A stretch of 63,715 bases of DNA, filler included, from Pelomyxa schiedti (taxonomy: Eukaryota > Protista > Evosea), in NCBI GenBank assembly GCA_020536535.1. It is 12 parts of 12 records of this genome, joined end to end, with 100 filler letters (N's around TTAATTAATTAA, not from the genome) between each part and the next. Parts side by side here need not be neighbours in the genome. Positions count along the whole stretch, not along the records: positions 54,865 to 59,088 come from JAHLWZ010001619.1; 11 more parts are not named here. One strand, given 5' to 3'. The notes under the pieces are model-generated. The model was not told where the DNA came from and did no database searches. It saw only the letters and a program-made list of their open reading frames with translations. The position numbers were made by a program, and so were the translations under genes. This document shows positions 1 through 63,715 of the stretch, in pieces. Each line of letters opens with the position of its first letter. Position 1 is the first letter of the stretch.

Positions 1-24
1 TGGGGCTTTATTCTCTTCCCACAG

Positions 25-262
25 AAGCTAACATGCAAAAACTGGAAACATGGAAACAACAAAAACAGCTGTGGCTTCTATCAAAGAAAAGCAAGCACAA
101 GCTGTTCCTCAGCAACAGCCACGCAAACACAGACCTTCAGCTTCACAAGTGGCACCCATTCCCGAAAGCGTTAACGCAGAATGGTACAATCTACAGCGCT
201 GTGTCAAAAAATCGAAATTGTCGCATCGATGTGTCAAAAACCAAGAAATTGGAGTTATTTGA
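25..262 (+). CDS. 3' fragment of an unidentified gene, truncated by the window start
   Basis: Pyrimidine tract plus CAG acceptor at about 10-24, followed by an open Q/A/P-rich frame. No recognisable domain; the frame is uncertain. Confidence 0.25.
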
Positions 263-369
263 CCCCCAAAAGTCCGTGCTTCAACGCAAACTCATGGAAA
301 AACAAAAAACTGTGGAACATAACTTTTTTTTTTTGGAGGGTTTTGGGATAGCAATTGTTTTTGGGTTCG

Positions 370-2007
370 CTAATCACTCCAAACATCTTCCTCTACCTCC
401 TCCTCTTCATCATCCACAGGCCTTAATTCTGGCAAACAGTAAGAATACGAAAAAGTGGAATGCATGTGACATACTATCACGCCTAATGGCCATCACATTG
501 GCGATGGAGTCCACCAAGGACTTTCCCTCAGCAGAATTCAAATCAGGAGCCTTCTTCTCGTTTGGGTCAACTTTCCTTAGAGCAGTTCCTTGTTGAATCT
601 GTACAGAGGTAAGTACCATAGAAGAGACCGGTAAGAGAGCACTACCTGCGCAAGAAGGTTGGCTGTGCCAGCACCACTGCCGCCACCAGAGGAGGCGTTA
701 GCAGTTGGGGCAGGAGGCGGTGGTGGAGCCCTTGGGCCAGCGGAAGCCGGAGCAGCTTTGGCACCAGGTGGTGGTGGAGGAGGGGGTGGGGGAGGTGGGG
801 GAGGCGGAGCAGCGCCGCCTCCGGAGCTGCCTCCACTGGGCCCGCTTGGGGAAGATGGTCCAATAGGGGCTGCAGCACCAGAGTAGCCAGAGTCGTTGAT
901 AACTTGAATCAACATCTGTGCTGTCTCGGGATTTTGCAACTCCCTTTTTTTCACACCAGCAGCTTGGAATAATTTCTTCCAATCTGATTGAAGTCAGAAA
1001 CGTGGTAGAAACCTAGATGGTGAAACCTGCAGGAATATTCTTAATCTCAAATCCAGAATCAGCATCCCACCCAATGTGAGACTTGTGATCAAAGCCACGA
1101 GGATCGGATATCTCGAAGTTTTCTTCCTCCGTGTTGGTCTGCACCATGGCAGTAACACTAGAAGCAACATTTGACATGGCACGCTTAGCAAATCCAAAAG
1201 CCCCTGAAAAGAAGCTTGGTGACTTTGCCCCCTGCTTGGATGCATCCAGTCTGGCTGCCTCTTGTTTCCTAGCAGCGTCCTGGGCAACAGTTGGGGACGG
1301 AGAAGCTGGAGGTGGTGTCTGTGTGTGGTTAGGAGGAGGGGACGGAGCTTTCTCTGGTTGAGCTTCTTGGTCCGAAACCTCAGGTTCGGGTTCGTGGGCG
1401 GGGGGGGGAGCGGGAGCGGCGTGTGGGCGGGAGTGTACCGGGGGTGGGGGTGCCTTGGCGGAATTGTGTGGAGGAACGGGAGGGGCAGTGGTTCCAGTGG
1501 GAGTCCCATTTCGCGCGGGAATTCCTGGGCGGGCTGTGGTGGAACTTTGGTTGGAAACGGGAGAGCCCGCAGCCGCGCGAACGGCGACGTAGAATTCGTG
1601 GGCTTCGGAGGGATCAGCGAAAGAGAGACCCATAACTGAAGTTTCTCCCTCGAAGCAGTGGAAGAAGGGCTTGGCCTCTTCGTAGGGGAAATTGGGCTTG
1701 TACAACTCCTGGGAGAAGCTCACGTTGCCGCTTTTCAGATCAACAACTTTTCTGTATAGTAAAGAAACAATACTGTTAGGAGACGAGCGAGGGTCAAACC
1801 AAAAGGGAGGGGAAAAAAAGAGATCTTATTAACGCACATATAATGAGCGGACTTCTCGTGAACAAGAGTTACGGCGCCCATTGTTTTGGTATATGACCAT
1901 GTTGTGCTTTGTGCGGTGTAAACACGAGCAATTGTGCACGAAACAACGGTCCCTGGTGATACAGCGTTTTCGACTTGGCTCCTTTCGTCTTCACTTAATA
2001 AACTCAT
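370..2007 (-). CDS. WAS: Wiskott-Aldrich syndrome protein (WASP) homologue, multi-exon
   Basis: WH1 domain (CTIARVYTAQSTTWSYTKTMGAVTLV...FFHCFEGETSVMGLSFADPSEAHEFY), CRIB (EISDPRGFDHKSHIGWDADSGFEIKNIP), poly-Pro tract, WH2 (LLAQIQQGTALRKV), C helix (SIANVMAIRR) and acidic tail DDEEEEVEEDVWSD* ending at TAG 370-372. Confidence 0.95.
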
Positions 2008-2171
2008 TTGCTTGTTGTTACGGTTGTTGTGGTTTTACAAGTTTTTTTGTTGTGTGTTGCTTTTTTTTTGTTTGTTTGTTTTGTGATTAACGGTGGCGGG
2101 GTTTAAAAAATCAAAAACAACGATTCAAAGTAACGGTTGATTCTAAGAAAAAGCAATTGCATGGGTAGATC

Positions 2172-4306
2172 TCACTTGAAAGGCACCTTGAAAACAACAA
2201 GCCTGAGCTGCGGCAGGATTGGTTGATCGAGTGACGGCGGATTTTCGTTCGTGAGGTGCAGGAACGACCGGTCGATGTTAGAACCCCGAGGCAGAGCACG
2301 CACAACTTCTCCCATAAGTGGCTCTGTGGCTGGTGTGACTACATAGAGGAGGCGACCAGTGTCAGAAGTGCATTCCTCCTTCAATTGAGAAATCTTGTCA
2401 AGGAGCTCCGATGTTGTGTTGTTTGTGAGATCGTAGACTTTCACTTGTGGGAAGGTAAGAAAAGTAACTTTAGACAGAGATATTGAAATCTCACTGATTT
2501 GTATTATTAATGGATAATAGGTAGAAAAAGAACCTGGATGATAGGAAAAAATGTATCGTGGAGCCATGTATGTGTGGTAGTATAAAGCTACTGGGGAGCA
2601 GTGCGAATTTGTTATAGTCTTTGGTGCACTACTTGCTAGGTGCAATACACTGGGCACCACACCGGCTTGATGTAATAAGGAAAAATAGCTCAATAAGACT
2701 ATGTTGAAGATCACCCAGAGCCCCTGCACTTGTGGTTAGAAAAGAAAAAATGAGAGGATAGAAAATACCACAAGAAAACGAGACCGGAAAAGTAAATGTG
2801 CACAGAGGATTGCAAGAGGCATAGCCAGAGGCAATAAGAATCTTGGCTCTTGATGAGGGGCCAGAGACAGTAGCAACAACCCACTGACAATGCAGCAGCC
2901 CAGAGCCTGTCTAAATGCATTCCGAGATGCTTCAAGAAAAGTGATAATGGAAAGAGGTTTTGAATGTTTCCCATACTCCAAAGGTGTTGCCAAATCAAAT
3001 TTCTGTTTAGTTTTGTTTTTCAGGACTAAAGGAGTATATATGGAGTTTGCCTTAGTCACACCTTAATAAATACCATAAGGCAAGTATTGCTAAAGGCCCG
3101 TACATCATTGGCATATTGACTACAAAGTGCAAGAATTTCGGATGTATTCCATGAACAGCCAGATTCTCCCAATTTGAGTTGTATACAAAGAAGTTATATG
3201 GCGTGATTGCAATTTTTCCCTGTTCAGTGAGTGTAAATTAGTAAGTTAAGTGCATTACTTGGCCAAAATAGTAGGAGTCAATGGCAATTAGGGAAATGCA
3301 AGCTAAGATGAATCCAACGCCACCCGAGACAGTGCACTTGATTAAATGCACAAAATTGTGCAGTGTGAGATTGATCCCTGTGTTTTTCTTTGAAAATGAA
3401 GCAATTACGAAGAGAGGAAAACAAAAAAGCTAAGGAGAGGCAAGATTGTTTTTAACATACTCAGAGAAAAAATGGAGAAACCACAAAGATGAAGGAGATA
3501 AATAATCATAGGTGCAATGAAGAAGAGGTATGTTACTCGACAAAAAAATCCGAGTCCAGCAACAATCCCTATAACAAAGCATAGCGTAGGGGATGGTGAC
3601 CCCTGGTTGAATGCTCAGTGCCCTCAGAACAGTATTGCTGTTATTTACCTGATGCAAGGATGAAAATAGGGTGAACGTAACAGCCACAAAGAGGGATTCC
3701 ATTGTGTTTGAAAAAGGTCTCGTGTGGAAAAGCAATACAGGCCACATTCCAGAGAAACACAACAGGGAAGGAAATATTTCCAGTTTGTGCTGTCTTTGGC
3801 GGCACATGAGTACAACACACACATCTGTAGGTTTGTTTCGAAAGGATAATAATCAGAAAGAGAGCATAGCAGAGAAGATAAAGTACCAATAAGAAGTGTG
3901 AGTAGAAACAAGAAAATCCTGGGAAGAATTAGCAGCATTAAAGGTGGAATTTCTTTTCCACCCCACAGCCACAACGCCTCCTTGGCAACCCACAATGGAG
4001 CACCACTCCCCAGATACCTGTGTGCGTCCCATAATAATAATAAAATAAAAAAAAAAACCCCACGCCACACCAAATCAAAACAAAACAAAACAAAACTCAC
4101 GGCACGACTATCGTCCTGCACGGCCTCGCAGGGTCGAACTCCCACGGTGTGAACGTGGCCCAACTCGGAGCCACTCGCGAGAGTGCCCCCGGGGCTGCCA
4201 CCTCAGCCGACTGGAACCACTCGTCGGGGTGCACGTAGCCTGGTGACATCACGCCCAGGAGACGCACCCCGAGGCTTAGAGCGTACCACACCCACTGCCT
4301 ATTCAT
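2172..4306 (-). CDS. PIGZ: GPI mannosyltransferase 4 (PIG-Z/Smp3, GT22 Alg9-like family), multi-exon
   Basis: PGYVHPDEWFQSAEV...TPWEF motif, HTRPFSNTMES, HQEPRFLLPL, LLHQAGVVP and many hydrophobic segments. Confidence 0.9.
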
Positions 4307-4503
4307 CTCGCTCTTTCACTTGTATTTTTGTGTTTTAGCGTTCGGGGAATAACTAACAATAGGAAAAAAGGGCTTGTGTTGGTAAGCTGCGCTTAGGGGA
4401 GGGTTTCTCACTGTAAAATGAGTCACCGTGTGGATCGGGTTTAATTTAATTGGGGTTGCATATGTAGGTTCTTGTGGAAGAGATTGGTCTTACCCACATC
4501 AAA

Positions 4504-5918
4504 CTAAGGAGCACCGGTCTGGAGTGCACCAACAGAGAGCTCTTCATGGATGGTTTCTATGGCTGCCGCTATAATGGGAGCCATGCTGAGGCACTCAAGC
4601 TTGGAGCACCTGGCTAGGTGATCTGCTTGAGGTATGGTGTCTGTTATGAATACTCGGGTGAGGTGGCTCTCTTCGATGCTTCATGCAGTTAATTAAATGG
4701 AAATAATACTTTGTTGAGAATACACACAGTCGCAAGGAATTGGCAGAGAAAACACCATGAGTCGAAGCAGCATAAACCTGATAATAATGAGTTGTTGTCC
4801 ATTTCAGAAGGGCCATACCGCCCTGGCACCAGCACTGGCCAGAAGTTCGGTGGCAAGGACTAGAGTCTGCCCAGTATCAATAATGTCATCATAAAGAATA
4901 GCAATTTTATTCTTGACATCGCCCACGAGTTGCCTCATTGCCGCTGGAGAGCCCTCCTAATAAATGTGACTCTAACAGAATCTTCATGGGGATACAAACT
5001 GTCACATGGTCCATCTGCCTCTTGATAATTGTTGCCATTGAATGTATCTTAAGCATATCGGCTAGTAATTTAGCGCGAGAAACACCAGCGGCATCAGGGG
5101 AGCAAATGACCACATCCGACCTCATGCAATTAATAATCATTTGAATGATTACTTGCAAGTTACAGTTGATTCCCAAACATCTCAGTAAATTTTTGAGCAA
5201 ACACAGTGAAAGCACTCAGATGATCCGTGGGTGTGTTCCCAAAGAATCCCTATTGCAAACGTTAATGGATCACTATTACGAATATGGCAACAAATGATTA
5301 CCTGAAGTTGCCCATTGTGCAAATCCACAAAAATCAACCGGTCCGGTTCAGCAGAGAGTATTTGGTTAGCAACACAGAGAGCAGAAATGGGAACACGTGG
5401 AAGGCGTTTACGGTCCTGGCGACCATAGCCGTAATACGGAACTACAGCGGTAACACGGGCCGCTGATGACAACTAGTAGAAAGTATATAAGTTCAAGTAT
5501 TGACAAAATGAAGATGCACTTCACTGGAACCTCACCTTACATGTGTGAATTAAAAGAATAAGTTCCTGTATAGCGGAGTCAACGCACGGCGGGCACGTGG
5601 ACTGAACAACGAACATGTCAGATCCCCTAATGCTCTCGTTCACCTATCTGTGGTCATTTCGCGAAACTACATTTAACAATACAATATAATGTTATCAAAA
5701 CCATAATATACAGAGACTTTCGTTTCACAATACATAGAGTGAAGCTAAAAGCAACGAATAAGAACAAAAAAAAAAACCTGCATCTTAATCTCTCCATCAG
5801 CAAACCGCCCGACGATAGAATTGGTCAGATCTACTCCCAGTTGGGTAGCCACAGAACTAGCAAGTTGCGCATTCGAGGTCCCGGACAAAACACGTACCGT
5901 GTACCTCACTGCCTGCAT
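4504..5918 (-). CDS. PRPS: Ribose-phosphate pyrophosphokinase (PRPP synthetase), multi-exon
   Basis: [29 protein letters not shown]...[11 protein letters not shown]; [12 protein letters not shown]; VDLHNGQLQ; [11 protein letters not shown]; [11 protein letters not shown]; VFITDTIP; stop TAG at 4504-4506. Confidence 0.93.
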
Positions 5919-6191
5919 GGTATTTGTTTTTTTGGTTTTGTGTTTTTTCCCTACTACTATTTCGGATCTGCTCGGTTGTCTGTGTACTCATGTACTTTTT
6001 TGGCTCTTGAATCAACAGATAGAATGTTTTCTCTTGTTGATGGCCATCAAAGGACAAGCGAAATGCATTTGTGCGTTTGATTGATTTATCTTTAGTTTAC
6101 ATGGCTTTGTTTGCTTCCAAAGCGTGGTGTTTCGGGCTTGAATTTATACACTTGGAATATAAACAACCAAGCAGGGATACATGTCCTCTCC

Positions 6192-7281
6192 TCAGCTTCT
6201 TCTTGCAGGTGGAGTGTACTTGAAGTGCTGTGCTGCATGTGGGGTGGTTGGGACCCTTGGAGAGGCATTGATGATCATGCCTCCTGTCCCTGCTCCACCA
6301 CCACCCACCTTAGTGAGGTTAAGTGGGCCAAGAGGATTCGGTATTGTTGTAAGATGTCTTCCCTGTGGCATTTCTCTGGAATTTAGTTTTGTTTTAGGGG
6401 CAAGGAAGGGGAGGGGGCAAAGGTCAGCCAGTCTTTAAACCAGGAGGAAAATAGACCTGATTACTGCATCCGGGATTATTGTCCCTTCCATTCGTTGGCT
6501 GACAGCGGTATCCATTACCTGAAACATGGTGAAATGAAATGGAAAAAGAGAAGAAGACAATCAACATACCCGGCACCATTCTGGGAACCCTGAAATTCGA
6601 GACTGGAGAGAGGGTAAATCTACAGCACCGAGTTGTGGCTGTGACATAATATTCAGACAGATAACACCAATAACGAGAAGGAACCGTTGTTGTAGCATTT
6701 TGAACATCCTTCTGTGTTGCGGAGAGAAAACGGAATGGGCAACTGAAATCCACAGTCAATCCCGAATACTTTGACTCATGTTTTCTCATTTGTTTTATAA
6801 GGTCGATTTCTGATGCTTGTGGTGACGGCTTCAGCAGCACAGTAGCCTGTAAGAAATAAAAAATAAGAGTTCTATTTAACAAAAAAAACCAATTACTCGA
6901 AAAAACAACAACAACAACAACAACAAAAAAAAAACCATTAAGGAAAAAACTAACTTCCTTCTACAACAAACAAACAAACAAACAAACAAACAAACAAACA
7001 AACAAACAAACAAAAAGAAGTACACAGACCCTAGGGGTGTAAGCAGGCATCGACACGGGCGTCGCTGCGGCCGACGCGGTGCCGTGGCGGTGCCCGTTGG
7101 CCGCCGCGCTGGGCGTGGGCGTGACCGCGCGGGAGGACTGCGTGGGCTGGTTGAGGGTCAGCGGGGGCGGGTTGGGGTGGTGCGACGCAGACGACGCCGT
7201 GGCCGCCGTCGCCCCGCCGCCCTGCCGCGGGTGCAACGTCGGCTGCCCCAGCGCCGCGCCCCCTGGCGTTGCTCGAGACAT
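6192..7281 (-). CDS. Hypothetical protein with low-complexity N-terminus, multi-exon
   Basis: ATG 7281 opens a GC-rich exon; ORF 6424-6882 supplies a globular-looking exon; the last exon ends ...HFKYTPPARRS* at 6192. No domain recognised. Confidence 0.5.
6963..7013. repeat. (CAAA)n tetranucleotide microsatellite in an intron
   Basis: About 12 tandem CAAA units seen directly. Confidence 0.85.
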
Positions 7282-7620
7282 GGACTACTGCGAGGTGTGG
7301 GGTGGAGACTGGAGCCCGACGCGAAGAAGCGGTGGTGCGTTGCTTCGAGGTTTTCTTTTGGTTGGAGAAGAACTTCTTCTCATCTGATCCCCTTTTTTGG
7401 TTCGACGAAACTCAGTGTCGGCCCGACAGTTGGTTCGAGGCTTCCACTCCAAGGATTCTGAGAGTGGAAGCCACGTTTCAGGGCTGTCTTTAAGTCGAAA
7501 GAGGTTGAGGCGACGAAAAGAAAAAAAAAAAAAAAAACCGGACAAAACCTGATGACATTGGCACCGGGTCAGTAGTAGGACAGCACGAACTGCCACCATA
7601 AAACGCAATAAAACAACAAA

Positions 7621-9229
7621 ATGTGGAGATGGCTGGGCACTTGATTAACACGGCACGTGGTCCCCACCACAAACAGGAGATGCAGTCAAAATATTCTCGC
7701 GGTACACCAAGGATGAGTGGGTGGAAGCCAGAGTAATACACTGCGATAGGAAGACTCTGTTGGCGTACTATTGCACGTCTTCCAGAAACTCACACAGATG
7801 TAAAACTCCCAACACGAGGAAAAGGGCGTATATCATGGTACCTTTTTCTTCTGACAGATGGGTCTATGACCGGCTACGTGGGCGTCCCAAAGACGAGTAT
7901 TTCTTCTTGTTGATAGCAGTATTCCCCTAAAATACTGTGCAGTCAAGCGGATTGGATGGGCAAGATGAAACACACCCCAGACAGCGAACGTCCAATTGTA
8001 AATGCACTAATTCAATTGCCTGCACCGCCCTCACCACATTGTGTCAATAATCCAGTGCCTCTAAAAGTTAACTTAAAAAAATTTCAACCACGACGCATAC
8101 TCAAAGAGAGACCAAGTGGCACCACAGAAATGGTATGCTCCATTTTCAATACCCCGATTAAGGATCATCAAACAGAACACAACACCCGTATCTTGTGTCT
8201 CTCGTACACCGAACTACTGGCGCAGTTTGGTTTGAGGCAAAAAATGTTCTCTCTCTCATTTTTTATAGAAAGATGCTCAGGACCCTCGAAGACACCACGC
8301 TGACCTGCTCTATATAGAACGCGTGCAAGGTCGACGTTTGAGGGAATTCAACCGTTCTGAAGTTTCCTACCTCTACCTATTTCAAGGCTTCTCTAATCCT
8401 ATTTAAGCGGGAAATGCGAGAACTTAGTCAGATGTTTGCACAACTTCAGCAAAGAGAAGAAGCAATGAAAAAGGAAAAAATATCGGGAGAACAACACAGG
8501 CATTATGAACCTCAAATACCAAACCCCCCTCTGTCGTCGGTGAACCCAGTTTCAAAGGTTTCAGTTTGCTAACTTGTAATACTTAGTGCCAACAGGTGAG
8601 AGACGACAAGGCAATCCTTGTTTCGGGAGATTGTATTTATATATTGAATTGTATTTCCGGACAGGTTCAATTGGTAGTTGGTCCCTGTTGTATAACCCTG
8701 GAAGGAATGAAGGTAGTTGTATCCTGGAGATGTCATCTTACCTTAACCCCTTCAAGGTTATCGAAGGTCCAAGAAAAGTAACACCAGATGAAGTACCTTT
8801 TCCCTCGGAGATTACATTGCCACCCCCTGAGGAGTCCTTTGATTCCATCACTGGAAGCAGTCTGTTCAACAATGATGACGAAGTTGTGACCCTCACGGCC
8901 CAACAAGTAGCAGATCTTCTGGGTAGTTCTGATATAAGAGAATGCGTCATCCCGGAAGTGCTATGCATTATCTGATACTACTCTGTTCTTACTTTTTTAG
9001 GGTGCGTTTCCTTGGGAAACAAATTACGTTGAAGAACCACCCCCTCCTACTAATCACACAATACCAACAGTCGATACTACACTAGATGAAGAAACGCAAT
9101 TGTGTGAACTAGTGGCTATGGGGTTACTTCCATTTCCTTGTAAACACAAACTTATTCCCTAACCAGTTTTATGACCCAAGCCGAGATGGACCGCAGAATC
9201 AGGGCCACTTCGTGCTCCTTAGGAACTGA
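7621..9229 (+). CDS. Hypothetical multi-exon protein, possible N-terminal Tudor/Agenet-like domain
   Basis: Chain of open exons with GT-AG introns; GDAVKIFSRYTKDEWVEARVIHCDRKTLL loosely resembles a Tudor-family barrel; last exon ends ...HFVLLRN* at 9227-9229. Start uncertain. Confidence 0.45.
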
Positions 9230-9608
9230 CGATGCCCCAATGCGGACAGACCAACGCAGTCCCCCCAGAAAAACACACCGCCCCGCCAACAACCAAACCA
9301 CACGATCGAGGAAAAGAACGCAAAATTCTTGAGGAATTCCATCGAACCTCCATCTCTCTGCTCCCGATCGAATTCTTCACCGTCCATTTATTTTACGTTT
9401 TCTTATCCTAACGAGATGAAGATTCGTGTACGATGACGAAGCCCCGAACGCAATAAAAAAAGATCGCGAAACAGGCCATCAAAACAATTAATTTTACAAT
9501 AAGTTATAGTCGTACATACTAAAATGTCCCGAGTACGTACCCCACGTCCTTCTCCGTGTCACTAATTAGACCCAGCTCGGTGAATCACGCAGTCAGTCGC
9601 GCAGCACA

Positions 9609-12142
9609 ATGCGCGATTCCAACACCAGACCCCAAGACGATGACCACCCCCGCGGACGTCCTACTTCCAGCAACAACAGTAACAGCAGCAGTTCTAGCCC
9701 CAGCAGCAGCCGCAGTAGCAGTCGCAGTAGTAGCAACAGCAGCAGCGGGGGCAGCAGGAGCAGGAGTCGCAGCTCCAGCAGCACTAGCCAAAGTGAAAGC
9801 CCAAGGCCGCGGCACCGCAGCGGGGGAGACCGGCACACGCCGCACGAGCACGAGCACAGCCACCACCAGCAGGCCGGCGGCAACGCGCCCCGCAGCAGTA
9901 GCAGGCCCGACCACCGCGCCGACGCCGAGCAAGGCGGGGAGCCGGAGGACCAGCACCGGGCGAGGGAGCGGCACCACAACGCCGGGGTGCACAGCAGGCA
10001 GCACCGCGGAGCGGCGGCGGCGGCGGCCACCCACGCCCCCCACCAGAGCCGCGCGGGGTCCCACCACCACGCCGCCAGCCACCACGAGCACCAGTCCTCC
10101 TCGCAGAGCGAGCAGCCCGTCTCGGTCGTGGCGAGCCCCGACGACTTCATCGTGGTGCAGCAGGCCGACGAGGAGGCCGGCGCGGGGGCGGCTACGCAGC
10201 CCGCGGCGTCCCCGGCCGCACCTGCTGCTGTCACTGGGGGAGCACGGCTCCAGGTCAATGTTGACACCCAGGATGTTGTCCGCAGGTATGCCTTGCTTAT
10301 TTGATTACTAAGTACTACTCGTGCCTTGTATAACAAACACGTTAATGAATTACAACAATATAGAAGAATGTGTGAGTGTGCACGGAATTAACCACAATGT
10401 AGCACCAGCAAATCGTTGGGTAGTGTGTTTGAGGAGATGGAGGTGGAGCACAATCCAAGGCCTTATGGAATGTTTACTCTTCCAAGCTTCTGCGCCGGCA
10501 CTTCCCCGAAAAAGCAAGAAAAGCGGAGCGTGTGGTTTGCTCTTGCGGTGGTTTCAATTTCGACCATAGCTTCACTGGTGTCTTATGAGATGATTATTGG
10601 AGCACTATATCTAACTGCCTTGTGGAACCCTATTGACAACTTCGGAAGTATGGATGTGGCCCTGTGCAACAGAGATTTAGGCTGGGTCGAAAACCTTGAT
10701 CTAAACGTTGGAAGTGCGTCCGGAGTGTGACATGATTTGCCTCTAATTTTCAAAATATGAAATAGATCAAGTGTTGGGCATTATCAACCAGTCGTCAATA
10801 TTCCGATTTACTATACTGGATAGTTCGACCTCTCAAGACTGGATTGAAGATAAAGTTGCTGATAACACTTATTGGTTTGCTCTCATCGTTCCTGAGAACT
10901 ATTCCGACGTTTTACTTGGTTCGTTCGTTCCTTTTCGAAAGTAGTTCCAACCACGAATAGGCTCTTATACAGGCGAGCCTCCCATCGAGTCAAATGGTAC
11001 ATATGTCAACCCCATCCTCGAGATATATGATGAAGGGAAGCAATATACTACGACACTACTCATGAGAAGAGTGGTTGGTCAACTAAATAATTTATGTTTT
11101 TCTCTGATTTTGGAAAGGAAACTGCCATTTTTGATAAAATTAACTATGGCGCTGCAGAGCTGCTTCACAGTGGTAAATTTGGAACACAAGATCCTGATGC
11201 CCCTCTTGGAGTAATTGTGACTCCCATATACCGTGAAGGAATAAATCTACATCCAATTGGCAAATATGGCTGGTATAGCTGACTGTTTTTTTCGGTTTGG
11301 ACTCACCTGTCCTAGGTATTTTGCATCTTACATCTCACTTGTTATACTCTGGATTTCTGTGCTTCTTTCCCACAACCTGGTCTACCTCACCTTCCATCGA
11401 AGGCTGACTGAGCGAGTAAAAATGAAATTCTGGCTTATGGCTTGCTGCAGATTTGCTATGTATCTCATCAGCTCATTTGCACTGGGTCTGTTCACAGCAA
11501 CTATCATTTCGTGGTACGACATTCCAATAATACACGGTATGAATGAGTGAAGGCATCACAAATTGCTAAACTATTATTGTTCAGGGTTTGGAAAACTATT
11601 TCTGTTCTACTGGCTAGCAGCACTTTCCTTTGCCGGAATAATGTACCTTGACATCGCATTTTCCTTGTACTAAATTCCTACAGGTGCCCTCTGTTTTCCT
11701 ACATGAGTGAAGGTGGAATGATAATTGCCACTATTTTTCTGATTTTACAGGTATTTTGGTCTACACACCCCCAAAATATATGCAGCAATATTCTAAACAA
11801 CATATAGCTGGCCACCTGTGATGGAGTCTATGCCCGGGACACACTGCCACCTTTCTTCCACGGGGTTGGACCAATTCTGCCCTTCTTCCACTGTGTGCCT
11901 ATTTTCCGATACCTCACTTTAGGTAATAACTGGTCTGAATTGGTTCATAGATTTCTCACGTTGTTTCTACAGGAGCGAATCACTACAATCTTGGAGAGCA
12001 TATTGGTGTTCTATTCGCCTGGTTCATTGGTGGCTTTTTAATATCCATACCTGGGTGGTACTGGGAGTTGGGTGAGAAGATGCTGAGGATGATTATGCCT
12101 GTCTTCATAGAAGCATTTGACCACTTCTCTCAGTCTGTATAA
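9609..12142 (+). CDS. DUF3533/SNG1-like (YhgE/Pip-related) multi-pass membrane protein with a long S/H/R-rich N-terminus
   Basis: GALYLTALWNPIDNFGSMDVALCNRDLG, YWFALIVPENYS, EIYDEGKQY, several C-terminal TM helices, GPILPFFHCV, LGEHIGVLFAWFIG; stop TAA 12140-12142. Confidence 0.7.
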
Positions 12143-12539
12143 TGTTTTTTGACAACTTCGAATAGAAATGTTAAAAATTTTTGTTTTGTTTGGTTCCAAA
12201 AACATTGTATGTGCTAGCCAAAGAGCCCTCAGAGAAAACCGTGTGATCGGGATGATTCCCGTGGGCCTGAACAATTTGAAGGTGCTTCTGTTTGTTGAAG
12301 TGTGCATCGTTAAACTAAGTCCTTGCCTTGTGTGCTTCGGCCAAACACCCGATTTCTGCGCCGTGGAGAGCTGTGGTGCTTCCCCTTGAGATCCAAGTTG
12401 AATCGCCTTGAGTTCTAACAGGGAACTCAACGAAACTTGAAGCTTACGAAATTTCGGCGATTTCTTGACTCTTGGGCCCTCAAAACTAGCCAACCAGTTT
12501 GAAGGAAGGGAAAAGCACAAAAGAATAAAAAAAAACAAG

Positions 12540-15411
12540 ATGACGGACACAGACAACTTCGCGAGAGTGAACTTTCCACCATTGACGCCACTACAAAAGA
12601 GGCGAAAAAACAATCTTGTTGACAGATTTTTGGAGTTCTGGCGTAACGTAAACTTCACTAGGGGTACTGTACTTTTTGTAAAAAAAAAAACCACTTTTCC
12701 TGTTTAACACTTGGGCTAGGATACAGTCACCCATTTACTTGCAAAGAAGATGTTTCTGATCACCTAAAAATTGCTGCCGAAGCTGTGGTAAGACACTAGT
12801 ACTATTTTATATTATTTTAAAAAACCCAAACACAAAATGAAACATGTATTAGGTGCGAATTCGGGATGTTTTCATTTCTGGAGACCAAAGCCCACCTTTC
12901 AGAATTCCTGAGGGTGATGCATTAGAGTTCCTGTGGCGTGAAACACACTCACAACCTACCCCCATTGACCCTATTGACTTCACCAAAAGTAAACTTGCAC
13001 CCCTTTACCTTTTGTTTTTAACTTCTCTAGGGATAATTTATTCCACACTTCAGAACGACCCTGAATTACAACAAACTGGGGTCTCTAAGCCTGCCCTGGA
13101 GAATTTTATCTCTCAGTTCATCACCTGGAAAGCTGCCCACAAGGTTTGCTAGCGCCAACCCAAAGGAAACTAGACTAAGGCATCACAACTAGAAAGCACC
13201 ACGTGACAAACTAAATAAGTTCATTGCACGGCTTAGAGAGGCAGCAGCCCGATGCAACACGGTAGCTGATCTGATGGAGCGAAGTAAACTGCATCCTATT
13301 GCTGTTCTGGGCCCAGATAGCTGTAAAGTTAGAGATATGTCGCTGCAACTTAAATTGCTCATTCAGGATTTCGATTCCTTTGTAGTCCACATGTATGTGG
13401 TTTTTGTTTCTCTTTCCAACTACTTACTTCTACAATTGTAGGGAACAACAGGTGTGCCGTTTCTTCTTTATGTAGAACAATTGTTTGTTGTGGTTAATAA
13501 GTGGTGTGCAGGATGTCCTTCATGACTCTGGGGTGGTCAACACTGCTCAAATATTGGCCCCCCTTAAGCATGGCCTCCGCACTCCTCTGGAGGTCTTCAC
13601 ACAATGCGCAACACAACTCTTACAGCTTTCAATTAGGAGCCTACTTCCGAGCCGAGAGAACATGAAATGCCGAAAACACTACAATCCGAAACACCCCTGA
13701 CCACTGAAACCAAGCCAGAGGCGTCTATGGACATCGACAAACGACCTTCAGATATTCACAATGAAGTGTTAGTTGAACCTGAACCGAAGACAAATCCAGA
13801 AAAACCTGAGGCAGTCCTTGCATCAGACGTACATCAACCAGCAATAGAGAAGGCACCGGAACCAACTGTGACCCCTGCACAAACTGACACACACGTGGAA
13901 TCCCCAATCCAAACTGACGTACCGGTATCCCCGTCAGAGCCCAAAGTCAGTGAACCTGCGCCGAAAGGAGAGTTACCTGAGCCCAAAGTCGAGACCGAGA
14001 TAGCGGAGCCAACCCATCCAGACGTTTCTATGGCTGAAACACCAACACCAGTACCCACAACTCCAGCTGAGCCTTCACCTACTGAGGTGCCACCACGCAC
14101 TGATGTGAGATTTCCCTTATTTGTGGGGAGATGACAGTTAACTCCTTGCTAGACACCATCTTCTGCTTTCTTACTGGAGATAAAGAAGGTTGCTTCCAAC
14201 GTTGATACCCTCAAGCCACAAATCACGGAACTGCGTCAAAATTCCGATCTTCTCAATTTAAGGTGTGTTAAAAGGCATTAACAATCCTGATCCTAACTCG
14301 ATATTTTAGCGAACTGTCCAGGAACCCGCTGGAGGGAGTAAAGCAGGTAGAAAAATTACAGAAGAAGTCTCTGGAATACTCAGAATATCTAATGCGTGAT
14401 TTGCTTGCACTGGATGGCTTGCAGTCCACCGAGCAAACGCGTCCTTTAAGACGAGGTATCCTTATTCAGATTTTTCCTTCGTTCTTACACTTTGTAGAGC
14501 AAGTCATTTCAATTCAGAGGCTTATGAATGAAATGGTTGGTCTTTAACTTCGCACTTTTTGTATACTTAGAATAATAGGATGGCGTGAGTGAAAAATTGA
14601 GGGAGCTACGTTCTCAGCTCGAGAAAGAAGCAGAAGCCACCAAGAAGAAGCTTGAAGAAGAGCGACAACAGCAACAAGCTCAACAACCTCCTACAAATAA
14701 AACTCCCGCTGAAAACACTGCCACAACCGCAGCGTCTCTCCCGCCAACAGCATTCAAGTATGTCTCCTCTTTACTCTCTCCGTCTGATTAATGTCTAGAT
14801 GGGCTGAACTAAAATTGAAACCAAAAATGAATGTGAGGGAGGAACGTAACTCTTACTTGATTGTGTCTTCCATTCCGGGGCTCAAAAAGGAGGATATATC
14901 CCTTAGGTTTGTTCAATCTACCCAATGTTTGCACTTCTGAGGATTGTAGTCTCACGGAAGATGAATCGACTTTGGTTGTGGAAGGTGTGCGAGTACCAAC
15001 TCAAGAAGAAATTGCACAAATGGAAAAGTTCTGGGCTAGCAACAGGCCGCGGTACAACGTAATGAGTAAAGAAGCAGTAAGCGCCGTTTCGATTATCTTT
15101 ATCTCTTAACCCTTAACCACCCATCAGGCTCTCATGCACATCGGAGCAGGTAGATTCGGCAAGGTTTCTGACCCCGTCTGAGAATCTTTTCCTGTTGCTT
15201 ACCAACTCTACAGTTCTCTGAGCGATTTTCTCTCCCCGAGGACGTTGATATCAAAGGAATATCAGCATCATATGAAGGAGGAGTACTCAAGGTGGCCATA
15301 CCCAAAATTGTGCGGAGGCGGCCAGCAATGAGCCCATTCGGATTCTATCCTTCCAACTACGAACTTCCAGGAGCCGGCAATTTGTTTGGAGACAGGGACA
15401 TGTGGTGGTAA
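12540..15411 (+). CDS. BAG-domain + HSP20/alpha-crystallin-domain fusion co-chaperone
   Basis: BAG signature YSEYLMRDLLALDGLQSTEQTRPLRREQVISIQRLM; HSP20 signature MNVREERNSYLIVSSIPGLKKEDISL...TLVVEGVR...RFGKFSERFSLPEDVDIKGISASYEGGVLKVAIPK; P/E/T-rich linker at 13640-14100; ends DRDMWW*. Confidence 0.8.
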
Positions 15412-15577
15412 AAATACCATTTTACCACCAACTTGCTGGCAGCACACCTCACTCTTAACTGTTTTGTTTTAAATACACTTTTGTTTTGTAAAAAGGGGTT
15501 TTTTTTTCAGGAAGTGAGCCCAAGAAGTAACGAACAATTGGACTACAACAAGGTTTTTTCTATTTATTCACAACATA

Positions 15578-16102
15578 TCAATACGAAAACAATCGTGGGG
15601 GCAACGGTGGCGAGAAACTCAGAAGGCCAATTTCGGGAGACATCATACAAGGAATCCTAGGGGCGCCGTATGCAGGCAGAGAGTTACGAGAAAGAGGGGA
15701 GGTAGAAGGTGAAGGTGAGGAAGCAGAAGACGGTGACAGGGACAGGTAGACTGGTCCCGGCGATGTAGGAGAGTGGTGGAACTGCTGTTCTGGAGAAGCG
15801 AGGAAGTCGTTGTTCTTCACAGTGGGGTTTGTGGACCGCCGCGGCGGCGAGCACGCGGGACATGTGACACCCAGGGAAGAAGAGCACGAAGCGGAAGAGG
15901 CGCAGCAGCATGACGATGAGGAGTAGGAGGAGAGCGAGGGAGGGGTGTGTGAGTGGTCGTGATCACGGTCCGGAGTTGGTGATGAGAACAGGGGAAAACA
16001 GCTGGACAAGGCGTCCGAGTCGTGCATTTCAAACGGCATGGACATAGACTGATTGTTGGACGAAAAAATCAACCATAACTCCTCGTCTACTTCCGATGGC
16101 AC
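15578..16102 (-). CDS. Hypothetical Ser/Pro-rich protein
   Basis: 174-aa GC-rich low-complexity ORF followed upstream by AT-rich sequence; no domain. Confidence 0.3.
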   Translation of the reverse strand: MPSEVDEELWLIFSSNNQSMSMPFEMHDSDALSSCFPLFSSPTPDRDHDHSHTPPSLSSYSSSSCCCASSASCSSSLGVTCPACSPPRRSTNPTVKNNDFLASPEQQFHHSPTSPGPVYLSLSPSSASSPSPSTSPLSRNSLPAYGAPRIPCMMSPEIGLLSFSPPLPPRLFSY

Positions 16103-16541
16103 TTCTGTCCTGTATACAGTATATTCCTTTTGTTAGTCCTGTATTGTCCCTTTGCTACGTGATAGCGCAGGAAAAACAAAAAAAATAAAACAAAGGGGGA
16201 GAGGGTAAGGGGGATCAAAAACAAAGTAAAAGTGACGGTGACAAGGGGTGTGGAGACCCACCTTTGAAAACAAACCGGTCGAAGTGCTTTGGGGGCAAAT
16301 ATAGTGCGGTCGCTGCTATAACGCCTTAGGGAGAATAAGTAACGTAGTCAACATGAAATTGCACTCACTCGTACTCAACCATAGGTGACTAGCCCGTTAC
16401 AGTTAAGGATTTTAATGAAACAATTAAACAAACCCCGCAAATTAACCGGTGATTAATAAGCGGTTGCAATTGCAGAGGGATTTTTCTTACTTGCTTTTCG
16501 GAACGGAAAAGTCATAAATTGTTTTAAAAAATGAAAGTTTC

Positions 16542-18177
16542 CTAGTTTGCCATGCAGCTCTCCCAGTCTTCCCATTTGAGGTTGCCAATGGAACATACGG
16601 CTGCGTCGCGACATACGCTAAACGGAGCACACATGTCTCCAACCCAGGCAACACCCTTCCAGTGAGAAAGGTATCTGTCAACTAGAGTCTCGTTGGTCTG
16701 CATGTTCTGATAGAGCTGTAGCATGGAAGCACCACTAAGGTCTGGAATGTCGTACTCAGCGGTTGCACGGTATTCCTCAATCCACACACTTTCTGTTCGG
16801 AGGGTTACTACTTACTTTGGAACTACATTGCGTACCTTGTCGGAGGTTTGCGGCTACAAGGTCAAACTGGTATGAAATGTAGTCCAGCAGGGTGAATGGG
16901 GCAGTCTTTTCATACAAGAACAATCTTACTCGCGGGTTCGCGAGATCCCAGGGGGTAAGAGAACCAGCCACAAATCCCGTTGAAATCGTGCTTGGTTGGG
17001 ATTGATCGCCAAAGAGGCGGAGGAAATCCAGGTGGTCGTGACCTGTGTCAATCTTGTGAATTCATAAACTCCATTGGGTGAGGTACCCATGAAGTGTCCG
17101 ACAATGATAGAACTATAAGGAGTAATGGTGTTCACAAATAAGTCATTGTACACCTGTTCAGAAGAAAATGATTACCAAAATTGGCTTTGGGAAGGAAAAG
17201 TACGTTGTAGAATTGGCACAGCATCCCAGCATTGTAACCGGGGGGTATGTGATAAATCATAAGTACACGCTCTCCATTAGCTTTTGCTGTAGCCAGGATA
17301 CCATCAACCCATTCCATCATTCCAGCAGGATCTTGTAAAGATGAAATCATATCACGACAAATGAGATGATTGGTTACCGGAATGAATATTTGGATCGATG
17401 TAGTCATTTTCTGTGAAATACATTGCTGTGTTCAGAGCAACAAGGCGGAATCCAGTTGAAATGAGTTTTGTGTAGTAACCTCCTTGCTTGAAAGTTGCTT
17501 GCATGTTGCTATCCAAGAATGGACTCCAGGCAACCGCAGTCTCGTCGTATAACCAATATTCATAATCATACATCTACGAACTTAGGTCACTGCCCAGAAG
17601 AGGTGCAAGATGAAGTACCTGAAACTCGGGATGTGAATCATGGTTTCTTTGGCAGTGTTAGTCAAAAACCATCTAGTGTGGCAGAATACCCAAGAATCGG
17701 GAAAATTGTTATCCCAGGGAAATACTTTTGGAAGTAATAAGTAATATTATTTTGGTACTGAATAACTCCATTATCATCCATGTCCAAGGGTTCATGGGGA
17801 ACCTTATGATATGTTGGTTTTGGTGGAAAAGGGGGAATGAGACCATATCACCAGTGTATAGAATGAAATCTGGCTTTGGGAGCGTGTTTCGCATGAACTC
17901 GAAGGTATCAATCAAAGTCGTCTGAGGAAGATCGCAAGGTCCGTCAAGAGATCCCCAGTATCCGGCCGTGCCATTTCCAGAGATGCATTTGTGAACAACA
18001 CTAGCGCCTTCATAGTATTGAGGCTGGACGAAAACAAGAAGTTAACAACACCAAAAAAATAATCAGTTGTAAAGACACGAAAGATCTAACCTGGTAGTGT
18101 ATGTCCGTAAGATGCCAGAAGTACCCCTGTCCCAACACACAAACGACAAGTGACGCAAGCAGAACCGCTCCTCGCAT
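16542..18177 (-). CDS. SMPDL3: Acid sphingomyelinase-like phosphodiesterase (SMPDL3/ASM metallophosphoesterase), secreted
   Basis: Signal peptide MRGAVLLASLVVCVLG; GYFWHLTDIH; GYWGSLDGPCDLP; PDFILYTGD; PILGNHD-type motif; QGGYYTKLISTGFRLVALNT; IYHIPPG; LTPWDLANPRVRLFLY. Confidence 0.9.
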
Positions 18178-18402
18178 TCTGTTTCTTTACAAGAATAAGA
18201 AAATTGATTATTCGGATCTCTTTAACATTTTTCCGTTTCTTCTAGTTGCGCAGGGTTTCCAATTGTCCACCAAGGTGACATGTCGCTGATACATTGGCAT
18301 GTTGCACTCAAAAGTATTTAATGTAAACTTATAAAAAACCGAATGACCTGAGTACAGTCACAGGGTCTGGCGGCGAGATCTTCGAACCATCAAAGTCTGC
18401 TT

Positions 18403-20069
18403 ATGTGGGTGCACAAGTGCCTCTTTGTAGTTGTTTCTTGTCTTGCTGCCTTGGCGTCAACTTCCTACTCTTCTGGGAGGTAGGTGGATTTGTTATGGGC
18501 GGGCACTAACGGAAGGCAGTTGTGAGATCATCCCAGGGAGAAACGATGAGCCCAAGTCGCACCGCACGTGCTTATTTCACGATGTGTGCGTGAGAGGCGA
18601 CGAGTGGTTTTATTATCTCGACGATGGTTCAGACACGTCGTACAGAAGCAATTCTTTGGGTGATCCATCCTTAGTGCATACTGGGACTTATACATCTTCA
18701 AGTAGTTATGTTGCATTGACCCTCTTCCTGCTCACCTTCTCTGTTTAGCTCTGTTTTCCCTTAAAACGGTCCATGGACCTATTCCATCTGACGCAGTCTT
18801 TGTGGATACGCCATCTGTTGTGATTCACACTGTCAGTGAGATGTACTTCCACTTCTTACTGGACGATTTCTTTGGTGTTTGGTGGTTGATGTGGTATCAC
18901 AATCAAAAAAGTGATGCATTCCACGTCACAGTTTTCCAATACCCACTTCAATTAGGTCCTGGTCTCTTCTTCAACCGAGATGGTAGCCCCCGGAATGACG
19001 TGCAATTTTTAAGCGTGGCCCGAGCTAGCAGTCACAGCCACATGTTCAATGATGTTTTTTCCAATATTCCTATCAAAAAACCTGGAGACTACAGTTGTTC
19101 TCTGCTTAAACTGTACACTTCACCCTTTTCGTCTAACCTTGTCTCACGCAGAGCAACTGACTTGCTTCCATGATCTTGCAGTAGGACCTTCTGCGCATCA
19201 ATTAGGCGGTCCTGGAAGCAACAAAGTCACTAAACAAGATCTTCTCACTTTCAAAGAGTTCCTCTTTGTAAATTTCCATTTTCTTTCTACTCTTTCCTCT
19301 CACTGAGTACTGACTGTTTTAGAACCGGTTTGCATTACGAGGGTGTGAGAAAGATCCTTCTCATATCACTCTCGTCCAGAGAGAAAAATCACCTCGTTAT
19401 ATTCTTAACATTGATGAATTTGCTGCTGCTTTATCGGCTGAGTTACATTTCTTTGTCCTTAATAGCAATTTTATGTACCTCAAGAAATCCGACTTATAAA
19501 GTGGATATTGTCATTCTTGAGAAAATGTCCTTTCCAGATCAGCTTAAACAATTCTGCCAAAGTGCCGGCTTTGTGGCCATGCACGGAAGTGCAATGGGTA
19601 TGCTCCAGTCCCATTCCTTGGTTTCTCACCACTTACTTAGCCAATATCGTATTTCTCCCCCAAACTGCTCAAATCTTGGAACTCTTCCCCTATGGATTTG
19701 AAAGACCCACGTTCAAAGGAATTTCCTATAAAGTTATCCACTCCCTTTTTTCCCCTCATAGTAACGCCTTCTCAGATGAATATGAAGTACACAGAATGGA
19801 AGAATTCTGACAGATCTCGTACAGTCTTCCACCCGAACATTCTGAATGAGTTTACCTCTGATCAAGCAACCAAAAACCAAATCATGGAAGCCCCCGCTTA
19901 CAACGTCAAAATGCCCTGGGCAGGAAACATGTACTGGATAAACCAGTAAGCCTCTTCCTGCCCCATCCTCCTGTTTCCCTACTTAAAACTACCCAGGGAC
20001 ACCAACGTTGACCCAAAGGCTGCTAAATTGATGCATTTACAAAAGAGAACACCGCGTAAGGAATTGTAG
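18403..20069 (+). CDS. Glycosyltransferase family 61 (DUF563; EOGT/xylosyltransferase-like), secretory pathway
   Basis: Signal/anchor peptide; RTCLFHDVC; YFHFLLDDF; CFHDLAVG; RRYILNIDE-type segment; LEKMSFPDQL...FVAMHGSAMANIVFLP..AQILELFPYGF; YWINQDTNVD. Confidence 0.85.
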
Positions 20070-20133
20070 TCAAAAAAGAAAAAAATCACTTGGGGCAATG
20101 CTATCTTCTATTGTTTTCGATTTGTTTGGTTTT

Positions 20134-22736
20134 TCAGCTGGAATTAATGTATCCCTGGATGTTGAGTTGTAAAAACAGTGCGGTGTATCTAGTAGAATCA
20201 CAAGGAATAAGTAAATTCAGGGGTCCACGTTCCCCTGCCACAAGGTTGTTCAGTGATGTGTATGTGTGACTGTTGATAGTAAAGGCATCTGAGCTGGGCC
20301 TACGTGTGGAATTGTGAGGATGGTTTTGTGAATAAGCCTGTTAGTTAGTGCTGATTGGTGAAGTTCACACCTGTGGAGAATTCTTTGGTGGGCAATACTA
20401 CCAAAGGCAGAAACTTTGGAAATAGTGTATAAACCAAGTTCGCTGGTGCTGAATCGCACAAGAAACGCGCCCTCGGGTTTATTGATGAGTTGTAGCTCAG
20501 CATCAGTTGTGGTAATATCACCATGAAACCACCGGCAGAGCATGAGGGCTCTTATCTTAGTTTTTGTGTAAGGCGGTAGGGTGTTGGGCTATTTAGGGAA
20601 ATTTGGATCATGCACCTTTTCCAATAACGCAAAACCCTCCTCAAAACGCCCAAACCAGGCCAATATTTTGCCGAATTGCTCCATAGTACATAGGGCTTCG
20701 GTATCAGATGATCTATTAGATACAGGTTCTATAAGAAGTTAGGGGAAATACTGACTGGTCATGAGCTACCTATTAGAAGTTCACGTAGGCATCTTAATTG
20801 CACTTCATGCTCTCCCAATCTGCTTGGCTGATACATCAAAATATCATACAGATAAACTTGAGCGTCAAAAATTCTATGCGCAAGTCCAAATCTGTTGACG
20901 AAATCTTGCCAGGTAACCACTTCCTGATAGAGAAAGTGTTGTTTCCAGAAACCACGACCCCCAGGCTCTGGAATTGCTTCACACAAAATCTGGAGTATGT
21001 TTAGTCAGCCAGGTTTGGGTTTATCAAAGCTGGCTACAATTTCATCTAGTGTAGCCACTATAAGAGCAAAGTCGGGGCGCAGTGTTGGGTTGGGATGCCA
21101 GCAAGCCCTGTAACAGGTTAATAGGAAAACTGGGTGGAAGAACTTACTGAATGAGTGACGCGAACATTGTATTAGTATTAGTTGGAATTACAGGCCTGAC
21201 ATTATTCTTGCATATGTCAAAAGCAAAATCTGAATGAGAGGTAAGGATATCCTTTGTCATCTTATACTAACCCTGCAAATTTGTGTACCGAGCAAATAGT
21301 TCCTCACGGGTGAGAATTTGCCAAAGAATTAACCCAAAACTTTTGAAAGAAAAATTACTCCAAGTGACGTAAGTCAACATGTATACCTGTATACATCAGC
21401 TTTTTCGTTAAACTCCTCTCCAAGGAGTACTTCAGGGGCCATCCAAAGTGGTGTCTGGGTAAATCACTTACTGAAGAGCGATTGTTTATGAGGATTGTGT
21501 ACCCCTTTTGCTCCTTCTCGCCCGTCCAGTAGGTTTTGTCCTGCTGGCTTTATTTGGCTAAGCCCGAAATCACAAACCTAGTGAGAGTTAGTTGCATCTG
21601 AATGGAATTTTGCTTTATGTGCGGAACCTTGACATGGAGGTGTTCATCAATAAGAAGATTGGAACCTGGAAATTCTCATTAGCAACACAGGGAACGCCCA
21701 AGAAACCAACTTTTTAAATCTCTGTGAATGATGGCGGGCTTGGAGGAGTGCAGCCACAGCATGCCCAATGCGGCATCTTTCGCCATGTGAAGTCTAAGTA
21801 AGAGTGGGAGCTGAACTTTTGGGTCTAACAGTAAAGCTTCAAGATCTTGCTTTGGATGCATGACTGAGTCATACAAGGAATCTTCATTATTCAAACCTTA
21901 AGAAGTTCATTGCACATCATAAGTCTTCCAGGGATGGACGTGCATGCCCCCATGAATAAGCTCACGTTGGGGTGAAAGATCTTACTGAGAAAGGTTAGGC
22001 TTTTCTTTAGCTCCACGGGAAATCTATATGATGAAGAGAGGCATAACCAACCTCATTATTTCCACTTCTTTCCTAAAGGCCTCTAAGGTTGACTCATCAA
22101 ATTGTCTATTGAGGACTTTAACAGCTACATCTTTATGCCTATGAAAGGAAAGTAATTAGTGGGTTTACCACTTTTGTGACATAATGTACCTGCACTGCCC
22201 TTTATACACAATTCCAAATGAGCCTGTTCACGTGTTAATTTTTGTGCAATTGTGGCAATTGGATTTTTGTCCAAGGATTGCAGTGCAAAACGAGGTCGAG
22301 ACAGGCAGGGAACATGCATGCCAACTGCAATAACAAAAAAAACAAAAAAACCCCCTCCCCGAAGCACCAATACATCAACCAACACACACGCACCATCCGA
22401 TATTACACGCTCGAGTACAATTTCGCTGGGGTCGATCTCAGGTGGGCCAGTGGACATGGACACGCCCGAGGAGGAGGAGGAGGCCCCTCCCCCTCCGCCT
22501 CCCCCGCCGTCGGTCATCATCATGCCCCCCCCGCCGTGCTGCTGCTGGTGCTGCTGGTGTGGCGGGGGCGTGGCGTGGGCGGGGCTGCCGTGCTGCGGGG
22601 GCTGGTGTGCTGGTGGGTGCGCGTGGGGGGGCGTGCTCGTGGTCGTCGTGGTGGTGGTGGCTGTGGCGGTGGCGCCGGGCTGGGGGGACGTCGTGGCCGC
22701 TGAGAGCCTGCCGTAGGGCGACGGTGGTGGTTGCAT
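20134..22736 (-). CDS. shkA: Tyrosine-kinase-like kinase with C-terminal SH2 domain (Dictyostelium Shk-type)
   Basis: PPEIDPSEI, IFHPNVSLFMGACT, DAALGMLWLH...IIHRDLKSSNLL, VCDFGL, TPLWMAPEV, ADVYSFGLILWQI, CWHPNPTLRPDF; SH2 WFHGDI...GAFLVRFSTSELGLYTIS; stop TGA 20134-20136. Confidence 0.92.
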
Positions 22737-22999
22737 TTTCGTTTTGCTTTTGTTTTTCTATTTTTTGTTTTTTCGTTGGGGCTCGAAGGAACACAAATTG
22801 TTCTGCTTTCTATTTTTGATTGCCTCAGAGTGGTGTTGGCGATGAGTGCCCGGGTTGCGACGCTTGTGTTGGGAGTTTATGATTGATTGTGTTGTAGGGA
22901 GGTCACCGGGAGTGTTGAGGAACAACAACCACGGGAATCAGAAGAAATCTGCACATTTGATGTTTTTTGTTTTTTTTTTCATCGTGAACTTTGTTACCG

Positions 23000-24091
23000 A
23001 TGGCAACATCAAGTCCACAGCAGATGGCAACTTACGTAACACCAACTGCTCTGTTGACCTCCGCAGACCCACATTTACTGAGCAACGCGTCCGCAAGTGC
23101 ATCAGATGACCTCCCGGAGCTGTCACCCGAAACAGCCGCAGTGCTTCAGGAATTTCTGAACATGAGAGCTCAGCGCGCTATAGATATTAATTCCGGCGGT
23201 GGGTATTTAATTATGTTGATGTGTGCGCTGTCGGGGAATTATTTTTTCTGGGTTTCTTTGGTTGTAGGGCGTTCTTTGGTGGAATGGAATCGAGGAAGTT
23301 ATCTCACCTTCTGGTTTTTTTTTCCCCATTCTTGTTGTAGGAGTGGATTCTGTGGATTCTGCAATTGAATCTGTGGAAGAGGACTGGGAATTGAGCCAAT
23401 TTTGGGTTGACCACTTAATCCCATTCTGAATTTGACAATATCTAACTGGGCACAGTATGAGGAAGATACAGCTCAGTTTCTTGCTCAAACTGCGATAAAA
23501 TGCAGCCACGGAGGAAGAATCGCCTGCGTTTCCACTCCAACACTGTTTCGAACACTTCATGTAACTCCAAACATTCGATTGTAACCTCTCAAAAACTTCT
23601 GCAGAAAATGAACCACCCTCAACACCTTAACACACTTTTCGAGTATGATAGACGGTTTTCTTCCTATCGCAATCAATTTGTATTCTTTGGTTTGTAAACC
23701 CAATCTGAAACGGCTAAATCTAATATCCTACACAGATGTAAACAAGCCAAAAGCAATTCCAAAAAACCTCCATCACAAATTCTCCTTTGTGTGTGCGGAC
23801 CCTCCATTCCTCAACCCCACAATTGTAGCAAACACCATTCAGACAATGGCACTTTTGGCTAAAAGCTCCTCCACCCCTGTCCTATTACTTACTGGTACGT
23901 CCTTTCCTCATCCAATTATTTCTAGACCAAATTCTAACCCACTCTTAGGAGCAGTTCTCGAAGAATCCATCACCCAAATCACCAATGGCTCCCTCAAAAG
24001 ACAACCATTCACACCACGTCACTCTAGCGGCAGACTTCAGAACGAATTCGGTTCCTTTGCAAACTTCACTCTCACACCCATGAAGGGCTAA
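23000..24091 (+). CDS. EEF1AKMT1: EEF1A lysine methyltransferase 1 (N6AMT2/Efm5)
   Basis: LPELSPETAAVLQEF, EEDWELSQFWY, RIACVSTPTL, LFEYDRRF, ADPPFL, VLLLTG, FTPRH..RLQNEF. Confidence 0.9.
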
Positions 24092-24223
24092 CTTGAACAT
24101 CTTTTCTTTTCTGCACCTCGTTAGAAAAGCCAAAGCTATTTCTTTTTCAAAAAAAGGGAACAAAAAAGTACTTCAGTTGCCTGCGGCCAATTTCCGCTAG
24201 CGATTAAGCATTAAAGAAAAAAA

Positions 24224-26283
24224 ATGCAGCGCGCACGGCCGAAGATGAAGATGAAGACGAGACCAGTGTCGCGATCTGAGGTGCCTGTGAAAACGAATGT
24301 ACGACAGGCTCTGGACCACGATGGCGTGTCGCAGATGGACCACTTTTTCCAGTACTCGCGCGCTAGAGGACCCAAGGGACCCGAATCCCTCAAGGAAGTT
24401 GTTCCTGGTTTGGCGGCGCAGAAGTTGTTGGCTGGTTCGAAGAGACCGCCGCGGGAATCGCAGGAGGAGTTGTCTGAGGCTTTAGGGAGTGAAACGTTTC
24501 TCTACAGAGCCAAGCGACGAAGAGAGAAGCTTGCTCGGTTGAAGGAGACCGAACAGGGTAAGTGCTCTCGCTTAAAACTGTCTCTGTGTTGACTTCAGCG
24601 AAGAAACCGAAGAAAAGGAGGAAAAGGAAGCAGAAGAAAAACGAAAACTAGAATTGGCACAGGAGCACCTCACCACCATTGCACACGAAACTCCCGAGGA
24701 AAAAAAAGTCCGACTTGCAAAACAGTATCTTGAAGCCTTGGATGGTACTGAAGGCGAGATATCCAAACGCCTTAGAGCCGAAGCAGTGAGTAATCGTTCG
24801 TTCTTTTCCTTCGTTTTGTTTACACTCGGCAGAAAGAGGCAACGGGAAAATTTAAAATTCCATTGGCTTCCAAGGTTAAAGAAACAAATTATCATATAAT
24901 ATTCCAACAACCACACAGATCTCCTTAAAGTCCCTTTTCATTTTCCGTGGCCCCAAGTCACCTGTAACAACTGCTGTTGTGAGTAGTGATGGTACAACAA
25001 TTTTTTCAGCTACGAAGGACGGAACCATATTCAAGTGTATCCAACTGCTAAATAATACTCCTCTCTGACAAAATTCCGTAGGGAACAGTGATGGAGAGAT
25101 TATATGTAGCTTTTCCCCTCTCCGCCGTAAAGCAAAGACTAAGAGTACTATGCTTCCTGTGTCCGTACTCTCATTGGCTCTCTCAGAGGATGGGAAATAT
25201 CTTGCGGCCGGAGGTAATTCGTTGTAGAAATCTCAGTTTAACTTAGCTGCCAGCTTCTGATAATTTGATTCACATGTATGATGGTGAAAACGCAAAAACT
25301 CTGGAATCATTTAGTGGGCATAGAGATGCTGTGACAGTATGTAACTAATTAATTCCCATTTCCTTGTAAAATTGAACAGGGAGTTGTTTTTCGAGAAAAA
25401 ACACATCAACTGTACAGTGTTTCACTAGATAGAAGCTTGAAAATATGGAATGTGGATGCTATGGCTTATGTGGATTCACTGTATGCACCAATATCTTGAC
25501 CCAATTTCCAACACCGTTATTAAGATTCGGACACCAGAGTGGGGTATTGTGTGTTGACGCACTTAGTCGGGAGAGAGCTCTCACAGGAAGTTACGATAAA
25601 TCGGTTCGTGTATGGAAAGTGGTGGAGGAAACACAACTAATATTTTCGTGCGGCACTCCTTTTGCAATTTGTAGCTTATCTTTCGTAGGAGTCATAAAGA
25701 GACTGTTGATTGTGTTTGTCTACTGAATGAAGCCTCCTTTGTGAGTGGAGGGCAAGATGGGTAAAAACTAACACACCTTGACACAAACAAATAATAATTC
25801 TTATAACAGAACCCTCAAATTGTGGTTTGGAGGGAAAAAAACACCAGTGTATACTCGAGGAAACGCACATGGAGGAAAATGGATATCTGCACTTGGCTGT
25901 TGCCGGAGAAGTGATGTGGTACGCAGATAGGATATCACGAACTCTCTTAAAACAACCAGGTTGCCTCGGGTTCTTATGACGGATTCATTAGATTGTGGAG
26001 AGTGGGCTCTAATAGAAGAGCAAGCTCAGGTATAAATAAACTAAGAAAAAAGTTCGGGGAGGAGGGAGCTATGCAATTGAGCCCGCTTCTTGATATTCCA
26101 GTGGTACGTAACCCAAATGAAGTCACATATCTTACTTTGCAAAAGACTGGATTTGTAAACTCTATTGGGTTCTCCGCTGATGGGTCAATACTTGTCGCCA
26201 GCATTGCACCAGAACACAAACTGGGGCGGTGGGAAGTTGTACCAAATGCCAAGAACGGTATTGTGGTTGCCCACTTGCTGTAG
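24224..26283 (+). CDS. RRP9: U3 snoRNA-interacting WD40 protein (Rrp9/U3-55K)
   Basis: ETPEEKKVRLAKQYLEAL; WD40 repeats GHRDAVT, LYSVSLDRSLKIWN, FGHQSGVLCVDALSRERALT, VRVWKVVEETQL; GFVNSIGF...EHKLGRW. Confidence 0.92.
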
Positions 26284-26561
26284 AACAACACTCTTCCCGA
26301 AAGTGTACCCTCAACACTGAGTTGTTTGGTTGTTGGCCACTTCAGTTTTGCTATTCATTTTGGTGAGCCACAAAATAAAGAAAGAACTTTAGGGTCTCCT
26401 GAAAAAAACCAGGAAAAATAAATAAATCTCTTATTTCGCAACAAGGCAATGCATAACCGCCAAAAAGTCAACTTGATACTGTTACACGGTACGTGGAATT
26501 ACTGATACATATTCTGGGCTTCTACACCCGAACTGTGCACCAAACTTGGGTTAATTCCTTG

Positions 26562-29500
26562 CTATCCAGCCACCGTGCCATGGAATGCTTCAGCAATCTA
26601 CGGATGCTAAGTAACTGTTTGGCGAGTTGGCGTTTGTAGTACCATCGTTTTCAGCTTCTCTGTGTCTTCCATACAGTAGTAGGGTTTCATGCTGGCTTCA
26701 GCTTCAATCTCAGATGCCTGGGGGTGACTCCGCAGTGCCGAGAAAAGCGAGGGAAGAGGTTTCTTAATGATTGCTCTAGTGCAATATGAGGGGAAGTGTT
26801 ATGACAAATCTTGCGAACCGTGCAATCTTTAGCAAAATGGCATGAACCATACTATTCGTCCGCCAATGGCGAAATAAGGTTTCAACAAGACTGTGGCAAG
26901 AATATGATAATTCATCCTAGTTTGATGTTGGTTTAGAATACTTAGAAAAATACAAGATACGGTATTTTCTTTGTTAGCGGGAGTGAGCTTCCGCAAAACA
27001 GCCAGAGTGACAGAAGAAACTTGCAACACTTTTGAGTGTGAATGCAAGGAGCGGTCACTTGCAAGGGATACATGCAAATAGGCTATAATTTCTGGCAGTA
27101 ACATTTGCGTAAGGCAATGTCCCGGAGGCAGTCGTGCGAGAGAGTGCTTTATAATGGGGATCACATAATGAAGATACTCATTGCATGCGGTCTAAAAAAC
27201 CTGTCACATGGTGCCAGGGAAAAAAATGTGAAAGGAACCATTGACAATATTTTCCTGACGCTTTTAAATCCTACTTGCATAGTATTCAGAAAATCTTCAC
27301 TAAAAAGGTCAATTCCAGGGCGTCCCAACCCCTTGGAGACTTTATGTTTGTGCCAGCTCTAGTTTTCCAGAGTTAGAGAGATGCTATTCAGGTGGGTTGT
27401 ACCGTTGCTCTATCGGGACAAGGGCATAAGAATGATGTGAAGGGTGATATCTCCGGTGCTGGAGGTCCCTGTAGACACTGGGACATAATTTCTAGTATAT
27501 TTTCGACTAGTTGCGGTCTAATTACCATTTGGGGTACTTTCTTGGAACCACCACATTGCTTGCACAATTTTTGACTTGTACCTTCTTTTTGGGGACTTTG
27601 GAGATTCATGGTACGGGACTTGGTATTTGTCAGGCACATTTCTGGAATGAACTTGTCAACTACATCAAGTACAGCACTGATGACAGAAAGAAGGAATTTC
27701 GAGTCCGATTCTTGATTATTGTCTGATGTAGCCACCGTGCCAAAATTATAGTGAATGTTCACAAGCAGAGACATGATAGTGGCAAAGACTTTGGGAGAGT
27801 CGCAGTGGGGGATGATGCACTCCACCAAAAGAGAGGAATGATCAACTAGAAAGGATGAAATCTTCCTGACGGGGATCAGGGAGGATATCACACAAATAAA
27901 TTCGGCAACGGCTGTTGAACATTCGCAGTCACAATGATGCGGTGTAGAGCAGTCACATGAAGTGCAGGAGCAAGTTATCCCACTGCAGGGATTGGTGGTT
28001 TTGTTCCCATTTGTGCAAGCCAAAACAGAGAAGAGCTTCTTTCGAAATTCAGCAGTCTTTAGCATAGCCTGGGTTGGACTATTTGGCGTTAAATCCAGAA
28101 GTTCGTGTAGAAGCCAAGAGACAGGAGGTCCTTTTTTCTCTGTTAGTATTCATATCTCCATTTCAATTTATTGATATTGAATAGTGCATTAAAATGAGAG
28201 CAATACCTCCTGTGTTTTCTATTTGACTTACACATGGTTTCTGAATACAATTGCACGGTTTGAGATCTGCCTCTAGGTCTAAACAGTATTCTGTCTCAAG
28301 GTTTGCTTTGTAAGGTCCTCTCATAATTGCTCTGGCAGGAGGACTAAAGGTTTTTTTCCCGGGCCTCAGAGATGTATGAAAAACATCGCTCCGGGATTTA
28401 TTGCCAACATAATCCTCATCACTGCTTCCAGTCAAATTTGCTCTTACACGATTCCGGTTACTGCTTCCCTCACTGACAGTCAATGGCGCCATGCAAGTAA
28501 CACTCATAGACCTCCTAAGACCAAAGGTTCTTGTGAGACTGCCATCATACCCCTTGTCAATGGAAGTGCCATCTAGAAAACTTTGCAGCGAGGGGGACTT
28601 GGTCACCCCACCACAAGGAAATATGCATGCTCGAGGGTGTCCTTTACAGCAACGGCGAAATATCTCGTCCATCGTTACCTGTAATCCCTGAGTAATATCG
28701 AGTTGCATCATTGACGCTAAGGAGGACTGCCCTTGTTCTCGCAATATTCGCGGAAGGACACTGTTTACGAAGTTGAGACTTAATTGAGAGACCATAGAGT
28801 CTCTGGTCTCACATAAACTGGCATAAGTGCTCATCTTTGACGGAATGATGTCTGCGTCAACGCCAAAAGGACCCAATGCTGCCATGTAGCACTGGGCCAC
28901 AGGAGAGAAATAAGAAGAAGACGGCGACGATGAAGATGAGCTTCCCGTAGTTGGAAGAGAAGAGTATGGCGAAGATGTCGAGAAGAGAGCCGTCATCAAT
29001 TCAGAGTAGCGGGCTTGACACCCACCGATGCACAGCATCCCAGTCGAGCCATTTATAGAGCTAGTCTGTCCAGAACCAGGAGGTTCCAAATTGTCAGTAT
29101 TCAACACCAATGACCGGAACTGTTCCTGAAATGCAGGGCTTGGCGGCGGACCATTAGAAATCGAACTGGGATTGGCCCTCGATCCCCTGTATTTATCAGG
29201 AGAGAGGCCCAATATGCACGACAGTGTCGAATTGAGCGCTAAATTTGGCAACGGCTGGGCAGTTTCGGCCGACGCGGCTTCTTTTCTCGAATGAGAGCGA
29301 GAGCGAGAAGAATCGTTCTTCCTTTTTGGCACAGGCCTCTGTGGCGGATACGCCTGAAGAATTGGCGAGCCAGTGTCAGCTTCGCAGGAGAGGAGCCTCC
29401 CATCATAGAGTGAGGCTTCCCCCCCTCCAATCAAACTGCTAACGCTGCGAAGNNNNNNNNNNNNNNNNNNNNNNNNNNNNNNNNNNNNNNNNNNNNNNNN

Positions 29501-30015
29501 NNNNNNNNNNNNNNNNNNNNNNNNNNNNNNNNNNNNNNNNNNNNNNNNNNNNCAGGCCTCTGTGGCGGATACGCCTGAAGAATTGGCGAGCCAGTGTCAG
29601 CTTCGCAGGAGAGGAGCCTCCCATCATAGAGTGAGGCTTCCCCCCCTCCAATCAAACTGCTAACGCTGCGAAGAGGCGGGAGAGAGGGGCCGGGCATTGA
29701 CCGCGCCACCACGCTGTCGCTGAGAGACGTGGTTATGGGAGAGGCGAGGGACCACTTGTCCCAAAAAACGCACCCGCCGCCCCCGGTTCCGTGTGCAGTT
29801 GTTGTCGGCAAATCGCTTGTGGGACTGGGTTCAGAGGCCCGCAGCACCCCGTTTCCCCTCAGGGACGGTGGGCTCGTGCTCGTGCGAATCTGGGGCATGG
29901 AGACTGAGGACGGGGGCGCCTGTTTCGGCATAGGAGACACTGATCCAAGGGGCGGGGACGACAAAAGGTGGACGTGACGGACTTGCACTTGGGGGCCCGT
30001 AAGGACCGCCCCCAT
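26562..30015 (-). CDS. Large orphan protein with S/P-rich N-terminus and helical C-terminus, interrupted by a false scaffold gap
   Basis: ORFs 29431-30015, 28163-29434, 27388-28065 and 26829-27164 link via GT-AG introns once the duplicated gap flank is removed. N-terminus MGAVLT fits the myristoylation consensus. Confidence 0.6.
29332..29673. other. Scaffold gap (100 N, 29453-29552) flanked by an exact 121-bp direct duplication
   Basis: 29332-29452 is identical to 29553-29673, typical of an unmerged contig overlap. Confidence 0.9.
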
Positions 30016-30611
30016 TTGGTGACTTGGGCCTGGTTGCGTATTATTGTTGTTGTTGATTTGTTGTTACGTAACACGTTCTGCTTCTTCTTGTCGTTTTTAG
30101 AATCACCCTTCTTCGCTTCCACGGGTTTTTCCGCAAAGGCAACAACTCAGTTGAATTTGGAGTGCAACAAGTTTCCCTTTTGTTTGTTTTTACGGCACTT
30201 TTATTGATTTGTGATGTGATTGATGATTGAGGCAGGTTTTTCGCGCGGGAGAAAAAACGTTGATTCGGCTTAGCCGGCCTTCTGTAAAGGGAAAAACAAA
30301 GATGTACCTACCATCGGAACGTGGCCGTATCGTATCACCGTACCATACCTTTCTCAATGACAATGTTCAGTCGAAAAAAAGGGGCAAGCTACCCACTGCA
30401 AAAAGAGGAATTAGTGAGTTTGTGAGATAAGATGCTAAGTTTTTGCTAACCCTTTAGTTTTGATGATTCCCGGATCATCACAAGGAGTGATGTTTGGTTG
30501 TGTCATAGCGTCATCCCTGGTGCCCGTCAGGACTGAAAGAATAATAGTGCCATTTTCTTGCGTGGTTTTTGGTTTACAAAGGAAAAAACAGAACATACGA
30601 AAGACATTGGT

Positions 30612-30711
30612 NNNNNNNNNNNNNNNNNNNNNNNNNNNNNNNNNNNNNNNNNNNNTTAATTAATTAANNNNNNNNNNNNNNNNNNNNNNNNNNNNNNNNN
30701 NNNNNNNNNNN
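30612..30711. other. Artificial contig spacer N-TTAATTAATTAA-N (first of 11)
   Basis: The same 100-nt spacer, with stops in all six frames, occurs at 30612, 38078, 39415, 40629, 44333, 46280, 47947, 53583, 54765, 59089 and 60820. Confidence 0.97.
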
Positions 30712-32893
30712 TCTGCGTTGATGGCATCGCCGTAGTGGCCCAGTATCACTTGCCACCCTGCAAGTTCGATAACAGTGTTTGGTGCCAACCACCTGTTGAA
30801 CATTCTCACAACCTGTTGTGTTTTTTGGTGTTGGTGTTGTTGGGTTATTTCGCTTAGCAAGCGAGCGTTTGTTTGAGTTTGAAGCAACATACATCACTCA
30901 GGGGGATGTCAAAGGTGTCGAGAAGCCACTGTGCGCAGCGGTTCTTGCGTTTCTCCATAAGCGTGAACAAGATGTAATTGTCATCACTGTTGATGTGGTT
31001 GTACTGCAGGTTGAACTTGCAGATCACCCACTTGACAGTCCTGCTGGATGGAACTGGTTGAATGTTGAAAGCGAGGCACGGGCCCATGAACTCTGGGGTC
31101 AATAGTAGGGAGTCCTCACCAGCAGACTGGATGAGGTGCAACGAGGATTGCAGGTCAACCTCCATGAGTGTGTCAAGGATAGTACTCAACTGCAACGGGT
31201 GTGGAAGGTGCTGAAGAAACCACCTCAACCCTGCAGTGGAATTGTTGTACTCTGAGCACAACTCTGTCAGTGTTCTCTCAGCACCACCTGTTTGGGAAGT
31301 TACATCATTCATCACGTGGAAGGTGTCCTCCAACCAGTCAGCAACTTCAATTTTGCCTACCCGAAGTGCTCTTAACAGGCATCTTGTGACATCACTTTGT
31401 GAGTGTAACCCTCGTTGAAAGCCACTTGGCAAGTGACAATCCTCCTCCATTGGAAGGGGAAGTGATACGTGCACATGCAGATTCAAACATTTGTGGTGTT
31501 GGTGCGAATCTCTTCTCAGTGGTCAACCACTGAGTGAACTCAACATCACCAAGACTTCCACAGAGAACGGTCAACGTCTCCTCACTTGGGTTGAGTGGCA
31601 GCTTTGAGAGGAACCACTTGGCAACACCTGGGTTCTGAATGCTCAACAGGACCCCTCTATCATCAACCCCATACCTGAGAATATCACTTTCAAACCATTG
31701 GAAATCTTCCACAGATGCATGTGCATTTCTGAGCAGTATGTGCACTGCCACAGCTTCCCTGACAGGCAAATCACTTTTTTTTTCAACGAACAACCTGAAG
31801 CTCTCTGGTGATTCTCCTCGGAGACACCACTCAAACAAATCCCCAAGAACCTTAGGAGCCAGTCTTTCCCACAATTGATATTTCTGAAACAGCCACTGGA
31901 CCACATGGATTTTACCGCGATACATGGAGGAGCAGAGAGAGTGATACAGCAACCAAGGCACGTCGTCCCTTCCAATTCCAAGGACATGCAGCAGCCATCC
32001 AACAAACTCCACGTTGTCAGTACCGCACTGGCCATGAATCCCTCTGTGCCTCGCGACGCCCTCAAATACTCCATCACCTTTGCCCTCAAAGACACCACCT
32101 CTGTCTCACAACCGCCTCCTTCCCCGCCATTCTCACAATAATCAGCAGCGGCTCTCCACCTCGCAACACACCGGCCATCCCACAGCAACGGCAATGTGCC
32201 CCCAACACACGAGGCATACACCACTCCAATGATCCCCTCAGCTTGCTCACCTACTCCACGTCCACCGTGCACATCATGGTGGTCCTGGTCGTGGTCACCC
32301 AGGAGCGCGCGTGCGGCCTGATGGTGCCCCCCGATGCACAGACCATTCATCGTCGCTGCAATTTCTTTCACTGCAATGTCCACAGTGTCCCTCACAGCGA
32401 GATGCCTGGCTCTGCCGGTTCTTGTGCTCCCAACAACAAGGCTGTCGTCTCTGTTGTCAGTCTCTGATGACCTGCTGGTGGTGCCGGTGGTTTGCCTGTG
32501 GTTCGAAATCCAGGCGAGGCAGGATGGTGCCAGTGCCCTGGCCGCGCTGGTTATGAGCCCATAAGTGGATCCCGCGTCGCCGCAGCATGGGTGCGCCGGG
32601 GTGGCCATCGCCCTGCGGCATGCTCGTGGCACCAGAGGGAACATCGCCTGTGCGAGCCTGATCACGTCCAAGCTGGCGACAGACCACAAATGGTCGTCGG
32701 CGGGCATGTCCCAGTATACATCGCACCACAAGTACTTGTAGGTTGGCGCGTCCAGCCAACCTGGCGCCACAACCATTTCCCACACAACTCGTGACACCCC
32801 CAGGATACCTTCCACGTCAAGGTATTTCTCCACGCCTCGTTGTTGTTGTGGTGTTGTTGTTGGTGTGCAACAAGTGCTCAGTGCCGATGCCAT
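30712..32893 (-). pseudogene. Ankyrin-like helical-repeat protein of a lineage-expanded family, two frameshifts, 3' truncated
   Basis: Repeats such as GKIHVVQWLFQKY, GDVEFTQWL, SLAKWL and GKIEVADWLEDTF span three frames; shifts near 32025 and 31400 lack splice sites; a GTATGT...CAG intron lies at about 30814-30890. Confidence 0.6.
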
Positions 32894-33076
32894 CGACAGA
32901 GATGTGAAAGTGATGACTGGACAACTTCTGGGAATTTGATGAATACTCGGACTGTATTTAATTGGGCTTAGGTAGCAATGTGTTGCATGTTTCCCCCGCC
33001 ATCTCTGATGGTTTTGTTGTTGAAAATACCTGTTCCTGAACACAATGCTAAAACAGTCAAACTCGAACGTTCATGG

Positions 33077-35607
33077 TTACATGACAAAGTACAAGAAGAA
33101 GGAGGAGGCCAACAGGAGGATGGCAACAGAAAAGTGGGAGCGCATAGATTGCGAGGAGGAGAGTGACTCCACATAGTTGGAGGATGAATGGGTGCTGGTG
33201 ATGAAGCTGGAGTCATCCGGTATTGAGTGTGATTGTGATGGTGGTTGTGATTGTGATTGTGACGACGACGGTGCTGGCGGTGGTGATGCTGACATGGAAC
33301 CTGGTGGTAATGACACTGACACTGGCATTGACAATGGGAACGAGGTTGCCTGCGATGATGATGGTGGCAATGACTGCGGTGTGGATGAGGAGGAGGATGA
33401 TGATGAGGGTGCGATTTGAGTGAAGCACTCTGATGGGCCCCTGGTGTTGTTGCATTGGCACATCACGCAGCCATTGCAAGTGAAACAGTTTTGCTCCAGT
33501 TGACTGTAAAATGAAAACCGGGTGAGGTTTTTAAAAAAAAGAAAGGGAGGAATGAAAACCAGTGCACGAATTTCCCTTCAGAAAGGACCAATGGGAGAGT
33601 GCCATTCAAGAAGTTATAGCTCAAGTCACTGCAACCCGTTAGTGGTGTCATTCATTTGGAATTAGGGAATACAAAATCACAGTTGTGGAATTATAGTTTT
33701 CAATGGAACCGCCGAGTAGATTGTGACTCATATTTCTATGTCGGTAAGGCTTGTAAAAAAGAAAAAAAACCGCACATGGAATTAAGTCTGGGGAGGGAAA
33801 CCCAGAAAGCCTGTGGGATAGTGCCGGAAATCATATTTGAAGACAAGTCCCTGTGTGCGGTGACAGAATGAGGGAGAAAAGGCAATAACTATACAGTGTG
33901 AGAAGCTTGGATAGAGCTTTGGGAGAAATCGGCAGAGTTCCAGAGAAGAGATTATTTTGCAACAATCTTTATTCATTGGCATTAGCTAAGAGAAATAAGC
34001 ATGGCTCGTACTTACAATTTCTTCACTGTTGTTACAAACAGAGTTGCCGGGAGGTCTCCAGAGAGTTGATTGGAGGAAAGTTGTCTGTATTTATGGGTTT
34101 GAGCCTACCACTATTAAAAGGAAGGGACATAGAACCGAGGCTTGTTGAAAGAGAGCAGGTTGGTAAAGTACCAGATAGAAAATTCTCATCCAACCTTCTG
34201 ATTATCCCGAGTGAGGCTCATAGTATAAAAAGAAAAGAAGAGGATACATCCAGGAAAGTTTGTTTAGTGAACACAATAATTCTGGTGGGATGCTTCCCGT
34301 GAACTGATTTCGTGATAGAAACCTTTTTTTTGTCGTTTTACAAAAAGTAAAATAACAGAATAGGAGGGAACATTTACAGGTAATTCAAACTAGACATTGA
34401 AAAGATTGAACTTGGAATAGATCCACTGAATTGGTTCCCAGTGAGGTCCCTGTGAGTGGGGTTAGATTCCTTTGTTCGCCAAAAGAGAGAGTGATTGGAT
34501 TACAAGTGCAGGAGACAGGTTAAATTCGACGAAATATCCAAAGTTCCAGAAGTAAAACTATTATCTGCTAGGTTTAGAACCTGAAAATCTAAGAGTTGAA
34601 GCATCAAAAGTGAGGAGATGATGAGCACCTGAAGAGACTGAGGAAGCGGAGGTACTGTCCCACTGAAATGATTCGCGTTGAGAGTTCTGATGTCACATTA
34701 AAATGAGGGAATAGATATTAACTAACAAGTCCATACAACTGAAGCAGGAAATGGAACTCTGAAAACCAAAGCGGCAGTGTTCCTGTCAGCAAATTCGAAC
34801 CAAGATCTCTTTTTGGGATGGTGAGTGTACTGCGTTAAAAGGGAACAAAGGAAGGAAACATGGACATCAGAGATGTCAGATTCTGAAGACAGAGAATTTC
34901 TCCAGTTAAGTTGTTGCGCCAAAAAGACCTGTTGAAAAAAAGTCAAAGGAATGGAATGCTCTGGAAGTTGGGAAGGTTATACAGTTTTGCCAATAACTGC
35001 AATCGCGATAGTGTGTCTGGTATTACTCCATTAATATCATCATGGGATAAGTCCCTGACAAGTTGGGGTGAGTCAAAGCGAAACAATGTCTCACATTTAC
35101 AGATTCCTCAGTTGGGAAAAGTTTCCAATTGTTTGTGGTATTGTTCCCTGCTTGGTGGTGCGGCTACCCAAGGATCTTTTTTCGAATACATTAAAATGCA
35201 CAGGGAAAAAAAAGGAAAGAAGCAGGAGTATCCAAGTACATTGAACATATGTGACCATCGAAACAGCTCAATCCGAAAAACGCAGTTTCATTGCAGGGAG
35301 GCTCCTCAGTGTATTCCTCGCATGGGTCCTTCCAATTCACCGGCTTCAATTCGTTGTACAGATCGCACACGGCCTGGGCCTCAGCCCTCAACAATTCCCT
35401 CTCCGCCTCACTCACACCACTGCTTGACGATGTCGGCGATGTTGATGTTGATGATGGTGACGGTGACGATCCCACAATCCCTTCCGATTCAATAGGGCTG
35501 CTTTGGGAGGACAATACATCCGATCCGCCGCCGGTGACACTGCTACTGCCAATTGCGAGTACTCCGAAAACAACAGAAAGCCAGACAGGGCGAATCCTCA
35601 TGATCAT
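33077..35607 (-). CDS. Extracellular leucine-rich-repeat protein with signal peptide, S/P-rich stalk and likely GPI-anchor signal
   Basis: Signal MRIRPVWLSVVFGVLAIG; N-cap WKDPC...FFGLSC; plant-type LRRs DLSHDDINGVIP, DLTGNQFSGSIP, LSRNQFTGSIP, DLSSNMISGTIP, DLSYNFLNGTLP; hydrophobic C-terminus ending at the stop. Confidence 0.85.
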
Positions 35608-35814
35608 GCTCTACTTTCTTTCGGGGTTCCGGCAAACGACTCCCTTGAAAGAGCCCTTACCGGAAACTCCCCATCAAAACAGCAGTTCTTGTGGTGGGCA
35701 AAATCGAGATTGTGAGACCACCAAGGAACTCTTTCGTACAATTGTGTCACCCCTGCATGAAGAGCTGGTCGGCTGTACTGCCACTGGCACCGTGATCTAC
35801 GGACTTCTTCTTTC

Positions 35815-36327
35815 ATGATGAAGTGGGACGGTACCTGCTGCGGAGACCTCCTTTTCATAGAGGACAGTGGATCGACGGTGTTCAAGCCACCATCAAGTCG
35901 CGCACAATTTCAGCAGTCCACAGTCACAGCCACAACGCAGCTCACCGGGACCGACGCCGACGTGTACGAATGGAACCTCTCGATAACGGAGCTGCGGTAC
36001 TGTGACTACACCTACCTGGTGTTCTACGGCCTCATTCCCAAGCCGCTGGACCAAGACAGTGCCACTCCTGCGTCGACGATGATCGGGTGGTCAACACAGG
36101 GCCAGTGCATCAACCTGCCAACGGGCACTCCTGCATTCGAAGCCACCCAAGGCGGGTGCTCCCTCGGCGGCGTGGAGGAGGTAGCGTTCCGGTATGATTC
36201 CCTCGCACTCACTCTCACGGCAACGTGGCCAAGGCATGGCAACGTTACAGCCACAGTGAGCTGCGTTCCGAGGGGTTTGTACCCCACTGTGGTGCTATGG
36301 GAGCACAATACCGTAAAGATCTCGTGA
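35815..36327 (+). CDS. Stand-alone SPRY/B30.2-like domain protein, intronless
   Basis: Begins MKWD; VYEWNLSI, FYGLIP, VAFRYD...TLT and LYPTVVLW..VKI match the SPRY strand pattern. Confidence 0.65.
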   Translation: MMKWDGTCCGDLLFIEDSGSTVFKPPSSRAQFQQSTVTATTQLTGTDADVYEWNLSITELRYCDYTYLVFYGLIPKPLDQDSATPASTMIGWSTQGQCINLPTGTPAFEATQGGCSLGGVEEVAFRYDSLALTLTATWPRHGNVTATVSCVPRGLYPTVVLWEHNTVKIS

Positions 36328-36447
36328 CATTTGCACGCCCCTCCTTCAGGAGCAGATTCGAGGTGAAGGCAAAAAAAAAAATTATTCGTCATCAGTTGGA
36401 GATGGGGATGAGTAAGCACCCTAAGTGTAACATTATTGTGTGGACCA

Positions 36448-38077
36448 ATGGACGGAGTAGCGAACAGCAGCTCTCAGCAACCACCACAATCGCCGTCGCC
36501 CAATGCCACTAGGTGCCCAATGTGCCGCCGGCCACAGCCGGAATCGCCGAGCCAGCAAGGCACCGCGCCGTTTGTTCTCGTGCCATCGTGTGGCCACCAG
36601 CCGTGCCCCGAGTGCGCCGATGCCATTGTTGCGTTCGAGGGCATATCCTCCCCGCACCTTATTTCGTCGTCGGCGGTGCCCCCTCGTGTGGAGACATCCG
36701 CATGTTCTGCACCTGCGAGCGCTGCTTCGACTTGTTTGCCGGTTGGTGTTGGGTTTGAGATCTGGTGCACTGTGTGTGAGGGCGCCAGGGAGGCCAAGTT
36801 GGAGGGATCTGCCGGGACGCCATCGTCGCCAGCGACGCGGATGACGGTGTGGCCCTGCCTTGGTCTTGATGACCCTGTGTTGGAAAGATGGGCAAAGAGG
36901 AGGAGGTTGATGCCGAGGCCTGAGGAGGCTAAGCTAAGTTTGCCTGGTTAGTTGTTAGTTAACTTAACTTAATTAATTATACATAGTTATTATAATATTA
37001 TTATAATTAGTTAATTAACTAATAATTAATTAATTATAATAATATTATACTTGTAATGTAATATAGACTGGGTGGATACTCTAAGATTGGGATAGGTGCG
37101 GTTATGATGTGTGAAAGTCACCAGCTTCCACTGGATGTGTTTTGTGTGACCGACAATTGTTTCATCTGTGCGAGGTGTAGCTTCTACTCCTCCCACAAGG
37201 TTGGTTAACGCACACCTTTGTACTAGATTTATTGACTTTAACAAAAGGGGCACGAAGCAATACCGTTGGAAGACATTTCTATGAATAATCAACCAACCCC
37301 GAAGGTATATCTGGGACAAATGTCGAAACTTGAAGGCGATTTAGATTTACTGGCTGAATCCATAAAATCCGAAAGTGCCAAGTTGAAGCTGGTTTGTCCT
37401 CACTTTTGATTTTCTTTCTGATAACCAAAACGAAGGCTCACAAGCAGTTTGAGGAGAAGATTCATCACGAGTTCACTGAAATGATCCAGATGCTCCAACG
37501 ACAAGAAGAGTGCTTAATTAAAACCTCCGCTGCTATTGCATCCATAAATGGTGTTTATTGTCTAAAAGTATTGTCCTTGTTGAACTCACACCTTTTTCAC
37601 AGACGACACAATATCAAAGCAACTTCAAAATGTATCTGTTGCGCGGGAGCATATTGGGAAATACAAGTCAACGGCCATGTCGAACTGTAGGGATACATCC
37701 ACAATCATCGATCTCTGTGATGCAATTCCCGGAATCCTCCAAGTATTGCTTATTATTATTCTTTATTTTGCAGGAGTTTTACCACTCAACTAGCAATTTG
37801 GATCTAAAAACCTTTCGCCCTGTGCAAGAGAAGAACTCCTGCAATGTTGTACAAATGATATTGAGGAATTCAAATCAAAGATCTCACAGCTGTGTTCCAT
37901 CTCTTATGGTTCTCATCACTTCTTCTTCAGACCAAATATCTTACATACTTCACCGCAAACGGCACACACAGGTCCGGTGCTTGAATGCATCAAAGAAGAA
38001 ATAAAATCAACACCAATAAGGACAGAAAGAATTGTCACACTTTGCGGGCAGTGGTCCCCATCTGCGAAAGATCAAGA
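36448..38077 (+). CDS. RING + B-box + coiled-coil (TRIM-like) protein, 3' truncated
   Basis: RING CPMC...SCGHQPCPEC...WCTVC; B-box CESHQLPLDVFCVTDNCFICARC...SHKGHE; coiled coil AHKQFEEKIHHEFTEMIQMLQRQEECL. Confidence 0.75.
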
Positions 38078-38293
38078 NNNNNNNNNNNNNNNNNNNNNNN
38101 NNNNNNNNNNNNNNNNNNNNNTTAATTAATTAANNNNNNNNNNNNNNNNNNNNNNNNNNNNNNNNNNNNNNNNNNNNCAAAGAGCAAGAGAGTCTGCCTA
38201 CAGGTTTGTTCTTTCCGCATATCTTATTTTATTTTAATTATTTTGTAGAGTACAACCGTGACAGCCTCTCTGTTACTGGACCACCAGCTAGCA

Positions 38294-38349
38294 ACCACAC
38301 AACCACACGACCACGCGACCACGCGACCACGCGACCACACGACCACACA
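38294..38349. repeat. 8-bp tandem repeat GACCACRC, about 7 copies
   Basis: Seen directly. Confidence 0.75.
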
Positions 38350-38490
38350 GGTGTAAAGGGAAAAAAAAATAAATTATGTATCTTCCAATTTGTAGGCAAC
38401 CTGGGAAAATCCCCAATTTGTGCCCGATTTGAGAATGCTCAAAGCGGTGCCACTTTGAAATTCCTCCACTTTGTCCAAAGTGTGCACTAG

Positions 38491-39159
38491 TTAAGCAATT
38501 TGGAGGCTCACTTTGGTTCCGATTTGACGCTTAAATTGGGAAATTTTTGGAGTTAGGGTGGAGGAGATGGCGTGGGAGAAAGCCGGAGACAGGCACGGCG
38601 GAATGTGATGATGAAGTGACACCTGGTCATTGATGACACAGCGGAGACAATCAAGGAACACCAGAGCAGGGAGGTATTCACACTGACCTTCATGTGATGA
38701 CGGTGCCAACGATGATGATTCACCTTTTGTTTTGTGTTGGGTTGGATGAAAAACAAAACAAAAGAAAATAAAATTGCAACAAGAGCCAACACATCACGCC
38801 CACACGCACACACACACCATGAGTGAAACTGTTGATCATGTCACTTTCAAAAAGGGAGAATGCGTTGGCAACAAGAGCAAGGGCAGAGTCAATGTTCCCC
38901 ACTTGCAACTCAAAAAGTGCCTCCATCATCATCTCGTTTCGCCTTGTGCAGGTCACACTCCTCAACGAAGTTCGTCTTCGTTTGAGTTCGTCTTCGGTTG
39001 GCAGCTTGTCTTAACTTCCACAACCAGCGACAGCAGTTTGCGCTTCGTTGAGGAGTGTGACAAACAAACAAACAAACAAACAAAAACTGTTTGTTTGTTT
39101 GTGTGTTGATTGTTTGGGGGCCACGACGAGACCACACCACACGACGACGTGTTTTGCAT
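38491..39159 (-). CDS. Hypothetical spliced gene or gene relic
   Basis: Short protein-like exons (EALFELQVGNIDSALALVANAF; CEYLPALVFLDCLRCVIND) separated by TTTG-rich intron-like tracts. Confidence 0.3.
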
Positions 39160-39192
39160 GTCCTTGATGAGTGAGTTCAGCGAAAAAAATTA

Positions 39193-39414
39193 CCAACTGG
39201 TACCAAACACTTCATCAGCCCTCTATTACAGCGTAACAACCTTGTGAACGTACTTCTCAACACCTTCACCAGTGCCATAACACCAGGCAAGTGTGCACAT
39301 GGCAGTAGCATTTTCTTTGCTGAGTGAGTAGCAATTTTCTTCAGGTGTTGTTGTTTCTTTGTGGCTGACTTAGCATTCTGAGTTGAGCCATTGCATCCAC
39401 GTTACCAAGGTCAG
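39193..39414 (-). pseudogene. Degenerate Sel1-like repeat remnant
   Basis: DLGNVDAM... and NATAMCTLAWCYGTGEGVEKYVHKVVTL**RAD match the Sel1 consensus, with TAA TAG where YQ is expected. Confidence 0.65.
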
Positions 39415-40084
39415 NNNNNNNNNNNNNNNNNNNNNNNNNNNNNNNNNNNNNNNNNNNNTTAATTAATTAANNNNNNNNNNNNNNNNNNNNNNNNNNNNNN
39501 NNNNNNNNNNNNNNTCTTCGTTTTCTCACGTAGGATAATTTAGGTGCCGGACGTGGTGTCTGTAATCCCAGCTGGCTAGGTAACTTCCTTCTGTATTTTA
39601 TTATACTGGCACGGTGGTATGGTTCTTTTTTTTTTTTTTTACAGCTGCGCCAGCTGCCGAGATGGCAACCGCCAACGCTCATCCCTCCCCCCTCGTCACC
39701 CCACTGTTATCTAGCTTAAAAACGTGCGATAGTGGACTTAAGGGGGTTCTATTTTCTTCGTAAACTACTTTATTCTAAGGGTCCTAAGGCTTGGGTGATG
39801 GTGACGTCATATTGTGGCCTAACAGATCTTCCTCAGGGTCCCCCTGAGTGTCCCTTTAGCTCCCTTAAGAGATATCACACTTCCCGAAAAAGGGAACCCA
39901 GGGACAGCCCTGAGCAGAAGTCAATGGCACATGATGCTGTGCTGTGCACTGAATGCTTGGAATTCATGGGAGACAGGGCTTATAAGCGACACCGCTTTCA
40001 CAACAAACTCCTCAAGATCACAAATAAATAAATACTTGTTCCCTCCTTATCTCACACAAACGTGTTCGTCACCCATCAGGTACA

Positions 40085-40628
40085 TCACTCACAGTGGAAT
40101 CCAAAGGGACAAGCAAAGACCCATGAATGTGGAAATGTGTGTGCTGTTGTGAATGACAGCATCTTGACTCCACTCATTGCATCCATCAAACTGAATGTGT
40201 GACCACAGCTGCCACTTCCATCATCATCCTCTTGTGTTTCTGCATCACTTTCCTGGCGTGAAATCAACAGGAAGCCACAACCAGCAGTCACTGTTGTGTG
40301 TGGATACTCACACACAGGGTGGCTCAGGTCATTGATGTTGTACACCCTCGTTGTGTGGCTCTGTGTGTCATCTGAAAGGCACAGGTGTTGATCGTCCACA
40401 ACGTGGAGTGTGCCTGTGTATTTGCACACCACATTCCCTGTCACTGCGTTGATTACAACTGCACTTCCACTCCTGTTGTAGCTCCTGAGTATCAGGAACA
40501 CGTTGTATTCGCTGTCACACATAAGCCTGGTTGGCATTAACCTCTGGTCTGGAATCAGTGTCTCAGTTGGCACAGTGGCCTGAGAAATGAAAGAAAAGCT
40601 GAGAACCCGGTCTTGGAATGTCTTCTCC
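40085..40628 (-). CDS. C-terminal part of an orphan beta-rich family protein, 5' truncated
   Basis: Open frame with VINAVTGNVV and FSLMDAMSGVKMLSF; motif resembles the C-terminus of the 48128-49445 gene. Confidence 0.5.
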
Positions 40629-41144
40629 NNNNNNNNNNNNNNNNNNNNNNNNNNNNNNNNNNNNNNNNNNNNTTAATTAATTAANNNNNNNNNNNNNNNN
40701 NNNNNNNNNNNNNNNNNNNNNNNNNNNNGAAGGGATGGGGGGTATTGGTATGTTGGTAGTGTACCAGTACACTAGGGGCGAAAAAAGGAATGAAAATGGA
40801 AAGAGCGGAAAAACGAAAGCAATGTTTTGGGAAATCGCTACAACAATGGAGCCGTGACTTGCTTTTTGCGTCTGCCGAGGGGGTGTTCGTTTGCTTTAAG
40901 TTTGCCCCAATGGAGAAGGCGTGCACTTTTCCGCTTTTTAGGTTAACGGAGGTGAAGAAATGTGACATTTTAGAGATCTGCTCCTTCTCTTGGAGGATTC
41001 CGGCATAACTGGTGCCCTCTGACCCGGTGGTTGGTTCCCACGAATGGTAGCTGCCATTCCCTCCAGTAAGGATCATGGAAAAGGGAAAAACAACTTGTTG
41101 ACTCCAAGGTTTTTCGTTTAAATCTACTACGCACTTAAAGTACA

Positions 41145-43793
41145 ATGGCGGCCAACCTGCCAGGGACAACCACCAACAGAACCGACGCATCACATGCAGT
41201 TTGTCGTTTTTTTTAGCATTCTTCACGTTTGTTACGTCTTCAATGTTCAATTTTTCTTTTCTTACGACGATATTCGTAGTTCGAGTGTCAAGTGTGTCAT
41301 GGCAGACTTGTTGACCCTGTCACGTTCCCAAAGTGTTTTCACAGTGTGTGCCTCACTTGTGCTCAGAAACAACTCGCTGCAAACACCCTCACAAATGTAC
41401 GCTCGTTTTGTTGGTTTGTTTGGTGCTCCTTTTAAGTCTCTTAACTTTTTTTGTTTTGTTTTGAAGGAGGTCAAGTGTGGATTTGGGTGTGGAACTGTTT
41501 TGGACTCAAACACACTGACTGTGAATGTGGCACTTCGTGCTGTGGTTGGTGGTGCTGCTTCACTTGAGCAACAGAACAAAAATGCTTCAAATTTCGGACT
41601 CTGCAGTGGCTGTGGAAAGAGGCCTGCATCTGTCAGGTGTGAAACTTGTGGACTGGTATGCAATTTCCCCATATGTTTGTGATTAATTTGTTTAGCTTTG
41701 TGCAAAACATTCCAAACAAGTTCATGCATTGGCAATGTATAAGTCACATGTGATTGTCGACTTGGGAAATGCACCAATACCATCCCCTGGGTCACCAAAA
41801 AGGTGCCCGATACACAAGAAGGAAAAAAGGGAACTGTTTTGCAAACAGTGCAATGAAGTCATCTGTGACAAGTGTTGGATTGTTGGATCAGTGAGCAAGC
41901 CCCCAATAAGACGCGTGAGTGTGAACTGACATGTAAGCAGCACAGAAAACATGAATGTGTGGACCTCGACCAGGCAAGAAAAGAAATTGTCCCCCAACTC
42001 CGGTCAAAAGAAGGGCATCTTTCAGAACGAAGGACTGACCTGATGGTGCTGTTTGTTGTGATCTGTGCGTTCTTTTGTGTTGTACTTTAAATTGTTTACT
42101 CACCATGTGCTTCAAGACTTTCAAAGAAAAACTTGAAACAACAAAAACAGAAACAAAAGTCGAAGAAAAAACCAGATGTGCTGCAATTGAACAAACAGTA
42201 CACATTCCTCCTTTACTTCCAGTTTGGTTTCTTTTCATCATTTGTAGATCAATGAAATGCATAAGTTATTGGAAGAGAAGAAGATTGAACTGTGCAACTT
42301 TGTTGAAAGCAAGCAGACTTCGAAAGTTAGCACACTTGATGCGCAAATACATTCTGTTGAGGATCAACTTGCATCAGTCAACTGTGGGGTGACTACTTCC
42401 GTTTGGTGGTTATTGGTTCTAAAAATAGATTCTCAGATTTCATGTGCAGAGATGTCCAACAAAACAGTAAGTGAAGAAGATCCATTTGAATTCGTGAGTT
42501 TTGGGGTTGTTGCCATTCACGCAACCAGTTTGGCAACACAGTTCCCAAGTGGGAGTGCGTTCGTTCCAGGTGTGTCAGCACAACTTGAGGAATCACCACT
42601 TGACTGCAATCACCTTTCCGCAGTCATCAGGGACTTGCAGCTTCTTCCTCCAGGTTCTTTTTCGCCAAGATATATAATGCGTCAAAGCATTATCTGACAC
42701 ACAACAGTTGATGCAACACAAAGCAAGATTGTGAGAACGGAGACGGGGCCAATATTCCTCGGAAATGAGCCGATTGTTGTTGCAACAATACAAGTGTGTG
42801 ACAAAACAGGGAACCTCTCAACGTGGACATCGGGACTCACTTGTTCTTGCTCGGTTCTCCTCCTCCCTTCTCCTTTTTTTTTGTGCCAATTCGTCCAGAG
42901 ACCAGGGAACGATGGGGTGACATCCCACATTTTGATGGAAGAAAACGCGGAGAAGGGACAAGGACACCTGACAGTGAGAATGACACCGAGTCCAACTGGT
43001 GATCACACTCTCACCGTCAAATTCAACAACTTGCACATCGTTGGGTCTCCTCTCGTCATTCCTGTTGTTGATCGGTGTGTGCTACTGCCCAATCTCTCGA
43101 AGCCTAAGCAAACAGTGACGTTCATCACATCGCTCACTCTTCTCTCTGTCTCACATTGCACAATATTGCACAGAGCATTCCGAGGAAGCAAGATTCTCAC
43201 GACACGTGAACTCGACAACAAGTTGCACGAGATGGTTGTCGGCGCAGAGGGTGCCATGGGACACAAGATGACAAACACAACGTGGCGGCTGTTGTGGCGT
43301 GGATCAGACCACGGTTTCGGTGGTGCCAAGTTCCATGAACTGTGCAACAACATCACCCCAACGCTGTCCATTGTCAGGACCACAACAAACTGTGTGTTAT
43401 CGCCTCAGTTAATGAATGAATATTAAGTGATAATCCGCAGATATATGTGGAGGATACACAAACATTCAGTTTGACAACTGCAACGACTATAGAGGAGGGT
43501 GTGGGGGACGCACGTTTGTATACAGCCTTGTTCGCGCGGGAACCACAACAGGCACAATCCTCAGGTGCAAAGGCCACAGCCACTGTATTTATTGCAGACC
43601 TGATTATGGACCAACATATGGTGGTGGATTCTCCTTGTATGTATGCAACAACAGCAACACAACAACAGGCAGCTACACAAACGTGGACCAGACTTACTGT
43701 GAGCAACCACAGCACAACCCCCCAAACGAATACCTTGCTGGAACATACCGCTCATGGGTGGTCAGTGAAATTGAAGTGTGGACCCCACTTTGA
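41145..43793 (+). CDS. TRIM-like E3 ligase: RING, B-box1, B-box2, coiled coil, filamin-type Ig, TLDc
   Basis: RING FECQVCHGRLVDPVTFPKCFHSVCLTC...KCGFGC (frame absent from the ORF track); B-boxes CSGCGKRPASVRCETC and CPIHKKEKRELFCKQCNEVICDKC...HRKH; filamin GDHTLTVKFNNLHIVGSP; TLDc WRLLWRGSDHGFGGAKFHELCNN..PTLSIV...CGGYT...YGPTYGGG...EIEVW*. Confidence 0.88.
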
Positions 43794-44249
43794 CTCTTCA
43801 ACAAAGTTTCGAAATTTTTTTCCGGATCCTTGAACCAACAACCAAAGGTTCGAAGTAGTGGGACCATTTGTGATGATCGAAACCCAGGAAAATTCAAGTG
43901 CGAAACGTGTGGCATGGTTCCTTCTCTGTGGGTACCCCCGCTTGTCCCTAATGACCAAACTCCAGTCTCACACCCCCAACAGGACCACAGAAGTGCACAA
44001 TCTGCTGCAAAATGAGCCCACACAGTGCGCAAATTGAGGGATGAGCACAAGCCCCAGCAAGCGGAGATCGAGGCTGTAGTGGCGATTTTTTGAAGCAATT
44101 CCTTACGTCACAAGTCTGTTTTTTTCGTTGTGTCGACTAATCATGATTTTTCGGGTAAGTCTAATGTGACGGCAAATTTTGTATTTTCTTTCGTCGTACA
44201 GCAAAAAGAAAATACAAAAAAAGCGAACCGCCGCAAGCCTTACAACCAA

Positions 44250-44332
44250 AATGGCACACCCGTCCGAGGAGACTACGCCCACACGGGACCTGGCGGCGTT
44301 GATTGTGCGCCACCATGAAGCGCATCCGACGA
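44250..44332 (+). CDS. 5' start of an unidentified gene, truncated by contig end
   Basis: ATG after an A-rich leader, GC-rich open frame MAHPSEETTPTRDLAALIVRHH. Confidence 0.3.
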
Positions 44333-45129
44333 NNNNNNNNNNNNNNNNNNNNNNNNNNNNNNNNNNNNNNNNNNNNTTAATTAATTAANNNNNNNNNNNN
44401 NNNNNNNNNNNNNNNNNNNNNNNNNNNNNNNNCGCGGATATCGGTTCACACACACATCTGGTGTTGCCCACACAACGAATTCCAAAAGGCACACTATAAA
44501 CATGGCCAAGGACCAACGGTACCTTTGACGGTTTAGAGGGGGAAAAAAATCGAGACGTTAACGAAAAAGCGAAATGCACACCCTGTTTTCCTTATGAAAT
44601 GCGAATAGAAGAACACCATTCTCTTTCGATTGCCCACCCCTTTGTGTTGCTTTTTTCCTTTCTTTGTTGCAGTTTGTCGTCTTTCCGGCACTCGCCCACC
44701 GCCACAGTACCGCCTGTTTGTTTTTTTTATTTTGTAATAAATTTCTGAGGACGCAACAGGCAAGGCCTACCCATTAGATCTCGTAATCGCATTTTCGAAC
44801 ATTCGCCGAAACCAGATCCCTTCTCTACGGGGAATTAATCTACCAACTAATTACCGATCCTACAGTGCAGTCATGCCCTTCTTCAGGGTTGCGAGGTGTT
44901 ACATTGTTTTACTGTTGGTGAAAAAGGTTTGTGCATGGTTGAGTGTTTTTCCTTTGTGGTTGGGTTGGCTCGACAACGGTGTGGGAAGGCAATGCTAGGG
45001 TGGAAATGATGTTACTTCCAATTACGAGCCATTTAGTGTGCTGCTCTACTCTTTGCAGTGAACGTGGTGGTGAGGTTTACGTAACGGAAAGCTGAAAAAA
45101 GGAGGGGTGTTATTCCTAATTAATCCTAA

Positions 45130-45959
45130 TCAAAGGTTTGTATGACTATTGTACCATAGGAGACAGTGTCCCGAAATTGAGTGCATACAGCACGAGCAGC
45201 AAGAACGGACTCTGGGGGTAAATAGCCAACAATCTGCGCCAGAACAGGAAGTGGCAAGTCCATAATGTGGCTTCCTGTGGTAATTGTTCCGTTCTTTTGT
45301 AGTAGAATTGGCAGTGGAATGTACCTTGTAATATGAATATGTATTCATTCAAACGGTTCTCCAACACATTTAACAGGCACCTTTTAAAATCACTTGGGTA
45401 AATAAGCTGTGTCACAAGTTAGTCCATTCACTGAAGTCAGAGAAAAATTGAAACAAACTCTCTGGCTTGAATGTAATCGATTGCCTTCAACCCGTTCATG
45501 TAAGCCTAAACAGCCATTTGGTGAATAAGAAAGCCTCAAGAACATACATTTAGCTTTGATTGTACATCGGCTTTCAGTTGCTCAATCCTCGTGTTTCCCT
45601 ACACCACCATCTCATTCCTTAGTTTGCCCAACGATTCAATTTGTTCTCTCACTTGGCCAGCACTCTAAAACAGGGTGAATTGATTCAATTCATCCAATGA
45701 TGCGCAGCAGCCCACATGGGCCAAAACGGTAGGTACCATCATCGACGAACAAAAAAAAGCGCAAGCAAACCTCTTCAGCATCATGAAGTAGCCTGTTCAA
45801 ATGCACAACGGCATCGCGCACCAGTGGTGAAACCCTGCACTCCCACAGTCCTCGTGTGCGTTTGGTGGGTGTCCGCAGGTGTGGCGAGATGGGCCTCTCG
45901 CTGCGCCCATTTGTCTTGTCCTCTTCCTCCTTGCTACTACGCTTCCGTGCAGGCTCCAT
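45130..45959 (-). CDS. Hypothetical multi-exon protein
   Basis: First exon MEPARKRSSKEEE...VVHLNRLLHDAEE followed by a GT donor and further short open exons; the end is uncertain. Confidence 0.3.
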
Positions 45960-46379
45960 GGTAAGTATTGGTTCCACACAAAGAAGCTTGTGTCGCTCAT
46001 CCCTTGGCCTTTTTTCCCCCTGCTTCACGGCTTGATCCAGACACTCTCCAAGGCCTGCGGTCACCCACCCACGATTCAAGCACCAACTGCTCGGGCATTG
46101 ATCAATATTCTCTGGCGCCCAGTCCCCCCTCTCCGGGAGAACAGAAATAAAAAAAAGCACTTTTCCGTTTACGCGCGCCTAACCCCATCGCGATGACCAG
46201 CAGGGTGCCCGATGTTATCGCTGTGTTGGTTCTGATTGTAGCCCGTGCCGCGTGTGGGACTGCTGCACGGGGGGATGGCNNNNNNNNNNNNNNNNNNNNN
46301 NNNNNNNNNNNNNNNNNNNNNNNTTAATTAATTAANNNNNNNNNNNNNNNNNNNNNNNNNNNNNNNNNNNNNNNNNNNN

Positions 46380-47946
46380 AGCGACTTGAACTTGTTCTGA
46401 GCACAACATTGTTGGAGGACCACGTTGCCATGAGACCGGATGTCTTCGGCAGTGATTCCAAACGTTTTGATTGCCCACTGGGAACAGTTCCAGAATTCCA
46501 AACTGAAACAGGCAGACAATGGTGACCAGGAGCGCGAAGGAGAATTCTTCAGTTCAAGCAAGTTCTCTTTTGTCAAGCCCAAAGCCTTTGTGGCCCATTT
46601 GGCAGTTGATAGATCGCCGGTGACAAAACAGGATGAGAGAATCTTGTTCATTGCGTAGGAGTCCTGTCTCACTGGAAACTTGGTAAGAACCCATCTCAGA
46701 ATGTGTGGGTGAGAGAATATGCTCTTCTCCAGTTTCTCTTCAATGACAGACTGTGGGATGGAAAAGGTATCAACAACCCAATTGGTCATACAGATGCAGT
46801 CAGCCCTTATACATGCATCAGTGATCTCTTTTGCTGAGCCAGAAAAACGCTCTTCACCAAAAGTTTTGAGAAGCCAAAGGAGGGTGTGAGGTCTTCCCCG
46901 TTGGCACGCTCCAAAAGCATCTGAACTGTACCACGAGGGAATTCCAGGTCTAGTACAGGTGCAAGCAACAATATGTGAAGCTTCACACAGTCCACTCCAC
47001 GCAAGTAAGGATGTTATGAAAGGGGTTAAGCCTGAGTCAGCGCTCTGATTTAGTTCTTCGCGAGTGCAAGAAAACTCAGATTGAAGGAATAAATCAATGG
47101 CGTGCTGATCTTGTTCTGGGACACGTTGAAGAATGTTCACTGAAGGATCGTACCTCAATATGTCCTCCCTTGTCACTGCAAATGTAGTCAGAACCCACTT
47201 CAAAAGTTCAATGGATCCTGATGACCGAGCTGCAGCGGGTACAAGCCACTGATTTCGTTTTTCTCCTGGAGATAGCTTTGTGCCAAAGATTTCCCACAGC
47301 CATTCTGCCAGTGGTTTGTTTTCTTTGTGGCAAAGTACGATCCAGAATAGTTTGCTCATCACCCGAACCAAGTGTTTATCCTCAACTGACATGTGGAAGG
47401 TATCAAACAGCCACTGCGCCACCTCAAAATGCCCCTCTGTGCAAGAAAGTGCGAAGGCAGCAAAGAAATTATTGCTGAGTACCTTTTGGAAGGAAAATGA
47501 GCGAAAAAGAAAGGAAAGATGGAAGTCTACCTCATCACTCTGCAACGAAAATGTCTCGTGAAGCCACTTTGCCACATGGAGATGCCCCGCCTGACAAACG
47601 GTGTCAAACAAGAAGCGGTGAAAGTGAATCTCGCCGAAACCGTAGTTATGCATGATCTTGTTGTCCCTCAGAACCATCTCTCTGGTTGCTCCGCATTCAG
47701 CCACCAACCATTGCGAATAATCGAGGTGTCCGAATGTGCAACTGAGGAAAAGAGAGGAATGAACCGTGTCCTCAAAGAAATGAGCTTTCCAAGGGAACTT
47801 GTCATCCTCGCAATCATCCCATTCCGCGTGGTGCTTGAGAATCCACTTTGCCACTTTGTGTGTTCCAGCCTGTGCACAAGCACAAAGGGCGATCTTTCTC
47901 CCCAAGTCATCAACAACATCTCGTGCAACAAGTGGAATCCTAATTC
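46380..47946 (-). CDS. Ankyrin-like helical-repeat protein, internal fragment
   Basis: 525-codon open frame with repeats SCTFGHLDYSQWL, VCQAGHLHVAKWL, SCTEGHFEVAQWL, SGSIELLKWV and TGDLSTAKWA. Confidence 0.75.
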
Positions 47947-48127
47947 NNNNNNNNNNNNNNNNNNNNNNNNNNNNNNNNNNNNNNNNNNNNTTAATTAATT
48001 AANNNNNNNNNNNNNNNNNNNNNNNNNNNNNNNNNNNNNNNNNNNNGCACCTCCCTGCATGTTGATGTGAGGAAAAGAAAGCAAACAAGCATTCTTTTGC
48101 ATAGGAAATAGTGGATTTAACTTAAGG

Positions 48128-49445
48128 CTAGTGATGGTCCGAATCCACCTCGAGGAAAACGGTTGGACGAGTCTCACAGGACCTCGAGTACAGTGAAAAC
48201 ATGAAGAATCCAGTTGGTGCATCGTAGAATGTGACTGTGTTCCTGTAACTGAAGGACTCAGCCGTTGATGTGAACACACACCATGCCAAGGCGTGATCCC
48301 AGCTGCATGGTGGTGTCTGTTATCATCCAATCCTTCACTGGGTGCCTTTGTTGTGCATCAGCAACGTGGAAAATTTGAGCATGCTTTGCGGTTTTGAAAA
48401 GAAGGATGTGACAATCACTCACAGGCTGGACACAAAAGCTGCTGAACTCCGACATTGAGCCTGACATCACATCCACGAGCACTGCTTTGTCTCCTGTTGT
48501 GTAAAAGAGAACAAAGAGACCGCCTTGGTCTGGGCTCATGATGTAGAACTGGAAATCACCAGCAGAGTAGGGAAGCTTGATGCTTGAACTCCACACCACC
48601 ACCATCTTCCCACTGTTGTACGTTTTCTCCAGGTCCACGATTTCAACACCCCAGTTGAGAGTATCCTGCAACTCCCTCACTAAGCACAGCTCATTTCCAT
48701 TCCCAATCCCACCAGACCTCCTCTGTGTGACTGTGAACTTCATCCTCAAGTTGTTACCATGATGAAATCTTATCTGTAATGGATGTACATCTGCCGGGAA
48801 CAATGCACCACTCATCCTCCACACACTCAGCACATCCAATCCTGGAAAATGGATCACAACCCACCTGTCATTGCAGCAGAACCAGTGCAGCAACAAATCA
48901 GAACACAATGACAGAGACCTCCTTTGGTCTCCAGAAACAACAAGCTCCTTGGTCCCCCGTGTACCGAAAGAATTAACAGCAGTCGCCATCACACGCAAGC
49001 TAGGATACCACCCTGGATTGCATACAAGAACAGAGCGGCCATGAGCCATGAACCCACAAACGAGGGCGCCCTGGCCAAGGTAATCCACAGGCCTGGGCCC
49101 CTCAGTGACCCCGAGGGTGTGGGACACCCCCACGACCACCCACACCATGTGGTACTGCGACACCGTGCTATCGTCGCACAGCATCTTCAACGCCACCCTC
49201 CTCGCCGTCGCGGTGACCCACTCCCGGCCAATGCGGGCCATCACCGACCACGGCAGTACCCTCGCCGGTGGTGGTTGTGGTTGTGGTTGTGGTTGTGGTA
49301 CTACTTCACCATCACTCGATACTACGCACCCACCACCATTTTCAACACCACGCACGGTGGTGCGACCCGGCGACGAAGCCAGGACCACAGCCAATGCAAC
49401 GAATTGGTCCCGCGCGTAAACGCACCCCGTCACTCGAAACGACAT
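48128..49445 (-). CDS. Orphan expanded-family protein (ARDQFVAL...VVGVSHTLGV motif), C-terminus probably frameshifted
   Basis: 396-aa intronless ORF with CNDRWVV motif; after a (GT)n run near 48275 another frame continues TVTFYDAPTGFFMFSL to a stop at 48128. Confidence 0.6.
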
Positions 49446-49647
49446 CAAAGTACAAAGATGGTGTTGTAGTTAGGCGGACCAAAGCGTGTTCTTTGTTTCA
49501 GCAAGAGAGGGCCATGCCAAGCCCTCTCAACACTATCTATCTTGTTGTGAGTTTGGAACACTGAGCGTGACGCTGACTCGTTGATTTCCGAGCAGCAATC
49601 AGACAGTGTCAGGGGGAACACCTCTTCTTCTTAAGAAATACTTGACT

Positions 49648-50748
49648 TCAGGCCAACACACAACCAGTTTCCTTCTTTTTATTTACACGTCCAAGTGGGT
49701 ACGTTTTGTCCTCAGCTGGAGGAGCACCTTCAAGTGCCAGCAACCCAAAGGCAGCAAGAAGTTGAGGCATGTTCTTCATGGTCTTTGCTGACACCTCAAC
49801 AAATCCGTCACAGTGGTTGGCTCTTGCAAATGCAAGACCTTGCGCATATGTGACAGCAGCTTCTGTGTCCAAAGTCCCGTGTCCCGTGAAGCCATGTTGC
49901 ACCTGGTTGATCCTGTCAACAATGTCTGCCTTGTTTCCACACAGAAGGAACTGTGGGTGAGTTGTGTTAGTTTTGTTTGCCGAATCTCCCAGCACACAAC
50001 CTTTCCAAAATAATTAAGATCACGAATTTCAGTGATTAATCCAGCAAGCGAATTGAGAGAAGCAAGGCATGTGATATCATAGACAAGTAGAATGGCTGCT
50101 CGTTTGCGGCAATACATCCTCAGCTGAGAGTGATTAATTACCACACTGCTTTGGGTGTTTTTGTGTAGGGGGGCCAACGTGGTGGGGTGGAGAAAAAAAA
50201 GAAAGAAACACACCATTGGGCGGTACCTTTCCCTTCCACTTGTGTCTGTTTTGTTTTTTTCTCAACAAAAATCAAAATAAAATCTCCAACATACCCCAAA
50301 TACCCATCTTGACACCTCTGCCCCTGACAGGTGCCATTCCAATCTGGAAACCAGCACCAATCGTGGGATCCGTCTTTTCAGGGAAGTCCTTGCCAACGAG
50401 CCTTTCTGCAATGCAGGTTTTTCCAGTTCCACTTGCACCAATCACACACACCTGGATTCCCTGCTGCGCTGCGATCCAGTCACACCCATCCACAGACTCC
50501 AAACGTTCTGTCAGCCACTTGACACACAGCTGCGATCGGAGTGTCTTCAGTTTGCTTGAAACACAAAAACACAGTTAGTGTCTAATGTACAGAAATAAAA
50601 TAAGACACATTGAAACAAATGAGTGGAACAGTTTGTTCACACAGTCGAGTGCAGCCAACGTCACCAAGTCGTTGGTGTTACGAACGATACTCTCTGCGAT
50701 GCACTCGTCGATATTCACGTGCGCGATGTCCTCACAACCCCCAAACAT
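49648..50748 (-). CDS. Rab-like small GTPase with an N-terminal F-box-like extension and CaaX end
   Basis: G1 GASGTGKT, G2 PTIGAGF, spliced G3 IWDTSGRERY, LLVYDIT, G4 GNKAD, G5 EVSAK, C-terminal CVLA*. An upstream exon from ATG 50748 splices in frame. Confidence 0.85.
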
Positions 50749-50834
50749 TGTTGTTGATTCTGATGTTAGTTGGCTATGCAGTCTTTTTTCTGGTTACAAG
50801 TGTTCGACCAAGTTTGTTGAGTAGGCATTTTTTT

Positions 50835-51626
50835 ATGGAAGTCATTCAGTTGGTGTCAATGTACTTATTGTTTGTGTTGTATGTTTTATTCTGTTGCGCC
50901 TGCATCCCAATTTTCTTTGGCAATCAGATTTGGGGAGCTGCAGCTGTGGAGAGGTGTGATGGATTCCTGTTCGAGCTATCAGATTTGCTATCCGGAAAAC
51001 CCTTTCAAGGCTGTTTAAGGCTGTGGACAACGGCGACGCCGAGGCCACCATGGAAATTCTCACCCACAACCCCCACATCAACCTCAACAGCCTGTATGGT
51101 AAGGACGAGGGCGCCAAGACACTCATGCACGTGGCCGGCAATGCCTCCGTTGTGGCAGCGCTACTCCCCGACCGCCCCCACACACTCCCTTCTCCGACGT
51201 GAATGCGCTGGATGGGGCACGCAACACCCCGTTGATCACCGGGTGCATCAGCGGAAAGGAGGACGAGGTGAGGGAGCTGCTCTGCAGGGGTCGTGGGGAA
51301 CGGCGGCTGGTCGCCGCTGTTCTGGGCAATCACTGGTGTCAGTGCCAGAATCGTGAGGCTGCATCTGGGGCACCCTGCCACCGACGTGAACATGGGTGCA
51401 GGGTATACACTCCTTTGGGGATGGCTCTGTGCTGGAGGAACGCTGAGATTGCGCTAATGCTGGAGAGGCACGGCGGTACAGTAAACGAGGAGATGCGTGA
51501 AGAGTACTTGGAGTTGTGCCAGACACTTCACGCTGAAGTATCTTCAGCTTCTGTGGAGCTGTTGAATGAAGAAAATATCCTTTTAACAGCTCAGAATAAG
51601 AGTTTGAGAGGACAGGTTGAACACTG
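50835..51626 (+). pseudogene. Ankyrin-repeat pseudogene with several frameshifts
   Basis: Ankyrin segments LFKAVDNGDAEATMEIL, KTLMHVAGNASVVAALL, DVNALDGARNTPLITGC, SPLFWAITGVSARIVRLHL..DVN and YTPLGMAL lie in alternating frames without introns. Confidence 0.7.
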
Positions 51627-51825
51627 AATCCCTCACTCTGTACCTTTTCCTCTATTAATTATTACTGGGGGGAAAATACGGGCACCAGGAAAATGTGAAC
51701 CTCAGAGCCATGTGGCCTCTTTTCCTGACCCCCTCTCATTCTTCCCTCCTCATCCAGCTCACACCAGCAGTTGCCCAACAAGCACAACAACAGGAAGCAA
51801 CCAGATCAGCACCGTTCAAACCAAG

Positions 51826-52690
51826 ATGAAAGAGGTTCTAGGTATGATGGATGCCAACAGGAGCACCAGAATGTCATCCTCTGATGCCATTCATTCTCTG
51901 GCTGAACACGTGCTTATGGTCTCCCAGATAGTGTGGGACCCGTTCTTCGGCTTCGACCATAACCCAGCTGGCGTGGCTTCTCGGGGTCGCTGACGCCCTG
52001 TTCCCCCTGGTTCCGGGCGCCTGCCAACAACACTGATACTACTACATGTTGGAGTGGAGTTCGACTGTCGTGGGTGATTACAACCTTCAATGTCACGCCA
52101 ACAGAGTACGAGCTGACCTCTGTCTTTGCATACTCGCGCAATCTGGAGGTCCAGTGGTTGCCAACACTTTTCCCCACCATCAACAGCCACATATTCTGCA
52201 GCCTGTGGCAACTCACAAGACAGTGTGTCAGTGGTCAAGTTGTTTCAACTGGGAATATTTCACAGGCAAAGCAGATTAATTTCACTCACTCAACACAAGC
52301 TGAGACTTCCAGAACCCAAGGTGTATCCTTCAGAACGAGGAAGATGCTTATGCACATCAAAAAGATCAATTCCGACAATTTCAGAAATCACACTGCATTG
52401 CTACACAGCTACTGAATCACACAAGGAGGGTTGAATGATGATTTCAATGGTGAAACCCTGTGCGATCCAGTCACAAACCACCTCGTCTCGGAAATGACCG
52501 AACATGCACTTTCTTGCCCTTTCACTGGATGTACCCACGGTGTGCTGATATCTTGCAGTTGTGCCCAATGAAGGAGTTGGAGACCCCGAGGTTGCAGATG
52601 GTGTTTTGGGGAAGCGTTTGAAGGATGGCCCGGGGTCACCTCCACACACTTTCGGAAAGTTCTGAACAAATATCATCTCCTAAAACATCA
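51826..52690 (+). pseudogene. Degraded member of the expanded ankyrin-like family
   Basis: VLMVSQIVWD start resembles GVSRVVWE of the 30712-32893 gene; RNLEVQWL repeat; in-frame stops. Confidence 0.4.
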
Positions 52691-52817
52691 ACACCACCCG
52701 CCGGTTCTGCGATTGGATCGACCAATACGCGACGAGAAATCACCGAAGGGGCGGGAAATGATCTCGATTGAGCTTGCTTTCCAACAACAGAGAAAACATC
52801 TCGACCAAACGACAGCC

Positions 52818-53582
52818 ATGCACGCTGGCGGGTCAGCGCGCCTGTTGCTGGTGGTTCGTCTTGCTCTGTCAATTCTCTCCGTGATGATAATTGTTACAAC
52901 TCCTCCCTGTAACTCGCAATGTGATGCGGGCCTCGACGTGCGGGCGCCAATGTACTGGAACGGACAGTGGGTAATAATCCAGGTGGTAGACTGCGGCGTG
53001 GTGCAGCCAGAGTTCGAGGCTGACATGTCGGGTGCCACTGACCACCAGCCCGACGCCGACGCTGATATATACAGCATACCTGCACGATGGAATTGGTAAT
53101 CCGGACCGACCTCTGCTTATTTAATTATTTGAACCGCTTCTTGGTTTTTGTTTGTTTGTTTGTTGTTATTATTAATTAATTAAATTTGAAATTATTTATT
53201 TATTATTTGTTTTTGTATTTGTATTTTATTCTTGCTGGACTGGCTTTTTACCTATGTTGTAGGTACCCTCCTCCTGAGGTTACTGACGACATGCAGTGCT
53301 ATTTCAAAACAGATTGGAACCTTCGTATTGCTGCTGGCAGTGGTCCAGTGAACTCAAGTGCAATGTATTCAGCTGCAAGCGTTTCAGACTTGCCAGAGAG
53401 TGGGGAAGTACCTGACGTGGACGTGCTGAACCAGTTTGAGGTTTTCATGTACTGTTATGACAACTTTGTCAGCTCGGTTTCTTTCCAATTTTGGTTCAGC
53501 TGTGGGCACTATGTCAACTCGACTGATGGCACATCCCCTTCTTACTTTGAAAATGTTCTTTTTGAGGAGTATTCATTTGCCC
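52818..53582 (+). CDS. Secreted/surface protein N-terminus, paralogous to the 54865-56190 gene, 3' truncated
   Basis: Signal peptide; WVIIQVVDCGVVQ; NSSAMYS..VSDLPESGEVP; FEVFMYC; intron at about 53096-53262. Confidence 0.65.
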
Positions 53583-54864
53583 NNNNNNNNNNNNNNNNNN
53601 NNNNNNNNNNNNNNNNNNNNNNNNNNTTAATTAATTAANNNNNNNNNNNNNNNNNNNNNNNNNNNNNNNNNNNNNNNNNNNNCCCGCCGCCACTTTCGTC
53701 CGGCTTCTGCCCTTGTCGCGCGACTTTTGCCCCTACTTTGCTGGCCTGCGGCGCCCTCCCCTTTGCCGCGTCTCTTCCGGCCGCTTTTGTTCCCCTGCCG
53801 CCGCCGCTTGTCCTTCCTTTGCCTTTGGTTTTGCTGTACTGTACCTGCTTGTTTTTTCTTTTCCTCCTTTTTTTTTTGTTCCCTTAGGTGCAAGGGTGTG
53901 TAAAGTGGGTGCTGGGGCAGTGTGTAGCCAGAGCCAGGGACATGAGATGTATCTAAGTAATAAGGGGAAAAAGGCAAAGCTGAACAGGACATGGATCTTG
54001 GTACTTGACTTTCCCCAGCTGCTGGGACGGACTTAGATCGCAGGAAGAGATTCACCAAAGCTGCTTGACACCGGCTGGGTCGCGTCGTGAAGCATAGTAT
54101 CAACCTTCACCCTTAAGGAAATCTAAATGGCTGTCGTGATATCAAATCAAGCCCACACGCCGCGATCGTCACAGCCAGCGACAATGTTACTATTCATGGT
54201 CCACACAACTTTCACACATTGGCACAGGCATTCCGACGTGTCGGCAGGCAATTCCGGTTTGATCCTATGAACTTGTTGCAAGAAGGTGCTGGTTACAAAG
54301 AGGTGGAGGAGTTGTGATTTGTCCCACAGTTATGCCCTGTCTCTGTGGAAGTTATACCACAAGGAAGGAAAAGACACTGCGGCCGAAAAATTACATAGGT
54401 CCTTCTCACAGCACTTGAAACAAAGTAAGTAACACTAACGGCCCCAACACCGCCATTTTTTTCACTCTTGCAGTTCGAAGAACTTTAGGGTGTGCACTTT
54501 TCTACAGCACTACTGTGGAGAGGTTCTAGGGGGACCAAAGGCGTTATCGTACTTGGCCTCTGACAACCTTAACGAGGTTATAACACCTAGAGATATCTCC
54601 AAAGTATTGCTTGTGTAATTTTGTAGAACATTTGCATTTATTACCCCCTAACAGCCTCGCAGGGAATTTTCTTGCTTAAGTTGTCCAAGAAGGTTAAAAG
54701 TGCAACTCCAGGTTATCAGTTGCTGTGGAACGGTATCAATACCACCTAGAGCTGAAATCTGTTGNNNNNNNNNNNNNNNNNNNNNNNNNNNNNNNNNNNN
54801 NNNNNNNNTTAATTAATTAANNNNNNNNNNNNNNNNNNNNNNNNNNNNNNNNNNNNNNNNNNNN

Positions 54865-56190
54865 GTGATGCTATCCCGTCAGCTTCGTAAATACTTACAG
54901 TATCATCTCCCAGCGATAAGTATTGTATTGTAAACTCAATAGCATCGTAAGATCCGCCGACATCAACGTTCCACTGGCAAGTGGTCGAATATTTATATTC
55001 CATTGACGAATCTTGTCCATTCCATGGATAGTCACTTTGAATTGTACCCTCGGGGGTTGTGTGTGTTGCGTTTGCGGAACATCCACGCGTGCAGTTTGAT
55101 CCAAAATAACCTTCATTGCACTCACATGAACTGTTGATATTGCAAGTGCCATGTCCATTGCAGGTAGGATCAGCACTGCAGTTGTCTGCCATTCCACAGG
55201 TCTCATAGTCATGTACAAGAAGTTTATCTTTGTAAATTGTAATCAAGTTGCTTGATATTTGAACATCATAATGTCCAGGAATTAAAAAGCATGTAAATAG
55301 CTTTGTATCATTCAGTAAATCTCGGTCTCGGATTGGATCAGTGCTCACTGGTACTGCTGTGGTCCAAGTGGCAAAGTTTCTTCTCTCTGCAGTTATGAAC
55401 GAGCGAATCAGGGTAAAATATATTTGAAAACCCAAGCCATTGACGCCATTGAAATCAGCCCTGTGCCTCTTGGTAAGAAGTGCAACCAAAAGGTGGGTAG
55501 GGTGAAGACATACGGTATTATATAGGATACATTGAAGTGTTGCAGGGAGCACAGCTCCTTAGGGTACGTTACGTATAATGCACAGTCGTCGGTCAGCCAC
55601 CCTGAGTTACATTTACAAAGCCCACGCAGTACGTCGCAGTCTCCGTGCTCATAGCATAGCGTCGAGCATCCAGGAGTGTAGCACTGATAGCGGACCACAA
55701 ATTCAATAAGTGTGGTTGCGCCCGTTGAAGCGTCAACAAACAGGAATGACATTACTATGGTGCCCAGGAAATCCGCACCGCAGACGACGCTCACGTCAAA
55801 GGAGGTGGACGAGGAGGGCACGGAGCCCGATGACGGGAGGTCGCATGAGAGCTCGCTGTGGAAAGTGGAATTCGTGGCCTTGTCTGTGGAGGCGAGGTAG
55901 TGCGACAGCACGTAGTTGGCCTGGGAGGGGCCCCCGGTGCAGTCGCCCCAGCACCACGTGAACGTCAAGTCGGCAGTTTCGGCGTCGGCAACTGCAACTG
56001 TGGGATCTGACCCCCACGTGAAACCGTCTTGCACGATGCCACATTTGACGGCCGGGGTGATGACCCAGTCGGGGGTGGTACCTACCTCGTAGTTGTATGG
56101 CTCCGGCAGCTGCACATTGATGTTTGGCCCTACGCACTGTGAGCGGACGAGCCCCGCAACACCAAGCAAAGCGCACACGGCACGAAACAT
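54865..56190 (-). CDS. EGF-like + CUB domain surface protein, 3' truncated
   Basis: Signal MFRAVCALLGVAGLVRS; EGF CYEHGDCDVLRGLCKCNSGWLTDDC and CNGHGTCNINSSCECNEGYFGSNC; CUB EGTIQSDYP...YKYSTTCQWNV...DTVSIYE. Confidence 0.85.
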
Positions 56191-56358
56191 CTTCGCGATT
56201 TTTTTGCACCTTCCTTCTGTGTCCAAGGATTCCAGTTACAGTTGCAGCATATGGGTTTTTATTCTCGTATTTGGTTAGTTGAACAAAAAAAAAAAAAAAA
56301 CCAAGAAACAGAAGCACAACCGCAGGCAGTTACAGAACAAAGACAACAAACGACGGCT

Positions 56359-56705
56359 ATGCCGCCAATATATATTTTGTTCCTCGTGGCTCTTATTTGC
56401 TTCATCGCTTTGGTACTTCCATTTTCTTCTTTCTCCAACTTACTATTTGTCAGGCCGATGCCAGGCTAGTACAACAACACACCCGCTGGGGGCTTAGGCA
56501 AGGACAAATCCAACGCTGGGGGCTTAAGTCGCAAGGGCAAATCCAACGCTGGGGGCTTAAGTCGCAAGGACAAACCCAACGCTGGGGCCTTAAGTCGCAG
56601 GGACAAACCCAACGCTGGGGCGTCAAGTCGCAAGGACAAATCCAACGCCAAATGAAACGCATGAGCCTCAAACACGTCAAATTAAACGTATGGGCCTCAG
56701 GATAG
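56359..56705 (+). CDS. Small secreted cationic repeat-peptide precursor (101 aa, 2 exons: 56359-56412 and 56454-56705)
   Basis: Signal peptide MPPIYILFLVALICFIAL joined by a 41-nt GT..CAG intron to ADARLVQQHTRWGLRQGQIQRWGLKSQGQIQRWGLKSQGQTQRWGLKSQGQTQRWGVKSQGQIQRQMKRMSLKHVKLNVWASG*. Confidence 0.75.
56484..56648 (+). repeat. 33-bp coding tandem repeat, about 5 copies
   Basis: Unit CAACGCTGGGGSCTTAAGTCGCARGGRCAAAYC; first unit 30 bp, so frame is preserved. Confidence 0.9.
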
Positions 56706-56809
56706 TACGCCAATGAAAAACCGGTGGTACAAACTAGTGCCAAACACACCAGCAATTGTCAATAAAAAAAAAACCAATTTGAATTTTTTTTTTTTTTTCA
56801 TTGTGTTAA

Positions 56810-58746
56810 ATGACAGCCCGGGTGGCCCTAGACAAAGCCCCGTTCTACCGTACAGCACCATGCGAGGAAGTACCAACTGATGTCTACGCCAAATGGGCTC
56901 AAGACAGAATAACCTTATTTACGGCTTTCGACCACATAAATGTGTGTCGTGGGGAGATAGGACGAACAACGGCCGAGGAGAGGATTTCCCAGGCAGTACA
57001 ACGTTACATGCCATTGATAACAATTGCTGACTTACGAAAGTACTTTTCTTCTCCTACACCTACACCGAGTTTTACTGTATGCAGGGACCTTCACTCCCAC
57101 TTTGCATTGCGTTTAGCACTCTCTGGAACTCCAGAGAACCGTGCATGGTTCATCAACCACGAGCGTACACTCCTCAAGTACAGGCTGGAGCGACTCTCGG
57201 CAGAAGACCTTTCTTCGTTCCTTGTGGCAAACAAGATGACATACAGAAATCCCTCCGCTGAGGAGTTTGTGGAAACATCTGCTGGCATAGCTGGAGCAAT
57301 GCAAGCAGTGGCATTTAGTGCTACCAGGGATATCGAGAAGGCAACTACGGCAGGAAATGCTGCTGGTGCATCTAGGACGTCTGTGTATGTTGTTCCATTT
57401 GAGGAAGCAATAGACATCGTTGCTGATCGTGGTGCATTCTTGAAAAACGGATATGCCTATGTTACGGCTGACCGCCTGCCTACTGTTATTATAGGAAAGT
57501 TCAGGGTTCACTTAACTGAAGCTTTGGCTCGCGCCCAGAGGGCATATCCTCAAGTAGTTGCAAAGGTTCCTTATCTGGTTCCACTGTTGGTAACACTGGC
57601 CAATAAGCAAGCTGTCTCTTCTCATTCAGCCATTCCCCGTCAAACTGCAGGAAGGATCGAAATTGAAGGTACTCCTAAAAACTGTTATATTCAGTGATGC
57701 ATCTAACATGAACAAAAACAGACCTCGATTTGCATTGTGTACGATCATTCCCGCCCTGTATGCAACGACTTCATCATCACCTTCGAGAAGAACACCACCT
57801 AAAGCACTGGGGGCGCCACCAATATGGGCTATTCCTGAAAGGTTCTTTTCAGATCACTCCTTGTTTTGTTCACTGTATTAAGGGCTTGGTTTAACTGTGG
57901 AACAGAGCATCGACTTTTGGAGATCAGAATTGCTGCACAAAATGACGGAAGATAAGTGGGCAAAGGAATATCTGTACAACGTGCGTCACAGCTATGGTAA
58001 AGTGGGTGCCCAGAAAGACTACACACCTTATGGTTGTGCAAAAGTAATTTCAATGATGGTCTGTAACAACACAGATATCTTGCACGCAATCATTTATCTT
58101 TAGGTACAAATCAGTGCAAATGAGTACCACGGGTGCCCATTTAATTCACACCAAGTGCCGAGAGCAGACCTGGAGGCCTTGTTACAGGTGAGAACTTGAA
58201 GAGAAACAAAACGTAACGACAAATAAGGGCAATGACTTCCCTGAATCAGTTGCATTTGAGATACTTCGGTATGCCGAAGGATACCACTTCCAGATTGCAT
58301 GCAGGAAATACTTTGAGGCCAAGCACCCGTCAGCCGACCTGACTGAGCTGGCATTCAACCACCCCAATCAATACACAGAGTACAGCCTCCAGTACTGGAA
58401 AAACAAAGGCAACTTGCCGGGTCCTCGCCTGCAGCCGCCCCGGCCCGCGCAGCAGCGCCAGCCGCCGCAGAACACTCAGGCTCCCATCAAGCAACCGCCG
58501 CGGGACCAACCTGCAGATCTGGGGAATAGTTTCGCCATCAGCCCGGAGGATGAAGAAGCCATTGCCGACATCGATTTCGACGATATCTCCGCCCCAAAGA
58601 CCACATCGGTAGACAGCACACTGCCTCCCGCCACCGCCTCTGATAGTACTATTGCCATTCCACAGAACCAAGCACAGCAACCCACAGATCTCCCACCTTC
58701 CGCACAAGATCTGACCCCATCCGCACCCCCCTCCACAGATCACTGA
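56810..58746 (+). CDS. PRIM2: DNA primase large subunit (p58/Pri2) with P/Q-rich C-terminal tail
   Basis: [11 protein letters not shown]...[13 protein letters not shown]; [21 protein letters not shown]; [30 protein letters not shown]; [20 protein letters not shown]; YHGCPF; HFQIAC; HPNQY. Confidence 0.95.
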
Positions 58747-59853
58747 ATAAAATTACACAACTGCCGCCGGCTTATCACTCTCGTGTGGCATTTTTCTTTG
58801 AAAGGTCCAGTGTTGCCTGACAACACACGATGTCACCACTTTCGCGAATCACTGTAATTCTGGTGAGATTTAAAACCCATGGAAGGGAAAGTCACGGGAG
58901 CGGTGGAGGCCCTGCAGCACATTAGAGATGGCGACACAGTCGTAATAGGTTATGGGGCCGAGGCAATATCTCCACGCCGGTGGCCTAACCAGTTGTTGTT
59001 TCCCAGGGGGATATGCCGGCGCTGGGCATGCTGAATACCTTATGCTGAACCTGGAACGCATCTTCCTGGAGAGCGGCTTGCCGCGGAGNNNNNNNNNNNN
59101 NNNNNNNNNNNNNNNNNNNNNNNNNNNNNNNNTTAATTAATTAANNNNNNNNNNNNNNNNNNNNNNNNNNNNNNNNNNNNNNNNNNNNAGCTGTGTGGCA
59201 GACTGCAATCCTAGGCTTGGTTTTGACTGTCCTGTCACCAGTAACTTCACTGCCACATCACAAACCACTGACAACTTGTTGGGAGTGGCCCAGTTGCAAC
59301 TGCAGAATCGGCTTATCATCTCTCTGCTCTGTGTGGAAGTTACAGCTGGGTCTTAGTGGTTTCACACAGCTTCCCAGTGATGTTTCCAATCAGAGTCTTC
59401 TCCATCACAGCTATTCTTTCATCTATCTGGTGGTTCACCAGCTGCAAGTAGACTCAGTTTTTCAGCTCCTTGTGTTCTTGTTGTTTTGAAAAGACCTAAA
59501 GCAATTTAAAAAGTTGATAAGATAACGAATTAAAGTGCATAAATTGTTAAAATAATTTATTATTTAACACCACTCCATGTCAGATCTTTTAAAATAACAC
59601 AAGAAGGATACCTGGGAAAAATCCTTTTTTGTGAGCAAAGCAGTTGCATCCCAATCAAACAAATTTCACCTTCACCTGAAGTTTGCAGTGCATGATTGCC
59701 CAACAGGGTCCCTTTGATCCCTCCACTTTCCATCTATTAATTGATGTCTGAAATAACTTAGGAGATATTTGTGAAGGAAAAACCCCATGTATGTAATGAA
59801 AATTGTGTTTCATCCCAATGTGGAAGTGGATTGTTTTTGATTGTGGCAGTGGT

Positions 59854-60819
59854 TCAAGGTATCTCTGTTTTAGTTTTGATTGGTGCACAGCAGTGAGTGC
59901 ACTTCCTCACAGTTGTTGCACACTGCACAGGTTTTTTTGTTTTGTGTGTGTGTTGTCAGAACCCACCAAAGAATCAAAGAAAGAAAGCCACAGACCTGAG
60001 AGCACAGCACCACATGACCACAAGGCTGGAACTGCACATTTGGTGGCCTCTCATCACACTCAATGCACATCACCACGTTACCTCCTCCTGTTGGGCTGCT
60101 GCTATTGACACTGCTAATCATCCCTGTTTGTGGTTGTTGTTGCTGGGGGGCATGTTGTGTGTAACGACCTGCTGTTGGAATGACAGAGGCAGTGCACCCT
60201 GGCTGTGTCGCCATTGTTGTTGTTGAATTCATGCTGGCTGAAGTGCTCTTGGAAACCATTACATCCACGACAGACTGAAGTGAACGAGGGAGCAAGTCAG
60301 AGAGCTGAGACCACACATCAGGGTGTGACATGAACTGCTCATCACCCTCGAGTCCACGCATGAGCATGTACTTGCAATTGTGCGCCTCGTTGAGCCCCTG
60401 GCACGTTGAAAGGAGATCCACGATTTCCTTGTGGAGCCTCTGACCAAGTGCTGCCTGGGAGGTGCACTCCTTGTGTAACACTGTGTGTTGGTCAATGACT
60501 GCGTGGCACTTGTCGAAGTCGTTGCATCCCCCCCCTTGAGTCGACAACACTGTGTCAGTTGTGATCTCTCTCAACAGCAAGCTGAAAGGGACACAGGTGG
60601 AGGAAGAGGAGGGTGGAGGAGCTTCCAGAAGTTTCAGAAGCAACCACGGTTTGAGAGCCATCAAGTTGTTGATGTCTGTATGGGTGCATAAGCTGAAGAC
60701 TGGGTAAATATGTGGCTGGAATTTACCTTTGGTTGGAACTGCTCGTGTTCCTCGTTCTTTTTCTTCATTGTTCCCTGATGATGATGACAATGTCTTGATT
60801 TCCAGAAGCTTCTTCATCA
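59854..60819 (-). CDS. C-terminal part of a protein ending in an IAP/MGRN1-type RING finger, 5' truncated
   Basis: CIECDERPPNVQFQPCGHVVLCSQ, intron, then CATTVRKCTHCCAPIKTK...*; stop TGA 59854-59856. Confidence 0.75.
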
Positions 60820-61977
60820 NNNNNNNNNNNNNNNNNNNNNNNNNNNNNNNNNNNNNNNNNNNNTTAATTAATTAANNNNNNNNNNNNNNNNNNNNNNNNN
60901 NNNNNNNNNNNNNNNNNNNTACGGCAGAGTACAGTTCAGTAAAGTACAGCCAGTCAGTGCGTCATGATGAAACTGTACATAGGTTAGAAGGGAGAGTGGT
61001 ACGAGAGTGGAGGAGAAGATTAAGTTATACCTTGCAGCGTTTGTGAAATAAAATCCTTGTGTAGAAGAAGGTATTCTTATTTCCAATCTCGCACTTCCAG
61101 AACCACTACCGAACAACAACCACGGTTCTGTGAGCTAGTTGGGGAAATCAGGTTCTCTTGTTTCTTGTTTGAGGCAGTATGCAAAAAACTTCGGTTTGCT
61201 TGCAACCGGCGTTGTGGTTCCCTTTCATGGTCAGCCAAAAGCACCACACGGCCAACGAAATCACCTCAACAAACATCATTCCCAGGGGTTGATGGCAACA
61301 GCCCACAACTGACTGCCCTGCCAAAGTTGTTGTTCCTTTGCTCCACCTCATCCCCTTTTTAATGTGCACGGTAACCAATAATGCAAGACTAGCCATCCGC
61401 ACAAGCTCCAAGTTGGGTTCATCATGAGGGCAGAAGTGTCACCCAACTTAGACCAAACACTGCGCACTACAACCGACACCGTGCCAAAAACTACACATAA
61501 CGACAGGTCATTTCGAACAACAAGACTGCGTGCAGCCTCTGGGAGCAAAAACTTTGCGCGCCAACTTTTTTAGTTTTTGTGACTTCGCGTAGCTGTAGTT
61601 CTAAGTACGGTTCTAATCACTGATGGATTTCTGGGAAAACTACCGCGAATCTGTTGGGACCCTGAGGGAGATTCAGGCGACACCTAGAATTGATTCTAGC
61701 GCCTTTATAAGGCGGGAACAACACCATCGTAGTTATAGCAAGCAAAAGCTAAAGTAATAAACAATAAACTCTTGTGTTTGTATTCGGGCTTCTTTCTCCC
61801 TTACTACACAAGTAAAACAACAACCATCAACACCCCAGCACACCTCACAGTGTGGTGGTCACTATCCAAACCCAATCTACCTCGGCACAGTTTTTAAGGG
61901 AAATTTTTTTTGGAAATAAAACATAAACAAAAAAAAGGCAGCAAGAAACAGCAGCATGCACAGTGAAGGCCAAGTGG

Positions 61978-62090
61978 TGCATTTTGGGAGCAGCAAGGCG
62001 CATTTGGGAACATTTGGGAGCAAAGAGTGGGTGGTTGTGCAGCATTTGGGAGCAGAGCAGTTTGGGTGGTGCATGCATAATTTTTGGGGA
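61978..62090. repeat. Imperfect cluster of CATTTGGGAG-like repeats
   Basis: About 5-6 degenerate copies of (C)ATTTGGGA(G) with irregular spacing. Confidence 0.4.
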
Positions 62091-63715
62091 TGGTGGGATA
62101 CATAATAACATCAGCCATTCTGATAGATAATACAGGCGGGGGAAAATATTATTAATGCCTCGTGCTCAGCACCACCCTCACTCAGTGAGGGTGAAGAGGT
62201 TCCCCTACAAGCCGCCTCTCTATTGCACAGAGAGGATAGCGCTAAATGCCTGCTATCAGAGTCAATTAATTAATAATTTAGGAAACAAAACAGGTTTTTC
62301 AAGTTTGGGTTTGCCCCTCCATCTCGTATATTTGTAGCTGTGTGCGGTTGGTGCCGGTTCGCCCCTGAAACGCCATCAACCACCCTCGGATGTAAACACC
62401 TTCCTTTAAAATCAAAAAGATACTCATTCTTCCACCATTGTTTGTGAGTTTTTGTACAGGTGGTTATGCCTAGTGCTGGTGGTGTTGCTTGGTTGCTGGG
62501 GCATTCATCTTGTGTTTTCCTGGGTTGTTTTAGTTTAGAAATGGAATAAATAATGATATTTCTCAGTGGTCATATATCTCATGGAATCGGGAGCCAACAC
62601 GAGGAAATAATCTGTTCCAGGGCAGGGAAGACCACCCACTGCCCTGATGGTGCTGGTTTTGATGTTTGTTGTGATGGCAAAATCCCCAAGCGGAAGAAAC
62701 AGATCCCACAAGGTCACCGCAAAGGCGAAACTGAGACCAAAGTGAGTCAATCTCATTTGGTTGTGTTTGCCTGTGTGGAAGCGGTGCCGGTCTCCTGCAA
62801 CAACTACGGGCAAGATCTTCAAATTCTACTGGGACAGTGAGCCAATAATAATAGAAGGTGGACTGTTTCGTTATACATAGTGCCCTCCGGCTTTTCGGTA
62901 GGGGAAATGATGTAAACATTGTTTGGAAGAAAAGTATGTAATCGTAACAGCATGAATTAAAAGCACAGAAAAAGCTGAGTGATTCATCATACATAGAAGA
63001 GCTGTTTCTTGAGAAACTGATCACTCAGAGCGGCATTGTGTTCTTTACTGGCTGCTCTTGAATTTAAGGATATTCCCATTTCTTTATGTGGGGCGTGGGC
63101 AGTAGCATTCGGCACTACTACTGGTAGTGCCAATACGACTTGGCAGGGTTCTGTCCCCTCACTAATTTTGTGAGAAGCAAGTGAGAACTCGAGGGAAAAC
63201 CTACCTTGACGAGCATGAGAAATAGGGAGGTCGCTGTGACAAGCGTGGCTCCAACGCGTCGCAGACCGCCAAAGAAAAGAAAATAGGTTCACAAGGAGCG
63301 GAAAGCACGGCTCAAAGAGCAAAGGGTATCCGGATCAGAACCACCTACAAACGAACGACAGCCCCCGCATCGCCTTCGTGTTTTTATCGGATTTCGGGGA
63401 TGGGGCCCAATGAGCCTGGTATCCTAGATAGGTGGCTGACACAATCAACCAGGACATCGCCTTCCTGTGCGGTGCACAAGATCCCTCTTTGCACCTTTTA
63501 TTGTTCGCCCGCGCATTTGTTGGCATCACCGTCCGTTTGATCTTGCGTTCATTTTCCCCAAAAAAAAAAACAAAAAATAAAAAAAAAAACCCCAACTAAG
63601 CAAAGGTCGTTGTCATCAGAGACCAAGACCGAAACACGGGACAACAACAGTCTTCTTCCGAAGAGGCAGCAGCAGCATCATCATCAGCGTCAAGCGACGA
63701 CAGCCAGCACCGACG

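Follow-up and report, generated by a model that had tools for sequence, protein, structure and literature searches.

The nematode NLP-29 and caenacin (CNC) peptides are basic, with a high content of Gly and aromatic residues, lie directly after the signal peptide and contain no internal dibasic sites, and they are thought to stay uncut (PMC11993903), although they were initially classed as neuropeptide-like precursors (PMC2453101, PMC11993903). Fungal KEPs, on the other side of this divide, are defined by a signal peptide together with repeats and KR, RR or KK sites between the repeats (PMC6339444). In cnidarians, amidated peptides require a Gly that precedes KR, RR or R, while RWamide precursors are single-copy (PMC7523074). 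The amidating enzyme requires oxygen, and convertases work with a (K/R)-Xn-(K/R) spacing in which n is 0 or 2 (PMC6313938), while modifying enzymes cluster with the precursors of eukaryotic RiPPs (PMC7329392). In known peptides, Arg and Trp drive membrane activity (PMC3817730). Here, we compare with these systems a gene of Pelomyxa schiedti, an anaerobic amoeba (amoebozoan, archamoeba). It lies on a 4,224-bp contig that occupies positions 54865-59088 of the window, that is, of the whole stretch of 63,715 nucleotides that was analysed. P. schiedti is a detritus eater with three prokaryotic endosymbionts, one of them inside vesicles (PMC10579272), and its genes have about 7.4 introns on average, almost all of the GT-AG type (PMC8887013).

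The gene is genuine, transcribed, spliced and previously annotated, unnamed rather than hidden as an earlier note on this DNA had it. Public annotation lists it as Pelo_18072, a 'hypothetical protein' of 101 aa that matches exon 2 at 100% and whose product is identical to our spliced model (Table 1). The two exons and the 41-nt GT-AG intron of the earlier note hold to the nucleotide. One study supplied RNA from four single cells (runs X1-X4). Contigs of X1 and X3 omit exactly these 41 nt, the junction reading GT..AG on the plus strand, and every run covers exon 2, with no variant letters; the earlier note had staked the gene on a transcript and on splicing at this junction, and both are present. 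The intron belongs to the same size class as the four introns of the adjoining primase gene (40-53 nt), which are likewise spliced in the same RNA data. Contig depth over Pelo_18072 was 7-12, 65-69, 36 and 12, versus 4-12, 10, 11-13 and none over the primase gene, such depths being unfit for ranking genes; the transcript was present even in the smallest run. Alternative splices from the same ATG were rejected because the RNA shows only the 41-nt intron, as was an upstream in-frame ATG at 56251, which lies outside the RNA cover. Opposite the array, the minus strand can be read as an open frame (56450-56755) that starts hydrophobic, encodes Cys-Pro-Cys repeats and has no RNA support. It has a TTG start and no Pfam match, and the RNA junction reads GT..AG on the plus strand; we therefore rejected it as the coding reading, and it is probably a by-product of the repeat.

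Table 1. Features of the Pelo_18072 locus, in window positions
Feature	Positions	Strand	Basis
A tract, 16 nt, inside the 168-nt divergent promoter region common to Pelo_18072 and the EGF/CUB gene	56285-56300	.	Sequence; putative promoter role
Short 5' leader	56349-56358	+	RNA contigs of two runs start at 56349 and 56350; contigs are no proof of start
Coding exon 1, 18 codons, residues 1-18, signal-peptide hydrophobic core	56359-56412	+	Model, RNA, annotation, hydropathy
Intron, 41 nt, GT-AG, phase 0	56413-56453	+	Spliced in X1 and X3
Coding exon 2 and stop: last signal-peptide residues (cut predicted after residue 21), then the cationic mature chain of 80 aa	56454-56705	+	Model, RNA, annotation
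33-nt tandem array, 5.1 copies, coding for the 11-residue RWG unit	56484-56648	+	Period 33, 91% matches, score 253
Older diverged unit a, in frame, KR where main units have QR	56646-56672	+	17/27 nt identical to main unit in register
Older diverged unit b, starting 29 nt after a, out of frame with the present protein	56675-56701	+	21/27 nt identical to a
3' untranslated region, possible extra decayed unit from about 56708	56706-56763	+	RNA contigs extend to 56735 and 56763

Pelo_18072 sits between a divergent EGF/CUB-domain gene (minus strand, start at 56190) and the gene of the DNA primase large subunit (PF04104; 56810-58746, plus strand). The former (54865-56190) encodes a signal peptide, at least two EGF-like domains and a CUB-like domain, and is truncated by the contig edge, past which a 1,922-nt RNA contig of X3 continues. 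The primase has a Pro/Gln-rich low-complexity tail and four spliced introns (57669-57721, 57842-57882, 58059-58103 and 58188-58227). Its RNA occurs across the single cells in at least three versions, one reference-like and two differing by about 2.3% and 3.7%, both of the latter with the same 18-nt in-frame deletion near 58428, which suggests high allelic diversity, or else additional copies, inside one cultured strain. Pelo_18072 is invariant in X2 and X3 while the primase differs by 2.3-3.7% (chance about 0.005 each). We do not take this as selection, since the EGF gene shows no change in X3 either, the untranslated parts are likewise invariant and contigs lose rare alleles. The A16 tract and a T15 tract (56784-56798), directly upstream of Pelo_18072 and of the primase gene respectively, are likely promoter elements; A/T-tract inverted repeats flanking Pelo_18072 are homopolymer matches and were rejected as transposon ends. 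At the other end of the contig, a further gene start (58879-59088, plus strand) is truncated by the edge and likely contains a phase-1 intron (about 58949-59006). Its two short exons gave no match in Pfam or NCBIfam; by eye, we presume a likeness of the product to the N-terminus of acyl-CoA:acetate CoA-transferases.

The predicted protein begins with a hydrophobic stretch (residues 4-18, mean hydropathy 3.2), and a site that fits the (-3,-1) rule follows residue 21, with a weaker one after residue 19, in agreement with the cleavage after ADA proposed from the DNA. Beyond residue 21, the mature chain would comprise 80 aa and 9.4 kDa, with 9 R, 7 K and no D/E (the 16 basic and no acidic residues counted earlier) for a charge of about +16. 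It contains 18 Gln, 11 Gly and 6 Trp and is hydrophilic (GRAVY -1.19; mean Eisenberg hydrophobicity of the repeat unit about -0.2 to -0.4). Cys, Pro, glycosylation sequons and binding domains are absent from it. AlphaFold returned no confident or stable fold (pLDDT 51, pTM 0.12), from single-sequence runs that count as weak and gave two low-confidence models. RNA, composition and hydropathy together support what the earlier note had at its base, a spliced, expressed gene for a small, predicted-secreted, cationic repeat protein in an anaerobic amoebozoan.

The five in-frame RWG repeats and the KR of the tail were also read correctly: the array codes for five 11-residue units, the first of them one codon shorter than the others, and K86-R87 follows it. 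The units differ at seven variable sites, four synonymous and three non-synonymous, besides one codon indel. From such differences the earlier note had suggested selection on the peptide. The synonymous sites and the whole-codon nature of the indel still favour this idea, but the synonymous share is borderline when set against the 23% expectation (P = 0.057) and the Ile/Thr difference is not conservative (BLOSUM62 -1), which leaves a hint at most. The tail reads as older diverged copies of the unit and not as a separate module. The match of unit b to unit a (21/27) exceeds the maximum of 19 reached in 5000 shuffles, and unit b was probably once coding, since in its own frame it reads much like a, with three synonymous and three mild differences. 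Across unit b, the genome and the RNA contigs of X2 and X4 agree without gaps, and the frame shift is therefore no assembly error. Because the annotated C-terminal residues are the shifted reading of unit b, the last ten or so, terminal Gly included, are weak evidence for anything and probably incidental. A possible further decayed unit at 56707 matches at 15/27 positions, within chance. Since the tail holds diverged copies, one of them out of frame, we interpret the array as a moving coding minisatellite whose middle units have been homogenised and whose ends have decayed.

Searches for relatives used exon 2 as query, exon 1 being too short to search. They returned no relative among 1.84 billion representatives or 5.8 billion proteins, and among proteins of 46-245 aa exon 2 matched only itself. 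In the 1.84-billion search, the matches to long proteins were sums of weak repeat matches, 127 of the 150 being RCC1-type, with 29 bits for the best single stretch. These long RCC1-type proteins were rejected as homologues, as none has the RWG unit and the 29-bit stretch is not significant. Pfam and NCBIfam gave no match to Pelo_18072, and metagenome contigs gave none to exon 2 or to the adjoining primase, hence no syntenic locus from another Pelomyxa. The Atlas search, with a best score of 0.78, was a non-result, and plasmid matches were dismissed as unrelated simple repeats. No paralogue appeared among annotated proteins, and since the record represents its own cluster, close ones in the annotated set are unlikely. 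By these sequence comparisons, Pelo_18072 is a lineage-specific orphan gene of P. schiedti.

The interpretation that we favour, with a probability of about 0.42, draws on analogy: Pelo_18072 would be an uncleaved, disordered, cationic Gly/Trp/Arg polypeptide that is secreted and binds anionic surfaces, with a role towards bacteria. The signal peptide would deliver the protein to the secretory path and be removed after residue 21, leaving the 80-residue, 9.4-kDa, +16 chain with no division into separate units and disordered when alone. This chain would attach through Arg/Lys and Trp/Leu/Ile to anionic surfaces such as the bacterial envelope, acidic glycans or polyphosphate. Once on anions, it could form a run of beta-hairpins, with one Lys-Ser-x-Gly turn per unit; tandem hairpins would present an Arg ladder on one face, and we infer that anions would be needed for them to form. 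Its likeliest job would be coating, clumping or damaging bacteria, whether inside food vacuoles, inside the vesicles of symbionts or on the cell surface, in a mode resembling that of Gly/aromatic/basic animal antimicrobial peptides, while the array would gain and lose 33-nt units by slippage. Splicing and expression in RNA, the predicted signal peptide and the charge support this interpretation, and the chain contains neither an inter-unit dibasic site nor an acidic spacer or pro-region, in keeping with an uncut product. The NLP-29/CNC-like layout also speaks for it, as do, weakly, the AlphaFold models without a stable fold. Further points in its favour are the part that Arg and Trp play in the membrane activity of known peptides (PMC3817730) and a host that feeds on detritus and houses prokaryotic symbionts (PMC10579272). 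The hairpin step would be consistent with the match of the unit, in one register, to strand-turn-strand hairpins of two unrelated propeller families. Low hydrophobicity argues against pore formation; lysis and surface binding or clumping are equally likely, since the chain is hydrophilic. Antimicrobial genes usually form families, yet no annotated paralogue was found, and both the borderline signal of selection and the frame shift tolerated in the tail also weigh against the interpretation.

The headline of the earlier note, a multi-copy precursor of neuropeptide, Kex2 or RiPP type, is not supported, as there is no inter-unit dibasic site, no Gly-Lys/Arg and no DUF3328 or BURP neighbour. The protein has the predicted N-terminal signal peptide and the internal near-identical repeats of KEPs, but KR, RR and KK are all absent between its repeats, K86-R87 being the single dibasic pair. 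Convertases that cut at single basic residues follow a (K/R)-Xn-(K/R) spacing with n of 0, 2, 4 or 6. From residue 50 (unit 3) on, every main-unit Arg has a Lys seven residues upstream and fits (K/R)-X6-(K/R), whereas the K|S bond that has to be cut to free Gln-to-Trp cores misfits the spacing; only R|W fits. If the chain is cut at all, R|W thus seems the most likely site, and the proposed Gln-to-Trp core and Arg-Trp end would be destroyed. A convertase acting after each Arg would release four or five near-identical peptides of 10-11 residues, each starting with Trp-Gly, that could serve as signals or short antibacterials. We consider such processing unlikely, though it survives best among the alternatives. 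Besides the spacing, it draws support from the true KR pair of the older units a and b at the corresponding Arg, and the unicellular Chlamydomonas has both precursors and convertases (PMC6313938). Against this, it is units lacking KR that became amplified, spacers are absent, R39 breaks the spacing rule, and the P. schiedti supplements do not mention a kexin-type protease or carboxypeptidase.

A structural or adhesive polymer, an alternative that the earlier note had named alongside an antimicrobial peptide, ranks next, and we think it unlikely. In this view, a Gln/Gly-rich Arg/Trp 'sticker' would condense with acidic glycans of the coat or of the wall of the cyst, and its Gln and Lys might serve as cross-linking sites. 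The abundance of Gln and Gly, the 7 Lys, the low hydrophobicity, the disorder and the presence of transcript in the smallest run would all suit such a material, but the chain is very short for it, has no Cys, Pro, sequon or binding domain and belongs to no family. Marginally less likely again is a gene of recent origin that evolves almost neutrally, in which a transcribed coding minisatellite follows a hydrophobic leader and little function is under selection. Its empty record in protein databases, metagenomes and the Atlas, the 91% DNA identity between units, the out-of-frame tail unit and the non-significant synonymous excess are what such a gene would show; a clean predicted signal peptide that spans a precise intron, a sole array indel of one whole codon, the mild differences between a and b that point to an older coding history, and expression in four of the four cells sampled are harder to reconcile with it.

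The origin of the unit can be considered alongside any of these readings. One hypothesis, which we regard as improbable, would derive it from a fragment of a tectonin lectin blade by tandem amplification. The sole PDB match of Pelo_18072 is fungal tectonin 2 (E 0.34), and the amoebozoan Physarum is where tectonins were originally described, as surface proteins with a presumed affinity for bacteria (PMC2707011). Compared with 548 distinct tectonin blade hairpins, a set built from bacterial tectonins, the unit reaches 20.7 bits, a score that exceeds those of 14% of real blades and is attained by 21 of 400,000 unit reorderings and 15 of 3,000,000 random arrays. Against the blade motif W-G-V-N-x-x-G-x-I-Y-R, 10 of 12 positions hold common residues. 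The misfits fall on the two most telling positions, with Lys for Asn (0.5% of blades) and Gln for Tyr/Phe (0%), and a single unit reaches only E about 0.2 at Pfam scale. Pfam reports no tectonin (PF19193), for which six blades of about 36 residues above its cut-off are expected, against an 83-aa exon with an 11-residue period here; among the 120 matches listed there is no named Pelomyxa tectonin. RCC1 blades, in a comparison set selected by the query, align with the unit around the same Ser-x-Gly turn and in the same register, so a generic hairpin suffices. The resemblance to the beta-hairpin of tectonin and RCC1 propeller blades is suggestive only: the unit appears to be a hairpin-prone sequence, and descent from tectonin is possible. 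The bacterial tectonin-domain proteins examined (L001-L011), from Armatimonadetes, Acidobacteria, Longimicrobium and others, carry up to nine or more blade motifs, and many tectonin-domain relatives are named 'virginiamycin B lyase' in databases, yet Pfam assigns them to tectonin.

The specific products proposed earlier, pyroGlu...Arg-Trp-amide neuropeptide-like peptides or cyclic peptides of lyciumin or dikaritin type, are very improbable and, on the sequence, largely refuted: a Gln-rich stretch ending in Arg-Trp-Gly does recur five times after the signal peptide, but in 5/5 units the residue after Gly is Leu or Val, where cnidarian amidated peptides need KR, RR or R (and RWamide precursors are single-copy; PMC7523074), amidation was rightly doubted given its need for oxygen (PMC6313938), the P. 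schiedti supplements do not mention an amidating enzyme, the 4.2-kb contig encodes an EGF/CUB protein and a primase large subunit as neighbours but no DUF3328, BURP or other modifying enzyme, and the likeness to RWamides and lyciumin rests on two or three residues.

Returning to the uncut surface-binding chain, a broader proposal would make Pelo_18072 a dedicated secreted peptide of an archamoeba, either whole or cut at R|W into copies that are nearly identical, with a role in the control of bacterial food or endosymbionts or in signalling from cell to cell, and one that arose from one tandemly amplified beta-hairpin, possibly tectonin-derived. Repeat-peptide effectors of this kind are not described for Amoebozoa in the literature searched, and we hold the proposal, taken whole, to be unlikely. 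What is new here is that the tail consists of older diverged unit copies, one out of frame, together with the suggestive hairpin likeness to tectonin and RCC1 blades. Pelomyxa keeps three prokaryotic symbionts while digesting other bacteria, and the paper on this symbiosis names no host antimicrobial peptide (PMC10579272). The Pelo_18072 chain is short, expressed and cheap to synthesise, and so offers a direct test of host control over bacteria. Should the chain prove to be divided into copies, the range of multi-copy peptide precursors would come to include anaerobic amoebae; should it prove inert, the gene would remain a clear example of how a coding minisatellite moulds a young secreted product.

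Among known systems, the cnidarian Antho-RWamide precursors share with Pelo_18072 the letters Gln...Arg-Trp-Gly after a signal peptide, but they are single-copy, with Gly before a basic cut site, whereas Pelo_18072 has five copies and Gly-Leu/Val-Lys. Fungal KEPs and dikaritin precursors likewise combine a signal peptide with near-identical internal repeats; unlike them, Pelo_18072 has no KR, RR or KK between repeats, no Ste13 dipeptides and no DUF3328 neighbour. With tectonin (PF19193) and RCC1 blades the 11-residue unit shares a strand-turn-strand hairpin in one register, a match that is not significant, but it amounts to one third of a 36-residue blade, differs at the key Asn and aromatic positions, and makes a propeller impossible. 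Gly-rich cationic peptides of arthropods such as armadillidin are likewise small, secreted orphans (PMC9409781). Pelo_18072, whose secretion is predicted, is bigger (9.4 vs 5.3 kDa), is built of Gln/Trp/Arg units and has a putative antimicrobial role. From the NLP-29/CNC peptides it differs in having Gln-rich 11-residue units and neither QWGYG nor Tyr, and in being a single gene and not a cluster, in an amoeba and not an animal; no such peptide matched in database searches, which together with the missing QWGYG speaks against sequence kinship. The likeness to NLP-29/CNC is one of layout: a signal peptide, then a Trp-Gly motif shortly after the signal cut, within a short, basic, Gly/aromatic-rich chain free of internal dibasic sites.
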